A stretch of DNA of 64,000 nucleotides from Syntrophales bacterium (GTDB lineage Bacteria > Desulfobacterota > Syntrophia > Syntrophales > UBA2210), in the NCBI GenBank assembly GCA_963662405.2, contig CAXXKT010000001.1, positions 2,336,001 to 2,400,000 on the forward strand. The letters are read 5' to 3'. Shown piece by piece: positions 1 through 64,000 of the stretch (within the stretch, counting starts at the first letter, position 1; the number at the start of each line of letters is the position of its first letter). A program made the translations under genes and the position numbers. The notes beneath the pieces are model-generated. The model saw only the letters and a program-made list of their open reading frames with translations. It searched no databases and was not told the origin of the DNA.

Positions 1-107
1 TAATATCGCTGCCGGAAATATAATCCCGGTTACAATATAGGTTTTTTTCTTTTCTTCGGGAAGGAAGTTAATTGTTACCCGAAGTTTGCTGCGATAGGAG
101 ATTATTT

Positions 108-1466
108 ATGTTAGAAAAATATTATCCTTATGAAGAAGACCTTCCTATATCAAAATTACGTGTTGATGTAAAAAACCCGAGAATTCCAGAACAACAAGAT
201 AGTCAAATAGAATCTTTTCATTTGATGGCTAAAGTTCAGGAAGAAAAACTTATTGCCCTAGCAAAACATATTATCCAATATGGCTTAAATCCAGCTGAAA
301 AGTTCATTGTCATACCTGACGATGAAGATCAATACATCGTTCTCGATGGTAATAGACGCTTAACTACTTTACGAATATTAGAAACTCCAGAAATTGTCCA
401 AGGCCATCTGAAAGCTGATTACTCGCGGCAGCTAAAAAGACTGTCAGAAAAATATCTTAAGGATCCACTAATGGATGTACCTTGTCTTATTTTTCAGGAT
501 AGGGAGCAAGCGGATCCATGGATTGAGCTAATTCACGATGGCGAGAGTGGTGGCGCTGGACTTGTTAAATGGAGTGCGCAGCAGCGAAGTCGCTTCCAAT
601 CTAGAAAGGGTAAGAAGGCTTTACATCTCCAGGCTCTGGACTTTGTAATTGAAAATGGTGAATTAGAACCTGAAACAAAGACAAAGCTTGATCTTGGGAA
701 ATATCCCGCAAGTACTTTACAGCGGGTAATTGGGACCCCGTATGTTCGCGATAAACTAGGGATTGCTTCCGTAGATGGAGAACTTCGCACACACTTTCCT
801 AAAAAAGAACTACTAAAGGGTCTTACAAAACTCGTAGATGATATTGGCACTGGGAGGAAAAAAGTTGATGATTTCATGACACAAAAAAAGCGCATCGATT
901 ATATCAATGCACTTACTCCCGACGAGCTTCCAGATCCAATTTTTTTTAGCGATGAATTGATAGCTCTTGCAGATGCTCCTGAAAATGGGACCTTTGATAG
1001 TGAGAATGATAGAGAGAAGAAAAGCGATCGTTCTCACAGCTCCAGAAGAAAAAAGTTAATTCCCTCAAATCTTCACTTAAATATTACAGAAGTGAGATTA
1101 AATGATATCTATATTGAATTAAAAAGGCGCTTAATCATAGAAGAACATACAAACGCTATTGCTGTTTTGATACGTGCATTTTTGGAAATGAGTGTAGATG
1201 GATATATCGAGAGGAATAATATCACTATTAATGGAAAAGATACTCTGCAAAATAAAATAATGGCTACTTCAGACTATATGGAAAATAATAATATCCTAAA
1301 AAAGAATGACTTGAAACCCATAAGAAGAGCTGCCTCTAAGGAAACAGACGCAAGCTCGGCTACGTCTTTACACGGATATGTGCATAATCGTCGTATACGT
1401 CCTTTGCAAGACGATTTAAGGGCTACTTGGGATACACTGCAAATATTCTTTGAAAAGATTTGGTAA
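108..1466 (+). CDS. ParB/Srx-like N-terminal domain protein with HEPN-like C-terminus (PD-lambda-5 A-like defence protein)
   Basis: N-terminal NPR...YIVLDGNRR ParB-like motif; C-terminal AVLIRAFLE...LHGYVHN HEPN-like region. AGGAG RBS precedes ATG 108, so the start is later than the ORF track's 72. Confidence 0.7.
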   Translation: MLEKYYPYEEDLPISKLRVDVKNPRIPEQQDSQIESFHLMAKVQEEKLIALAKHIIQYGLNPAEKFIVIPDDEDQYIVLDGNRRLTTLRILETPEIVQGHLKADYSRQLKRLSEKYLKDPLMDVPCLIFQDREQADPWIELIHDGESGGAGLVKWSAQQRSRFQSRKGKKALHLQALDFVIENGELEPETKTKLDLGKYPASTLQRVIGTPYVRDKLGIASVDGELRTHFPKKELLKGLTKLVDDIGTGRKKVDDFMTQKKRIDYINALTPDELPDPIFFSDELIALADAPENGTFDSENDREKKSDRSHSSRRKKLIPSNLHLNITEVRLNDIYIELKRRLIIEEHTNAIAVLIRAFLEMSVDGYIERNNITINGKDTLQNKIMATSDYMENNNILKKNDLKPIRRAASKETDASSATSLHGYVHNRRIRPLQDDLRATWDTLQIFFEKIW

Positions 1467-1496
1467 ATATCTTTTTAAAAATTTTAAAATGGATGT

Positions 1497-2390
1497 ATGT
1501 TTATGTCGCATTTTCATTCTCCTTTACGATACCCGGGTGGTAAAAGAAAATTATCCAATTTTATTAAGCTAATTTTGAAAGAGAATAAACTCCTTGATGG
1601 TTACTATATTGAACCATATGCAGGTGGTTCAGCTGTTGCTTTATCCCTATTATTCAATGAATACGTCAGAAAAATCTATATCAACGACATTGATAAAAGT
1701 ATTTTTACCTTTTGGCATAACGTTTTAAATAATACGGATGCTTTATGTCAAAAGATTAAAGATACTGTAGTTTCTGTTGAAGAATGGAAACGACAAAAAA
1801 ATGTACAAAGCTCGGCAAATCCTGATCCGTTGGAATTAGCTTTTTCTACCTTCTTTTTGAACCGTACTAATCGATCTGGTATCATCTCTGGTGGTGTAAT
1901 TGGTGGGATAAACCAACAAGGCCGTTGGAAACTAGACGCGCGGTTTAATAAAAATGATCTTATAAAGAGAATCGAAAAGATTGGCAGATTTAAAGATAGA
2001 ATTGTTCTGTCAAATTATGATGCCGAATTTCTCTTGGAAAAAATATTGCCAAATTTGAATCAGCCATCTCTGATATATTTTGATCCACCATATTACGTTA
2101 AAGGAAAAGAAGCGTTGTATACTAATTTTTATATGGAATCAGATCATGCCCGTCTTGCTAATCGGATATGCAAGCTTACCTATCCTTGGATTATATCATA
2201 TGATAATGTAAAACCAATATTCAGTCTTTATAATCGATTTAGACATATTACTTACAGGTTAAATTATAGTGCTCAAAGTAGATATACTGGCAAGGAAATA
2301 ATGTTTTTTTCAGATAACCTAACTATACCAGAATTACCCGATCCAACAAGAATTAGCTCCAGGATATTTCAAGAAATTTATGCAGCATAA
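1497..2390 (+). CDS. D12-class (Dam-family) N6-adenine DNA methyltransferase
   Basis: SPLRYPGGK, EPYAGG (motif I) and FDPPYY (motif IV); 30 bp downstream of the previous gene. Confidence 0.92.
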   Translation: MFMSHFHSPLRYPGGKRKLSNFIKLILKENKLLDGYYIEPYAGGSAVALSLLFNEYVRKIYINDIDKSIFTFWHNVLNNTDALCQKIKDTVVSVEEWKRQKNVQSSANPDPLELAFSTFFLNRTNRSGIISGGVIGGINQQGRWKLDARFNKNDLIKRIEKIGRFKDRIVLSNYDAEFLLEKILPNLNQPSLIYFDPPYYVKGKEALYTNFYMESDHARLANRICKLTYPWIISYDNVKPIFSLYNRFRHITYRLNYSAQSRYTGKEIMFFSDNLTIPELPDPTRISSRIFQEIYAA

Positions 2391-2725
2391 ACAAGTGAAC
2401 ATGTAACCCACCAGCGTGGACGGGGATTTCGGAGGCTAAGTTTGTTATTCCCTATGTTTAGAAAATTTGGTGAGTAAATCGTTAAAACCTCATTCTCACA
2501 AAGAGGAATAGGATTTTCGTATTTTGTGGAGGGAGGTATGATTACCATTTATCCAATGTCTCACCCAGTTGGCTTTTGATCTTCATTGCCACGAAATGCT
2601 CAATGGTCGAAGCTCGATTGTATTAGATTTGTCGATGGAATTTCTTATTTTCCTGTTTTATCAATTGAAGCACGATTGTACGAAATTTCGGAAAATACCA
2701 AGTAAGAATATTACTTATTAGGGAC

Positions 2726-4012
2726 GTGGAAGTGACTGACCGAGACAGGCGTATCTCAGATCAACTCGTAAGACTTGTCCAGATCGTGTTTGGTCTGGTA
2801 GTTGCGCAAAGTTTTCTGCTTCACCGAGATATTGTTTTGCACCCAGTTTCACCGAAGAACTTTCTCTCAGCCTTGGCCTTAGCCACTGTCTACATCACGA
2901 CTGTGCTTAGCTGGATCGATTGGCACGTCACCATGGAGCTTCGACCCTACAACTTCAATCCCAGAAATCACTATCGCATGACTGAACAGTTTCGCCTTGG
3001 ACTGGACCTTCTTGTTGTTACAGTCTATGCGTATTTACTCCTTGCTGTAGGCGATCTCAAGCCTTCACCATTGTCCACTACTACCCCACAAGAGGTATCA
3101 AACGGTGGAGTAGCTTCTTTTCTTATGGGATTCCCCGTTCTCTTCGTAACTTATCTACTTTCCGGACTCGCTCGACGGCGTGCTCACGGTCGGCTCGCGA
3201 CCAATCCCTTACCTATCCTTGTCTTCGGCTTGGCATACATAGCATTATTGATCGCTTATTATTTTCTGCGCCCTGCACTTGGTGCAGGGTTCGCCATGTG
3301 GATCGACTTCGGTGCCATTCTAACAGCTTTTGTCCTGATGCTCGCCTACCGTCTGACAAGACGCTGGCTGGTCAAAAAGCGGTCCCAGCAAAAGAAAGCT
3401 GGTCTCGTTGTGGGAATTGATGTCGATGGGGTACTTGCCGATCAAATTTACGGTGTGCTGCCACGTGTTGAAACGCGCCTTGGAATACGGCTCAGCTATG
3501 AAGATGTGACAGAGTGGAGACTTCCGTTAGGCAACTCCGATATTGCCAAGGAGATCTCAATAGCTCTCGAAGATCAGGAGTATGTCTTGGATATGCCCCT
3601 TCACAAGGACGCTCGTAACGTCGTCGATGCACTATACGTGAACAACCGTGTCGTGATGCTAACGGGTCGGTCACCTGTCACAAAAGCGTGGACAAACCAA
3701 TGGCTACAAAACGCAGCGTTTACCTTTGACGGGCTGATCACAGCCGAGGAGGAGAAGAAAAGTTTATATCGTTCGGATGTCTTAATTGACGACTATATTG
3801 GGAATATTCGAGAGTATCTCGAGAAAACGCATGGCGTAGCGATTCTTGTTGATCAACCTTGGAACCGAAGGGAAAGATCTGAACTCCAAGCTTGGATTGA
3901 TGCTGGGAGGCTCCACATCGTTGTCCAGCTTCGCGATGTCCTCCCAATTGTAAGGGAACTTCGCTTGAAACGAGAGAATGAGCAAAGAAGACCACAAAAT
4001 CAACATCCATAA
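2726..4012 (+). CDS. About six TM helices fused to a C-terminal HAD-family 5'(3')-deoxyribonucleotidase (NT5C-like) domain
   Basis: Six hydrophobic segments in aa ~14-210, then GIDVDGVLAD (HAD motif I), LTGR (II), K (III) and LIDD (IV). Confidence 0.8.
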   Translation: MEVTDRDRRISDQLVRLVQIVFGLVVAQSFLLHRDIVLHPVSPKNFLSALALATVYITTVLSWIDWHVTMELRPYNFNPRNHYRMTEQFRLGLDLLVVTVYAYLLLAVGDLKPSPLSTTTPQEVSNGGVASFLMGFPVLFVTYLLSGLARRRAHGRLATNPLPILVFGLAYIALLIAYYFLRPALGAGFAMWIDFGAILTAFVLMLAYRLTRRWLVKKRSQQKKAGLVVGIDVDGVLADQIYGVLPRVETRLGIRLSYEDVTEWRLPLGNSDIAKEISIALEDQEYVLDMPLHKDARNVVDALYVNNRVVMLTGRSPVTKAWTNQWLQNAAFTFDGLITAEEEKKSLYRSDVLIDDYIGNIREYLEKTHGVAILVDQPWNRRERSELQAWIDAGRLHIVVQLRDVLPIVRELRLKRENEQRRPQNQHP

Positions 4013-4028
4013 CTTGAAAGATAACTGA

Positions 4029-4625
4029 TTAATTTATTAAGTCGAGTTTTGCGGCTAGTAGTTTTATAGTATCTTTAGACCCGTGCTGTGCGCGAATGTA
4101 AAAAATTGTCGCAGCATCAGCTATCTCGTCGATCAGTAAAATGCGCTTGTATTTCATTGTGTTTTTTATATCAGCGTGACCGGCCAGATACTGGACCCGC
4201 CGAATAGGTATCCCTGCCTCGAGCAAATGCGTTATATAAGTGTGCCGGAGCGAGTGCAAGTTTATTGCCTCTCGGCAGCTTCGCCTTGGTTTGCAGTGTG
4301 AGGAAGGCTACGCTATGACCATTCGGGAGCAGTAAGGGCTCGTCCTCAGAGCCAAAAAAGTACCTTGCTTTTCTCTCAAGGAAGAGTTGCAAGAGACCGA
4401 CCAAATTCGTGTTGATCCCTACGATACGAAACTTTCCGCTTTTCGCTGAGAATTTGTTGGCGGCCGACGGCTGTATAGTAATAGTTCTCTTTTCTAGACC
4501 CACATCTTCAGTTTTCAGATAGACCCGTTCGCCACTGCGCATCCCCGTATAAAGATAGGTAGGCCATGATGAGGGGATATGCCTCCCCTCCGAAATGGCT
4601 GGTATTCTCCAGGGCGGTTTTAATA
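4029..4625 (-). pseudogene. Frameshifted 3' remnant of a tyrosine integrase closely related to 10635-11777
   Basis: HSLRHTYITHLL...VQYLAGHADIK and SGKFRIVGIN are split over frames; the DNA aligns with ~10680-11155 with small insertions near 4265 and 4555; no N-terminus. Confidence 0.9.
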
Positions 4626-4747
4626 CCAGCGAGAATTCCCCGTTGAATCTAACAACTCATTCAAGGCGACAGCTAATACAGAGGTGGTCCGGTTTCTTTG
4701 GACAGGTAACAGGGATTTATAAGTGGGAAGTTGCCCTGGGTTTGTGT

Positions 4748-5578
4748 TCATGCCGCAGCCTGTCCCTGTGGTAGTGATTCAAAATAAACCATAGCCGGTG
4801 TCTTTCTGTCAAAAGTATTGTGCCACCGTTTCTCGTTGTAGAACTGAAAATAGTCGGTAAGCCCCTTCTTCAACTCTTTCATTGAACCGTATGCCTTCAG
4901 ATAGATATCTTCGTACTTGACGCTCTTCCAGAGCCGTTCGATGAAGACATTGTCCATCCATCGCCCCTGACCGTCCATGCTGATAGAGATATCATGAGAG
5001 CGAAGGACATCGATGAATGCCTGTGAGGTAAACTGACTGCCCTGATCGGTATTGAAGATAGCCGGGCGCCCATACGTGGTGAGTGCTTCTTCAAGCGCAT
5101 CCACACAAAACGCACTGTCCAACGTATTCGACAACCGCCAGGAGAGGACCATCCGACTCGCCCAGTCCATAACGGCTACCAGATAACAGAACCCTCGTTC
5201 CATGGGAATATACGTGATATCGGCAGACCATACGTGGTTGGGACGGATGATATCAAGTCCCCGTAACAGATACGGATATATCGGGTGCTGGGGATGCTTT
5301 ATCGATAATCTCGGCTTGATGTACAACGCCTCGATCCCCATGCGACGCATCAACCGACGTACCTTATCACGTCCGATATCATACCCTCTCTGCCACAGCT
5401 CATTGCGAATCTTCCGACTCCCATAGAAGGGATACTGAAGATGAATCTCATCAATCTGACGCATCAGCTCCAGATCCTTCGCGCTGACCGGAACCGGAGA
5501 GTAATAAACACTCGATCGGGACAGCTCCAAGAGTTCGCATTGACGGGTTATGGGCACACTCTTTTCTCTCTTGATCAT
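4748..5578 (-). CDS. IS3 transposase OrfB (rve DDE)
   Basis: WSADITY, NTDQGSQF, DNVFIERLW. Confidence 0.95.
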   Translation of the reverse strand: MIKREKSVPITRQCELLELSRSSVYYSPVPVSAKDLELMRQIDEIHLQYPFYGSRKIRNELWQRGYDIGRDKVRRLMRRMGIEALYIKPRLSIKHPQHPIYPYLLRGLDIIRPNHVWSADITYIPMERGFCYLVAVMDWASRMVLSWRLSNTLDSAFCVDALEEALTTYGRPAIFNTDQGSQFTSQAFIDVLRSHDISISMDGQGRWMDNVFIERLWKSVKYEDIYLKAYGSMKELKKGLTDYFQFYNEKRWHNTFDRKTPAMVYFESLPQGQAAA

Positions 5579-5877
5579 CGCTTTGCGCTCGTTCCGTTGA
5601 TGCGACCGAGCGCATGTGATAAAAAATCATTCTCCATCGATAACTGTCCGATCTTGGCGTGAAGTTCTTTTACATCCGGACCCTGGTTGTCCTTATGACC
5701 CTTGCCAAATACGTCCGATGCGTGATCCATCAACTGCTTCTTCCATGTGGTGATCTGGTTCGGGTGTACCTGATACCGCTCGGCAAGCTCAACGATCGTC
5801 TGGTCCCCTTTCAGTGCCTCCAATGCCACCTTCGCCTTGAAGGACGGTGCATGGTTCCTCCGCGGTCTCTTGCTCAT
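5575..5877 (-). CDS. IS3 transposase OrfA (HTH)
   Basis: MSKRPRRNHAPSFKAKVALEAL...HPNQITTWKKQ; ATGA overlap with OrfB. Confidence 0.92.
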   Translation of the reverse strand: MSKRPRRNHAPSFKAKVALEALKGDQTIVELAERYQVHPNQITTWKKQLMDHASDVFGKGHKDNQGPDVKELHAKIGQLSMENDFLSHALGRINGTSAKR

Positions 5878-6045
5878 ATCTCTTTCCTCCTTACGTCCAC
5901 TATAGAGCAACTTTCCCACTTATGCACCTGTCCAAATTTGCCCGACCAGCTCTTACTACGCCTGAATTCGATCGTTGGCCTAAAAAATGCTTGACCATTT
6001 CTGTTTTTGACGGCTATACTACGGCTATACATTAGGGGTGGTCAA

Positions 6046-6294
6046 ATGCTCGCAAAAATTCAGAAATGGGGAAATAGTCAAGGACTTCGTCTTTCAAAGA
6101 ATCTGCTGACAGATATTCAACTGGAAGTCGGTGATGAGGTTGATATCAGTGTAAAAAGCGGAATGATGATTGTCAAACCTGCAAAAATGATCCGTGGCAA
6201 GCATAATCTTAAGGATCTTGTTGCACGCATTCCTAAAAATTACCGAACCGGTGAATTGGACTGGGGTAAGCCGGTTGGTAAGGAGGTCTGGTAA
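6046..6294 (+). CDS. mazE: MazE/AbrB-family antitoxin
   Basis: KIQKWGNSQGLR N-terminus and DWGKPVGKEVW C-terminus; ATG at 6046. Confidence 0.92.
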   Translation: MLAKIQKWGNSQGLRLSKNLLTDIQLEVGDEVDISVKSGMMIVKPAKMIRGKHNLKDLVARIPKNYRTGELDWGKPVGKEVW

Positions 6295-6630
6295 ATGGCT
6301 GCTTATGTCCCGAAACAAGGGGACATTATCACGATCACCTTTGATCCCCAATCCGGTCATGAGCAAAAAGGACGACGTCCTGCATTGGTTGTCAGTAAGG
6401 ATCTATTTAATCGAAGCACTGGATTGGCTATTGTATGCCCGATTACAAACACAAAGCGCGGCTTCCCCTTTCATGTCCCCATCCCTGAAAATAGCAAGCT
6501 CACCGGTTTCATTATGGTGGAACAAGTAAAATCGGTTGATTTCCGCACTCGTCGCGCTAAGCGAATTGAGCATAGTGACGACGAATTGCTTTCTGAAGTC
6601 TTGTCTATACTGGATGCCTGCATTTATTAG
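6295..6630 (+). CDS. mazF: MazF/PemK endoribonuclease toxin
   Basis: FDPQSGHEQKGRRPALVVS...CPIT; abuts mazE. Confidence 0.95.
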   Translation: MAAYVPKQGDIITITFDPQSGHEQKGRRPALVVSKDLFNRSTGLAIVCPITNTKRGFPFHVPIPENSKLTGFIMVEQVKSVDFRTRRAKRIEHSDDELLSEVLSILDACIY

Positions 6631-7023
6631 GTCGACCAAAAAATTATGCCGTAGCCGATAAGTGCCCAACCCCTCAATTTTATGTTATGAAAAGAAATGT
6701 ACAGTAAATTAGTCAAACGTGATTTTGTTGGTAGGAGGGAGAAATATCCTCACGAGCGACAATCATTTCAAACGTGACAGTGATGAAATACGTGTGTTTT
6801 GAGCATGGCAGGTGAAAGTCTCGACGAAAATTTCTTGACATGATACTATCATGAAGTTAATAGGTTAATGAAACATCTGTTTTATATCTGCTCGTGAATG
6901 ACTGTAAACACCGGGGGGATTATGGTCTGATCATCGAAGCCCTACTTCTCACGATGAGAGATAGGGCTTTTTCATGTACAGCTCCAACATTATCGGTTTA
7001 ACAAAGTTTTTTAGGAGGACAGT

Positions 7024-8331
7024 ATGCGGCAAAATACCACTGTTAATCTCGGAAATCTTGCTCTCTCTCTTTCTGATGCCATGGACCTGTCCAATCCAAT
7101 GTTGATACAGCATCAGCAAAGAACCGCATTTGTTGTATGGGAAATGGGAAAGGCTGTAAAACTTTCCAATGAAAGACTGGAAAACCTCTTCATCGCAGCA
7201 TTGCTTCACGACATTGGTGCTTTTTCGTTGGAAGAGAAGATCTCTCTTCGAAACTCCGAAATGGTAGACGTTGAGCCTCATTGCATCCGCGGAGAAATGC
7301 TCCTTTCTAATATACCGTGGTTGCAGGATGCCGCGAAAATAATCAGATTTCATCACAGCCAATATCAAGACTTGGAACAACCCATTGAAGAGCCATTTAT
7401 TTTGGATTCGCAGCTACTGGCTCTCGCCGACTATTTAGAACGTCAGGTGATACGGGGTAAATATATTCTTCACCAACATGAAGATATTATCTCGGAAATA
7501 AAATCCTTGTCAGGTTCTCTTTTCCATCCCATGGTCGTAGATCTTTTCCTGGCAGCTTCCAAACGTGAAGAATTTTGGTTAGATCTAGTGTCCCCGAGAT
7601 TGTATTCTCTGCTCCTGCGAAGGGGACCCTTCAGGAAAATAGAGGCAGGGCTCGATGATATTTCACTTCTATCCGAACTTTTTCGAAATATTATTGACTT
7701 TCGTTCTCGTTTTACAGCGACCCATTCCTCGGGTGTCGCTACTGCAGCTGCCATGTTGGCAGAAAAGTTTGGTATGACTGAGACAGAAAAAGAACTCATG
7801 AGAATAGCGGGGAACCTGCATGATATCGGTAAGCTGGCGGTACCCAACAGTATCCTCGAAAAACCCGGTAAACTGACAAAAGCTGAGATGAATGTCATGA
7901 AATCCCATACGTACTATACGTATTGGATTATTGACACCATAGGAGGCCTCCAACAAATTGCGGAATGGGCGGCATTTCATCATGAACGTTTCGATGGTTC
8001 AGGATACCCTTTTCACTGTACAGAGTCTGAGTTGAATACCGGAGCTCGGATAATGATGATAGCAGATATATTTACTGCTCTGACTGAAGACCGGCCATAC
8101 AGAAAGGCAATGTCTAAAAACGAAACTATTGATATCATCAAACGGTTTTCGGATCGCCGTCTTATGGATCCTGCAATAGCCGATTTACTCTTCGATAACT
8201 TTGAAGAGATTTCGCATTATGTCACTGAACAACAGATAATCGCAAAAGATTTTTATGAGAAGCAATCCTCCTTTCTCACTTTAAATAAAGCAATTACAAT
8301 ATGTTATCTCGAAAAAGATGGCAAGCATTAA
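7024..8331 (+). CDS. Tandem HD / HD-GYP domain protein (putative cyclic dinucleotide phosphodiesterase)
   Basis: LLHDIG in both halves; HHERFDGSGYP; ADIFTALTEDRPYR. Confidence 0.9.
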   Translation: MRQNTTVNLGNLALSLSDAMDLSNPMLIQHQQRTAFVVWEMGKAVKLSNERLENLFIAALLHDIGAFSLEEKISLRNSEMVDVEPHCIRGEMLLSNIPWLQDAAKIIRFHHSQYQDLEQPIEEPFILDSQLLALADYLERQVIRGKYILHQHEDIISEIKSLSGSLFHPMVVDLFLAASKREEFWLDLVSPRLYSLLLRRGPFRKIEAGLDDISLLSELFRNIIDFRSRFTATHSSGVATAAAMLAEKFGMTETEKELMRIAGNLHDIGKLAVPNSILEKPGKLTKAEMNVMKSHTYYTYWIIDTIGGLQQIAEWAAFHHERFDGSGYPFHCTESELNTGARIMMIADIFTALTEDRPYRKAMSKNETIDIIKRFSDRRLMDPAIADLLFDNFEEISHYVTEQQIIAKDFYEKQSSFLTLNKAITICYLEKDGKH

Positions 8332-8569
8332 AGAGCGTCCTCTATGTCGCAATTGGGGAAGTTTGTAAACGGCGGAATAAAATCTCTCTCATGTAATTGT
8401 TACTGATTCCGAAAAGGAATGTACAACAACTCTATTCGGTTTTATCTCCTCGATTTCAGAGAGAACAGCGCAGTAAAATACTTCTTTTGTCTCTCCTGCA
8501 GCAAAACTCTCATTTTTCTGCTTGCCCACAATTTTCAGCTTAAAAGTAAAATTAATTGCGTGAATCTGA

Positions 8570-9790
8570 TTATTGTGTTCCTTCCTTTTCTGTGTACCCT
8601 GGAACATTAGGAATATATATTTTAAATGTAGTCCCAGAATCTACAATACTATTAACATCAATAAGACCATGCAATTCTGTTATTATCTGAAAAACATTTG
8701 ACAAGCCTAATCCAGACCCTTTTGCTTTTGTTGTAAAAAAAGGTTGAAAAAGCTGAGGCAAAAATTCTGGAGGAATCCCTTTGCCATCGTCGGAAATTGA
8801 TATAACGATATATGAACCTTCCGTAATAGAAAAGCCGTAGGTATTGCTATATGTTTTTTCAAAAATGATATTTGAAGTAGTTAATTCGATATTTCCTCCT
8901 GATGATAGCGCGTCCTGTGCATTTAAGAATAAGTTTATGAAAGCATTCATTAATCGACTTTTAACACATAATATTTTTGGCTCAATCGCGTCGAGATGAC
9001 ATGAAAAAGATACGTTTGAATGCATCGACGAGCGAAGAAGGCTAATGGTATCTAAGTATAGTTCATGTACATTAACAATCTCAGCAGAAATGGGCACATT
9101 CGATGGTTTTGATATTGAGACGAGCGAAAAAAGCAGTTTAGTGCATTGATTGACAGCAGATAATATTTTTTTAAGATGATTGGGAGAATTCGAATCATGT
9201 TTTTTAGATGGATCATTATGACACTTAAGTAAGGCGAGTTCAGTGTGTCCCATTATTGTCCCGAGAAGATTGTTCGCATCGTGTGCAATGCCGGCAGAAA
9301 TTTGTCCTACCGTGGCCATTGTCTCAAGCGAAGCAATTTTGTCGGAAAATGGATCGAAATCATGTGAATCATTCTGCCGTTCCTTTGGGGCCTTGCAATA
9401 GCTGCTGGATGGAGCAGAGTAGAGGTCGTGATCTTGATTGCATAGAGCAGTAATCAGAAAAGAGGTATCAATGAGGCCTAATGGCTCTCCAGAATTATCC
9501 TTGACGACTATATGCCTGTCTCCCGCTTGCTGAAAAAGATTTGGGATGGTGGACAAGGTCTCATTGTCATTGATGAAAATGAAAGGGGAGCAAGGACAAT
9601 CCATGAGAAGGCGAGTGAGTGGATAACCAGATAAATTCCCACGGCAAATTGGACCCTTGAACACGTTGTCGTCGTAGAGCAATAGAGAAGTTGTATCGTT
9701 TTGTTGCATCAATTGGAGAGCATCTATAACGGCGCTGTCAGATTCAATGCGTGGGAGTTTCTTTATAGCAAGATCAACGGGTTTAGGCAT
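8570..9790 (-). CDS. CBS-pair sensor histidine kinase (soluble)
   Basis: N-terminal CBS-like pair; H-box IAHDANNLL, N-box NLFLNAQDA, DDGKGI, FQPFFTTK, GSGLGL. Confidence 0.85.
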   Translation of the reverse strand: MPKPVDLAIKKLPRIESDSAVIDALQLMQQNDTTSLLLYDDNVFKGPICRGNLSGYPLTRLLMDCPCSPFIFINDNETLSTIPNLFQQAGDRHIVVKDNSGEPLGLIDTSFLITALCNQDHDLYSAPSSSYCKAPKERQNDSHDFDPFSDKIASLETMATVGQISAGIAHDANNLLGTIMGHTELALLKCHNDPSKKHDSNSPNHLKKILSAVNQCTKLLFSLVSISKPSNVPISAEIVNVHELYLDTISLLRSSMHSNVSFSCHLDAIEPKILCVKSRLMNAFINLFLNAQDALSSGGNIELTTSNIIFEKTYSNTYGFSITEGSYIVISISDDGKGIPPEFLPQLFQPFFTTKAKGSGLGLSNVFQIITELHGLIDVNSIVDSGTTFKIYIPNVPGYTEKEGTQ

Positions 9791-9817
9791 ACATGTCTCC
9801 TATTTTACTACATGTTT

Positions 9818-10168
9818 CTAGATGGATTTTGAAACTGCTATCTTAATATCTAGATCAACCTTCACCATTAATTGTGGAGATATAAAAGCCTTCGTTTCGT
9901 CAAGGACTGCTTTAACGATCGATTGTTTGTCAGCCATAAGGAAGAGTTGACGTTTAACGATAAGTGCCTCAACGATATCATCCTCGATTTCCACAAGTTC
10001 AAATAACCCGGGGCATATTGTGTCCATCATTTTTTTGGCAGCTTTTGGGCCAACGGGTGCATGTTTTGCGAGGACCAAAACGTCACCACATGGTGGAACA
10101 TTAAAAAGTGATATTTCCATATCTAAATGAACTTTTCTTGATTTCATAGAATCTTTGTTGTTTTGCAT
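9818..10168 (-). CDS. Hypothetical protein, probably co-transcribed with the kinase
   Basis: AGGAGG RBS; 27 bp from the kinase start. Confidence 0.7.
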   Translation of the reverse strand: MQNNKDSMKSRKVHLDMEISLFNVPPCGDVLVLAKHAPVGPKAAKKMMDTICPGLFELVEIEDDIVEALIVKRQLFLMADKQSIVKAVLDETKAFISPQLMVKVDLDIKIAVSKSI

Positions 10169-10634
10169 TTATTTCCTCCTGAGGTGAATAAAAAAGGGTA
10201 TACAAGCGCTTGGACCACTCGCGTGGACAGGCTTGTAAAAATTGCATCTATATTTACTAGCTTTCGAAGGTTTATTGTTGTTTTCGGTTAGTTATGACTT
10301 TAAAGTATTGGCGTTGATCGCATGGTTATCAGTTGAAGAAAACAAAAGCCCCATCTCCCATTTCGAGAAAAGGAGCTTTGTCTGATCGATCATAACAGTT
10401 CCAGAGGGTATCAATTCGCCAATACATATATTGATGTTCACTTGGTTGTTAAACCTCTAATCCCATTACAGTACTATGTCAAGAGAAATATAAACTGTGA
10501 TAACAGATACAGGATCTGTCAACGTATAGAGAAAAATAGTCCACTCGGCTTATAAAAATCAACACACCTTTAATTTACCCTTTACAGAGCCTAAAAGATG
10601 TTCCCCTGAAGCAGCCCTCGTTTTAACCGGACAC

Positions 10635-11777
10635 CTAGAAACTCAGGCGGTCTTCCGCTATCTCGTCACTCGGCAAAAGGTGTGCGTATTTCATCGTGGT
10701 TTTTATGTCGGCATGGCCAGCTAAGTACTGGACCCTCCGAATGGGCACTCCCGCATCAAGCAAGTGCGTTATGTATGTGTGCCGGAGCGAGTGCAAGGTT
10801 ATGTCATTCGGCAGTTTTGCCTTCTTGCGCAGTGCGAGAAAAGCTACGCTATGACCATTCGGGAGCAGCAAGGGTTCATTCTTAGTGCCGAAGAGGTACT
10901 TTGTTTTTCTCTCAACGAATAGCCGCAAGATATCGGTCAAATTCCTGTTGATTCCTATGATACGAAACTTTCCGCTTTTCGTTGAGAATTTGTCAGCGGC
11001 CGATGGCTGTACGGTAATAGCTCTCTTTCCCAGATCCACATCTCCCGTTTTCAGATAGACCAGTTCACCACGGCGCATCCCCGTATAAAGGTAGGTCATA
11101 ATGATGGGGTATGCCTCACCTCCGAAATGAGCAGTATCCTCCCGGGCGGTTTTAACGAGAACGGATATCTCTTCTTTGGTCAGAGAACGAGGTTTTCGTT
11201 CCCGCGTGTCACGGCGTAGCATTCGACTGTCTACGGTACGGGCCGGATTGGAGGGTAGGGCATTTTGCTCGACGGCGATATCCAGGATCTGAGACAAGGT
11301 CAGCAGGTCTGCCCGCACGGTCTTTCCCTTAACTGTCTTTAATCGTTCCCGCATGTATTTTTGAACGGTGGCCTCGGTAATTTCATTGACCGGTTTTGTG
11401 CCGAAATAGTTGGTCAGATTTTCTGCTCGGCGTGTGTTGAAATAGTGCATATAGTCACGGACGTTCTCGGCAGACCGGGCAAGGAAGGCCTTTTTCAACT
11501 CGTCCCAGTGAGGAAGGATTAGGGGTGTATCCGGACCGCCTAAAGCGCGGGCTTCTTCTCGTGAGATGAAACCTTTTCTCAAGGCGAAGCGAAGTTCCGA
11601 TGCGGTCAACGTGTCTTTCAGCGAATGAGTTTCGAGGACTTCTATGTCCGGATAGTCGGTGATCGCCTTGGCTTTCGAAGAGTAATACCTATACTTCTGT
11701 TCCTGAGTTCCGTCAGGGAAATAGACAATATACCGGATCTGGTAACCCCGGTTTTTATGGCGATAAAGCCGAGCCAT
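10635..11777 (-). CDS. int: Phage tyrosine integrase
   Basis: YTGMRRGE (R), K, HSLRH (HxxR), LAGHADIKTTMKY (H, Y). Confidence 0.95.
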   Translation of the reverse strand: MARLYRHKNRGYQIRYIVYFPDGTQEQKYRYYSSKAKAITDYPDIEVLETHSLKDTLTASELRFALRKGFISREEARALGGPDTPLILPHWDELKKAFLARSAENVRDYMHYFNTRRAENLTNYFGTKPVNEITEATVQKYMRERLKTVKGKTVRADLLTLSQILDIAVEQNALPSNPARTVDSRMLRRDTRERKPRSLTKEEISVLVKTAREDTAHFGGEAYPIIMTYLYTGMRRGELVYLKTGDVDLGKRAITVQPSAADKFSTKSGKFRIIGINRNLTDILRLFVERKTKYLFGTKNEPLLLPNGHSVAFLALRKKAKLPNDITLHSLRHTYITHLLDAGVPIRRVQYLAGHADIKTTMKYAHLLPSDEIAEDRLSF

Positions 11778-11899
11778 TTGTGAACCTCATAAATCAGAAA
11801 AAAATAAAATTTCATATTTTCACTTTGATTGGTGATCCGGGTATTAATCCTGATCCCCCTACTTTGCCACCGTGACCAAGGTTAGAACAGCGTTAACTC

Positions 11900-12148
11900 T
11901 TACAAGACTATCAAATACAACAAAACAAAGCCAATTATAACCGCCGCAAACATCAGAACAATGATCATTCCCAACCGCTCTGACTGGTTCCTCGGGCGCT
12001 GGGGCTCCGAAGTGAAAGCTTCAGTTGGGTTTTCAGGCGGTTCTGGGGATGTATTTTCAGATACGGGTAATGGCTCTCCACAGTGAGGACAATAACCCAA
12101 TATATCTGAAACATTCTTGTTGCATTTATGACAATAGCTCAAAGCCAT
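11900..12148 (-). CDS. Zinc-ribbon protein with C-terminal TM helix
   Basis: CHKC...CPHCG plus a hydrophobic tail; GGAGG RBS. Confidence 0.75.
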   Translation of the reverse strand: MALSYCHKCNKNVSDILGYCPHCGEPLPVSENTSPEPPENPTEAFTSEPQRPRNQSERLGMIIVLMFAAVIIGFVLLYLIVL

Positions 12149-12378
12149 TCGTGACCTCCCTCCATTTTCTGGATCCGGTTACCAGAATATGAGGACCCCT
12201 TTCCGATCTGATGCATTATATATTTCTGACATAACTTTTTTCAGTAAATATCCTCATTATGTAAATTACATAACCATCGCCGTTTATTCGGTATCGCCTG
12301 CCTGTTTCAATGTATTGGTTTTCAGTTTTTGTGATGGTTGCAGTTTGAAACTCTTCATGGAATCACTCTTGCCGGTGG

Positions 12379-13071
12379 CTATCTCACCACATGGCCCACC
12401 CATACGACCTTTCCGATTAGATAGAATTGTCGCATATCAACTTCAATAGGATCCGGAACCTCGCTCCTGTTATCAGATATAGCAAGGAGAGCCGATCCTT
12501 TCCAGACCAGTCTTTTGACCTTTACGAGGTCTCCTTCAGAAAAGGCATATATCTGTCCGTCGATAATATCCTTCATGCTTTTTAAAGACATGTCCACCAG
12601 GACCATATCGCTGTCACCTATTCCTGGGAGCATGGAGTTTCCCTTTACCGAAAAGAGCCCACAATTGTTTTTTGAGCAATGCCGGTTGAGCCATTCAGTT
12701 CGAAACGCATATTGGTGCTCAACATTCTGGGAAATAACGTAGGTGCCGGTGCCGGCTGCAAGGTCAAGTTCGTATTTCGGAATAAAAGTAAAATCCTCTA
12801 TACATGCACATTCATCAGAAAGGAGGGGAGTCTGTGAAGAAGTTAGAGAGTCTCCTTCGCCGGTGAGAATGTAATTGAAATTAACATTACGTTTATAAGC
12901 TTCCGTTTCAATTAGGTTTATTATCGTTCCCCTCTTTATTCTGCCAGCCAAATCTTGAGGTAAGATACCGAATAAGTTAGCTAAATCTTTTTTTCTTTTG
13001 CAGCCAAAGATTTCCATGGCCCTCTTGACCATATCCTGAACTTCATATTCCGAGAATTTTATTCTTGACAT
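12379..13071 (-). CDS. CI-like repressor (HTH + S24 autopeptidase)
   Basis: N-terminal HTH; VKGNSM (catalytic Ser), VKRL (Lys), IGKVVW. Confidence 0.93.
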   Translation of the reverse strand: MSRIKFSEYEVQDMVKRAMEIFGCKRKKDLANLFGILPQDLAGRIKRGTIINLIETEAYKRNVNFNYILTGEGDSLTSSQTPLLSDECACIEDFTFIPKYELDLAAGTGTYVISQNVEHQYAFRTEWLNRHCSKNNCGLFSVKGNSMLPGIGDSDMVLVDMSLKSMKDIIDGQIYAFSEGDLVKVKRLVWKGSALLAISDNRSEVPDPIEVDMRQFYLIGKVVWVGHVVR

Positions 13072-13093
13072 AACTAATCTATTCGTTTATTAT
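13065..13093 (+). promoter_or_regulatory. PR-like sigma70 promoter overlapping the cI start, with TATTCGTTT direct repeats
   Basis: TTGACA-N17-TATTAT; two TATTCGTTT copies within 13080-13099. Confidence 0.7.
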
Positions 13094-13121
13094 TCGTTTC
13101 AACACTGTAGAAAGGCAACTA

Positions 13122-13397
13122 ATGATGACACATTCCAGTCGTTCCTGCAATGTTGAATTATTGGGCGCATATATCCGTCTAAGGGGTTATAGGAACAATG
13201 CCGAACTCGCCCGGGGAATAGGCGTGAGCCGGTCCCTTCTTTGTAAACTTTTCAATCCCGATCATCCTTACAAAAACTCCGATCGAATCGATCAAATCTC
13301 CTCATATCTTGGCGCACCGCCCGAAATTCTCTTTCCTTGGGTGCAGGATAGGGAGATGGGCGATCAATTACCAGCAATGAATATTGAGGTGGGGTAA
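13122..13397 (+). CDS. Cro-like HTH protein
   Basis: NAELARGIGVSRSLLCKL; divergent from cI. Confidence 0.75.
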   Translation: MMTHSSRSCNVELLGAYIRLRGYRNNAELARGIGVSRSLLCKLFNPDHPYKNSDRIDQISSYLGAPPEILFPWVQDREMGDQLPAMNIEVG

Positions 13398-13654
13398 TGA
13401 ATTCAATCCGGGAAATATTTTTAGTTGGTATCCGAAAGGCTGGAAGCCAGGACGCCTTCGCTCGGGAAATCGGTGTTGATCCTGCGCAGTTATCAAGGTT
13501 CATGTCACCCGGCGAAGAATCGGGTTTGAAGATGAGCGTTATAGACCGAGCCTGTGAATATGCAGGAGTAACGGTTATCCCCCGTCAAGAATACATGAGA
13601 CTAATTGGAGCCTATCTGTTGGGGGCATCTCTCTATGAAAGGACTGTTTCGTGA
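13397..13654 (+). CDS. HTH protein (early regulator)
   Basis: SQDAFAREIGVDPAQLSRFM. Confidence 0.7.
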   Translation: MNSIREIFLVGIRKAGSQDAFAREIGVDPAQLSRFMSPGEESGLKMSVIDRACEYAGVTVIPRQEYMRLIGAYLLGASLYERTVS

Positions 13655-13839
13655 TGAATCTCACAGCGGAAGAATTTGCAAAGGAAATGAAGGTGAACAA
13701 GGCTACCGTTTTTCGGTGGTGTGAGCGAAACCTTCTCGGTCATCACCGTATTGGACGTGTGGTACGGATCCCGAGAAAGGACGCCGACGAATTTCTGAAA
13801 CTGCATTACCAGGAACGGTACGCAAGAAAAAGAAAGTGA
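13651..13839 (+). CDS. Excisionase-like winged-HTH (HTH_17)
   Basis: LTAEEFAKEMKVNKATVFRWC...RIGRVVRIP. Confidence 0.85.
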   Translation: MMNLTAEEFAKEMKVNKATVFRWCERNLLGHHRIGRVVRIPRKDADEFLKLHYQERYARKRK

Positions 13840-13851
13840 GCCGGATCTTTT

Positions 13852-14049
13852 ATGCGGTTGTCGCAAATCATACCGGAACGCCGGAACTTAAAGGAAGCAT
13901 ACAACGCGGGGTACGACTGTGTGGAACAGGGCCCGAACGAGAGAAACTGCCATTTCGCCCTGTTTTCCTCTCCGGAAATGTCGCGGGCATGGGATCAGGG
14001 TAAGTTTGACGCGGACAGCGGAATTCCTCGGCGGGAGCTCTACACATAA
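13852..14049 (+). CDS. Small protein resembling the ribosome modulation factor (Rmf) fold
   Basis: AYNAGY...C HF...AWDQG pattern. Confidence 0.45.
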   Translation: MRLSQIIPERRNLKEAYNAGYDCVEQGPNERNCHFALFSSPEMSRAWDQGKFDADSGIPRRELYT

Positions 14050-14059
14050 GGGAGGTACC

Positions 14060-14203
14060 ATGGAAGTCATAACAAAGATATCGGGGTATTTCGTGAAGCT
14101 GGAAATGCCGGATCCTAGAAGAAACTGGTTGCGTATGCTAGGGTGTATCGCCTTTTTGGTAATGCTGATGGGAGCATTCCTGATGCTGCTTTGTGCGCTC
14201 TAG
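14060..14203 (+). CDS. Small membrane protein
   Basis: GGAGG RBS before ATG 14060; hydrophobic C-terminus. Confidence 0.55.
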   Translation: MEVITKISGYFVKLEMPDPRRNWLRMLGCIAFLVMLMGAFLMLLCAL

Positions 14204-14416
14204 GGAGAGCGAGGCCATTTCGAGAATAATGGTTGCGGATACAGAGCATACAGAGTCACGACAAAGTGCGGAAAATATTAACACTATGTGGTTGAAAAGG
14301 AAGAAAACCGAGTTGGGAAGATTACATGGCATGTCATTCGGCCTTGATGATCTACCTATGTTGGAAAAGGAGAATGCGGGAAGAATAACTGATTAATGCA
14401 GTAAGGGGGTTCGCTA

Positions 14417-14623
14417 ATGAACTGGAAAGACGAGCTAGGATGTGCACAGATGGAACTCAGCCGTGCGGTATTGAGAATCAACGCTAGAGAGAGGGACGGA
14501 CACGACCCCGATGAGCAGATCATTGATCATTTGCGGAGATCAGGGAGCCATTTGGCCGCGGCGATAAGCGGCATATCGGAAACATTTGATATCAAGTCAA
14601 AAAAGGATGGCCTGACCGCGTAG
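14417..14623 (+). CDS. Hypothetical phage protein
   Basis: ORF with an RBS-like AGGGGG in the early operon. Confidence 0.5.
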   Translation: MNWKDELGCAQMELSRAVLRINARERDGHDPDEQIIDHLRRSGSHLAAAISGISETFDIKSKKDGLTA

Positions 14624-14813
14624 AGTAACCGGGGTGTTTACCGGCGAAGACCCCACCACAAGGGTCAACGGAGAAAGGCCATGCAACGGAAAATGAGGGC
14701 CGGAATAAACAAATGCGAGCAGACAGAACCAAGAAGCTCAGGGCATTGGGAGGGAAAACGTCGGATGTACAGTCCCACTGTTTTCGGGAAAAGAGATCTG
14801 ATCATAACACATC

Positions 14814-15029
14814 ATGAATGAAGGAAGGTGTACCGTGAAATTCTTGACGGTGATGAATATAGCCGGAGAGATATTTCGGGTTTACAAGACGGCTAACACT
14901 CTGGAAGGGGCCGAACGACTGGCACGGATAGAGGTTGCCAGGCAAAAGGGATTAATTCCGTCACCCTGGGCGGTGGATCCGTCAGACATCATAACTCGTG
15001 AGATCGCCGACCATGGCTTCAGCAATTGA
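14814..15029 (+). CDS. Hypothetical phage protein (start uncertain)
   Basis: ORF in early-operon orientation. Confidence 0.45.
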   Translation: MNEGRCTVKFLTVMNIAGEIFRVYKTANTLEGAERLARIEVARQKGLIPSPWAVDPSDIITREIADHGFSN

Positions 15030-15178
15030 CCGTGAAGGATATACACCTATACACCATGAACCCTATTTCATTAAAACCAAAGATCTCTCGCTATCTTTAC
15101 CCTGACAGAATTCTGTTTGTTCCCACTATGGAAGGCTCAGAATGACAAAAGATTACAGACAGTACGAGGAGCAAAACA

Positions 15179-15472
15179 GTGAAGCATGAATTAAAGACGG
15201 ACCCGGAGATGTTTGAGGCATCATACCGGGGATTGAGGGAGTGGGAGATCCGGTACAACGATCGGGATTACCAGGTGGGCGATCTACTTCTCTTGCGGGA
15301 GACCAGGCACACCGGCGCGGAGATGAAAGAAGGAAAGCCACTGGAATATACCGGGCGGAAGATGCTTGTGCGGATCATCTTTATCCTGCCCGGTCCGGCG
15401 TACGGGTTGGCTGAAGATTGGGTGATCATGTCGGTTGAATTGCTCCCGTTGTCGATGTGTGAGGGAAGCTGA
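15179..15472 (+). CDS. DUF3850/ASCH-like protein
   Basis: HELK...EIRYNDRDYQVGDLLLLRE...YTGR. Confidence 0.85.
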   Translation: MKHELKTDPEMFEASYRGLREWEIRYNDRDYQVGDLLLLRETRHTGAEMKEGKPLEYTGRKMLVRIIFILPGPAYGLAEDWVIMSVELLPLSMCEGS

Positions 15473-15508
15473 ACGGATCGATGGCGTCCTGGACCGTTCT
15501 GAGGGGAA

Positions 15509-17941
15509 TTGATAGTGGGTCTTGCCGCAAAATACCTGGGAGAAGCCCGCCGGGCGGAGATTGCAAGGACGCTGTTCACCGTCACGAGCGTCGACGAGGC
15601 CAAGGGCGAACTGCACGGCCTCTGTCCCCTCCACGGTGAGAAGAACCCCTCCTTTTCGTACAACTTCAAGAAAGACGTCTATAAGTGCCTCTCCTGCAAC
15701 GCCGACGGCGATCTGATCAGGCTGTGGTCCGAGGTGAAGGGTTACGGCCGGAAGGAGGGATTCAGGACGTTTTGCGAGACCTTCGACATCCCGATCGATT
15801 CCTCCGGAGGAGCAGGGAAAGGAAAGAACATCGAATCGGAACGATCGGAGAAAGAGACACCTCCCCTCGATCCTGCGGTAGTCAACGAACAGATGGAGCG
15901 CGCCCTGGAGCTCTTCCCGGCCCTTCCGGAAGGCCTCCTGGCCCGCATGGAGAAGGAACGGGGATGGTCCCGGAAATGGATGGAGATCCTCGACCTCCGC
16001 CTCCAGACGCACTACCTGTCGAAGAAGGGCGCCCTGGTGGCCATCAAGGTCCCGGACCGGCTGGCCGTCCCCGTACGGGACACTGACGGGAATCTGGTCA
16101 ACATCAGGCTCTACCGCCCGGGGGCGAAGCGCTACAAGATCATCTCCTTCGCCCGCTCCACCGGCCGGTCGCGCCTCTTCCCGGCCAGGCCCCTGCACCC
16201 CGAAGATACGGTCATTCTCTGCGAGGGCGAAAGCGACACGATCTGCGCCCTCTCGCACGGTTTCAACGCAATCACCCAGACAACAAAGCTCAAGACGTTC
16301 CCCGACGACCAGCTGGACGCCTTCCGGGACCGGGACGTGGTCATCGCCTACGATGCCGACCGCCCGGGACAGAAGTACGCCCGGTACGCCGCCCAGGCCC
16401 TCGCCGAGACGGCTAAATCGGTACGGGTCATACAATGGCCCGGCTTCATGGGAAAAGACGAACAGGGTGGCTTTCCGGCCGACCACGGCCAGGACCTGAC
16501 GGACTTCTTCGTCAGACATCAGAAGACAACAGACGACTTCAAGATATTGGTCGAATCGGCGGAGAAGCCGCGGTTCGAGACCCGGGGAACGACGTCGACG
16601 GTGCTTGACGGAGAGCATCCTCCCCCGGGCGATCTGGAGTCTGTGAAAGAGTTCTTCGAACACGGCGTCAACCACCGCTACTCATTCAAGGCCCGCCTCC
16701 TGGCGGAGCGGCTCCTTGCGGAGTACCGGCTCATGTCCGACCCGGCGTCCGAGCTGATCTATCTCTGGAACGGGAAGTACTGGGAAGAGTTCGACGAGGA
16801 CCACCTCAAGAACGCCGCCATACGGCACCTGGCCACCGAATCACAGAAGGCCCGGGTCGAGGACGCCGTCTACCAGGTGCGGAAGCTCTGCACGCTGCCC
16901 CACGGCCGGAAGGTCAACGACCGGATGGACTGGATCTGCCTGCAGAACGGCATGCTGAACATCACCACCTTCGACATGAAGGAACACGATCCGGACTACT
17001 ACTTCACCACCATCTTCCCCGTGTCCCTGGATCCGGCCTCCCCGAAACGGTGCGACCGGTTCCTCGCCTACCTCGACGCCACGGTCCGGACCCCCGCGGT
17101 CATCGACCAGGTCCAGGAGTTCGCCGGCTACATCCTGACGCGCCACGCACGCTACGAGAAGTGTTTGTTCCTCTACGGCCCGGGCCGTGACGGGAAGTCG
17201 ACGCTCATGAAGCTCCTCAGGGAGATGGTGGGCGGGAGGAACTGCTCCGCCGTCTCCTTCCCGGACCTGGAGCGTGAGTTCCCCCGGTCGTCGCTCTACA
17301 ACAAGCTCCTGAACATCTCCACGGAGATCGGGAGCCAGGCGATCGAGAGCAGCTACTTCAAGGCGATCACCAGCGGCGATCCCATCCAGGCCGCCTTCAA
17401 GCACCGGGACAACTTCGAGTTCGCCCCGTACTGCAAGCTGATATTCGCCGGGAACATCCTGCCCCGCATCAAGGACACATCCGACGCGCTGTACGAACGG
17501 TTCCTGCCGGTCAGATTCAAGCGGCAGTTCCTCGAGGGGGATCCCGAACGGGATCCCTACCTCTTCGACAAGCTCAGGGAAGAGCTGTCGGAGATCTTCT
17601 ACTGGGCGCTCTGCGGGCTCAGGAGACTGATGGAGAAGGGCCGGTTCACCGACTGCGAGGAGACCCGCGCCCTCATCATGTCATACCGAAGATCGAACAG
17701 CCCGATCCTCTCCTTCGTCGAGGACGAGTGCGTCACCGGCAGTGAAGAGGAAGTGGCCAAGGACGAGATCTACAGCCGGTACCGGCAGTACTGCGGGATG
17801 AACGGGTACATGCCGACATCGAACAACAACTTCTTCCGTGAGCTCGAGAACGCCGTGAACAACATCATGATCTACCGTCCCCGCATCTCCGGAGAACGGA
17901 AACGGGTGATACGCGGCGTGGGACTGAAGGTGAAGACATGA
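15509..17941 (+). CDS. P4-alpha-like primase-helicase (CHC2 Zn finger, TOPRIM, D5/SF3 helicase)
   Basis: CPLHGEKNPSF...CLSC; CEGESD, YDAD; LYGPGRDGKST Walker A. Confidence 0.93.
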   Translation: MIVGLAAKYLGEARRAEIARTLFTVTSVDEAKGELHGLCPLHGEKNPSFSYNFKKDVYKCLSCNADGDLIRLWSEVKGYGRKEGFRTFCETFDIPIDSSGGAGKGKNIESERSEKETPPLDPAVVNEQMERALELFPALPEGLLARMEKERGWSRKWMEILDLRLQTHYLSKKGALVAIKVPDRLAVPVRDTDGNLVNIRLYRPGAKRYKIISFARSTGRSRLFPARPLHPEDTVILCEGESDTICALSHGFNAITQTTKLKTFPDDQLDAFRDRDVVIAYDADRPGQKYARYAAQALAETAKSVRVIQWPGFMGKDEQGGFPADHGQDLTDFFVRHQKTTDDFKILVESAEKPRFETRGTTSTVLDGEHPPPGDLESVKEFFEHGVNHRYSFKARLLAERLLAEYRLMSDPASELIYLWNGKYWEEFDEDHLKNAAIRHLATESQKARVEDAVYQVRKLCTLPHGRKVNDRMDWICLQNGMLNITTFDMKEHDPDYYFTTIFPVSLDPASPKRCDRFLAYLDATVRTPAVIDQVQEFAGYILTRHARYEKCLFLYGPGRDGKSTLMKLLREMVGGRNCSAVSFPDLEREFPRSSLYNKLLNISTEIGSQAIESSYFKAITSGDPIQAAFKHRDNFEFAPYCKLIFAGNILPRIKDTSDALYERFLPVRFKRQFLEGDPERDPYLFDKLREELSEIFYWALCGLRRLMEKGRFTDCEETRALIMSYRRSNSPILSFVEDECVTGSEEEVAKDEIYSRYRQYCGMNGYMPTSNNNFFRELENAVNNIMIYRPRISGERKRVIRGVGLKVKT

Positions 17942-18049
17942 GAAAGCATTTGAATCTCTCACTCCGGTGTGGTACCAAATCACCATTGTTCCCCGTATCC
18001 CCCCGTTCTGCGAGGCGGCCATGCATCACAACATCCGCGAAAACGGTTC

Positions 18050-18360
18050 AAGGTGGTCCAGGTGGTCCAAGCTGGTCCAACCTGACCTCCAAAAAAACCG
18101 TAATGATTTCGCGGCCCGGTCCAAGTGGTCCAAGTGGTCCAAGCTTTTTTGAAATATTGCACATGCGCGCGCACGCGCGCGCGCGCGTTGAGAACACTTC
18201 TTACAATTTTATAAATCTATTTTATAGAAAAGTACTTGGACCACTTGGACCAGTCAATAAAATCAAAAAGTTAGCTTGGACCATTTCGGTCCATTTCCGG
18301 TCCACTTTCCGAATAATCAAACAATATCAACTCGTTTCGCCAATTCCAGCTTGGACCACC
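18050..18360. repeat. Putative replication origin: converging GGTCCA iterons, RY tract, AT-rich core
   Basis: GGTCCA repeats at 18052-18143, mostly inverted TTGGACCA repeats at 18236-18358, (GC)n tract 18158-18188, AT-rich ~18200-18231. Confidence 0.7.
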
Positions 18361-18429
18361 CGAATACTCAAGCGATATCAAAGCGTTTTAACGACTGCAG
18401 CCCGGATTTACCGGTTTATGGAGGAAATC

Positions 18430-18813
18430 ATGACGACTATTGACCTCAAAAAGTACCAATCACAGACGGAAAGAGAAGGATCACAGACAAGAGGATCTCG
18501 GACAAACGCATATCCGTCACCCTGGATGCACCGGCCAGCGGTGATGAGACTGGCGGAGTACCTGAAGATGAACCGGGAGGGAGGGTTTTCAATCTACCGG
18601 GAGATGAACGGCTTCCGCCTGCACTTCGAACCGGCCCTGACCGGGGACGACGTCGGCACCGCTCGGTGGACCGCCGCACAGAACCTGTGCGACCTCCTGG
18701 AGGAAGCTTGCTACGATCTGAACGAACTCATCTCCCGGGGTGATGTTCTTCCGTTCATCAAAGAGATCGAAACTCTCATCAAAACAGTGGAAGCTCGTGC
18801 GGGTCCTTCCTGA
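18430..18813 (+). CDS. Hypothetical phage protein
   Basis: GGAGG RBS before ATG 18430; the longer ORF from 17938 merely reads through the ori repeats. Confidence 0.6.
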   Translation: MTTIDLKKYQSQTEREGSQTRGSRTNAYPSPWMHRPAVMRLAEYLKMNREGGFSIYREMNGFRLHFEPALTGDDVGTARWTAAQNLCDLLEEACYDLNELISRGDVLPFIKEIETLIKTVEARAGPS

Positions 18814-18842
18814 GGGAATTCTCGGATACGGAGACGGAGAAC
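18801..18842 (+). other. Lambda-like cos site (cosQ plus putative 12-nt cohesive end GAGACGGAGAAC)
   Basis: GGGTCCT, then 23 nt ending TACG, then a 12-mer: the same layout as lambda cosQ-cosN. Confidence 0.65.
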
Positions 18843-18893
18843 CCCGGCTCTTCACTACTTGTTGAATAAAAACTGCATGGAAAAACGGAACCG

Positions 18894-19325
18894 ATGGAAA
18901 TTAAAGCAAATAAAGAGAAATGCATAAGGCGAAACGTTTTTGTCCCGATCGATGTTGCCGCGTCATTTCAGGCGGGGTTTTTGGATGAGGATGTCTCCAG
19001 AACATGGATACTCGAGGCGATTCATGGAAGAGGACCCGTACTCTGTCCTGAATGTCGATGCGAGATTGAAGGAAAAGCGCTGCAGAGATTTTGGGAGGGG
19101 AAACGGGTGTGCTGTCGGCAATGCGGGAAGTTCTTTACAGCCCTCACGGGTTCCTTCCTGGCCGGGTGTCACATGACCTACAGCGAGGTCCTCCTTCTTG
19201 CCGTCTTTTTGCATTTCGGGATTTCCCCCCGGGAGATTGCCGGTATTTTGAGGATCAGCCCCGAGACGGTGAGGCTGTGGGATATCAAGTTCCGCGCCCT
19301 GGGAAAGATGAGGAAGATATCATGA
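18894..19325 (+). CDS. Zn-ribbon + HTH protein
   Basis: CPEC...CRQCGKFF and C-terminal PREIAGILRISPETVRLW. Confidence 0.75.
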   Translation: MEIKANKEKCIRRNVFVPIDVAASFQAGFLDEDVSRTWILEAIHGRGPVLCPECRCEIEGKALQRFWEGKRVCCRQCGKFFTALTGSFLAGCHMTYSEVLLLAVFLHFGISPREIAGILRISPETVRLWDIKFRALGKMRKIS

Positions 19326-20704
19326 GATTCACCACCATGAAACTGAGCGATCTGACAGCGGCAGACTACAACCCGCGTAAGGCATTGGGCAGCGGTGACC
19401 GGGAATACGAGAAGCTCCGCCGCTCGCTGGAAGAATTCGGCTGTGTGGATCCCCTGATCTGGAACGTGCGGACCGGGCGCCTCGTCGGCGGTCATCAGCG
19501 ATTGACCGTCATGCGGGACCTCGGCTGGACAGAGGCCGAAGTCTCCATTGTCGATCTTCCCGAAGAGAAGGAGAAAGCGCTCAATATCGCCCTCAACAAG
19601 ATCAGCGGCGAATGGGATCTCGACCGGCTCCGCGATCTGCTTGTCGAACTCGAGGCCGTGGAGATCGACGTCAGCCTCACCGGGTTCGATACGGAAGAGA
19701 TCGCGGAGATCATGCCGAGGGCGGAGGAGGCCGAGCTGCGGGAAGACGGGTTCGATGCCGAAACCGAGGTCTCGAAGATCACCGAACCGTTCACGCAACC
19801 GGGGGACCTCTACCTCCTGGGGCGGCACCGCCTCCTCTGCGGCGACAGCAGCGACGCCGGCGCGATGGCCATTCTGATGGAAGGACGTCTCGCCGATCTG
19901 GTCTGGACGGATCCCCCCTACAACGTCGACTATCACAACGACCGCGGGGAGGGCATTGAGAACGACAACCTTCCCCCGGCACTGTTCCGGGAGATGATCA
20001 CAGCCGCTTTCCGCAACATCTACACCCACACCCGGGAGGGCGGCTGCTTTTACGTCTCCCATTCCGACATCGGGGGGTTGGCCTTCCGGAGCGCCGTCAT
20101 CGAGGCGGGCTTCCTCCTCAAGCAGTGCCTGATCTGGGTCAAGAACGGCGCCGTTCTCGGCCGGCAGGACTACAACTGGAAGCACGAGCCCATCCTGTAC
20201 GGATGGAAGCCGGGGCGGACCCATTACTTCTGCATGGACTACTCACTGACGACCGTGATCGACGAGGAGGCGGACATCTCCCGGATGAAACGCGCGGAGC
20301 TCGTGGAACTGGTGAAGGAGATGCGGCGATGCGAGGCCGCCACCGTTCTGCGAGAGGACCGCCAATCCCGGAACCCCCTCCATCCCACGCAGAAACCCGT
20401 TCCCCTGGTGGGCAGGATGATCCGGAACAGCACGCCGAACAGCCCTGACATACTCGTCCTGGACGGGTTCGGCGGATCCGGAACGACCCTGATGGCGTGC
20501 GAGCAGATGGGACGTGTCTGCAACACGATGGAGAAGACACCCGTCTACTGCGACGTGATAGTGAAGCGGTGGGAACGGTTCACCGGGGAAAAGGCGGAAC
20601 TGGTACGCAACTCGGAAGGCCGTACGTCGATCTGTTCGGGTTTATTAAGTCCCGAAGAATGCAACCCTGAGAGGAGGTGCGATCCGATTACCATATCAAG
20701 ATGA
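19322..20704 (+). CDS. ParB-domain N4/N6 DNA methyltransferase (phage type)
   Basis: YNPR...GGHQRL; TDPPYN; HPTQKP; LDGFGGSGTT. ATG 19322 overlaps the upstream stop. Confidence 0.92.
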   Translation: MRFTTMKLSDLTAADYNPRKALGSGDREYEKLRRSLEEFGCVDPLIWNVRTGRLVGGHQRLTVMRDLGWTEAEVSIVDLPEEKEKALNIALNKISGEWDLDRLRDLLVELEAVEIDVSLTGFDTEEIAEIMPRAEEAELREDGFDAETEVSKITEPFTQPGDLYLLGRHRLLCGDSSDAGAMAILMEGRLADLVWTDPPYNVDYHNDRGEGIENDNLPPALFREMITAAFRNIYTHTREGGCFYVSHSDIGGLAFRSAVIEAGFLLKQCLIWVKNGAVLGRQDYNWKHEPILYGWKPGRTHYFCMDYSLTTVIDEEADISRMKRAELVELVKEMRRCEAATVLREDRQSRNPLHPTQKPVPLVGRMIRNSTPNSPDILVLDGFGGSGTTLMACEQMGRVCNTMEKTPVYCDVIVKRWERFTGEKAELVRNSEGRTSICSGLLSPEECNPERRCDPITISR

Positions 20705-20846
20705 CTAATGATTTTTATTGACGGTACAAAAGAAGAGTGGACGGTATTCCGGGAGCTGTAACTCCCGAAAACCTGTGCGACCACACAGGGCGCCGAAGCG
20801 CTACCATCCACATGAGCGCCGATACCACGAAAGGGGCCTCATGTAA

Positions 20847-21722
20847 ATGGTAAAAGGAAAAGAGAATCAGATCGTCGCTGATGACTGGAAGCGCGCGAGT
20901 AACGCGCAGCGCGCCTGGATGATCTGCCAGGCGATCTCGGACGGAATGATGGATCAGGAGAAGGTAAAAAAACTGCTTGAGGTTGCCGGCGAACAGGACC
21001 AGATCTCACTCAAGGTCCTGCACAACGCCGTCGTAAAATGCATCCGGGACTATCAGGCGGAATCCACCTCCGCCCGCCTCAACGACTGGCAGAAGGCGGA
21101 GTCCGCCCTGGAACAGCAACTGGTGGTCCTGTCCGAGAAATACCTTGGCCATTCTCCGACCCTTGCCAACACCCTGGCGGTGGCCGACTACCTCAGGGAT
21201 CAGGGGTGGAAGGTCAAAAAATCCGCCGTTTACAAGCACAAAAAGGAGGGGAAACTCCGATGCGAGGCCGACGGCACCTACCGGATCGACGAGGTCGACC
21301 GATATGCGCAGACCTATCTGAAGCGGGCCGACGGGAGCGCTTCAGAAAAACTCGAGAAGCTGCAGCAGGAGAAACTGCACGCGGAGATCGAAAAGACCAA
21401 GGCCCAGGCGCGGCACTGGACGATGAAGGCGGAGATGTTCACCGGCGCCTACGTGCCGAAGGACCTGTTCGAGGGAGAACTGGCGAAACGCGCCGCCGTC
21501 TTCCGGAACGACCTGGAGACCTTTGCGCGGGCCGAGGCTTCGGAGATCGTGAACCGCGCCGCCGGCAATGCCGACACGATATCCGATCTGATCGAATGGC
21601 TTCTCGGCCGTTTCGAATCGTTCCTGGCCCGCTACAGCGAGGAGAGAACATTCAAGGTTGTCCTGCCGCCGCCCAAACGGGGGGATGAATCAGGGGAAGA
21701 TGAGACGGAGGATGAAGAATGA
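20847..21722 (+). CDS. Putative terminase small subunit (start uncertain)
   Basis: wHTH-like segment plus coiled coil, overlapping the terminase large subunit start. Confidence 0.6.
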   Translation: MVKGKENQIVADDWKRASNAQRAWMICQAISDGMMDQEKVKKLLEVAGEQDQISLKVLHNAVVKCIRDYQAESTSARLNDWQKAESALEQQLVVLSEKYLGHSPTLANTLAVADYLRDQGWKVKKSAVYKHKKEGKLRCEADGTYRIDEVDRYAQTYLKRADGSASEKLEKLQQEKLHAEIEKTKAQARHWTMKAEMFTGAYVPKDLFEGELAKRAAVFRNDLETFARAEASEIVNRAAGNADTISDLIEWLLGRFESFLARYSEERTFKVVLPPPKRGDESGEDETEDEE

Positions 21723-23629
21723 ACACGGCTCCTGATCTAAAAAGCCAAGACTCACTCACCTTCACCCCGGGAGAGAGGCGCGTCTTCCGGCTCCGGGAAC
21801 GCCTGGCCGTATCCGAGTGGGCCGAGCGGTACCGCATCGTCACGAACGGTCCTATGACCGGACTCTGGCAGAACACGACCACGCCCTACCTGGTCGGGCC
21901 CATGAACGCGATCAGTCAGCCCCATGTCAGGCGGATCATCCTCATGTTCGCGCCCCAGACGGGCAAGACACAGGTCGCCTTCAACGCCCTCTGCCAGTGG
22001 ATCGAGCAGGATCCCGGCCCCTGCATGTACATCATGCCCGACGAGAAGGTGACAAAGCGGATCGCCCGCCGGCGGATTCTCCCCATGTTCAGATCCACGT
22101 CCCGGATAGCCGAACTCCTGGGGCCCGGCGTTTCCGACACGACGACCCTGCATGTCAATTTCACGAACGGCATGGACTTCATGATGGCCTGGGCGACCAG
22201 CGCCGCCGAGATGTCCTCCGAATCGGTCCGCTACATGATCCGGGACGAGGTGGACAAGTATCCCGACTTCACCGGCAAGGAAGCCGATCCCATCGCACTC
22301 ACCGACCAGCGGCAGAACGCCTACCCCTTCACCAAAAAAACCATCGACCTGTCGACCCCGACGGACGAGAGCGGCTACATCGGCCCCATGATCGAGAGGG
22401 AGGCCGACGAACTGATGCGTTACTACGCGGTCTGCCCCGTCTGCAGGGCCCCCCAGGTGATGCACTTCGGACAGATCAACTGGCCGAAGACCTGCAACGA
22501 TCCCCGGGAGATCGTCCGCGGGCGCCTGGCCCACTATCAGTGTGAATCATGCGGGATGCTCTGGGACGATCATATGCGAAACAAGGCCGTCCTGAAGGGG
22601 CTCGAGAACCCTGATTCCTTCCACGGCTGGATCCCGGACAGTCCGGTGGAGCGCGCCCCGGTCATCGGGTTCCATCTACCGTCCTGGTACAGTCCCTTTG
22701 TCTCCCTGTCCTCTTGCGTTGCCGCCTACCTGCGCGGGATGGAAGACCCGTCGAAGATGATGGTCTACATCACCCAGCACAAGGCCGAGGTCTGGCGGGA
22801 GACGGTGGTCCCGAAAAAGGAAAGCGCCCTCCTCGAGGGCAGGACCGAACTTGCCGCCGGCATTGTCCCTAAAGACGCGGTCGCCCTGACCGCGGGTATC
22901 GACGTTCAGAAAAGCGGGTTCTGGTTCGTCGTCCGCGCCTGGGCCGACGACCTGACCTCCTGGCTGGTCCAGTACGGCTACCTGACAACATTCGACGACG
23001 TGGAGGACCTCGTCTTCAACACGCAATATCCTATCGAGGGAAAACCGACCGAGACGATGGGCATCTGGCGTGCCGGCATCGATACGGGGGGTGGCGTCAC
23101 GGAAGAGAACATCTGGACCCGTACCGAGGAGATCTACCAGTGGATACGAGATCAGCAACCGGGCCGCGCTTTCGGGACCAAGGGCGCAACCCACAAACAA
23201 ATAGGCCGGATCAGGGTGTCGCAGATCGACAAGCTGCCCCGATCGAACAAGCCAATTCCCGGCGGTCTGGAGCTGCGACTCCTCGACACCGACCAGTACA
23301 AGGCCCTGCTGCACTGGCGCATGGAACGGAAAGAAGGCGAGACACAGCGATTCCTGCTCAACACGGACACCGGTCTCGACTACGCGCGCCAGGTCCTGGC
23401 CGAAGAGTTCCGGCGGGACCGGAGAGGCAAGACCTACTGGAAACAGATCCGGAAGGACAACCACCTGCTCGACTGTGAAGTGATCGCGGCGGCATGCGCC
23501 GACAGCGAATGGTTGCCCTCGCTCAAGATGCTGGCAAGCTATCTGAGGCAACAGAAAGAACAGGCGTCCGTACCAGCGGCGCCACGGAAAGAACCGCAAG
23601 AGAAAAAGCCTAAATCACGGAGGTGGTAA
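21719..23629 (+). CDS. Terminase large subunit, lambda GpA family
   Basis: APQTGKT, DEVDKY, LSTPT, AGIDVQ, NHLLDC. Confidence 0.95.
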   Translation: MNTAPDLKSQDSLTFTPGERRVFRLRERLAVSEWAERYRIVTNGPMTGLWQNTTTPYLVGPMNAISQPHVRRIILMFAPQTGKTQVAFNALCQWIEQDPGPCMYIMPDEKVTKRIARRRILPMFRSTSRIAELLGPGVSDTTTLHVNFTNGMDFMMAWATSAAEMSSESVRYMIRDEVDKYPDFTGKEADPIALTDQRQNAYPFTKKTIDLSTPTDESGYIGPMIEREADELMRYYAVCPVCRAPQVMHFGQINWPKTCNDPREIVRGRLAHYQCESCGMLWDDHMRNKAVLKGLENPDSFHGWIPDSPVERAPVIGFHLPSWYSPFVSLSSCVAAYLRGMEDPSKMMVYITQHKAEVWRETVVPKKESALLEGRTELAAGIVPKDAVALTAGIDVQKSGFWFVVRAWADDLTSWLVQYGYLTTFDDVEDLVFNTQYPIEGKPTETMGIWRAGIDTGGGVTEENIWTRTEEIYQWIRDQQPGRAFGTKGATHKQIGRIRVSQIDKLPRSNKPIPGGLELRLLDTDQYKALLHWRMERKEGETQRFLLNTDTGLDYARQVLAEEFRRDRRGKTYWKQIRKDNHLLDCEVIAAACADSEWLPSLKMLASYLRQQKEQASVPAAPRKEPQEKKPKSRRW

Positions 23630-23925
23630 GCATGGCAAAATTGATAGGCATGAAGGCAATCCTGGATCATTTCAAGGGCGAGGTGGGGGAAGACAAGATC
23701 CGACAGTGGATCAAAGAGTACGGGTTCCCGGCCGTATCATCAACGGGAAAGCCCGGCGGGACGCTCCTGTCAGACTCCGACGCTGTGGATCAGTGGTATA
23801 TCTCCTATGTTCTGAAAGGCATTGTCCCCAAAGGGGCGGCCGAGATGATAACCGACCGGATCATGACACGGCCGGCGCGGGCAGTCCGCAAGAGGACCGC
23901 GAAGAAGACAACAACGAAAAAATGA
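23623..23925 (+). CDS. AlpA/excisionase-like HTH protein (possible late activator)
   Basis: LIGMKAI...IRQWIKEYGFP; basic tail. Confidence 0.6.
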   Translation: MVSMAKLIGMKAILDHFKGEVGEDKIRQWIKEYGFPAVSSTGKPGGTLLSDSDAVDQWYISYVLKGIVPKGAAEMITDRIMTRPARAVRKRTAKKTTTKK

Positions 23926-24281
23926 GAGCGTGGGGGGGGGTGACACATTATTCCCACTCTTCGTGCGCACAAATAGCCTCCCTCATATGTCCCCTAGCCG
24001 GGCAATCGTGCCTGAACACATTACCACCTTTTCGGTGCCCTGTTCCGACCCCCCAAAGGGGCGGGATGGGGTGCCTGTCAAGAAAAAAATTCCCGAAAAT
24101 TGACTAAAAATCCCTCAGAATAGCCCCTATATTCCCGGAAATCCCCGGAGATCCGGGGATTTCGTATACCCCCCCTAAAACCGGCCTTATAATTGAACCA
24201 TTCATAATATTCCTCTTTTCGTTCGGGGCCGTCGTCGTACCCCTTCCGCGATGGCGGCCCTTCTATCAACCCGGAGGCATT

Positions 24282-24506
24282 ATGGCAACACAGGCAGACC
24301 TTACAGCGATCAATGCAGCCATTGCCGCTCTCAATGCGGGAGAGCGGGTCGATTCAATGACCATGTCGGACAAGACTTTTAGTTATGGCAAGGTCGACCT
24401 CTCTGATTTGCTCAAACAGAAAGCGGCGATTGAGGCCGAGCTGGGGTTGGCTGCCGGAACGTACAAACGCCGGACCTACTGCAAACAGATGGGGCGCGGG
24501 ATATGA
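24282..24506 (+). CDS. gpW-like head completion protein
   Basis: 74 aa between terminase and portal; typical gpW pattern. Confidence 0.75.
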   Translation: MATQADLTAINAAIAALNAGERVDSMTMSDKTFSYGKVDLSDLLKQKAAIEAELGLAAGTYKRRTYCKQMGRGI

Positions 24507-26029
24507 ATTCTCTTGACAGGTTCATATCGTTTTTCTCCCCGTCCACTGCATACCGGCGGCAACTCTTCCGGGATGCCCTCAAGAAGCGCGAGACCTACGC
24601 AGCCGCGAAGACGACACGCCTTACCGGGAACTGGACCACGACATCCACAGCCGACGTAAATAATGTAATCTCCCTCTCCTCCCCGGCTGTCCGGGCGCGG
24701 GTCCGGCAACTCCTCCGGGATTTCCCCTACCTGGCGAGGGCCGCCAAGATCCTCGTGGACTACTCGGTCGGGACCGGGATCATCTATCAAAGCAAGGTCA
24801 AAGGATCAGACGGCAAGCTGGACAAGAAGGTGAACACTCGGATTGAGGACGCGGTAAAGTGGTGGATGGATGAAGCGGACGCGGCCGGGAAACTCCATTA
24901 CTACGAGATGATGCGGCTTGCCAAACGGCAAGACTGCGAGTCCGGCGAGTTCCTGCTTGTCAAAGCCATGCAGAAAGATCCTAACCGATACGTCCCCTAT
25001 GCTCTGCAGATGTACGAGGTGGACTGGCTGACGTCCCGTCAGGACACATACGGGTTATACGGGTTAGCGCGGAGCACAGACAGCACCAAGGAAGTCAGGC
25101 AGGGGATTGAGTACGACAACCAGACCGGGCGAGTGACCGGGTACTATTTTGCAGATCCCACCTATGGCGGTGACGTTACATATATTCCCGCTCAGCAAGT
25201 AGTGCATGGGTTCCAGACCTACCGGCCGGGACAGCTTCGGGGAATCTCCGATTTTGCGCCCGGCGTGATTCTGGCGAACGATCTGGCCGAGTACATGGAC
25301 GCGGAGATTGACGGCGCGAAGATGGCGGCCAAGTGGGTTGCATTCGTCAAAACCAAGACCCCGCAGGCTTTGCAGAGTGGATTGCCGTACAGTCAGGTGA
25401 CGGCCGGAGGGGACACCCAAGAAAAAATCGAAGAGCTGGCGAACGGGATCATCGAATACCTCCGCCCTGATGAAGATATCGAGCTTGCCAGCGCCAACCG
25501 TCCGGGACAGACCTTTCAGCCGTTCGTCCGGCTTCTCCTCACCATGCTTGCCGTGACGACAGGCGTACCTTTTGAACTTATTTCCGGTGAGTATACCGGC
25601 CTGAATTTCTCCACGGCCAAGATCGTCAGGAATGACTTTGCACAGCAACTCCGCCCCATATCGATGCAGCATATCAGACAATTTGGAATGCCGACGATAG
25701 GACCGGCCATTGATTACGCGGTCATGTCCGGGAAACTGTATCTCCCGAACTACTGGAAGAACAGGCGGCGGTACCTGGAGGGTGAATGGCAACCGCCGGG
25801 CATGGATGCGGTTGATCCGTTGCGGGAAGCGAAATCACAGATCGAGGCCATATCCTTCGGGCTCAAATCGCGGCAACAGGTAGCGCGGGAGCGCGGGGTG
25901 GATCTTGAAGACATCTACAAAGACCAGCGGGCCGATCTCGATATGCAAGAGGAATACGGCCTTAATCTGACGGCCGCAAAAACAAACGCCGCGAACAATC
26001 CGGCGGCAGTCAACAAAGAGGGGGATTGA
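24503..26029 (+). CDS. Portal protein, lambda family
   Basis: RPGQLRGIS, GVPFELISG..NFS, VDPLRE. Confidence 0.93.
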   Translation: MNSLDRFISFFSPSTAYRRQLFRDALKKRETYAAAKTTRLTGNWTTTSTADVNNVISLSSPAVRARVRQLLRDFPYLARAAKILVDYSVGTGIIYQSKVKGSDGKLDKKVNTRIEDAVKWWMDEADAAGKLHYYEMMRLAKRQDCESGEFLLVKAMQKDPNRYVPYALQMYEVDWLTSRQDTYGLYGLARSTDSTKEVRQGIEYDNQTGRVTGYYFADPTYGGDVTYIPAQQVVHGFQTYRPGQLRGISDFAPGVILANDLAEYMDAEIDGAKMAAKWVAFVKTKTPQALQSGLPYSQVTAGGDTQEKIEELANGIIEYLRPDEDIELASANRPGQTFQPFVRLLLTMLAVTTGVPFELISGEYTGLNFSTAKIVRNDFAQQLRPISMQHIRQFGMPTIGPAIDYAVMSGKLYLPNYWKNRRRYLEGEWQPPGMDAVDPLREAKSQIEAISFGLKSRQQVARERGVDLEDIYKDQRADLDMQEEYGLNLTAAKTNAANNPAAVNKEGD

Positions 26030-28080
26030 TCATGCTTATACGAGCAAAGACGGAAAACCGTGATCTTGTCTATCGGACAGCACCCGTGAATGTTCGCGCC
26101 GACGGTCCGGCAACCATAGACGAGGAAACCCGATCGGTGGAGGTCGTACTGGCAACCGAACAGCCGGTCGCCGTGTATGACTGGGACCATGGGGTCATCG
26201 ATGAAGTGCTCCTGATGAGCGGGGCGCAGATCCCGGCAAAGAGAAAGCTTGTGATGCTGGACGCGCATAGTCGGTATGCCACGGGGGACATTATAGGGTC
26301 CGCCCGCGAGATCACAACCGAGGGGGAGGAGATGGTCGGCCGTGCCGTGTTTTCGGCGGAAGCCGAGAGCCAGTGGGTCAAGGTCAAAGAGGGGCACCTG
26401 ACGGACTTCTCGATCGGGTACCGGGTCAATACGTCCGTATGGGTGCCGGAGAACCAAGAGCAGAAGATTGCGGGCCGGATATTCAAGGGTCCGCTTCGTG
26501 TTGTTACCAAGTGGACGCCTCGGGAACTCTCGGCGGTCCCGATAGGGGCTGATGAGTTGGCGAAGACCCGATCAACCCACGAACAAACAATTGATGAGGA
26601 GGTCAATGAAATGGATGCAAAATTGAGAGCATTCCTGGAGAGGAGCGGGCTGTCCCCGGAAGCGACAGAGGCGGAAGCTTGGGAGTTTCTGGAGAGTCGG
26701 GGGCTTGCAGAGCCCGAAGGACAGGACACCGAAGGCAATCAGCCGGAAGGTGAGAAGGCTGATGAGGCCAAGATCAACGCGGCACGGGCGGCGGCAACCG
26801 GAGCCGAACGGACGCGGATCAATGAGATTGACGCGCTCTGTGCAAGGGCTGAGATGCCGGATGAGGCACGGGCTCTCATACTGGACGGTACCAGTGTGGC
26901 GGATGCTCAGCGCAAGATCATGGACAAGATTATTGAGAAGTCCAAGAATCCCGGCGCGTCGGGCATTGTCCTGGGGATGGAGGACGTGGACAAGTTCCGG
27001 GCCGCTGCAACTGACAGCCTGTATCTGAGGGCGGGTCTGGAGATTAAGACCCCGGTTGCCGGTGCCGAAGACCTGCGCGGGTACACCCTTGTAGAGTTGG
27101 CGCGTGAATGTCTCCGCATGGCGGGACGGCCGTACTCCGGCCATGTCAAGGAGATGGTGGGGCGCGCCCTGACAAGCTCCGATTTCCCGAACATCCTCGC
27201 CAATCTCGCCACCAAGTCCATGCAGGAGGCGTGGGACGGGTCTCCTGAAACATGGCCGGTATGGTGCGGGGTTGGGTCCGTTTCGGATTTCAAGACCTAC
27301 TACGACAATGCTCTGAGTGAGCATGATGATCTCGAAGAGGTCCCGGACAGCGGAGAGGTCAAATATGGCAAATTCACCGAGAAAGATCCCGAGACCTACA
27401 AGGCGGCAACCTACGCCAAGAAATTCCGTTTCACGCGCGTGATGATCATTAATGATGATCTCGGAGCTTTCACGGAACTGCCCACCAAGAGAACGGAAGC
27501 AGCGGCGCGAAAGGTCGGAGATGTTGCGTATGCAGTCCTGACAGCAAACGGGACGATGGGAGACGGTGAGACCATCTTCTCCGATGCTCACGCGAATCAG
27601 GCGGCCTCGGGTTACATGGCGGGTCCCGGCGTATCCAACATCGGTGAGGGTATCCGTGCAATGGGTGTCCAGAAGGACATTGCCGGTCTCCGGCGTCTCA
27701 ATATACGGCCTCAATTCTTTCTCGGACCGAAGGCCCTTGAAGGGGCGGCGGAAGTCTTCTTCCGGTCCGAAAAATTCGCGGATTCCGATACGGTGGCCAC
27801 GGATTCGTCACTGGCCGCAACCCGCGCGAATCCCTACAGCGGGAACTATTTTACCCGTGTCTATGAGCCGCGCCTGGACGACAACGACGAGGCGGCCTGG
27901 TACCTCGCCGGTCCGAAGGGAAAAACGATCAAGGTCGTGTTCCTGAACGGCCGACAGGGTCCGAACCTTGAGGTGCTGCAGCCCGGATTCTCCATCGAGG
28001 GGATCGAGTACCTGGTCAGCATTGATGTGGGGGCGTACGCGGTCGATTATCGCGGCCTGTACTACAACGCCGGTGAGTAG
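26026..28080 (+). CDS. Prohead protease-major capsid fusion protein
   Basis: LDAH, FSIGY, ELSAVPIGAD protease; SSDFPNIL, SVSDFK, IINDDLGAF, DYRGLY capsid domain. Confidence 0.92.
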   Translation: MIMLIRAKTENRDLVYRTAPVNVRADGPATIDEETRSVEVVLATEQPVAVYDWDHGVIDEVLLMSGAQIPAKRKLVMLDAHSRYATGDIIGSAREITTEGEEMVGRAVFSAEAESQWVKVKEGHLTDFSIGYRVNTSVWVPENQEQKIAGRIFKGPLRVVTKWTPRELSAVPIGADELAKTRSTHEQTIDEEVNEMDAKLRAFLERSGLSPEATEAEAWEFLESRGLAEPEGQDTEGNQPEGEKADEAKINAARAAATGAERTRINEIDALCARAEMPDEARALILDGTSVADAQRKIMDKIIEKSKNPGASGIVLGMEDVDKFRAAATDSLYLRAGLEIKTPVAGAEDLRGYTLVELARECLRMAGRPYSGHVKEMVGRALTSSDFPNILANLATKSMQEAWDGSPETWPVWCGVGSVSDFKTYYDNALSEHDDLEEVPDSGEVKYGKFTEKDPETYKAATYAKKFRFTRVMIINDDLGAFTELPTKRTEAAARKVGDVAYAVLTANGTMGDGETIFSDAHANQAASGYMAGPGVSNIGEGIRAMGVQKDIAGLRRLNIRPQFFLGPKALEGAAEVFFRSEKFADSDTVATDSSLAATRANPYSGNYFTRVYEPRLDDNDEAAWYLAGPKGKTIKVVFLNGRQGPNLEVLQPGFSIEGIEYLVSIDVGAYAVDYRGLYYNAGE

Positions 28081-28149
28081 TCCCACGGAACGGGTCATAA
28101 CCGAAAACCGACAGGGTGAACCCTGTCACACGATATAAGGAGGCAAGCC

Positions 28150-28758
28150 ATGGCAACAAATAAAGTTCAGCCGGGAGAGGTCCTCAGGCTGTATGTGGGG
28201 ACGGGCAAGGAGGCGGGTGATCCCGTGGCGGTCGGGGCACATCGGGGGGTCTGTCTCACTGATGCCGACTCCACCGGGTACGCGCAGGTTGACACGACCG
28301 GGGTGTGGGATCTTTCGGTAACGCCCCAGGATCAGGACGGGGCCAGTGCGGTCTCCGTTGGAGACAAACTGTATTATCACTCCGGGGACGGGTCCATCGA
28401 CAAGAACGGCAAGACGGGCGTGCTCATCGGCACGGCAAATGAGGCAATCGCCGCGTCTCCCCTTGAGGCGGCCACGATCAACGTCAAGCTCGCGGGCGGA
28501 GTCGGGCTTGATCAGGTCAAGGGTGTCATTTTGGCGGCTGGTAATGCAGAGACAACCGAAGGGGAGACCTCCGTTGAGGTCGAGATCTCCGGGGTGGTGG
28601 CCACCGATGTGGTAAATGCGGGTTTTCGGGTCAACGGTAACAGTCCCACCCTCAATGTCGTTTCGGCCATAGCGAGCGAGGACACCATCACCGTGACTGT
28701 TGACGGTACGTTCGCCGATGGAGATGAGATCAGCTACCTAGTTATCCGGCCCGCGTAG
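28150..28758 (+). CDS. DUF2190-like capsid decoration/cement protein with C-terminal extension
   Basis: MATNKVQPG...GDKLY...INVKL, followed by ~85 extra beta-rich residues. Confidence 0.75.
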   Translation: MATNKVQPGEVLRLYVGTGKEAGDPVAVGAHRGVCLTDADSTGYAQVDTTGVWDLSVTPQDQDGASAVSVGDKLYYHSGDGSIDKNGKTGVLIGTANEAIAASPLEAATINVKLAGGVGLDQVKGVILAAGNAETTEGETSVEVEISGVVATDVVNAGFRVNGNSPTLNVVSAIASEDTITVTVDGTFADGDEISYLVIRPA

Positions 28759-28832
28759 TCTGCAGGCGTGAAACCTGTACGGCGGCGGGTCGATGATTCG
28801 CCGCCGTTTCAACATGACAAGGGGAATCAAGT

Positions 28833-29165
28833 ATGAGGGACGCCTTTCTCGCGGCGGCTTCCAAGTTCTTGGATAGAGAGGGGGAGCCCGCAACCTTCAA
28901 CCCCGCTTCAGGAGATCCAATCCCCTGCAAAGTGTTCATTGATTTTGATGTGCTGTTGCAACCCGCATCTATGGATGCACAGGCATGGGCCAAGGGGACG
29001 CAGATTGAGGCCGGTCTCTCGTCCGGGGATGACATCGGGATCGGCCGGATGCCTGAATATGGGGAGACGTTCACGGTCTGGCCGGGAGATCCGCTGGAGC
29101 AGACCTACTCAGTGAAAGAGATCCTTCAGAACGACGGGATAACGGTCAAGGTGGTGGTCGTGTAA
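28833..29165 (+). CDS. Head-tail joining protein
   Basis: Position and size. Confidence 0.65.
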   Translation: MRDAFLAAASKFLDREGEPATFNPASGDPIPCKVFIDFDVLLQPASMDAQAWAKGTQIEAGLSSGDDIGIGRMPEYGETFTVWPGDPLEQTYSVKEILQNDGITVKVVVV

Positions 29166-29755
29166 TGGCAACAATAGAGGTCAATCAGGTACAGCTCGCG
29201 GCTGCAGAGTTGGCGGTCAAAACGGCCGGTGGGTGCGCCCAAAAGGTCGTGTACCGGGCCATGAAAAAGACCCTGGACGGTGTCAAGACGGATGCCAAGA
29301 ACGAGGTCGGTAAAATCCTGAACACCAAAAAGGTCGGGACTATCACCAAGCCGATGAAGGTCAAGGCCGGATCGATGCGGGCGATGAATGGGAAATTCAT
29401 ATGCAGCGACAAACCGTTGTATCTGGCCGATTTCAAACACAAGCCCACAAAGCCTGTCAAAAGAAAACCGGCCGGGGGTGTGTTGGTAACGATCAGGAAA
29501 GATGAACCGGGGAAGAGAATCCCCGGAACCTTCGTAGCAATCACCGGCGGCGGATATAAGGGGGTCTTTTGGCGGGCAAAACAAGGGGGGAAAATTGCTG
29601 CGAGGCGGCCTGTTTGGGCTCCATTCGGCCCTCGCGTAACAGACTATTTGCAGGACAAGGGGCCGATACTCCCAAAGGTTATGAAGTTGGGTAGCGAACG
29701 ATTCCAAAAGAACATCAAACACGAAGTCGAATGGGAACTGAGTCAGTTGAGGTAG
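29165..29755 (+). CDS. Minor tail protein Z-like
   Basis: Basic protein with FVA...GVFWR...GP motif; position. Confidence 0.75.
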   Translation: MATIEVNQVQLAAAELAVKTAGGCAQKVVYRAMKKTLDGVKTDAKNEVGKILNTKKVGTITKPMKVKAGSMRAMNGKFICSDKPLYLADFKHKPTKPVKRKPAGGVLVTIRKDEPGKRIPGTFVAITGGGYKGVFWRAKQGGKIAARRPVWAPFGPRVTDYLQDKGPILPKVMKLGSERFQKNIKHEVEWELSQLR

Positions 29756-29759
29756 GCGC

Positions 29760-30227
29760 ATGGATCTTACTATCAGGGAACGCATTATCAGGCAATTCAT
29801 AGCACGGGCGGCCGTGATTCTGTCGTCCGGCTCTCCTCAGGTGTACGCAAATAACCTGGGGGAAAGGGTCATACGATCAAGACGAAAAGTGTCCCCCAAT
29901 GAGGCGCCCTGCATCTTTGTTTTTCCGTTTGAGGAATCGGCCGAGTTTACGCATGGTGCGGTGTGTCACACAATGCCGATAAAAGTTACAGGGTTTGTGC
30001 GCATGTCTCGGGATGACGATGAATCTGTCATATCGGAAAGTATCCTGGGTGATTTGATCAGGTGTTTTGAGGATCATGCGTGGACCTCTTCCATACTTGC
30101 TGAATCTGTCTTGTATGCAGAGGGTGGCGAAGATGAAGACCCGGACGGGGGCAGCACGATTGCCGGAGCAGCGGCGGTCTTCCACGTTAAATACTGGACA
30201 GTCAAAGGAGATCCTTACTCGCAATGA
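29760..30227 (+). CDS. Tail terminator (gpU-like)
   Basis: TIRERII N-terminus, Y...DP C-terminus; position. Confidence 0.65.
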   Translation: MDLTIRERIIRQFIARAAVILSSGSPQVYANNLGERVIRSRRKVSPNEAPCIFVFPFEESAEFTHGAVCHTMPIKVTGFVRMSRDDDESVISESILGDLIRCFEDHAWTSSILAESVLYAEGGEDEDPDGGSTIAGAAAVFHVKYWTVKGDPYSQ

Positions 30228-30757
30228 AACGAATCCTCATCATAACGGGATCGGCCCCGTGCGTGACGGATGATCTGGCCGTCTTGATCCGGGATGTGCT
30301 TATCCCGGCGGACGTTGATGCTGACTACATGGCCATAGGGCTTGATGCCGTTGACAAGCATAAAAGCCGTATTGAGTACGTGGCGACATTTCACCCGGTC
30401 GATATCCCCGGAATACACGAACGGCGCAGGGCGTCGGGTGGAAACGAAGATTTTCAGATTATCAGTCACTGGCGAACCCCGGGTGTCGATATCCTTGTCC
30501 CGGACTTTTGGAAACCGACCGGCTCCTCCTCTCTCCTTGGCGTACAGGCGGCACTGACAATCATGGACTACCAACGGGTGATCCTGTGCGGCTGCCCCCT
30601 GGACGGAAAGAACGCTGACGGATCGAGCTATGCCACGTTCCGCGAAGGGTGGAAGAAACGCGGGAAAGAGGTCAAGGGGCGGGTGAAATCAATGTCAGGT
30701 TGGACACTGGAATTTCTCGGAGCCGCCACAATCGAATGGATCGGAGAGGATAGATAA
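30224..30757 (+). CDS. Maf/DUF115 sialyltransferase-like fold protein
   Basis: LIITGSAP and GSSSLLGVQAAL..MDYQRVILCGCPL motifs. Confidence 0.55.
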   Translation: MKRILIITGSAPCVTDDLAVLIRDVLIPADVDADYMAIGLDAVDKHKSRIEYVATFHPVDIPGIHERRRASGGNEDFQIISHWRTPGVDILVPDFWKPTGSSSLLGVQAALTIMDYQRVILCGCPLDGKNADGSSYATFREGWKKRGKEVKGRVKSMSGWTLEFLGAATIEWIGEDR

Positions 30758-30758
30758 C

Positions 30759-31031
30759 GTGGAAGTAGATAAAGACAAAAATATTTGCGGGCTCCACGGG
30801 CAGGTGGAGTCTTCGATATTGCGGGCCATGTCCGCGATCGAGAGGGATCAAGATATCCCGGATGCGGCAAAGCAACGGGTCAACCGTATCCTGAAGGAGG
30901 GTGCTGAAAAGGTGCGTATGGCCCTGGTACGCGGTCAGGCCATGGAGAGGAAACTTGTGGAGTACCGGCGGGCCATAGAGCGGTGCGGCTACAGGCGCGA
31001 AAAGGACGGAGTTATCCAACCGAAACAATAG
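30759..31031 (+). CDS. Hypothetical helical protein
   Basis: Tightly packed between the two GT-like genes. Confidence 0.6.
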   Translation: MEVDKDKNICGLHGQVESSILRAMSAIERDQDIPDAAKQRVNRILKEGAEKVRMALVRGQAMERKLVEYRRAIERCGYRREKDGVIQPKQ

Positions 31032-31041
31032 GAGGGAATGG

Positions 31042-32397
31042 GTGAAAATATCTGAGCTCAAAGGCAAGTATGCAGGGCAAAACTGCTACATCATAGGAAG
31101 GGGACCCTCATTGCTGAATATCGAACGGGACATGATCGGGCCGGGACTCGTTATCGTCATCAATGAGGCCATTCAGAATGTTTGTGCTCTGGATCTTCCA
31201 AACGATATTTATAACCAGTGGCGAAACGGAGACGTGCCGCCTGACACCCTGGACTATCTGAGGGACACGGACACCCTGATTCTCTGCGACAATCCCGTCT
31301 TGGGGGACCCTCCATCATCGACGCTGTTCATGGGCTACCCGAACCGATACACCTTCGAGTGTGCGCATGACCTCGGAAAAGTGCCGGCGACCATGTTCAG
31401 TCACGCGGCCGCCTTTGAAATCGCATATCAGATTTTGGGGTGCCGGAACTTTATCATGATGGGGTTCGATTCCTTCCGGGGCGAGGACCGCACCGTCCTC
31501 AAAGATGGGTTTGTACCGTCGGAGTTGAGGCCGGGTGATTACGCGGAGCAAATACAGGTTATGGGACGGCTCATAGATGCGAAACCGGATGTGACCGTGA
31601 AATGGTTTTTCCCGGATGGAGATGTTTCTTCTGTCAAAGGATCATCCGTCACGGTTATCACCTGTACCGGGGACCGGCCGGAAGCTTTCGCGTTGTGCCG
31701 GAAATGGATTGAGCACCAAACCGTTCAGTCTTTCCAGTGGATCGTGGTGGACGATGGGAAAACCAAGATGAAGGGTATCCCGGACAACTGCGACTATGTC
31801 AGGCGTGCCCCGAAAAAGAACGACCCGAAGCATACCCTTTTGCTCAACCTGAAGGAAGGATTGAAGCGGGTCAAGGGCGATCGAGTTTTGTTTTTCGAAG
31901 ACGATGAGTATTACGCGCCCGGATACATAGAGGCAATGTGTAACCGGCTTTGGGATTACGAAGTCGTGGGGATAGGGCGGAGTAAATACTACCATCTGCG
32001 AGGCGGGTGGTCGATTGATCACAATCTCAATCATGCCAGTCTCGCGGAGACGGGCTTCCGGGCTTCATTCATCGACAAGGTTCTCTCGCTCTGTGACGGA
32101 CGGGATATGTTTCTAGATATCCGGCTGTGGAAGATCCTGAACGGAGACATCGCCCCCAAGTGTGACGCGCACGACATGACCGAACGGGAGCGGGTCACAC
32201 GGGACCGGCGCGGGATGATCTTCGATGATTACGAAAAGTGTCTGTATGTCGGGATCAAGGGCATGCCCGGCCGTCCGGGTATCGGGACCGGGGGGCATAA
32301 GTTTGGAGGTTATACGGTGGATGCGGACTTCTCTACCCTGAAAAAATGGATTGGGGAGGACGTACAATATTACGAGCAATACATGAGGAGGAGGTAA
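31042..32397 (+). CDS. Two-domain glycosyltransferase: Maf/DUF115-like N-domain + GT2 (GT-A) C-domain
   Basis: LKGKYAGQNCYIIGRGPSL, LGCRNFIMMGFD; then VTVITCT..R, WIVVDDG, FFEDDEYY. Confidence 0.8.
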   Translation: MKISELKGKYAGQNCYIIGRGPSLLNIERDMIGPGLVIVINEAIQNVCALDLPNDIYNQWRNGDVPPDTLDYLRDTDTLILCDNPVLGDPPSSTLFMGYPNRYTFECAHDLGKVPATMFSHAAAFEIAYQILGCRNFIMMGFDSFRGEDRTVLKDGFVPSELRPGDYAEQIQVMGRLIDAKPDVTVKWFFPDGDVSSVKGSSVTVITCTGDRPEAFALCRKWIEHQTVQSFQWIVVDDGKTKMKGIPDNCDYVRRAPKKNDPKHTLLLNLKEGLKRVKGDRVLFFEDDEYYAPGYIEAMCNRLWDYEVVGIGRSKYYHLRGGWSIDHNLNHASLAETGFRASFIDKVLSLCDGRDMFLDIRLWKILNGDIAPKCDAHDMTERERVTRDRRGMIFDDYEKCLYVGIKGMPGRPGIGTGGHKFGGYTVDADFSTLKKWIGEDVQYYEQYMRRR

Positions 32398-32403
32398 ACA
32401 CAC

Positions 32404-33414
32404 ATGAACGCTGAAAACGCAAAATTGCAGTATGAGGCGGGTCAAAATCTGGTCCCGTATACGGCTTTGACCGATCAGGGAGACCACAAGGATTTTCGGG
32501 GTGATGATGAGCTCTGGAGCAACAAGGCCGGATTCAAGCCGGTGATCAGGGCAAACGGTGTGGTCAGTGGCGGCGCCATTACGCCGGGGGCGGCTGAGAA
32601 TACCGTCGCAGTTGCCGCGCTCAAAGTGAACCTGAACGGAGCGCAGGTGGAGGTTGAGGCTGACTCGGCCGTATCGGTCCCGCGTCCGACAAGCACCCAT
32701 ATCAAATACTCAATCACCATCAATGCATCCGGGGAAATCGCGGTCGTGGCAGGAGAAGAACACACGGCCTTTGCAACGGACCGGGGTGAGGATGGAGCCC
32801 CTCCGTATATTCCCTTGGACAGTGTCGAAATCGGACAGGTCTGGCTCTCCTCTTCGGACTCCGCCCTTGTTACGGCCGATGAGATCAAACAGGTGTGGGG
32901 GTCACACATGGAGCGGGCCGAGTATCCGACTCACACGATCAAGCATTACAATGTTTCGGACGGGATCATCGGTTGTGCCGGGATCGTCTTTGCTTCGGCT
33001 CTTCCCCTGATACACTCCGCAACATCCCCGGTGGACGGGGTCGCAAAGGCCGTCTATGCCCAGTACTATGAGCCGGAGTTTGCGGACATTCCGAAATCGA
33101 GCGACTTTGTACCGCCCGGAAAGTCCTACTCCGTGAGCTCCAAACAGATCTATCAGGAGACGATGGGGAACACATCCTCCTCACTCAATCAGGGATCGTT
33201 TACCGCGTACCTCGGGGATGGGAGCAATGATGGTCTCCGGCGCGAGACTGGACAGTGCATCTTTTTCAAGTTCTTCCAAAACCGACTCAATTCCTTCCCG
33301 TGCGTGCTGAGTCAAGGAACGCTCGGGTATCAGCTTTCCTATCCGGCGGCCGATCATATTTCGGCGGCGTGTACGATCAGCGCGGAGAAACCGGCCGAGC
33401 ATATCCTCGGGTAA
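32404..33414 (+). CDS. Major tail (tube) protein, putative
   Basis: Directly upstream of the chaperone and tape-measure genes. Confidence 0.6.
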   Translation: MNAENAKLQYEAGQNLVPYTALTDQGDHKDFRGDDELWSNKAGFKPVIRANGVVSGGAITPGAAENTVAVAALKVNLNGAQVEVEADSAVSVPRPTSTHIKYSITINASGEIAVVAGEEHTAFATDRGEDGAPPYIPLDSVEIGQVWLSSSDSALVTADEIKQVWGSHMERAEYPTHTIKHYNVSDGIIGCAGIVFASALPLIHSATSPVDGVAKAVYAQYYEPEFADIPKSSDFVPPGKSYSVSSKQIYQETMGNTSSSLNQGSFTAYLGDGSNDGLRRETGQCIFFKFFQNRLNSFPCVLSQGTLGYQLSYPAADHISAACTISAEKPAEHILG

Positions 33415-33423
33415 GGAGGGGCC

Positions 33424-33936
33424 ATGTCCTTTGATGCAAAGAAGTTTATGAAGGAAAAATGGGTTCCCCGGACTGCAACTGTTCCGGTTGAAAACCTCGC
33501 GGACTATTTCCCTGAGGGTGAAAAACCAGAATGGACGGTCCGGGGCCTTACCGGGCATGAACTAGGTCGGATCAGAACCGCACCGGAACGGCTCAAGGCC
33601 CTGGAGAACCTTCTCGAGGGGCTGGCATCACAGTCCGCCTCACAAACGATTGAGGGGGCAAAGGAGCTTATCGGTATAGGCAACGAAACTCCTTCTGACG
33701 TCGCAAAGCGTATTGAGATGCTTGTCATTGGGTCAGTAGCACCGGAGTGTCCCCTCGAACTATCAGTAAGGATCTGTGAGGCGCGCGGGACAGAGTTTTA
33801 CTTGCTCACGACGAAGATCCTTGAACTCACCGGGCTGGGGCATGAACCGGGAAAACGGAAATCCTCTGGCGAGACAGCCGAGTCCAAGCCGGACTCACCC
33901 TCTGCCACGTCAGGGGAAAGTTCCTCTACGAAGTGA
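33424..33936 (+). CDS. Tail assembly chaperone (gpG-like); -1 frameshift product ends at 34025
   Basis: G GGA AAA slippery site at 33849-33855; the -1 frame is open to TAA 34023-34025. Confidence 0.85.
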   Translation: MSFDAKKFMKEKWVPRTATVPVENLADYFPEGEKPEWTVRGLTGHELGRIRTAPERLKALENLLEGLASQSASQTIEGAKELIGIGNETPSDVAKRIEMLVIGSVAPECPLELSVRICEARGTEFYLLTTKILELTGLGHEPGKRKSSGETAESKPDSPSATSGESSSTK

Positions 33937-34024
33937 TGCCGGACTTTTTCCCGGAGGGGTTTGTGACCAACACGGAAATTGCGCTGTGGGACAAGTACTA
34001 TAGGCAGAGGGCGAAAAAGAAATA

Positions 34025-36706
34025 ATGGCCGACCTGAGCAAAACCGTTGAGATCATCTTTAAGGGTGATGATCGTCTATCAAGTGCCGTTACCGGGATCG
34101 AAAGCAATTTCGACTCTCTCACCGGCAAGTTGAGTGACGTTGCCGCGCCGCTGGCAAGCACGGCGGAGGCGGTACTGAAAGTTGAGGGTGCCCTGGCCGC
34201 CCTTGCCATTGGCGGAATGGCTCTGGCGATCAAGGCCGCCGGTGATTTCGGTGGACAGTTCAGCGAAATCACCACCCTGTTGGACGACGTAGGCACCCCG
34301 ATTGATACATTTCGGAACGATGTGCTCGAATACTCAAAAGACAGTGTAAAGTCTATTGAGGAGATAAACGGGGCCGTCTATGCTGCCATATCCGCCGGAG
34401 TCGATTACAAGGATAGTATCGATTTTGTCACTGAAGCGGAAAAGCTGTCGGTTGCTGGGAAGGGAGACCTGAACAGTACAACCGTCGCATTAGTTTCAAC
34501 CCTGAATGCATATGGTGCTTCGACGGATGAAGCGGGTCGTTACAGTGATATCCTGTTTCAGACAGTCCGGGCGGGGCAGACCACCCTCCCGGAACTCGCA
34601 ACTTCTTTGTCACAAGTTACGTCAATAGCAGGGGCCGCAGGTATTCCATTTGAAACATTATCGGCGGCGATTGCCACCCTCACGGCAAAAGGTATGCCGA
34701 CTGCGGAAGCCATAACCGCCATTAAAGGCACACTCACTGCTATTATCTCACCTTCGACCGAAGCCGCGACAGCCGCAGAACAACTCGGGATAGATTTCAG
34801 TGCGACGGCACTTAAATCAAAAGGCCTTGAAGGTGTCCTTCAGGAGGTCATGACAGCCACCCACGGGAACATTGAAGAGGTCTCTTCGCTGTTCGGGAAC
34901 GTCCGGGGGCTTTCCGGTGTGCTTGGGTTGGCGTCTGACGATTCGGCGTTATTCTCCGCGAATCTCCTGAAGATGAAGGAGTCTTCCGGGGTCGTCAATG
35001 AAGCATACGAGAAAATGGCGGATGACATCAAGCTTATCAATCAAAACCTTGCCAACAATTTCAGGGCTACACTGGTTCAGATCGGAGACAATCTGCTCCC
35101 GACATACTCTGATATCGCAGGGAACGTAGCCGGGATATTCTCCGGCATTGGTGATGCTGTGCAATCTGGGGCATTTGATCCCATATTTGACTTGATTAAC
35201 GATTTTGGGGACAGGGTTTCCACGATCCTCGGAAACATCAAGGAGAATCTGCCTGAAGCATTGGAGGGGATAGATTATACGGACCTCATCGCATCTCTGA
35301 AAAAGTTGGGAGGTGCCGTATCAGACGCATTTGAAAGTGTTTTCGGGGAAATGGATCTGACGACGGTGGAGGGGCTTGAAACCGCCATACAGAAGGGTGT
35401 TGATGCCCTGGCAGCATTACAGAATGTCGTAACCGGCGTGATTAAGGGAATGGACCCTCTTTTTAAAGCCCTCGGATTCGGGATAGAACATTTCTCTGAG
35501 ATGGGAGATAAGGCCGCTGAAACGGCTGGGAAAATACTGGGGTGGGGTAAGACTGCCTCTGTCGTGTTGGAGTATTCGGGAATTTTTAAGACGTTCATCG
35601 GTCTGCTTTCAGGATCGATCATGATAAACGCTGTGGCCAACATCGTCAGCATGGGTAAGGCGTTAATCAGCATGGGTGGCACATTAGGCGTGATCGGAGC
35701 GGCAGGAGGTCCGCTGGTTGTCCTGACTGCTGCTATAACGGCAATCACCGGAGCATGGAAATATTCAACTCTGGCGGCCCAAGATGAAGACAACGCGCTC
35801 ACCACAGTAAGTACATCAATTTTCGGGTTGATAGATAAGTATGGACTCCTTACCGGCGTCACTGATGAAGACCGAAAAGCGAGGGAGGCGGCAAATGTAG
35901 CATTTGAGGAAGCCAAGAAAAAAGCGGCCGCGTTAAACTCTGAGCTCGAAAATGTCCCCGGAAAAAAGACCACCGAGCTGGAAGCCTTCGGCTATGAAGA
36001 CGCTCTTAAAATGGTCAAGGAGGCCATGGGGACCATTGAGGAGGTACCGGATAAAAAGACCACTGAGCTGGCGGTGGAAGGAGACCCCGACGAGGCGGAG
36101 CGGGTCGGGAATCTGCTTATTGAACGATTACCGAACGAAGAGATCATCATCACAAAGGTCGAACCGGATGATGATTCAATTGAAGAGACGAAGAAAAAAA
36201 TAGACGAAGAAATCCCCGGTCAGAAAGAACTTGAGATCCAGACGAAGCTGGACATTGAGCGGATAAAGGCCATGAGCGATATCGTTCAGGAGTCTATAAA
36301 GTGGAAAGCTGAAATCGATATCGCGGAGATTGAGGCCGGAACGGAACGGATAAAGACTGCCTTTGAATCCGTCAACGTGGGAATCGAAAGCACGGGGGAG
36401 GTATTGGGGGACATATTCGCTGTCCTGGGAGACGCGGAAGACAGGCGGGTGCAGCTTGATATGTTTGACCTGGCTGATCGTGAAATGGTTCTCCGTGAAA
36501 AGGAGTTTGCGGCACAGCAGAAGTTGATCAATGCCCAGGTAAAAATGATGCAGTCAAAGACCGAAGCCCTGGAGCGTGGTGACGCGATGATATCAATAGA
36601 CGGGTCGGGGCTGCAACCGCACTTGGAGGCATTTATGTGGGAAGTTTTGGGCGCGATACAGGTCCGGGCGAATGCAGAAGGTTCAGAGTTCCTTTTGGGG
36701 ATATAA
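34025..36706 (+). CDS. Tail tape measure protein (TP901 family)
   Basis: 893 aa Ala-rich helical protein; LNAYG..A..DIL..TV..GQTT..EL core. Confidence 0.93.
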   Translation: MADLSKTVEIIFKGDDRLSSAVTGIESNFDSLTGKLSDVAAPLASTAEAVLKVEGALAALAIGGMALAIKAAGDFGGQFSEITTLLDDVGTPIDTFRNDVLEYSKDSVKSIEEINGAVYAAISAGVDYKDSIDFVTEAEKLSVAGKGDLNSTTVALVSTLNAYGASTDEAGRYSDILFQTVRAGQTTLPELATSLSQVTSIAGAAGIPFETLSAAIATLTAKGMPTAEAITAIKGTLTAIISPSTEAATAAEQLGIDFSATALKSKGLEGVLQEVMTATHGNIEEVSSLFGNVRGLSGVLGLASDDSALFSANLLKMKESSGVVNEAYEKMADDIKLINQNLANNFRATLVQIGDNLLPTYSDIAGNVAGIFSGIGDAVQSGAFDPIFDLINDFGDRVSTILGNIKENLPEALEGIDYTDLIASLKKLGGAVSDAFESVFGEMDLTTVEGLETAIQKGVDALAALQNVVTGVIKGMDPLFKALGFGIEHFSEMGDKAAETAGKILGWGKTASVVLEYSGIFKTFIGLLSGSIMINAVANIVSMGKALISMGGTLGVIGAAGGPLVVLTAAITAITGAWKYSTLAAQDEDNALTTVSTSIFGLIDKYGLLTGVTDEDRKAREAANVAFEEAKKKAAALNSELENVPGKKTTELEAFGYEDALKMVKEAMGTIEEVPDKKTTELAVEGDPDEAERVGNLLIERLPNEEIIITKVEPDDDSIEETKKKIDEEIPGQKELEIQTKLDIERIKAMSDIVQESIKWKAEIDIAEIEAGTERIKTAFESVNVGIESTGEVLGDIFAVLGDAEDRRVQLDMFDLADREMVLREKEFAAQQKLINAQVKMMQSKTEALERGDAMISIDGSGLQPHLEAFMWEVLGAIQVRANAEGSEFLLGI

Positions 36707-36709
36707 GAG

Positions 36710-37066
36710 ATGATCGCATTCACTTCGATAGAATATGATGAGAACGGGTCTGTATTTTTGTATGACTGCGAACTCGAAGAGGTCAGAAACACCACCCGGC
36801 GGGTCTCGCGCACGAAAACCCTGGACGGCGGATGCGTGATTGTTGACGGTGGTTACTCAGATTCGGACCGTACATTCAAGGTCTTTCACAGGTACGATGA
36901 GCAGAAATATGCTGTTTTGGAGCACCTGCACAAAGAATATACCCTGATATATATCACCACACGCGAGGGCTATTTCACGGGGGTGATCTCGGCGGTCACG
37001 CTTTCAGGGGACAATCCGCTCCTCGTAAAACTCACAGTATTAATCAAAGATAAATTATCAGCATAG
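36710..37066 (+). CDS. Distal tail protein, putative
   Basis: Follows the TMP; RRVSRTKTLDGG..I.DGG motif. Confidence 0.6.
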   Translation: MIAFTSIEYDENGSVFLYDCELEEVRNTTRRVSRTKTLDGGCVIVDGGYSDSDRTFKVFHRYDEQKYAVLEHLHKEYTLIYITTREGYFTGVISAVTLSGDNPLLVKLTVLIKDKLSA

Positions 37067-37076
37067 GGGGTGTGTC

Positions 37077-37508
37077 ATGTCTGTAACATTAACACTCAGC
37101 AATCATTTCAAGTATCAGGTTGCGAAGGGGAACATCGATCTTTCGGGTGATGTCCTGAAGATCATTCTGATGAACAACACGTTCGCGTTTGACAAGGACG
37201 CTGACGCGACACTGTCAGATGTGACCTCGGATCAGCTTTCGACCGGGAACGGATACACGCAGGACAACAAAGAGCTTGCCAGCAAGTCGCTGACCGAAGA
37301 CGATGAAAACGACAAAGCAACGATGACTTGCGACGATGTATCATGGACGGCTGACAGCGGGAGCATAGGGCCTACCGGCGCGGCCATTATTTATGATGAC
37401 ACCACGTCAGATGATACGGTCATAGGCTGTATTGACTTCGGGGAAGATTACACGATCCCGGACGGGTCCAGCTTTCAGATCACAGATATTGAAATCGATC
37501 TGACATAG
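37077..37508 (+). CDS. Virion tail-associated protein
   Basis: IDLSGD.LKIIL, GNGYT, DDVSW; position. Confidence 0.6.
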   Translation: MSVTLTLSNHFKYQVAKGNIDLSGDVLKIILMNNTFAFDKDADATLSDVTSDQLSTGNGYTQDNKELASKSLTEDDENDKATMTCDDVSWTADSGSIGPTGAAIIYDDTTSDDTVIGCIDFGEDYTIPDGSSFQITDIEIDLT

Positions 37509-37517
37509 GGGGTTGTC

Positions 37518-39455
37518 ATGGCTTGGCTCTCCGGCTGGGGCAAACGAATCAAGCTGACCATTGATTCGTCTAAAATCGATTCAAATCTTTCGCACTTCCC
37601 CGTTGCTGTGGTTCTCTCTTCCACACACGGGGATTGTGTCTTTGACGAGTTGGGTTCTGACGCCAACCGTTTTAAAATCGCATTCACAAAAGCCGACGGC
37701 ACAACGCAGCTTTACGGCGATATCGAGCTGTGGGATGACGCGAACGAAAAGGCCGTCATTCACGTTTCTGGATCCGGTTGGTCAATATCCTCGTCGGCGG
37801 ATACTGACTTTTATATGTACTACGATTCGGAGCATGGCGATAATACCTCCTATATCGGAGACACCGGGGACACGGCCGCGCAGAGCGTGTGGGATAGTAA
37901 TTTTGAGCAAGTCCTGCACATGCAGGATGAGACGACCACCACCATAGCGGACGCCACTTCCCAAGAAAACGACGGCACAAAGACCTCTGAGGGGAACCCG
38001 ATCGAAGTTGACGGGCAGATAGGGAAGGCTCAGGACTTTTCAAGCGACAACATCTCCTACACCATATCAGGGGACGTGACCTATGTCACGATCGAAACCC
38101 TTTTGAAGCCCGACAACATCACGTCCGGTCAGTATATCAGTGACAACGGCGGAAACCGGATGGCCCCCATAGTGGGGTATCAGAGCGGATATTACAATAT
38201 TTACGGGGGGGGGTATCCCACCGGATCTGCGTCTGACTCACAGATTGAGGCAACGGGCGTCGGAAGTTGGGATCTCCTGACATGGGTCAGAGAAGATGAC
38301 ACCATTAAGGGATATCTCAATGGTAGCCTAGTCGTTAATGTGAGCATTTCCGCTGGTAACTTTGCTCTTGGCACGAACGGAGTTATCGGCAAAGCTGGAT
38401 CAGGGTCAAATTATTTTGACGGAACAATCTGTGAGCGTAGGCTGTCCATCGGATCGTCTTCTGCCGCCGGTCGCTCCGCCGCGTGGATCAAGGCCACCTA
38501 CAACACCCTTTTTGATTCTCTCCTGACATACGGAAGCGAGGAGGAAGAAGAGACTGGGGATACTGTCACCTGTCCCTCTCCCTTTACTTTCGAAACCAGC
38601 CTTCAGGGGAATATCACGATTGCTTTTGTCCCCGGCGTTCTCTCAGGGCAAAACGGGATACAGGCAAATGTCGAGGTTTCGCTTTCTATCTCTCCTCTCA
38701 CGGTACAGGGCGAGTTGCACGCGGTTATACCTGGAGCGGGGGATACCGTTGCGTTGACGGAACCCCTTTCCCTCGAAACATCACTTGCAGCCGCCCTGAA
38801 AATCGGCATTTCTCCACCTCCCCTCACGGCCGATGGGTCAATTGTTGGCGTTCCGGGCGTTGCAATAGCAATATCGGCCGGTGCACTCAGTGTTGAATCG
38901 AGGCTGTTCGGAACCCCCGTTGAGCCCCTGTCTCTAACCGGCTCGAACCGCGTTTATATCTTTACACTGACCGGAGACGCTGATGGGTTGGATGATATCG
39001 TGATTCCGATCAAGTCTTTTCAATCTCGCATCAGAAGCGGAGACCCTACATATCTGAGCGTGGTCATTCCGGGGACAGACTATCTCGCTGACATTTATAC
39101 TCGTGGGAATGGAGACCTGATTGTGCGGATGGGTTACAAAAAAGACGGGGAGGTCCTGATATCTGAGACGATAGCAAGGGTCGAGATGGAAAAAGTCCGA
39201 TACGACAAAGGCGGGACAAACAAATCAGTTACTCTTTCAGGGTATAGAACGGAAACCTACGAAGCGAAGACGGTCGATCTCCACGAAGTGACATATTCCT
39301 CGTTAAACGACGGGACTTTTCGGGTGCGGTGTAACCCGGATCTGTATGTGAGGCCGGGCGATCATGTGTATACGGACGATGAGGATTTTGATGTATCGCT
39401 TATCACGTACTCAGTGACTCCGGGGCAAGAGTTATTTGAGGTTGCAGGGGTCTGA
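37518..39455 (+). CDS. DUF2341 + LamG/ConA-like tail adhesin fused to a hub-like C-terminal domain
   Basis: WLSGWGKRIKLTID, LSHFPV, YMYY, YFDGTICE.R, RSAAWIKATYN. Confidence 0.75.
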   Translation: MAWLSGWGKRIKLTIDSSKIDSNLSHFPVAVVLSSTHGDCVFDELGSDANRFKIAFTKADGTTQLYGDIELWDDANEKAVIHVSGSGWSISSSADTDFYMYYDSEHGDNTSYIGDTGDTAAQSVWDSNFEQVLHMQDETTTTIADATSQENDGTKTSEGNPIEVDGQIGKAQDFSSDNISYTISGDVTYVTIETLLKPDNITSGQYISDNGGNRMAPIVGYQSGYYNIYGGGYPTGSASDSQIEATGVGSWDLLTWVREDDTIKGYLNGSLVVNVSISAGNFALGTNGVIGKAGSGSNYFDGTICERRLSIGSSSAAGRSAAWIKATYNTLFDSLLTYGSEEEEETGDTVTCPSPFTFETSLQGNITIAFVPGVLSGQNGIQANVEVSLSISPLTVQGELHAVIPGAGDTVALTEPLSLETSLAAALKIGISPPPLTADGSIVGVPGVAIAISAGALSVESRLFGTPVEPLSLTGSNRVYIFTLTGDADGLDDIVIPIKSFQSRIRSGDPTYLSVVIPGTDYLADIYTRGNGDLIVRMGYKKDGEVLISETIARVEMEKVRYDKGGTNKSVTLSGYRTETYEAKTVDLHEVTYSSLNDGTFRVRCNPDLYVRPGDHVYTDDEDFDVSLITYSVTPGQELFEVAGV

Positions 39456-39457
39456 TA

Positions 39458-40630
39458 ATGGGAAAGGGTGAGATCATAAGCCATATAGGAGGCGGACAGT
39501 ACAACGTCAAGCTCCTCCTACACCGGGATAATATAGCGGTCATGATTGCCAATCTGGAAACTCAGAACGAAGCCATAGAGGACCGGATCGCCGCCCTTGA
39601 TCCCGAAGTTGAGGACTATGAGGCAAGGTTGGCCGAACTGAATATACAGAAGCTTTCTCTCGAAAAGAAAAAATCATACCTCGAAAACAACATGCCCGAA
39701 GATCCGACTGTCGAAGCATGGTGCGCGGATTATACGACTGACCTTTCCGGGGAAGTGGGAACGATCGAGGTTCCGGGAGAGCGGGGGGAGGTCCTGATAC
39801 AACCGGGATATGGTGGCAACGCGGCTTACAATCAAGCGAGGGACGGGAGACTGCAACCGTCGATTGCGTCCCGGAGCGCGGCTGCAACCTTCTACAATCT
39901 GGCTTTGCTTCCGGGGTGGCAGAAGTGGAAACCGACCTATCGGTTCGGTACGGTAACCGGGATATCATTGACAACCCAACTCGTCAGCGTCGCGGTGGGG
40001 GAGGTTGCGAGTTCGCAACAAGGGCTGGGAATAAATCAGACGTATGTCATATATGCCCCCGTACATTATATGGTCTTTGGCGTTGGGGTGTTCTCCGTGG
40101 GGGATAAGGTCGTTGTCGAATTTCAGGACCAAGACTGGACAAAACCTCGTATAATCGGGTTTCGAGATCATCCTAAGATGGTGTGGGAACCGTGGCACAG
40201 ATCAATCACCGCATTCCATGATTGGGAAATCGAAAATGTCAGTGAAGGCGGGTCATCATCGGTTATCCTAGACACCTCCGGCGACGACCATTATCTAAAG
40301 GCTCGAACAGTTGGTCTGGCATTGTCGTTTGTTGGCGTAGAGATCGATCCACCTATATCTCCGTCAACCCTGATCATCAAGATATCAACATGGTACTCAC
40401 TGGGCGGCGATGAGAAGTACTGTGGTCTCATGGTACATGGGGAGACAGATACGCACGTTTTTTTCTTTTTAGGCGGGTGGGGTGGCAATCCCGCATATCA
40501 TTCAGTGGGAGACCACGGCGGTGAGGAGTTCGAAATAGACTTAGATGCTTATGGCGTGGGGGCTATATCGGGTCTAACAATGATTAATAGTTGCACTTCT
40601 TATGATTGGTATTACTTGGACTTGGTTTGA
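39458..40630 (+). CDS. Tail tip/spike protein, putative
   Basis: Coiled coil; WQKWKPTYRFG; FSVGDKVVVEF..QDW..PRIIGF OB-like segment. Confidence 0.6.
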   Translation: MGKGEIISHIGGGQYNVKLLLHRDNIAVMIANLETQNEAIEDRIAALDPEVEDYEARLAELNIQKLSLEKKKSYLENNMPEDPTVEAWCADYTTDLSGEVGTIEVPGERGEVLIQPGYGGNAAYNQARDGRLQPSIASRSAAATFYNLALLPGWQKWKPTYRFGTVTGISLTTQLVSVAVGEVASSQQGLGINQTYVIYAPVHYMVFGVGVFSVGDKVVVEFQDQDWTKPRIIGFRDHPKMVWEPWHRSITAFHDWEIENVSEGGSSSVILDTSGDDHYLKARTVGLALSFVGVEIDPPISPSTLIIKISTWYSLGGDEKYCGLMVHGETDTHVFFFLGGWGGNPAYHSVGDHGGEEFEIDLDAYGVGAISGLTMINSCTSYDWYYLDLV

Positions 40631-40638
40631 GAGGCAAA

Positions 40639-41115
40639 ATGCACAGATCAGCAAAGATACTGAGTCCGGTTGACTACCCGAACTTTCCCGAGTTTGACGG
40701 GATGGACCTCTCGCGCGTAGACGCAGGATTGATCCTTGCAATCCAAAAACTCAGGACCGCCTCGGGTGTCTCGATGATTCCCTCTCCTGCCTCGGGAGCG
40801 TGGGCCCGGCTGTCCGGGAGTAAAAGGTCGAGACATTACGCGCGAGGTCGATTGTCAGACGCAGGCGATCTCTTCCCGGCGCGAGGTCGGATTCTGGATG
40901 TATGGCTTCAGGCCGTGCAGATGCCGTGTTTCGGCGGGATCGGGATATATACGGACACAAACGGGCCGGACGGGAAACCATGGCCGATGATCCACCTGGA
41001 TCTGAGAGAGAACCGGGTCCTGTGGGGACGCGATACCGTGGAAGGAGAACAAACCTATGAGTACTTCCCGGATGGCCGGTTTTGGAGAATCGTCAAAAAA
41101 TGTATAGGAGAATGA
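40639..41115 (+). CDS. Endolysin, M15-like Zn peptidase
   Basis: SRH...D, GIGIY, IHLDLR. Confidence 0.75.
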   Translation: MHRSAKILSPVDYPNFPEFDGMDLSRVDAGLILAIQKLRTASGVSMIPSPASGAWARLSGSKRSRHYARGRLSDAGDLFPARGRILDVWLQAVQMPCFGGIGIYTDTNGPDGKPWPMIHLDLRENRVLWGRDTVEGEQTYEYFPDGRFWRIVKKCIGE

Positions 41116-41118
41116 GAC

Positions 41119-41631
41119 ATGTCAAGGTTTCTGACTGAGCATGAATACCGCAATATCGATAACGTGTATGTCTCGCTGACAACGCCCCTCATCTATCAGA
41201 GTGATGTGCTCAAAGCATATCAGAGGGATGTGCTCAAACAGATGGATGCAACCGGAACGGTTGAAGCCCCGGTAGGGCTCGTTCACGATCTTGAAAGTGT
41301 TCCGCGATACGTCAAAACCAAGTACGGGTGGCTCACGAAAATAATCAATCTGCTTTTCTCCCCGATCCTGGCCGGCATCTTCTGGCTCCTGGCGAACACG
41401 TCAAAACGTGGGGGGACGATTCATGATTGTGGGTATCGGAAGGATTTCATGCCGGAGATCCCAAAGGAAATTTGGGATTTGGTTTATCTTGAAATCATGG
41501 AACTGCGTGAAAACAAGCAATGGGCTCGGGAAGTCAAATACAAGGCCGTTGACTGGTTCGGGAAAGGCAGCTTTGGTGTGTATAGCGTCAATGCGACGTA
41601 TGAGGAGATAACAGGTAAAGAGGAGAAATAG
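41119..41631 (+). CDS. DUF1353 family protein
   Basis: DLESVPR, IHDCGYR, YKAVDWFG. Confidence 0.8.
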   Translation: MSRFLTEHEYRNIDNVYVSLTTPLIYQSDVLKAYQRDVLKQMDATGTVEAPVGLVHDLESVPRYVKTKYGWLTKIINLLFSPILAGIFWLLANTSKRGGTIHDCGYRKDFMPEIPKEIWDLVYLEIMELRENKQWAREVKYKAVDWFGKGSFGVYSVNATYEEITGKEEK

Positions 41632-41651
41632 CAGCGAAAGGAGCCCCGAAA

Positions 41652-41996
41652 ATGAGCGAACAAATGCAGGAAATGGCGTCACAGAACGAGGCCGGGACCA
41701 CAAAGATCACCGTGGGAATATGGGGTGTCATATGCTTGATAATCCTGGGGGTGGTTGGGCTATACGGGCTTTCCGCCAAGCATGGGGCCGCACTGTCTCA
41801 GCATGAATCGGAGATCGGCAACATCAAAAAAAATGTTGCTGATAATATCGTCTGGATCAAGGAATCGCTTGAGCGGGTCGAGACTCAACAGCAACGGATC
41901 GATACAAAAATGGACCGGCTGATTACAGGGGGGTTGAGTGATTCAATCGCTGGCAGAAGAGTTCCGCCGTATCGAAGCCGAGACCCCACTGATTAG
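41652..41996 (+). CDS. Single-TM coiled-coil protein (holin/lysis accessory, putative)
   Basis: One TM plus coiled coil; last gene of the late operon. Confidence 0.5.
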   Translation: MSEQMQEMASQNEAGTTKITVGIWGVICLIILGVVGLYGLSAKHGAALSQHESEIGNIKKNVADNIVWIKESLERVETQQQRIDTKMDRLITGGLSDSIAGRRVPPYRSRDPTD

Positions 41997-42019
41997 CTTC
42001 GGGGTTATTCCTCCTGATG

Positions 42020-42057
42020 GGTGGCCTTTTCTGTTTTTTGAGAGGGCCACCTTTTTT
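42020..42057 (+). terminator. Intrinsic terminator ending the late operon
   Basis: GGTGGCC...GGCCACC followed by a T run. Confidence 0.65.
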
Positions 42058-42464
42058 ATGTGGGCATTTCTTAAAATGCAGTCATTTTGTAGTCAAATAT
42101 CGAAGATTCGGTCGAAGTAAAACAGTTATTGTGTTACAGGAAAAGGAAAGCCTGTATCAAGAGTGGTCAGGGGGGTGTGCTGCGCATGGTATTATTCAGT
42201 ACAAACACACTTTGGGTGACGAAGAAACGCCAGAAAATCCACATCCCGAAAAGCCCCGTCCTTTGGTTGGGAATTCAATTATTCTCGAGTGGAGATAAGA
42301 CACACAACTGCCAAGAATGGTGCTGTTGTCTGACAAAGAATTGACAAAAAATTTTGATATTCAGGGCGATATTTACGATCTATGTTACAAATGAGACACA
42401 CATAAAGTATATTAGTAACAATAGGTTACGATTATCATTATAATTTAGCTAAACAATACACAAA

Positions 42465-42511
42465 GACTCATATCCGTAGTGTCCGGGGTTCAATTCCCTG
42501 CACCGCCACCA
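42465..42511 (+). other. attR: 3' half of tRNA-Met(CAT), not a complete tRNA
   Basis: CTCATAT anticodon loop, GGTTCAATTCC T-arm and CACCGCCACCA end; D-arm and 5' acceptor strand are absent. Confidence 0.88.
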
Positions 42512-42518
42512 TGAATAT

Positions 42519-42556
42519 AAGGACTTAGGAGAAATCCTAAGTCCTTTTCGTTTTTC
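42519..42556 (+). terminator. Native tRNA terminator
   Basis: AAGGACTTAGGA-GAAA-TCCTAAGTCCTT followed by T-rich sequence. Confidence 0.8.
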
Positions 42557-42805
42557 GTGGCATTTTGGTCCGCGAGAATATCATCAAGGATGCCGACAGT
42601 GGTCCGTTGGGTAATTCTTTAAGGTACCGGTAAAAGGCTTTTTCTCTGCTAGAGGTGGTGTGCGCTGCTGAAGGGGTTATGTGAACCAGCGCCGCTCCCA
42701 GCGCTGGCAGTAACGAATACACGAAATCAGGGAATGAAATTGTGCCGGATGAAAACCCCCCCGCCTTTTCAGGATCGGGGGTTTTTTTTCTCTATGATCC
42801 GGCTG

Positions 42806-43066
42806 TTACCAGAGTTCCTTTTTTTGTCGTTCCATGTTGAGCTTCGCTTCCCCGTAGAGCCTCCAGATGCACAGGCCGATGGCGAGGAAGAAGAGGCCGA
42901 ACATGAACCCAGGTTCGGTATTGAACCGGGTATCGATCCAGCGGCCGACATAGAGGAACAAAAACGAGGAGGCGACGATCACGAACCCCCATACGCTGAT
43001 CTGCAATATCTGAGTCAGGTTCGATCTCCAGTTTATCGAACTATGGTGGTGATGTGTGATGATCAT
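42806..43066 (-). CDS. AtpZ/AtpI-family small membrane protein
   Basis: YVGRWIDTRFNTEP.F...FLAI two-TM signature; AGGAGG RBS. Confidence 0.75.
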   Translation of the reverse strand: MIITHHHHSSINWRSNLTQILQISVWGFVIVASSFLFLYVGRWIDTRFNTEPGFMFGLFFLAIGLCIWRLYGEAKLNMERQKKELW

Positions 43067-43101
43067 TGCTTGTGTCCTCCTTTCCTATATTCTTACACCT
43101 T

Positions 43102-43377
43102 CTAGCTGACGAGATTCTTGAGCGCACCCACGACCGGTGCCGTGAAGAGGGCCACCAGGACGGCGTAGAGCGCGAAGGAACCGACCGCTTCGCTGAGGTA
43201 CAGTTTCGAGTACTTGTGCTTCAGAGAGGTGATGATCAGCCCGCCGACGATGAGGCAGCCGAGATGGAAGTAGGGAAAGCCCGCCGCGTTGGTTGCGGTA
43301 TATTCGGCATAGCCGAAGGAAGCGGTGACGAGGACCACGAAGGCCGCCATGATGATTGTCTGTACAGTTCGTTTCAT
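43102..43377 (-). CDS. Small membrane protein
   Basis: Signal/TM segments; AGGAGG RBS. Confidence 0.75.
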   Translation of the reverse strand: MKRTVQTIIMAAFVVLVTASFGYAEYTATNAAGFPYFHLGCLIVGGLIITSLKHKYSKLYLSEAVGSFALYAVLVALFTAPVVGALKNLVS

Positions 43378-43435
43378 GATTATATCCTCCTTTTGTTGTT
43401 CCTGTTTCTTTCTCGTTTTCTTACCCTTTTATTAA

Positions 43436-43451
43436 TGAAAGAACCGTGCCA
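43436..43451 (-). promoter_or_regulatory. Possible variant sigma54 promoter
   Basis: TGGCACG-N4-TTTCA; the -12 element is non-canonical. Confidence 0.4.
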
Positions 43452-43763
43452 TTTTGATGAATACCGTTCAAAATAGTCGTAACATACCGGATGTACGGGT
43501 TTTATCGAGGCGGGTAAGTCGAGGGAGGCGGACGCATCAGCCCCCAAAGGCGGGGTCGATTCAAAGAAACATCCAATCCGATTGAATGAAGTGTTCAGAA
43601 AAGAAGGAATGCGAAAGAAAAATGTATTAAGGGCCTTTATCCGGAGATATCTTTTTTGATCAATGAAAATACGTGATGACCATGTGCTCAATACCGGCGA
43701 TACAAGCATTTCACGTGTGGCGGTTTGGTCCTCCAAGTAGACCTGTCCCGGGGGAAGGGTGGG

Positions 43764-45089
43764 TCACTTGTCCCGGGAGAGCTTTTTTCGTGTGAGCAGG
43801 GTGACGACGAGGCATCCGATTGTTACGGCAAGACAAAGGGAAAAGGCGTTTTGATAACCCTCGGGCGCATATGTGCCGTTGACCCGTCCCACGCCGTCAA
43901 GGATGGCACCCGTCCAGACCTGAAAAACGGCGATTCCCAGCATCGGGAACGGGTTCAGAAGGCCCAGGGTGAGGCCGAGGACGGACACGGGGGTCGATTC
44001 GCGGATCAGCGTCCAGAGTATGGTGAACAGCCCGCCTGCCGCACAGCCGATAACGAACATCACGATCATAACGGCACCTATCCCGCCGGGAGTACGGCTG
44101 AGGGTCAACCAGCTCCACATACCGGTCGTAACGATAAGAAGATCGATAAAGAGTGTTATCTTGTTGCGGAACCGTCTTCCAAGCCATCCCCAGAGGGGCG
44201 AGCCCATGATAAACCCGAGAGGAATCAGCAGGTTAATCTTGCTTGCAGAGGCAAGTGGGATTCCGAATCGCGATATGAGATAGGGGGTGGCCCACAGGCC
44301 CTGAAGGGTCAGGATCGTGCCGACAATGCCGAAGAGAAGCGTGCCGTAAACCCAGAAGTGAACGGATGTCAGTACCGCTATAATCGAAGGTGGTGATTCA
44401 CGGGACGACGGGTCTTCAGATGTGCCGAGGAGGGCAGCCGGTGACGAAACCAGCGTATGGTCGCGGGTCAGAAAGAAGGCCGCCAGTGATAGGATGACGG
44501 TTATCCCGGCAATAAGATGAAAGCTGAACCGCCAGCCGCAAGCCACCGCCATCCAGACGAGGGGGGTCGTCGCGACGAGGGCTCCCAGGTTCCCGGCCCC
44601 GAGGAAAAGACCGGTCATCGTGGAAAACTCCTTCGTCTCGAACCATTGCGATATGGCCTTGAGGGCCGGAACATAAACGCCCCCAACGCCGAACCCGATG
44701 ATGGCCCGCCCGAAAGACGCCCAGCCGATCGTGGGGGCAAGACCGAAAACGATGCAGCCGAAAGCAGCCGTCAGTGTCCAGAGGGAAATCACCCGTCGCG
44801 GACCGAGGCGGTCGCTCAGATAGCCGACCAGGGGCTGTTCGAAGGCGTAGACATAAAAATACATGGAAGACATGAAGCCAAGGGCGGTAGCGTCCGTCTG
44901 AAATGCTGTCAAGAGGTCCGGGGCGATAACCGATGTGGATACCCGGTGGAAATAGACGAGGAAATATATCGAGGCGATAATGCCAAAGACGACCCAGCGG
45001 TGCACATCGGGCGTTTCCGGTATCGGTTTGGTTTCCCCGGCGGAAGAACAATGCTTGCAAGACCCTTGAGGCATCTGAGGGATATCCAT
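43764..45089 (-). CDS. MFS transporter
   Basis: GYLSDRLGPRR motif A; about 12 TMs; likely start 45089. Confidence 0.92.
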   Translation of the reverse strand: MDIPQMPQGSCKHCSSAGETKPIPETPDVHRWVVFGIIASIYFLVYFHRVSTSVIAPDLLTAFQTDATALGFMSSMYFYVYAFEQPLVGYLSDRLGPRRVISLWTLTAAFGCIVFGLAPTIGWASFGRAIIGFGVGGVYVPALKAISQWFETKEFSTMTGLFLGAGNLGALVATTPLVWMAVACGWRFSFHLIAGITVILSLAAFFLTRDHTLVSSPAALLGTSEDPSSRESPPSIIAVLTSVHFWVYGTLLFGIVGTILTLQGLWATPYLISRFGIPLASASKINLLIPLGFIMGSPLWGWLGRRFRNKITLFIDLLIVTTGMWSWLTLSRTPGGIGAVMIVMFVIGCAAGGLFTILWTLIRESTPVSVLGLTLGLLNPFPMLGIAVFQVWTGAILDGVGRVNGTYAPEGYQNAFSLCLAVTIGCLVVTLLTRKKLSRDK

Positions 45090-45436
45090 CCTTTCAGGAA
45101 ATCGGATAACGGCCGCAATGACTCCCGGGCCGATCATGCGGGAGAGAAAAAGGAGGCGACTATATACCAGCACCCGGGCGATGTCAAACAGGGATACCTG
45201 GCATGCCTTCTTTTGAAGAAGAGCTGGCGTACGGTGCTTACCCGCCCTTGCGGTAACGACTATATCCCCGAATCCTCGAGTATTATAATCACGGTATACT
45301 CGGTCTCGGGGAGTCTTGACAGGAGCGAGGGTGAAAGGCATGATAGAGATATCTCAGGGGAAGTATCCTCCTCACGGAAATCAGTGGGAGTAAGGAAATC
45401 ATGAAGGAAGTCACCACATATTATTGAGAGATAAAC

Positions 45437-45518
45437 TGATCTTCCCCCGAAATAATAGACACCAAGTTAAGCTGCCATAGGCAGCCTGCCAAAATCAACA
45501 GGAGAAACATATCCTAAT
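45437..45518 (-). pseudogene. Right-end remnant of an IS3-family element
   Basis: TGATCTTCCCCCGAAATAATAGACACC IR resembles the one at 51974; the minus strand encodes GYVSPVDF...AA*, a typical OrfB C-terminus. Confidence 0.7.
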
Positions 45519-45590
45519 TAGGGTTTCCTGAAAAAAGCAATATTTCTCATTTTACCGTAAAGTTACCCGTGATACTGGTTGTGCCAAGCA

Positions 45591-47195
45591 TCAACAGCAA
45601 CACCTCTGATCAGGCCTGAAGGTCACCAGATGATGATATAATGGCACTTCAACAGTGAGAATCGCCCTATATTGCCGCTGAAGAGATTGCTCACACAGAA
45701 AAAAGATACAAAGAAGCGGAGAAAGAGCCGCCTTGAGCAGCTTCTCCAGGTTCATGACCAGGATGGTCAGGGTAATCACCGTAGCACTGGTGTCTGCCAG
45801 TTTTGCCATGATACGGTTAAGACCAAATCGCCGTTTCCCCTGGCCGAACTTCCCTTCCACCGAAATGCGATCCAACTCGTCTTGCCTGGTTAGTTGCTGG
45901 ACCGCCTTCATCTCTTCCTGGTTCTCCGGGGTCTTTGTACGGGGACGACCCAGCGGTGGCCCTGATAAACGAATCCCGTATTTCCGGCAATATCGCCGGT
46001 TCTCGCGATTCCGGTATATCGCATCCACGTGGACCGATTCAGGATAGGTACCGAACCTCGTATGATACCGATCAATGATGTCCTTCAGGTCAATCCCTTC
46101 GTTGAAGTTGTCCCAGCTGATACGCTCGGTAAAGGCATAGCCCCGGACAAGACTGATAGATACCTTGGCCCCGAACTCCGTTTCCGCAGTTACCTTCCCC
46201 CGTTTGATCGGACGGAGGTACGGCTGGGAGATGCTGATGATCCGATCGTCAATCCGATGGGTCTTGCTCTCGTACATGGCCTTCTGTTGCCGGTAGACCT
46301 CATGGATGACCAGTAGATCACGATAGTGACGGGGGGAGAGTACCGAAAGAGATACCTGCTCCGCCAAGGTGTCAATGTGTCCCAGGTCTCGACGGAGGTA
46401 TCGCAGTTGTTGCCCAATGGCTTTGCGTATCTTCTTGTGTCCGGGTCTCTTGGCTTTTGCTACGGCCAGGTAGTCCTTGCGGGCTTTCTTCCGGTAGGTC
46501 CGCGGCTTGGGTGCCCGGTCCGTACGGGCGCCATGGAGGGTGTCGATGATCTTCTCAGCCTTCTCCCTCGCTTTGTTCAAGAGGTTCAGATCGGTGGGGT
46601 AGGCAACATCCGGCGGGGTGCAGGTGGCATCAACGATCAGCTTGCCCTGGTTCTTTACCTTGGGTTCTTTTGATTGTGCCGATTCATTGCTCCGATCGGA
46701 ACTGCCGCCTCCCGGTGGGGGATCATCGGATGAATGTTCTTTTGAGGTCTTGTCCATATCTTCCCGAATCCGGGCGGCGGCTATCGCCTCATTGATCCGA
46801 TCAACCGCCTCGGCGGGAAAACGCCTGCGAAAATAGACCATCTGGGACGGATCAAAGGGGGCATCCTTCTGGAAGTCCCGCAACCCAATGAAGTACTGGA
46901 GATAGGGGTTCTCCGTGATCTGGGCCACGGTCTCTTCATCGCTCAGTCGCAATCGCTCCTTGATCAACAGGGAACCGAAGGCCATCCGGGCCGAATGGGC
47001 CGGGGCTCCATAATCACAACTCAATTGTGACGTATAGATCTCTTCCACCATCTCCCATGGAATCAATGTGGATAAGATGACCCACCGGTTGTCTCCCCGT
47101 AAATGTCCCCTGAAGGGCAGATTGAACTCCTCGAATGAAAGTTGCCTCACATTGTGTCTATACATCGTCCCATCCACGTGCACGGTTTTTGGCAC
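45591..47195 (-). mobile_element. IS5-family transposase gene; one IR near 45519-45536, the other not found
   Basis: DNRWV..IPW, ENPYLQYF, IVDATC, EFGAK, VEGKFGQGKRRFG. Confidence 0.88.
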
Positions 47196-47267
47196 CTATC
47201 GATCATTTTTCGGGCACCAATTACATAAAATATACACGTAACACCTTGTATTGTCAAGATAAATGAC

Positions 47268-48541
47268 AGAGGTGGTCCGGTTTCTTTGGACAGGTAACAG
47301 GGATTTATAAGTGGGAAGTTGCCCTGGGTTTGTGTTCATGCCGCAGCCTGTCCCTGTGGTAGTGATTCAAAATAAACCATAGCCGGTGTCTTTCTGTCAA
47401 AAGTATTGTGCCACCGTTTCTCGTTGTAGAACTGAAAATAGTCGGTAAGCCCCTTCTTCAACTCTTTCATTGAACCGTATGCCTTCAGATAGATATCTTC
47501 GTACTTGACGCTCTTCCAGAGCCGTTCGATGAAGACATTGTCCATCCATCGTCCCTGACCGTCCATGCTGATAGAGATATCATGAGAGCGAAGGACATCG
47601 ATGAATGCCTGTGAGGTAAACTGACTGCCCTGATCGGTATTGAAGATAGCCGGGCGCCCATACGTGGTGAGTGCTTCTTCAAGCGCATCCACACAAAACG
47701 CACTGTCCAACGTATTCGACAACCGCCAGGAGAGGACCATCCGACTCGCCCAGTCCATAACGGCTACCAGATAACAGAACCCTCGTTCCATGGGAATATA
47801 CGTGATATCGGCAGACCATACGTGGTTGGGACGGATGATATCAAGTCCCCGTAACAGATACGGATATATCGGGTGCTGGGGATGCTTTATCGATAATCTC
47901 GGCTTGATGTGCAACGCCTCGATCCCCATGCGACGCATCAACCGACGTACCTTATCACGTCCGATATCATACCCTCTCTGCCACAGCTCATTGCGAATCT
48001 TCCGACTCCCATAGAAGGGATACTGAAGATGAATCTCATCAATCTGACGCATCAGCTCCAGATCCTTCGCGCTGACCGGAACCGGAGAGTAATAAACACT
48101 CGATCGGGACAGCTCCAAGAGTTCGCATTGACGGGTTATGGGCACACTCTTTTCTCTCTTGATCATCGCTTTGCGCTCGTTCCGTTGATGCGACCGAGCG
48201 CATGTGATAAAAAATCATTCTCCATCGATAACTGTCCGATCTTGGCGTGAAGTTCTTTTACATCCGGACCCTGGTTGTCCTTATGACCCTTGCCAAATAC
48301 GTCCGATGCGTGATCCATCAACTGCTTCTTCCATGTGGTGATCTGGTTCGGGTGTACCTGATACCGCTCGGCAAGCTCAACGATCGTCTGGTCCCCTTTC
48401 AGTGCCTCCAATGCCACCTTCGCCTTGAAGGACGGTGCATGGTTCCTCCGCGGTCTCTTGCTCATATCTCTTTCCTCCTTACGTCCACTATAGAGCAACT
48501 TTCCCACTTATGCACCTGTCCAAATTTGCCCGACCAGCTCT
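47268..48541 (-). mobile_element. IS3-family insertion sequence, copy 2 (OrfB 47336-48166, OrfA 48163-48465)
   Basis: Near-identical to 4680-5953; flanks GAC/GCT show no target duplication. Confidence 0.93.
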
Positions 48542-48967
48542 GCTAACACTTCTTAAGAGATATCAACGACCAATTCAATATGCAAATTGAGAACTTTCTC
48601 TTACAGTACCTCGGCTACCTTATCTACTCTCAATCAGCACCTCAACACAATCCGAAAAATGGCCTAGTCACGGGGTTTCTTTATTCTGTCAAAAAGTAGA
48701 CCACTGCTTCATCCTTGTGATGCTTTGGTAAGGTTTTGGCATACGAAGAGCCTCTCTTGCTTTGGTTATTAATCTTCATTCCTTCTTCATGGTACAGGTA
48801 GTCATAGAAAACAGCACACCGTCAAGGCTCAAAAGATCAAAATTTCCCTCCTTACATCTTAACTCAGGAAAGGGCACTTTTAGCCGCGACGCTGGAGGTG
48901 AAGAAGAGAATGCTCATCGCCAGACCCTACAAGCACATTCTATCAACTCAACATCAACCGATTTTGT

Positions 48968-49819
48968 CTAGACACGTTTGAGCCGGATGAATCTCGAGAC
49001 ACCGACCACCACCAGGTAGACGGCGCCGGCCAGCACGATGGTGGTAGCGCCTGCCGGCAGATCAGGTCCGTAACTAAAGAAAAGACCAAAGCATGTCAAT
49101 AGGGCGGTGAGGATCGCGGAAAAGGCCATCATCTGCCAGAGTCTCTTGGCAAAATGTCCGGCCACTGCCACCGGCAAGGTGAGGAGTGCGATGACCATTA
49201 CAATTCCCACCACAGTGACGAGCAGAACTACGGTGAGTGCGGTAAGACAGAGAAGCAACAAATAGTAGAATTCCACATGGATGCCCCTGATCCGGGCGAA
49301 TTCTTCGTCGAAGCACACCGCGAGCAGCTGATTGTAGAAGAGGAGGGCTGCTGCCAGGATCACAATGTCCAGCGCGGCGATAAGCCAGAGGTCATGGGGG
49401 GAGACCATCAGGATATTTCCGAAAAGGTAGCTTGTGAGGTCCTCGTTGTATCCCGGTGTCTTGAAAATGAAGAGAATGCCGACCGCCATGCCGATTGCCC
49501 ACACCGCACCGATGACCGTATCCTCTCTCTGCCTTGTGCTCCAGAGGCTTACCAACCCGATAACAAGGGCGGATAACAGGGCGGCTGCAACCGCTCCGTA
49601 CAGAGGGTTAAGCCATGCCCAGCCGAAAACGGTCTGGCAATACCGGGCCGCTCCCAGCCCGGCCAGCACACTGTGGGCGATCCCGCCCGCAATATAGGTA
49701 ATGCGCCGGGTAACCACATAACTGCCGACAACGCCGCAGGCGATGCCGGCCAGAATTCCCGTCAAAAGGGCATACTGAAGGAACGTTTGCTGCTGCAGGG
49801 CAGCGATAAATTCAGCCAT
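48968..49819 (-). CDS. znuB: Zn/Mn ABC transporter permease
   Basis: IAHSVLAG, YLFGNIL, FDEEFARIRG. Confidence 0.9.
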   Translation of the reverse strand: MAEFIAALQQQTFLQYALLTGILAGIACGVVGSYVVTRRITYIAGGIAHSVLAGLGAARYCQTVFGWAWLNPLYGAVAAALLSALVIGLVSLWSTRQREDTVIGAVWAIGMAVGILFIFKTPGYNEDLTSYLFGNILMVSPHDLWLIAALDIVILAAALLFYNQLLAVCFDEEFARIRGIHVEFYYLLLLCLTALTVVLLVTVVGIVMVIALLTLPVAVAGHFAKRLWQMMAFSAILTALLTCFGLFFSYGPDLPAGATTIVLAGAVYLVVVGVSRFIRLKRV

Positions 49820-50570
49820 GATGATGGTTCTCCGGCGGCCGGGTGTCGTGTCTCACCATTTGGACTTCGGAGCCGTAAAGCTCATTGATCATCTCGCCTG
49901 AGATATCATGGGTGGCATGCACAACGACCCTTCGATTCACGCATGCCACCCGTTTCACATAGCTGGATACAAAACCCAGATCGTGGGTTACAATAACAAC
50001 GGTCATCTTTTCGTTGAGATGATTGAGAAGTTCAAACAACTCCGTTTCCACGGCGGCGTCAACATTGGAGGTGGGTTCATCCAGAAGGAGAAGATCCGGA
50101 TCCGTCACGAGCGCCCTGGCGATCAATACCCGTTGGTGCTGGCCGCCGGAAAGATCCGAAAAGGAACGATTGCGCACATCCAGGAGTTCCATTTTGCGAA
50201 GAGCCTCCTCCGCTTTCTCTCGGTCCGATTTTCCGAAAAACCCAAATTGTCTGCCGTTTCCCATGCGTCCCATCAAAACTACATCCATAACACTGACCGG
50301 AAAAAGCGGATCCAGGTTCGAATGCTGAGGCATATAGCCGATGCGTGAGCAGGCTTTGGCAGGTGGTAGGCCGAACACCTGGATGGAACCACTCGTGGGC
50401 TTGAGCAGCCCGAGAATGAGTTTGAGCAGGGTTGTCTTGCCCCCGGCGTTGGGTCCTACCAAGGATAGAAAGTCCCTCTCATAGACCACGAGGTTCACGC
50501 TGTCGAGCACACGGAAACCGTTGTAGGAAAAGGAGACATTTTCGATTTTGATAGCGGGCTGCTTGTCCAT
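49812..50570 (-). CDS. znuC: Zn/Mn ABC transporter ATPase
   Basis: GPNAGGKTT, LSGGQ, LLLDEP; His-rich tail. Confidence 0.92.
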   Translation of the reverse strand: MDKQPAIKIENVSFSYNGFRVLDSVNLVVYERDFLSLVGPNAGGKTTLLKLILGLLKPTSGSIQVFGLPPAKACSRIGYMPQHSNLDPLFPVSVMDVVLMGRMGNGRQFGFFGKSDREKAEEALRKMELLDVRNRSFSDLSGGQHQRVLIARALVTDPDLLLLDEPTSNVDAAVETELFELLNHLNEKMTVVIVTHDLGFVSSYVKRVACVNRRVVVHATHDISGEMINELYGSEVQMVRHDTRPPENHHHG

Positions 50571-51431
50571 CTATTTCCTCATTAGGGCCCCTCTGAGAAG
50601 GCCTGCCATTTGTTCGAGATTGCCAAGATAATCGCGGGGCAGAGGATTCATGGGAACCACCGCACCTCCGATTTCTCTGGCAATGGTTTCGGCATCCTTT
50701 TTTGCGTACTGGGGCTGCACAAAGATCACCTTGACCCCCTCGCTGCGGGCTTTGTTGATCAAATGCGACAGTTGCTTAGGTGAAGGCTGTTTTCCTTCGA
50801 TCTCGACCGCAACCTGCTCGAGACCGTATCGATCTCCGAAATAGCCGAATGCGGGATGAAAGACATAGAACCTGGACCCTTTCAGGGGGGCAAGCGTTTC
50901 CGCAATTTCTTTATCGACACGGTCTAGATCGCGCTGAAAACTTTGGAGGTTGTTTTCGAAGGACGTGCGGTGGTCGGGTGCCACGCGTGTCAGGGCTTCG
51001 CAAATCGTGGCGGCTTGGATCTTGACCCGTGCGGGGTCCAGCCAGATGTGTGGATCGGGAACCGATTCGCCTTTGGATCTTTTGAAATACCGAAGACTAA
51101 CCCCCTTCCGGGTATCCACGATCTCAAGGTTCTTGTATGTATCTTTCAGCTTGTCGATGAATCCTTTCTCAAAAGGTGTTCCAATCCTGAAATAGACCGC
51201 CGCCTCTCCCAATCGAGCTATCTGTTTAGGGCTAGGCTCATAGGTAGCAGGCGATTGTCCCGGGCCGACCAGCACTTCGACCTCCACCTGAGACCCACCA
51301 ACCCTTTCCACAAAATATGCCTGCGGCAGGATGCTCACAAAGGCTTTGATTCTGGATGCATCACCAGCAGCCGGCCCGGAGATGATCGAAGAGATTAGGA
51401 TCGAAAAACAAAAAAACAGGGCCTTTTTCAT
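50571..51431 (-). CDS. znuA: Zn/Mn ABC substrate-binding protein
   Basis: Signal peptide from ATG 51431; SPATYEP, DPHIWL, FHPAFGYF. Confidence 0.9.
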   Translation of the reverse strand: MKKALFFCFSILISSIISGPAAGDASRIKAFVSILPQAYFVERVGGSQVEVEVLVGPGQSPATYEPSPKQIARLGEAAVYFRIGTPFEKGFIDKLKDTYKNLEIVDTRKGVSLRYFKRSKGESVPDPHIWLDPARVKIQAATICEALTRVAPDHRTSFENNLQSFQRDLDRVDKEIAETLAPLKGSRFYVFHPAFGYFGDRYGLEQVAVEIEGKQPSPKQLSHLINKARSEGVKVIFVQPQYAKKDAETIAREIGGAVVPMNPLPRDYLGNLEQMAGLLRGALMRK

Positions 51432-51499
51432 TTTTGTGTCTCCTTTTACTTTGATGCTTTTTTTTGCGCATGTTCCCGGGTCTCTTTTCCCTGGAATTT

Positions 51500-51754
51500 C
51501 TAGCCATTTGAGCAGATCAAGACACGCTCGTGGCACTTTTTGCATCGCTCGATCGCGTGGTCCTCTGAAAAAACATCCCAGTGATGTTTTTGGTTTTTGT
51601 TCAGTATTCCGGAACCCCCGCAGAGCGGACACACACTCCCCAAGGCCTCGACGAGTGCCGAACGGATAAATGCAGACCGGTTCGGAATGTTCTGGATGGC
51701 GCTGAACAGTTCGTCATCCACTTTAAAGGTAATGATGCTCTGTTTCTTGTTCAT
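51500..51754 (-). CDS. CopG/RHH regulator with C-terminal Cys/His metal-binding domain
   Basis: IITFKVD...NRSAFIRSA RHH; CPLC, H, CKKCH, C. Confidence 0.8.
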   Translation of the reverse strand: MNKKQSIITFKVDDELFSAIQNIPNRSAFIRSALVEALGSVCPLCGGSGILNKNQKHHWDVFSEDHAIERCKKCHERVLICSNG

Positions 51755-51811
51755 TTCTATTCACCTCCTATCGAGGGGTCCCAGTCTACCGGTTGGGCAC
51801 CTCAATACCAA

Positions 51812-51857
51812 TTATTACAAAGTAATAAATTATTATCATGTAATACCTCAAAGTCAA
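51812..51857 (-). promoter_or_regulatory. Promoter with tandem TATTAC-N3-GTAATA operators
   Basis: TTATTAC-AAA-GTAATAA (51812-28) and TATTAT-CAT-GTAATA (51831-45); TTGACT -35 at 51857-51852. Confidence 0.65.
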
Positions 51858-51973
51858 GCAAAAAAGATTGCACGGAAACTTGGGAGGATTTTTTCTAAAG
51901 AATTGACATTATGAGAGCCCTGAATAAAATAGGCTATGTTGAAAGTACTTCATGGGGAATTCGGGGGACACAA

Positions 51974-53245
51974 TGATCTTCCCCCAGAAAAACGGACACC
52001 TAGGTTAGGGGACAACCCCGGCGTTTTCAAATGCCAGGGGGCTTCTGTACTTTAACGCAGAATGTCTGCGCGTGCGATTATAAAACAGCTCAATATAATC
52101 AAAAAGGCTCGTTCTAGCTTCCGATCGTGTTTTGTAATCCTCAAAACCAACCCACTCGGTCTTCAAAGAATGAAAGAAACTTTCCATCGGTGCGTTATCC
52201 CAACAGTTGCCTCTCCGGCTCATACTGCAGATGACACCCAAATTGTTCAGTAGGTACTGATACGATGTCGAAGCATATTGCGCACCCTGATCGGAATGTA
52301 AAAGCACCCCCTGGATATCTCCCCGATGAGCAGCCGCCATCTTTAATGCGTCTACGGCGAGTTGTGCACTATTTCTGTCTCCCATCGACCAACCTACAAT
52401 CATTCGGGAATACAGATCCATAATCGCTGACACATACAACCAGCCTTTGCGAGTGGGTCTAAAGGTCACATCGGATACCCACTTCTGATTCGGCTTCTCT
52501 GAAGAAAATATCCTTCCCAGTATGTTCTCAGCCGGTCTTTTCGTCCTCCTTGAATCGGTTGTAACGACAAAGCGCTTATGAACCTTCGATTGAATATCGG
52601 CTTTGCGCATCAAAAAAGCCACGGTGTTTCTACCGACTCTTTCGCCTTGATCAACCAACTCCCCATGAATCCGTGGCGAGCCGTATATCTTCCTGCTGGC
52701 TATATGCGCCCGCCTTATCTTCACCAGCAAATCCCGGTGTCGCTTTGTTCGTAAACTCTCCGGACGACCCAACCAACCATAATAGCCACTCCGGGATACC
52801 TCCAGAACCCGACACATCACCGCCACACTGAAATGCGTTCTCTGCGACCGAATAAACTGATACTTTACTTCAACTCGCGCGCAAAGAACGCTGCGGCTTT
52901 TTTTAAGATTTCATTCTCTTCCTTTACTTTGGCTAACTCATGCCGTAATCGACGGGTCTCGTCCGCTGCGGTCCCGCTTGCTGGGCGTCGTCCGGATCCG
53001 GGAAACGCACCGCCACCCGCTCTATCCACCGTCTCTTTCCACTTATACAACTGGTTCCTTCGTATCCCCAACTCACGGGCCAGTTCAGCAGGTGGCTTTT
53101 TCCCCTCGTCCATCAATCGCACTGCTTCAAGCTTAAACTCCCGGCTAAATGCCTGTCGCTTCCCTCTCATCGGACACTCCTTTCTTCTCCATTGTATACG
53201 CATCCGGATACTTTTTGAAGTGTCCGTTAAACTGGGGAAGGTTCA
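51974..53245 (-). mobile_element. Second IS3-family element (OrfA 52865-53170, OrfB ending 52005)
   Basis: TG...CA ends with IRs TGATCTTCCCCCAGAAAAACGGACAC / GTGTCCGTTAAACTGGGGAAGGTTCA; HSDQGAQY, DNAPMESFF. Confidence 0.92.
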
Positions 53246-53453
53246 GCTTACCTATTTCCCTTGAGAGATGTTCGATGCAGATTGCAGAAAGTTACGGCTT
53301 CCCCCTTTAAACTGATTTTCAAGAAAACACCATCCCGGGATACCTTATGTGTACGCGCTGTCAAACGCGTGCCGAGGAGCTTGTACCATGTCGAAGCTGA
53401 TACCCGCCGGGAGTATGTGCCGTTCGGACATTATACTCCCGGCGGATATGTCA

Positions 53454-54665
53454 CTATGCCTTGTAATAGGGTGTTTCGGTCATATCCTTGGCCCGCACAC
53501 CCTTGGCGTAGGCCGCTTTGCCCACCACAAATTCTTCTTCCGGAGCCGTTGTCGTTGTGATGCCGATGTTTTGGTAGGTTTTCCGAATCAGCTTGCGCGC
53601 CGCCGCATCCAGATCCGGAACGAAGTTGTGTTTATAGTGAAAATCGGGGAAGAGGCCGCCGTTGCCGCCGACACACCACTGGAAGTACTTGTTGTGGGCC
53701 CAGGGATGAATGCCTCTCAGGATTAAGGGCATCTGCAGCTTGAAAAAGGCGTCATGAGCGGGCTCCAACTGGTTATATATCTTTATCGCTTGATCGTATT
53801 TCCCGTCACCAAAGAGTTTCATCATCTCGACGCCATACTGCTTTTCCGGAGACTGCACCGCCTCGACATTCCACTGTCCGCTCCACTGCATATGGAATTG
53901 CTTTGCCAGGGACGGCACAAAATCCAGGTTGGTCAGTCCGACATGCAGCCTGTCGCTCACCGTCTCACAGAGCTGGACGCTGGCGGTGAGGCTCACCGGT
54001 TGCGAAACCTTTACCGCTACGACATTGGGCAGATCCGCCAGGCGATCAAAGACCCTGAGGGGAAGGCCGTTTGGACCGAACTTGTTGTAGGCGGGGACAA
54101 CATTCGCGTAGAGCACGACGGGCAGAGAGGTGGCAGTGATCCGCTGAACGTAGGCCTCGTACAGTTTTTCTTCCGTTTTAGGGCGAAAGAAAGGAATGAG
54201 GTGGGGCGCAATCAGGAGGTGCGTGCAACCCGTCTTTTCGCAGAATCTGATCATTTCCAGATCGGCCGCCAGCGGTTTCCCGATCACCGTGGCCCCGACC
54301 ATGATCTTACCCTGTGCCTCGTCGCAGGCTATCTTGATCAGTTGATGATGTTTCTCCAGACTCCTGCCGATACCGGCGGCAAAGCAGAAGACCGAAAAGA
54401 AACCGTGACGGATGCTGTTGCGGACGTCGTTGCGTATGCCTTCTTCGTCGAGGGTACTGAGATCCGTCTGAAAAGAAGGCATGAGCAGCGCCTCCATGCC
54501 CTTATAGTGCTCCCTGGCCCACTCTTTTTGCTGGCTGAGCTTGATTTTCTTGATGGCCGGGGCAGCCGGTTTCTGTTCGGCAAAGGCCGATGAAATACCC
54601 ATCGTTAACCCGGCAGTCGCGACACCTCCCGCGGCCAGCACCTTCATGAATGCTCTTCTTTCCAT
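53454..54665 (-). CDS. DHDPS/NAL-family aldolase with Tat signal peptide
   Basis: MERRAFMK...SAFA; LPVVLY, LADLPNVVAVK (Schiff-base Lys). Confidence 0.8.
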   Translation of the reverse strand: MERRAFMKVLAAGGVATAGLTMGISSAFAEQKPAAPAIKKIKLSQQKEWAREHYKGMEALLMPSFQTDLSTLDEEGIRNDVRNSIRHGFFSVFCFAAGIGRSLEKHHQLIKIACDEAQGKIMVGATVIGKPLAADLEMIRFCEKTGCTHLLIAPHLIPFFRPKTEEKLYEAYVQRITATSLPVVLYANVVPAYNKFGPNGLPLRVFDRLADLPNVVAVKVSQPVSLTASVQLCETVSDRLHVGLTNLDFVPSLAKQFHMQWSGQWNVEAVQSPEKQYGVEMMKLFGDGKYDQAIKIYNQLEPAHDAFFKLQMPLILRGIHPWAHNKYFQWCVGGNGGLFPDFHYKHNFVPDLDAAARKLIRKTYQNIGITTTTAPEEEFVVGKAAYAKGVRAKDMTETPYYKA

Positions 54666-54739
54666 GTGTTCCCCCTGTCTGTGTTTCATCAGGATTGATC
54701 TTTCGGGACCTGACGTACTGCCATGTATCGCTGGAACGG

Positions 54740-56263
54740 TTACTGACATTTTTCACACCCTTCACGGCCCAGCTTACGGTATTCTTCGTCACTCCAGACG
54801 GGTTTCCCCCCGAAGATTGCCTTGTATATCTTGCAGTGATTGCACTGATCCGTGAAGGTGCGATCATTCAGGATATCCTGTTTGAGACTTTCTTGGGTGA
54901 CCTCCTCGGAAGACATGCGGATGCCGCCATCCGCAGGGGTGTCAAAGATGATCATCTTTTCCGCACCCGCCGCGCTGTTCCAGGGTTTCCACCGCACCTC
55001 ACCGCCGTCCCTGCCTGTGCCGGGATTGCCCCGATAGGCAAACTCCGTCCAGTAAGACATCATGCTGGCCGACAGCGCGCGTCGGGCCGGTATGTTCTTG
55101 TTGCCCAGCGGTACGAGAAAGCGTATTTCCTGGCCGAAGACGAACGGGATTTCCACCGTGTGACCGGCACCGATGGCCACAGACATATCCCATGTGCCCA
55201 GCATGCCTTGCTCGTCCCAATCGAAACGATACACATAGAGATCATGGTGTCCTCCCTTTTTCATGGCGCGGGCGATATCATCCACACCGCGCTGCTTCCA
55301 GGCCATCGATCCGTACGTGGTGAAGCGCACGTAATCCCCCGGATCGGTCGCCAGTACTGTTCCCCAGTACGAATCATTAAAGAGATACGTGCGTCGTTCA
55401 TCTCGGTTGGTTCCAATGATAAGCGGCACTTTATTGAACATGCCGGTCTCGAATGCCTTGATTTCAGGCTCCACCGACAGGACGTATCCGTCGCCGAACA
55501 GGCGCGGGGCAGGGTAGAGGCGCATGCCCGTGGGATTCATGATTTTGTATATCTGTGCCGGTGTCTGGCTGTAGAGGAGTTGCCGGATTTCCTGGTCTGA
55601 CATGGCCATCTGCTTGGCTTTTGCTTCCGTGCGGTTCCCGGCCTTGCCGTCGCGGATCAGGATCTTGTTGACCACTTCCTTTGCGCTGTTGGACGATCCG
55701 GGCACGGCATCGTCGGAATAATTCACCATGGTGTAGAGCGGCATCTTCTGCAGGACACCGCTCTGGGCGATGGCGCGGTGAAAGAGGCCCTTTGCACGGG
55801 GTGAACCGAGGAGGGAGAGGACGTTGACGGCGCCGGCCGATTCACCGAAAATGGTGACATTGCCGGGTGCGTACACGTTCAGGTACAGGCAATCTTCGGA
55901 ACCGATAAAACCGTCTTTCGCCATTATTCCCCCTGCCAGAAAGGAGCTCTGGAAACAGGCATCGCAGTATTGGGTGGCGGCGAATCGTCCCGTCCAGGGT
56001 TTCGGTGGACGCGGGGCCTTCCAGCGGAGGTCGCCCATCGGCGGCTCCGCGAAGGGGATGCCGAGCCAGACCAGCGCGCCGTTGGCGGCCACCTTCCCGG
56101 TCAGCTCGCCTTGGGCGATATGGCGCAGCGTTGCCTTTTCCGCCGTACTCACTGCTTGACTTTGAACGGATTCCTCCGCCTGAGCGCTGTGTAGCACTCC
56201 CACCGGGAAGGCGCTGAACATCAGGCACACAATGGAAAGAAGACAGAACAATACATGATTCAT
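54740..56263 (-). CDS. Type-B carboxylesterase, secreted, with internal in-frame deletion (probably inactive)
   Basis: GIPFAEPPMGDLRWKAP; EDCLYLNVYAP joined directly to GNVTIFGESAG; GTNRDE; GAGHTVEI. Confidence 0.85.
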   Translation of the reverse strand: MNHVLFCLLSIVCLMFSAFPVGVLHSAQAEESVQSQAVSTAEKATLRHIAQGELTGKVAANGALVWLGIPFAEPPMGDLRWKAPRPPKPWTGRFAATQYCDACFQSSFLAGGIMAKDGFIGSEDCLYLNVYAPGNVTIFGESAGAVNVLSLLGSPRAKGLFHRAIAQSGVLQKMPLYTMVNYSDDAVPGSSNSAKEVVNKILIRDGKAGNRTEAKAKQMAMSDQEIRQLLYSQTPAQIYKIMNPTGMRLYPAPRLFGDGYVLSVEPEIKAFETGMFNKVPLIIGTNRDERRTYLFNDSYWGTVLATDPGDYVRFTTYGSMAWKQRGVDDIARAMKKGGHHDLYVYRFDWDEQGMLGTWDMSVAIGAGHTVEIPFVFGQEIRFLVPLGNKNIPARRALSASMMSYWTEFAYRGNPGTGRDGGEVRWKPWNSAAGAEKMIIFDTPADGGIRMSSEEVTQESLKQDILNDRTFTDQCNHCKIYKAIFGGKPVWSDEEYRKLGREGCEKCQ

Positions 56264-56375
56264 AACATGCCTCCTTGAGATATTATTAGGTCTCTCGGTT
56301 CTGGTGAATAAATCTTTTTTACGTGATGATGGCTGACGACTTGGGTATGTGAAAATTATGTCTAAAATTGCATAT

Positions 56376-56391
56376 AGCAATATGTTTGCCA
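56376..56391 (-). promoter_or_regulatory. sigma54 promoter (esterase-aldolase operon)
   Basis: TGGCAAACATATTGCT (GG-N10-GC). Confidence 0.75.
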
Positions 56392-56550
56392 CAACGGCAT
56401 TGGCGCTGCAAAAGGAGGTAAAACGATCAAATACAAGGGGTTGGGAATGTCAAAAGGGGGGAGGGTACTGTGTTGTCACTGTAATGCCTGTAATGGAGGT
56501 TGTAGCGTTACAGTGACTGTTACATCACATTGCATTTCCTTTCCCCTCTC

Positions 56551-58083
56551 TCACAAGGGGATATTGCCGTGTTTTTTGGGGGGAACCGTTCTTTTGACAT
56601 TCTTGTACGTGCTCAGCTGATCGATGAGATAGGGCCGCAACACCGCCGGATCGATGACGTCGTTTATAAGACCGACGGCAGCGGGACCATAGGGGTGGGA
56701 AAAACGTTCACGAAGCGCTTGAATGATCTCTTCCCGGCGCTTTTCCGGATCTTCCGCGTGGGCAACGTCGCCGGCAAAAAGCAGATTCACGGTTGCCTCC
56801 GGGCCCATGACCCCGAATTCCGCCGTGGGTAGCGCCACGATGAAATCCGCTCCCAGTCCTTGGGCGCACATGGCCGAATAGGCGCCGCCGTATGCCTTGC
56901 GAACCACGATCGTGAGCTTGGGCACCGTGGCTTCCGCGTAGGCGTACAGGAGCTTTGCCCCGTGGCGGATGATGGCCCCCTGCTCCTGCTGAGTGCCCGG
57001 GAGATAGCCGGGGCAGTCCACAAAGGTCAGAAGCGGAATATTGAAGGCGTTGCAAAATCGGATGAATCGCGCCGCCTTGACCGAGGCGTTGATGTCGAGA
57101 CAACCGGCCATATGAATCGGCTGGTTGGCGATGATCCCCACGGTCTCACCATCCATCCGGGCAAAGCCGACGCAGATATTCCGGGCAAAGTTGGCATGCA
57201 CTTCGAGGAAATCGCCCCGGTCGACAATCATACGGATGAGCTTCCGTATATCGTAACTTTTGGCGGAGTTGACCGGGACAACATGGCGCAGATCGTCATC
57301 CGTCCGGTCGGCCGGGTCCCCCGAATCCACTCTCGGCGGTTGTTCCTGCGAGTTCAACGGGAGATAGCTCACAAGCCTTCTCACCATCTCCATGCACTCC
57401 TCTTCGCTCTCCGCCACGAAGTGGGCTGCTCCCGTCTTGGCGGCATGGATGTCCGCCGACCCCAGGTTTTCTTTGGTGACCTCCTCGCCGGTGACCGTCT
57501 TGACCACATCCGGTCCGGTAATAAACATGAGGCTGACACCCTTGACCATAAAGACGAAATCGGTCAGGGCCGGAGAATAGACGGCGCCGCCGGCGCAGGA
57601 ACCCAGAATGACCGATATCTGCGGTACATAGCCGGACAGCTGCGTGTTCCTGAAAAAGATATCCGTATAGCCGCTTGATCCCGAATCGTTGACGCGGGCG
57701 CCCGCCGAATCATTCATGCCGATAACCGGCACACCCGTTTTCAGGGATTGGTCGAGGATATGACAGATCTTTTTGGCGTGGACTCCCCCCAGCGATCCCC
57801 CCATGACGGTAAAATCCTGTGAAAAGAGAAAAACCGGTCTTGTATCGATCAGACCTTTTCCGGTCACCACCGCGTCACAGACCATCTCTTTTTTGTCCAG
57901 ATCTCTCATGAACATGTCGTGTTCGGAAAAAGTTCCGGCGTCAATGAGCAGATTGATTCTCTCCCGTGCCGTCAGTTTCCCCTTCTCGTGCTGCTGCCGG
58001 ATCTTCTTCGTTCCGCCCCCCAGCCGGGCCTTTTCTCTTTTTTGTTGTAACGATTCGATTTTATTCTCTATGGTTTCCACCAT
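56551..58083 (-). CDS. Acyl-CoA carboxylase/decarboxylase carboxyltransferase subunit (PccB/MmdA family)
   Basis: KGKLTARERI, QDFTVMGGS, CAGGAVYSPALTD, RKAYGGAY, KKHGNIPL. Confidence 0.93.
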   Translation of the reverse strand: MVETIENKIESLQQKREKARLGGGTKKIRQQHEKGKLTARERINLLIDAGTFSEHDMFMRDLDKKEMVCDAVVTGKGLIDTRPVFLFSQDFTVMGGSLGGVHAKKICHILDQSLKTGVPVIGMNDSAGARVNDSGSSGYTDIFFRNTQLSGYVPQISVILGSCAGGAVYSPALTDFVFMVKGVSLMFITGPDVVKTVTGEEVTKENLGSADIHAAKTGAAHFVAESEEECMEMVRRLVSYLPLNSQEQPPRVDSGDPADRTDDDLRHVVPVNSAKSYDIRKLIRMIVDRGDFLEVHANFARNICVGFARMDGETVGIIANQPIHMAGCLDINASVKAARFIRFCNAFNIPLLTFVDCPGYLPGTQQEQGAIIRHGAKLLYAYAEATVPKLTIVVRKAYGGAYSAMCAQGLGADFIVALPTAEFGVMGPEATVNLLFAGDVAHAEDPEKRREEIIQALRERFSHPYGPAAVGLINDVIDPAVLRPYLIDQLSTYKNVKRTVPPKKHGNIPL

Positions 58084-58181
58084 CCACCTCCGCACAACGG
58101 CGTCGTGTTTCAGTCTGTGTATGAGCTTTTATACGACAACGATGATCGATTGGTTGATATTCGACCGATCCGCATTGATTA

Positions 58182-58197
58182 TGCAAGCATACTGCCA
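58182..58197 (-). promoter_or_regulatory. sigma54 promoter (carboxyltransferase)
   Basis: TGGCAGTATGCTTGCA. Confidence 0.78.
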
Positions 58198-58346
58198 GAA
58201 TGAAACATGAAGGGAGGTAAGGAGATAAAGATAATAAATACGAAATGATACGCTTTTACAGTAGTGGTTCTTACGCCATACGCCAGTGTAGCACCTGTAA
58301 CAGGCACAGTTCCATTACTGCGTCTGTTACACTTCAGGCTGTGTTA

Positions 58347-60272
58347 TCACTGTTCCGATTGAACGCCGGTAGTTGACTGATTTTGCTTTTTCATTTTTCT
58401 GTAGAGGGTTGTGCGCGAAATACCCAACATTTTTGCGGCTGCTGATTTGTTGCCATCCAACGTATCGAGGGCTTGATGGATATCCTCGTCTTTAACGGAC
58501 GGCATTTGGGTCGAAACCTGATGTGCATTGGTTTTTGCCTGTGAGTGCGGTCTTACCGTGAAACAATCCTGCAGAATGCGGATATAGGCATCTACCTCCA
58601 GTTTTACATTTTGCACCAGAACGGAAAAACGCTCTACAACATTTTCAAGTTCACGAATATTGCCCGGCCATGAATAGCGTTGAAGGATCTGAAAAATCTC
58701 GGCACATGGTCCCTCGAATACGCGTGACAGGGACGGTGACTTTCTCACCAGTATGGACCGGATCAGCTCGGGAATATCCTCCAGATGATCCCTCAGGGGA
58801 GGCAGTTGCAGCTCCAGCACATTTAACCGGTAATAGAGGTCCTGTCTGAATTTTCCTGATTGGACAAGCCCCCAGAGATCCTGGTTTGTCGCTGCGATTA
58901 TCCGGACATCGATGGGAATAAGCCGGTCACCGCCAATTCTCATAACTTCTTTTTCCTGTAAAACACGCAATAGGCGAACTTGAACGGAAGGGAGAATCTC
59001 TCCGACCTCATCCAGAAAGATGGTGCCGCTGTGGGCCATTTCAAACAGGCCGATTTTCCCTTCCGCTTTCGCTCCCGTGAAAGACCCTCTTTCATACCCG
59101 AAAAGTTCGCTGTCCAGCAGGGATTCCGTCAGCGCCCCGCAATTAATAGATACGAAGGGACGGAGACGGCGCGAACTGCTGTTGTGAATGCCCTGGGCGA
59201 TCAATTCCTTGCCGGTTCCCGTTTCCCCGGTAATCAATACGGCTGAATCAGACATGGCAAACATCTTGGCCTTATCGATGGTCCGGCGAAGGACGGCACT
59301 GTTGCCGGCAATATCATCAAACGTGTATTGGGTAACGAATCTTTTTTTAAACAGATCACGGCGGATTTTCTCCTCCGCTTTTCGAATGGATTCCGCGTCA
59401 TGAAGGACGGTCACCTGGCCGTAACACTGGTTATTCACTTTTATCGGGACGGAGCTGAAAATAAGAGATTTTTTGCCATAATTGCCTAATTGATTCAATC
59501 GAGGCAGGAAGTTGCCTTCTTCCTCCTCCAGCTTCAAATCGGGAAAGATGTCTTCAATCTTTTTCCCGATTACGGTCTCCGCCTTTACCCCCAGCGTCTT
59601 CTCCGCCGCCGGATTAAAGGTGGAGATATGGGATCTCCTGTCAAGGCCAATAATACCTGTGTAACTATAATCAACAATGGATTTAAAGGTTTCCGCCCGC
59701 TCTGTCTCCTTCAGGTACCGGGTTATCATCTGAACGGCAAAGCTCAAAGCCTCCCGCATACCCTCCGATGAATAGATAAAGATGCTTTTTATCCCGAATT
59801 TCTCCGCCTGATCACAAACCAGACTGCTGCCAATAACCACCTTACACCCCTCGGCCTTCAGCTTCATGAATATATCGGTGAGTTCTTCAGGGCGGCGAAA
59901 ACTGAGCTGGCGGAGCTTGATATTCAGCAAGAAAGTATATTTTTCTAATTCATTAATATCCTTCATAAAATTGATAATCGTGATCTCCCGGGAATAGGCG
60001 ATGGCCTCACCGATGGACCGCAATAATTCAAATCCGGTGATCTTGACCGGAATTGACCTGACAGCATGGCGGGTATGGAGGAAGAGGGATGTCTGATATC
60101 CGCAGACAAGGACATCGGATGGTTTCAGCTTTGGCGGGGCATCACCCGGCATAAATACATGGGAAGGGATGAGTTCCACTTTCACGCCGGGTGGAATATC
60201 CGTTTCCTTCAAAATGCTTCGGGCAAGGGTGAGCATCATATCATAACCCATGATAATGATCTTCGGATTCAT
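58347..60272 (-). CDS. PrpR-like sigma54-dependent activator (PrpR_N, PAS, AAA+, Fis HTH)
   Basis: GETGTGKE, SELFGYERGSFTGA, FLDEVGE, WPGNIREL, LGISRTTLYRK. Confidence 0.92.
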   Translation of the reverse strand: MNPKIIIMGYDMMLTLARSILKETDIPPGVKVELIPSHVFMPGDAPPKLKPSDVLVCGYQTSLFLHTRHAVRSIPVKITGFELLRSIGEAIAYSREITIINFMKDINELEKYTFLLNIKLRQLSFRRPEELTDIFMKLKAEGCKVVIGSSLVCDQAEKFGIKSIFIYSSEGMREALSFAVQMITRYLKETERAETFKSIVDYSYTGIIGLDRRSHISTFNPAAEKTLGVKAETVIGKKIEDIFPDLKLEEEEGNFLPRLNQLGNYGKKSLIFSSVPIKVNNQCYGQVTVLHDAESIRKAEEKIRRDLFKKRFVTQYTFDDIAGNSAVLRRTIDKAKMFAMSDSAVLITGETGTGKELIAQGIHNSSSRRLRPFVSINCGALTESLLDSELFGYERGSFTGAKAEGKIGLFEMAHSGTIFLDEVGEILPSVQVRLLRVLQEKEVMRIGGDRLIPIDVRIIAATNQDLWGLVQSGKFRQDLYYRLNVLELQLPPLRDHLEDIPELIRSILVRKSPSLSRVFEGPCAEIFQILQRYSWPGNIRELENVVERFSVLVQNVKLEVDAYIRILQDCFTVRPHSQAKTNAHQVSTQMPSVKDEDIHQALDTLDGNKSAAAKMLGISRTTLYRKMKKQNQSTTGVQSEQ

Positions 60273-60429
60273 CGGGCACCCTTCCTCCTCTGTGTGTCAT
60301 TGTCATGTAACGCTACTGTATCTGTTACAGAGTTACACACCCCTATCATATTGCATCGCCCTTGTCCAATACATCGTATCCTGTTATTTTCAATAATAAT
60401 AATTATTTTTTTTGCTCAATATCATTATC

Positions 60430-60445
60430 TGGCAATATGATTGCA
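60430..60445 (+). promoter_or_regulatory. sigma54 promoter (TRAP operon)
   Basis: TGGCAATATGATTGCA. Confidence 0.78.
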
Positions 60446-60690
60446 TAAACGTCTAGCCCATGCATGTTGCATAAAGACTCATGCGAAGTTATTATGTCCG
60501 TCCTTATAAATATAAGGCAGGGAATAGGCACATTCGCCAGAGGGATGTGTCGTGTATGTTGGGGGAAACGGGAAAATCTGCAGCAAAATTCGTAAAGTAT
60601 TAGTAAAAAATGGCTGTGTGGTTCACACCCCTGTTTCTCGTTGTTACAACTTCTACACAGCGGATTGTATGATTCATTGAAGGAGGGGCA

Positions 60691-61221
60691 ATGGGTAACT
60701 CTTCGAAAGGTGTGTTTGGCTTTGCTGCTGATTGTATAGATAGAATCAGCAATGTGTCGGGACTGGCAGCGGCCTGTTTTAATATCGCCCTGTGTATTCT
60801 TGTCTTTATCGGCGTCTTTTCCCGCTACCTCTTCAACCATCCCATCGAGTGGCGCGATGAGGTCTGTCAGTATATCTTTATCTGGGCCAATCTTCTGGCG
60901 CTCTGTTACGCCACGTATCACGAATCTCATGTCTCCTCTGATATGCTCTATGAACGGATGCCGCCCCGTGCGCAGTATATCCTGACGATGATCGGCTATT
61001 GTCTGGTCCTGATCTGTATCGTTTTTGTCACCTACTATGGTTTTCGAACGCTGTGGACCTACTACAACGGCGAATGGAGGTCGGAAACGATCTATGAAAT
61101 GCTTCTTTGGCCGGTCATGGCGATAGTCCCTGTCGGGTTTCTACTCTTCGGCCTGCAATGTCTTGCCACCATGCGCAGGCTGGTTATCCGGATGAAGACG
61201 ACAGGTTCCATAAGGAAGTAG
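60691..61221 (+). CDS. dctQ: TRAP small permease
   Basis: VFSRYLFNHPIEWRDE; four TMs. Confidence 0.9.
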   Translation: MGNSSKGVFGFAADCIDRISNVSGLAAACFNIALCILVFIGVFSRYLFNHPIEWRDEVCQYIFIWANLLALCYATYHESHVSSDMLYERMPPRAQYILTMIGYCLVLICIVFVTYYGFRTLWTYYNGEWRSETIYEMLLWPVMAIVPVGFLLFGLQCLATMRRLVIRMKTTGSIRK

Positions 61222-61270
61222 TATCCAATTATAATTCAATTGATAATTCAATAGTTGGGGGGTAGTTATC

Positions 61271-62590
61271 ATGCTTTTTGAATGGTACACGTTTGGCGCA
61301 ATCATGTTCAGCGGTCTTCTGCTTCTGCTTCTCCTGGGGGTTCCCGTCGGATTTTCTCTCCTCATCACATCAATGGCAAGTTCGCTGATGCTGGGACAGG
61401 GGTTGATGTTCTGGGTTGATATTCCGGGGTATTTTTTCCATCACTTAAACAGCTTTACCATGACCTGTGTGCCGATCTTTATTCTCATGGCGCTTTTTGC
61501 ACAGCATGCCCGGTTCGGCGAAGATCTTTTTCGGAGCATCGGTATCTGGCTTCGAAAGATTCCGGGCAGTCTCAATATCGTTGCTATAGCGACCTGTGCC
61601 ATATTCTCGGCCATCAGCGGGACCAGCGTGGCAACGGCCGCCGCCGTGGGGCTGGTTGCCCTTCCGATATTTCAGAAATTCGGCTACGACAAGAGGCTTT
61701 CCGTCGGCACGCTGGCCGGCGGCGGTGCCTTGGGCATCCTCATCCCGCCCAGTGTTCCCATGATCATGTACGCCATTATCACCAATCAGTCCATTGGACA
61801 CATGTTCGCCGGCGGTATCCTCCCCGGTCTCATGACGGCAGGTCTCTTCATGTCGTATATCGTTGTTCGCTGCAAGCTGAATCCCAAACTGGCACCGGTG
61901 ATCCCCCGGTCGGCTATCGGAGACATATCAATATTTCGATCGGTCCTCAACGTGGGACCGCTGATAGGCGTGATTTTTCTGGTTTTACTGGTGATCTATC
62001 TCGGCATTGCCACGCCGACGGAAGCGGCCGCGATCGGCACCGTCGGCATGGCCGTCCTTGCGTTTTTGTACAAGAGGATGAACCTCAAAGGAATCTTTAT
62101 AGCCAGTGCCGAAGGGATGCGGATCGGCGCATTTATCGTCCTCATTTTCCTGGCGGCCCTTGCCTTCGGCCACGTTGCCGTACGCGGCGGTGTTGCTGCC
62201 GGGATCAGCAACTATGTGATCAGTCTCGGCCTTTCCAAACATGCCGTGCTGTTCATGATCCTGGGAGTTTTGCTTTTCCTCGGCTGTTTCATGGACCCCA
62301 TCCCGATTATCCTGACCACCATGCCGATTCTGTTTCCCCTGGCAACATCCGTTGGCTGGGACCCGGTTTACTTTGGCGTGGTCTGTACCATGTTGCTGGA
62401 GACGGCGGCCATTACACCGCCGGTGGGGATCAACCTCTTTATTCTTAACGGCATCGGTAAGGGGAGTATTTCCATGACCGATGTCATTATGGGGGCCTTG
62501 CCGTATAATTTGTTGTACTTCTTCGCTATTCTGATTGTTGTCATTTTCCCCGACATTGTGATGCTGTTGCCGAACATGATGAGGGGGTAA
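61271..62590 (+). CDS. dctM: TRAP large permease
   Basis: AISGTSVATAA, LIPPS, TPTEAA, ITPPVGINLF. Confidence 0.95.
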   Translation: MLFEWYTFGAIMFSGLLLLLLLGVPVGFSLLITSMASSLMLGQGLMFWVDIPGYFFHHLNSFTMTCVPIFILMALFAQHARFGEDLFRSIGIWLRKIPGSLNIVAIATCAIFSAISGTSVATAAAVGLVALPIFQKFGYDKRLSVGTLAGGGALGILIPPSVPMIMYAIITNQSIGHMFAGGILPGLMTAGLFMSYIVVRCKLNPKLAPVIPRSAIGDISIFRSVLNVGPLIGVIFLVLLVIYLGIATPTEAAAIGTVGMAVLAFLYKRMNLKGIFIASAEGMRIGAFIVLIFLAALAFGHVAVRGGVAAGISNYVISLGLSKHAVLFMILGVLLFLGCFMDPIPIILTTMPILFPLATSVGWDPVYFGVVCTMLLETAAITPPVGINLFILNGIGKGSISMTDVIMGALPYNLLYFFAILIVVIFPDIVMLLPNMMRG

Positions 62591-62674
62591 TGGGATTACC
62601 GGGTCTTTGCGGCATCGCACAAACGGAGCACGAATGTTTTACAGGCTGTACAATCAATACAGAGGAGGAGAACA

Positions 62675-63727
62675 ATGAAAAAAGCACTATTGTTGGCCAT
62701 GTTGTTATTCGTTACCCTTTCCTGGAACATCGGTATAGCTCCCCAGGCCTTTGCCCAGGAGAAGATCAAGCTCAGCTATGCGGATTACGCGGCGCCGGGC
62801 TACGATCAGCTCAGTTACATCAAGCACTTTATCAAGAGAATCGGCGAGGAGACCAACGGCCGGGTGGAAATTACACTCTATCCTGCCGAACAGCTGGTCA
62901 AGGCCATGCAGCAGTACGAGGCGATGATACAGGGCACCATCGACATGTGCAACATTACCCCCGCATACTTCAGCGGAAAAGTTCCGTTGCTCTTGCTGAC
63001 CATTGAATCCAGTTACTGGCGACCGGCCGATTCCGTGATCATTGCCTCCCGGATCAGCAAGGAAATCGCCAAGATTTTTGCAAAGGACGGGGTAAAGTAC
63101 ATGGGATGGTCCACCGAGCAGCCCCCGGCCGTCACTATCGGCACCAAACCGTTCAAGATGTTCGACGATTACAAGGGGATGAAGATCCGTGCGCCGGGAA
63201 AGAGCGCGAAGGTAATCAATAACTGGGGCGGCACCGGCGTATCCATTCCGGCTCCCGATCTTTACATGGCCCTGCAGAACAAGGTGGTGGACGGTGCATT
63301 CCTCTCCATCGGTACGGTGGAGGGGGCACGGCTGTGGGAAGTCGCCCCGGCGGTGACGACGACCATTACCGGTGGTACACCCCAGATGGCCTGTATGAAC
63401 ATGAAGAAGTGGGAGAGCCTCCCGGACGATATCAAAAAGGCCTTTGAGAAGGTCAACAGAGAGATGGTCCCCTGGGCCTATGAACACGCCACCGCATACA
63501 GCAAATCTTTGGATGAAACGCTGAAAAAGAACTTCAAGATCTATCATCTGCGGACACCGGAAGAACATGAAAAGTTTGTGAAAGCGGGTAGAGACGTCTA
63601 CTCCAGACCGCTCATCAAAAAATTTGGTGAACCGGCCCAGGCGATATGGGACAAAGTACTGGCTGCGGCACAGGAATGCGCAGACGCGCGCAAAGAGGGT
63701 AAAACACCACCTTTCTTTACAGAGTAA
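62675..63727 (+). CDS. dctP: TRAP substrate-binding protein
   Basis: Signal peptide; TNGRVEI, KGMKIR, LQNKVVDG. Confidence 0.92.
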   Translation: MKKALLLAMLLFVTLSWNIGIAPQAFAQEKIKLSYADYAAPGYDQLSYIKHFIKRIGEETNGRVEITLYPAEQLVKAMQQYEAMIQGTIDMCNITPAYFSGKVPLLLLTIESSYWRPADSVIIASRISKEIAKIFAKDGVKYMGWSTEQPPAVTIGTKPFKMFDDYKGMKIRAPGKSAKVINNWGGTGVSIPAPDLYMALQNKVVDGAFLSIGTVEGARLWEVAPAVTTTITGGTPQMACMNMKKWESLPDDIKKAFEKVNREMVPWAYEHATAYSKSLDETLKKNFKIYHLRTPEEHEKFVKAGRDVYSRPLIKKFGEPAQAIWDKVLAAAQECADARKEGKTPPFFTE

Positions 63728-63844
63728 TTTTTATACTTGATTATCCGTGACAGGGGGGATGTGTATTGTTCAACATCCCCCCTGGAACACCATGACAATC
63801 AAAACCAGAATAATATTATTGCAAAGGTTAAAGAAATAATCATT

Positions 63845-64000
63845 ATGAAACCATTGGAAAACATTACTGTTATCGATCTCACGCGAATTTTAACGGGGCC
63901 TTTCTGCACTATGATGCTGGCCGATTTTGGCGCGAAAGTTATCAAGTTTGAAATTCCCGGTGCGGGAGATGAATCGCGTCTCTTGGGGCCGCACATCAAT
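63845..64000 (+). CDS. Class III CoA-transferase (CaiB/BaiF), truncated by the window end
   Basis: [36 protein letters not shown]. Confidence 0.9.

Follow-up and report, generated by a model that had tools for sequence, protein, structure and literature searches.

The gene considered here lies near the beginning of a 64,000-nucleotide stretch of the genome of a Syntrophales bacterium (hereafter the window), as an intact open reading frame on the forward strand at 2726..4012. When read from a GTG at 2726 it encodes 428 amino acids; the corresponding database protein (P0002, 426 amino acids) begins at a second GTG at 2732, which is preceded 7 nt upstream by AGGGA and is probably the true start (residue numbers follow P0002). 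A six-helix membrane domain (2732..3400) is fused to a HAD phosphatase of the NT5C type (Pfam PF06941; 3407..3916), with its DxD motif at 3419-3427, its threonine at 3662-3664, its lysine at 3758-3760 and its DD motif at 3788-3793. A search for a promoter consensus found none.

Upstream on the same strand lie the two genes of PD-Lambda-5, a known defense system that is a neighbor rather than part of the finding: PD-Lambda-5 A (72..1466) and PD-Lambda-5 B (1497..2390), a D12-class N6-adenine methyltransferase with a DPPY motif and the nearest methylase to the fusion gene in the source genome (PADLOC E-values 6e-133 and 4e-122). Downstream are a broken tyrosine integrase on the reverse strand (4029..4623; 81% DNA identity to an intact integrase at 10635-11777), an insertion sequence copy and MazEF. 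The placement of the gene between a defense pair and an integrase remnant, as given in the original prediction, is thus correct. The possibility that the fusion gene is a third PD-Lambda-5 subunit was rejected: a 340-bp gap separates it from the pair, its GC content is 49% versus 33-38% for PD-Lambda-5, and no PD-Lambda-5 match was found among 109 neighboring ORFs scanned at the loci of its relatives.

A tRNA-Met gene lies about 350-430 bp ahead of the window start (G000:C1:2335572-2335648), and a 48-bp exact repeat of its 3' end, some 43 kb away at 42467..42514 (forward strand), is probably the att site at the boundary of the element in which the fusion gene lies. The element holds PD-Lambda-5, the fusion gene, the broken integrase, the insertion sequence, MazEF, HD-GYP and histidine-kinase genes and a prophage, and is likely a tandem integration hotspot. 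The insertion sequence (window 4680-5953 and 47266-48541) has at least 13 copies in the genome at 95-100% identity and was therefore recently active. An intergenic repeat of about 160 bp (6813-6972) has dozens of copies genome-wide at 70-85% identity, including copies immediately ahead of the window and near 10335-10395; a riboswitch, a MITE or a promoter element are candidates for it.

The two domains of the fusion protein

Six hydropathy peaks (residues 12-30, 44-62, 89-107, 125-143, 160-179 and 187-205) follow a positive-inside pattern, with a basic N-terminus, loops 2 and 4 and C-terminus that are therefore assigned to the cytoplasm. A full-length AlphaFold2 model built from an 85-sequence alignment (pLDDT 94.9) places helices at 3-30, 44-70, 82-107, 128-152, 159-183 and 185-223, the sixth running continuously into the HAD domain; the membrane domain modeled alone reaches pLDDT 94.8. 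Among 48,161 chains the best structural match of the membrane model is the TMEM175 channel CmTMEM175 (5vre: Z 14.8, rmsd 3.2, 171/188 aligned), followed by a designed protein at Z 11.8 and natural proteins below 10, and in a further structure comparison of this domain human TMEM175 ranks 2-3; helical bundles can reach Z of about 13-14 without kinship, so that the fold match is good but not certain. Foldseek gave weak TMEM175 matches (E 0.38-0.69), and against the PDB and BFVD it returned no match at E 0.001. In the ESM Atlas the membrane part falls among unnamed clusters only, and the whole protein probably in the family's own cluster; the Atlas also holds many unnamed clusters of 200-250 amino acids scoring 0.93-0.94, a hint of a wider unnamed superfamily.

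At the sequence level, aligning profiles with 28 TMEM175 proteins yields a marginal match (hhalign probability 1.4%, P 0.015). In its low-confidence register, L22 is paired with the TMEM175 gate residue, and W61/H65 with the conserved Trp/His, residues whose roles are described in PMC7176437, and the helix register guessed in the original prediction is recovered, IVFGLVV aligning with GVFAIAI and W..WH with W..HH. The TMEM175 signature, as described there, combines an Arg...FSD motif with a selectivity threonine in helix 1. In the same low-confidence register, the window protein has L15-V16-Q17 in place of FSD (22/58 family members keep the equivalent Asp), and A25 in place of the threonine, that column holding A in 70, G in 14 and T in 1 of 85 sequences. 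No PF06736 match to the window protein was found at E 0.1, nor any in the source genome. The suggested likeness to TMEM175 is thus supported by structure, is marginal by sequence profile, and fails for the FSD/Thr signature. Because of the replacements by LVQ and Ala, filing the domain as a TMEM175 member was rejected, and the same replacements suggest that the pore may be unselective.

A model of four copies of the membrane domain, tetramer being the only stoichiometry tried, scored 0.82 against 0.00 for the best control, although this may reflect memory of TMEM175; the score mark is reached by 20/30 solved homodimers and 1/23 monomers. At least 94% of contacts are shared between runs, and pLDDT is at least 78. 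Helix 1 (2738..2821) is predicted to line the axis, and I18 and L22 touch the diagonal subunit in the model, making them a candidate hydrophobic gate. An oligomer model and a Foldseek search had both been suggested in the original prediction: the first predicts a helix-1-lined tetramer, and the second gives weak TMEM175 matches. The TMEM175-like fold, the tetramer and the I18/L22 gate are all predicted features.

A putative cytoplasmic cluster of conserved residues begins with S60-W61-x-D63-W64-H65 to P72-Y73 (2909..2950) and continues with R88, D92, Y141, G145, R148, R207 and R210. Y73, R88, D92, Y141, G145 and R207 are kept in 55-58 of 58 diverse rows, split and membrane-only proteins included. 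Helices 4-6 are reported to be poorly conserved in TMEM175 (PMC7176437); in the present family F138, Y141, G145 and R207 reach at least 85% there, versus one conserved residue in the 28 TMEM175 proteins. The conserved Arg, Tyr and Asp residues are cytoplasmic, and most are absent from the list of modeled subunit-interface residues. Their conservation and position suggest a putative nucleotide pocket where helices 2-4 and 6 end on the cytoplasmic side.

The HAD domain matches PF06941 at E 7e-11 (42.7 bits versus a cutoff of 24.8), the only family scoring on this portion; PF13419 was not matched, and in a PDB sequence search with the window protein only the HAD part found matches. Its motifs D230-x-D232, T311, K343 and D353-D354 are present in 85/85 aligned homologs (position 311 being T in 84 and S in one), so the domain is never degenerate among them, and W262 of the cap is found in 98% of membrane-linked homologs. 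The architecture first proposed, about six transmembrane helices followed by an NT5C-like HAD domain with all four motifs, is accordingly upheld. It had also been proposed that this domain either senses or clears a mononucleotide. Clearing is the more likely of the two, and sensing less so, because the catalytic residues are invariant, because the HAD often has a gene of its own, located upstream or downstream of the membrane gene or on the opposite strand, and because the membrane domain retains its cytoplasmic Arg/Tyr/Asp cluster even where no HAD is present.

Distribution and architectures of the family

A protein search gave 111 matches, most covering at least 90% of the query, and the fusion is for that reason not a chance event; a second search gave 103 clusters at E 1e-30. 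The family of membrane domain plus HAD is rare and scattered across bacteria and archaea, with carriers in the Actinomycetota, Chloroflexota, Nitrospirota, Planctomycetota, Verrucomicrobiota, Spirochaetota, Desulfobacteraceae and several archaea. In 400 other genomes of the source phylum the membrane domain had no match, all other matches being to the HAD region; 400 genomes of the class Thermoleophilia yielded no new membrane-bearing locus, and tblastn against 72,556 plasmids and 50,697 phages found no match. In IMG/VR the fusion was found on one contig (L081) of 25 loci.

The 186 loci comprise 57 with a fusion, 29 with split genes, 10 with the membrane domain only (some of these truncated at contig ends), 89 with the HAD only and one with neither domain. 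Fusion is therefore the commonest coupled form (57/86). The two domains are also found as adjacent genes in either order, which is new here: true two-gene forms include membrane-HAD, HAD-membrane, and HAD-deaminase with a convergent membrane gene, while the split loci L010, L127 and L130 may be frameshifts. Fusions of the membrane domain of 470-2000 amino acids were sought and none was found, which is weak evidence, since members of 509-632 amino acids occur in the cluster set. Longer members with extra hydrophobic or unannotated segments at either terminus are P0158, P0185, P0190, P0195, L164:729-3011 and L177:3184-5001. A second, distant homolog of the membrane domain (L106:3841-4671, E 4e-7) directly follows a fusion gene, and a divergent fusion in a Bathyarchaeia genome (L031:7335-13204) lies between two genes that we take to be Cas1-like, in a setting that would be casposon-like. 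For membrane-only homologs, no HAD match was found in 5/5 genomes searched, and 0/4 such loci have a methylase within 3 kb; one of the five genomes, G464 (locus L039), is flagged as unpublished and contributes a single row.

HAD-only relatives occur in other settings. Close relatives in non-defense surroundings are L361-L363, and L013, which lies with a cytosine/purine (NCS1) permease and a deaminase. A sister stand-alone HAD is widespread in the Methanotrichaceae (HAD-only loci L022-L080), all 56 having Ala in place of the cap Trp; in the quick tree that serves as the family phylogeny it nests among archaeal split forms, and it was perhaps domesticated from a system of membrane domain plus HAD.

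Neighboring methyltransferases and cytidine deaminases

The defense-island context that had been suggested is supported: PADLOC matches lie near 22/36 loci with both domains, 16 of these with methyltransferases (109 of 398 neighbor ORFs at 40 loci were scanned). Several loci, namely L008, L012, L020, L162, L165 and L179, have housekeeping-like neighbors. Pfam searches of 123 further neighbor proteins turned up additional methylases and cytidine deaminases. Inspection of 27 candidate methylases found SPP[YF] motifs in 15, D/NPP in 7 and no motif in 5. SPPY marks most bacterial N4-cytosine methyltransferases, as a rule with exceptions (PMC8885841).

Within 5 kb, 16/26 loci have a DNA methyltransferase and 12/26 one of the SPP[YF] type, versus 4/21 and 0/21 for matched SIR2/CBASS controls, and within 3 kb the counts are 14/31 and 11/31 versus 3/24 and 0/24, with nominal Fisher p-values of 4e-4 and 1e-3 that are overstated by kinship. 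For these counts, which used local profiles, the window locus itself, loci with short flanks and near-duplicates (L016, L021, L111, L114, L117, L119, L122, L132, L136, L148, L156, L167, L176, L181 and L182) were dropped. At ±6 kb, 8 of 49 control loci (two lineages only, and including 20 actinobacterial SIR2 loci whose defense-island status is assumed) have a methyltransferase, and in none is it of the SPP type. A profile built only from methyltransferases outside the test set recovered the SPP enzyme in 18/18 test loci checked. Near stand-alone HAD relatives a methylase was found in 0/37, 0/16 and 0/24 cases, and at random sites of the source genome in 2%. Clustering of the SPP enzymes gives 8 groups less than 35% identical to one another, and these are spread over the quick tree; the largest comprises 10/19 enzymes and includes L139, which matches the N4-cytosine methyltransferase M.PvuII at E 2.5e-97. 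SPP enzymes are common in PF01555 (19/30 loci). Ten of the 26 loci have no methyltransferase within 5 kb, and L001, a close relative of the window gene, adjoins a C5 methyltransferase. The genome-wide presence of SPP methyltransferases was discarded as uninformative, at 5/6 carriers without an adjacent SPP enzyme versus at least 13/25 phylum genomes. The source genome has three SPPY methyltransferases, all in prophage copies: these near-identical copies (G000:C1:259738-261009, 1966465-1967736 and 2660564-2661835) have the SPPY (m4C-type) methylase near a WTDPPY methylase, and a related prophage in the window (19070-20701) has the WTDPPY enzyme only.

A tetrameric cytidine deaminase lies within 1 kb in 7/76 loci, all seven in one clade and therefore representing one event. 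Cytidine deaminases are described as converting N4-methylcytidine to uridine (PMC9897663).

Several neighboring gene groups are of interest in their own right. A PvuII-like m4C methylase is grouped with an MzaB-like GHKL ATPase at L011:12992-18202, L021:13981-19197 and L139:5782-8917, the first two adding an unannotated protein of 760 amino acids; this is possibly an undescribed defense system. A recurring unannotated protein of 750-780 amino acids and a PvuII-like methylase lie directly upstream of the fusion gene at L112:832-4764, L117:848-4771 and L007:5859-9633, with a 221-amino-acid gene in the L112 and L117 groups. At L183:4955-11138 a HAD and a cytidine deaminase occur with no membrane gene detected, possibly as a base-modification cluster; the ORFs beside them presumably resemble HerA, thymidylate synthase and two uracil-DNA glycosylases.

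Proposed function and relation to known systems

We rather favor the view that the fusion is a single-gene, abortive anti-phage system resembling the Metis systems discussed below. That its ligand is a methylated cytosine nucleotide is proposed at somewhat short of even confidence, because three features point to cytosine: the NT5C-type HAD, the N4-cytosine methylases and the cytidine deaminase. Counting against an m4C reading, the neighbor of the fusion gene itself is an m6A (DPPY) enzyme, and the ligand may vary within the family, since L001 adjoins a C5 enzyme. The links to N4-cytosine methyltransferases, to cytidine deaminase and to the type II Metis precedent were absent from the original prediction.

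The proposed sequence of events would begin with degradation of the host chromosome by a phage, whose nucleases would release a methylated deoxynucleotide, most likely N4-methyl-dCMP (m4dCMP). In uninfected cells the fused phosphatase would remove the small amounts of ligand arising from normal DNA repair and so prevent false alarms; during infection it would be swamped by m4dCMP, which would bind the cytoplasmic face of the tetramer, causing helix 1 to rotate and the pore to open. Membrane depolarization or dormancy would follow, aborting the infection and killing the infected cell. Where a deaminase is present, it and the HAD could form a two-step disposal route from m4dCMP through m4dC to dU. 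We infer every step of this mechanism beyond the genomic associations.

Two other explanations seem to us improbable to a similar degree. In one, the protein is a non-lethal accessory of restriction-modification, in which the HAD dephosphorylates methylated dCMP and blocks its recycling into DNA (sanitation or salvage), while the membrane domain lets the nucleoside out or signals its presence, or the cytidine deaminase acts on it, possibly also denying phages a methylated precursor. This would account equally well for the links to m4C methyltransferases and the deaminase, and it fits both the close HAD-only relative beside the NCS1 permease and deaminase and the housekeeping-like neighbors at several loci. 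However, the family is rare and patchy, without another membrane match in the 400 genomes of the same phylum, its members are found on mobile elements and in islands, and most m4C-methylating genomes do without it; moreover, the modeled TMEM175-like axis lined by I18 and L22 would look more like a narrow gate for ions than like a passage for nucleosides.

In the other, which follows the original prediction, the protein is a defense channel gated differently: the HAD would sense a build-up of ordinary dNMPs (or a phage protein) and open the pore, the methylases being mere island neighbors. The prevalence of fusion among coupled loci (57/86), the continuity of helix 6 into the HAD domain and the lack of a methylase at 10/26 loci speak for such a sensor, but split, convergent and membrane-only members occur, the HAD never degenerates, and the SPP-type enzymes (12/26 loci versus 0/49 controls) and the deaminase would go unexplained. 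An ordinary cation channel from a divergent TMEM175 branch joined to an unrelated housekeeping nucleotidase, as uncoupled island cargo, would fit the membrane-only and HAD-only members and is nonetheless very improbable, as the two genes remain coupled in both bacteria and archaea despite fission, reordering and inversion, and other residues occupy the positions of FSD and the selectivity Thr.

Returning to the methylcytosine-sensing, abortive channel, its most specific form is a TMEM175-fold channel gated by N4-methyl-dCMP, a methylcytosine counterpart of Metis evolved independently from a different fold, with its own eraser, and acting as a fail-safe for m4C restriction-modification in bacteria and archaea; we put this forward tentatively, as a conjecture worth pursuing. 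If true, the channel fold of the Parkinson-linked lysosomal protein TMEM175 would gain its first nucleotide-gated, immune member and with it a ligand-gated, immune role, and modified-nucleotide sensing would extend to archaea. The published Metis work describes bacteria as detecting genome destruction through m6dAMP and leaves methylated cytosine as a question, and its authors expect methylcytosine-sensing types and types beside their own methylase (10.1101/2025.11.05.686725); such a counterpart is thus anticipated in print, and none was found in the literature searched. With a single cloneable gene, a candidate ligand, a matching PvuII-like methylase type and a disposal route, the family makes the methylcytosine question testable in E. 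coli.

In line with the original prediction, the fusion was not matched to a named system. The 5027 PADLOC models gave no match for the window protein, and, when applied to 15 domains and homologs, none for 14 and one weak KwaA match (E 0.004) in the extra C-terminal region of L164; NCBIfam gave nothing meaningful for the window protein. Literature searches, with most subscription journals outside their scope, found no paper since 2018 joining TMEM175, phage and defense system, and no NT5C-membrane or m4dCMP-sensing system; the accessible part of the DefensePredictor report lists a calcineurin-HAD pair only.

Compared with known proteins, the HAD domain resembles the NT5C 5'(3')-deoxyribonucleotidases (3BWV, human cdN/mdN) in fold (Z 19.5, rmsd 2.2, 164 residues aligned to 3BWV), in having all the catalytic motifs, and in belonging to a Pfam family annotated as pyrimidine deoxynucleotidase, but it is membrane-tethered, only 21% identical, and bears its own cap signature (Q238, W262, R313, PWN). 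With the TMEM175 K+ channels (PF06736; 5VRE, 6HD8, 6WC9) the membrane domain would share the six-helix fold, the predicted helix-1-lined tetramer, the hydrophobic gate position and the Trp/His pair where helix 2 meets the cytoplasm. It differs from them in its 10% identity, the lack of a Pfam match and of FSD, the replacement of the selectivity Thr by Ala/Gly, the Arg/Tyr cluster in helices 4-6, the fused nucleotidase and the island context.

Among defense systems, PUA-Cal-HAD or type I Metis (bioRxiv 10.64898/2026.01.15.699771) would be alike in its methylated-dNMP danger signal, has a HAD partner as well, and is described as differing in its soluble PUA-calcineurin effector, which is Dam-dependent and Dcm-independent. 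The closer precedent is type II Metis (MisC plus MisB; Osterman et al., bioRxiv 10.1101/2025.11.05.686725; Science 2026 according to PMC13728456), in which, as reported, a membrane effector binds m6dAMP and a HAD removes basal m6dAMP and is dispensable for defense. The two share a membrane effector (a putative one in the window protein) with a catalytically intact HAD and an association with DNA methylases (in Metis a putative type III, described for MisA), and they would share the logic whereby a methylated mononucleotide from the degraded host genome is sensed while the HAD clears basal ligand. MisC is described as having three transmembrane helices, an octamer model and m6dAMP as its ligand, and MisB as belonging to PF13419. 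By that published description the six helices of the window protein set it apart from MisC, and filing the gene as a Metis member was rejected on its six rather than three helices and on PF06941 rather than PF13419. Unlike Metis, the family of the window gene combines six helices, a TMEM175-like tetramer model and a PF06941 NT5C-type HAD that is usually fused, and it is linked mainly to N4-cytosine methyltransferases and, in one clade, to a cytidine deaminase.
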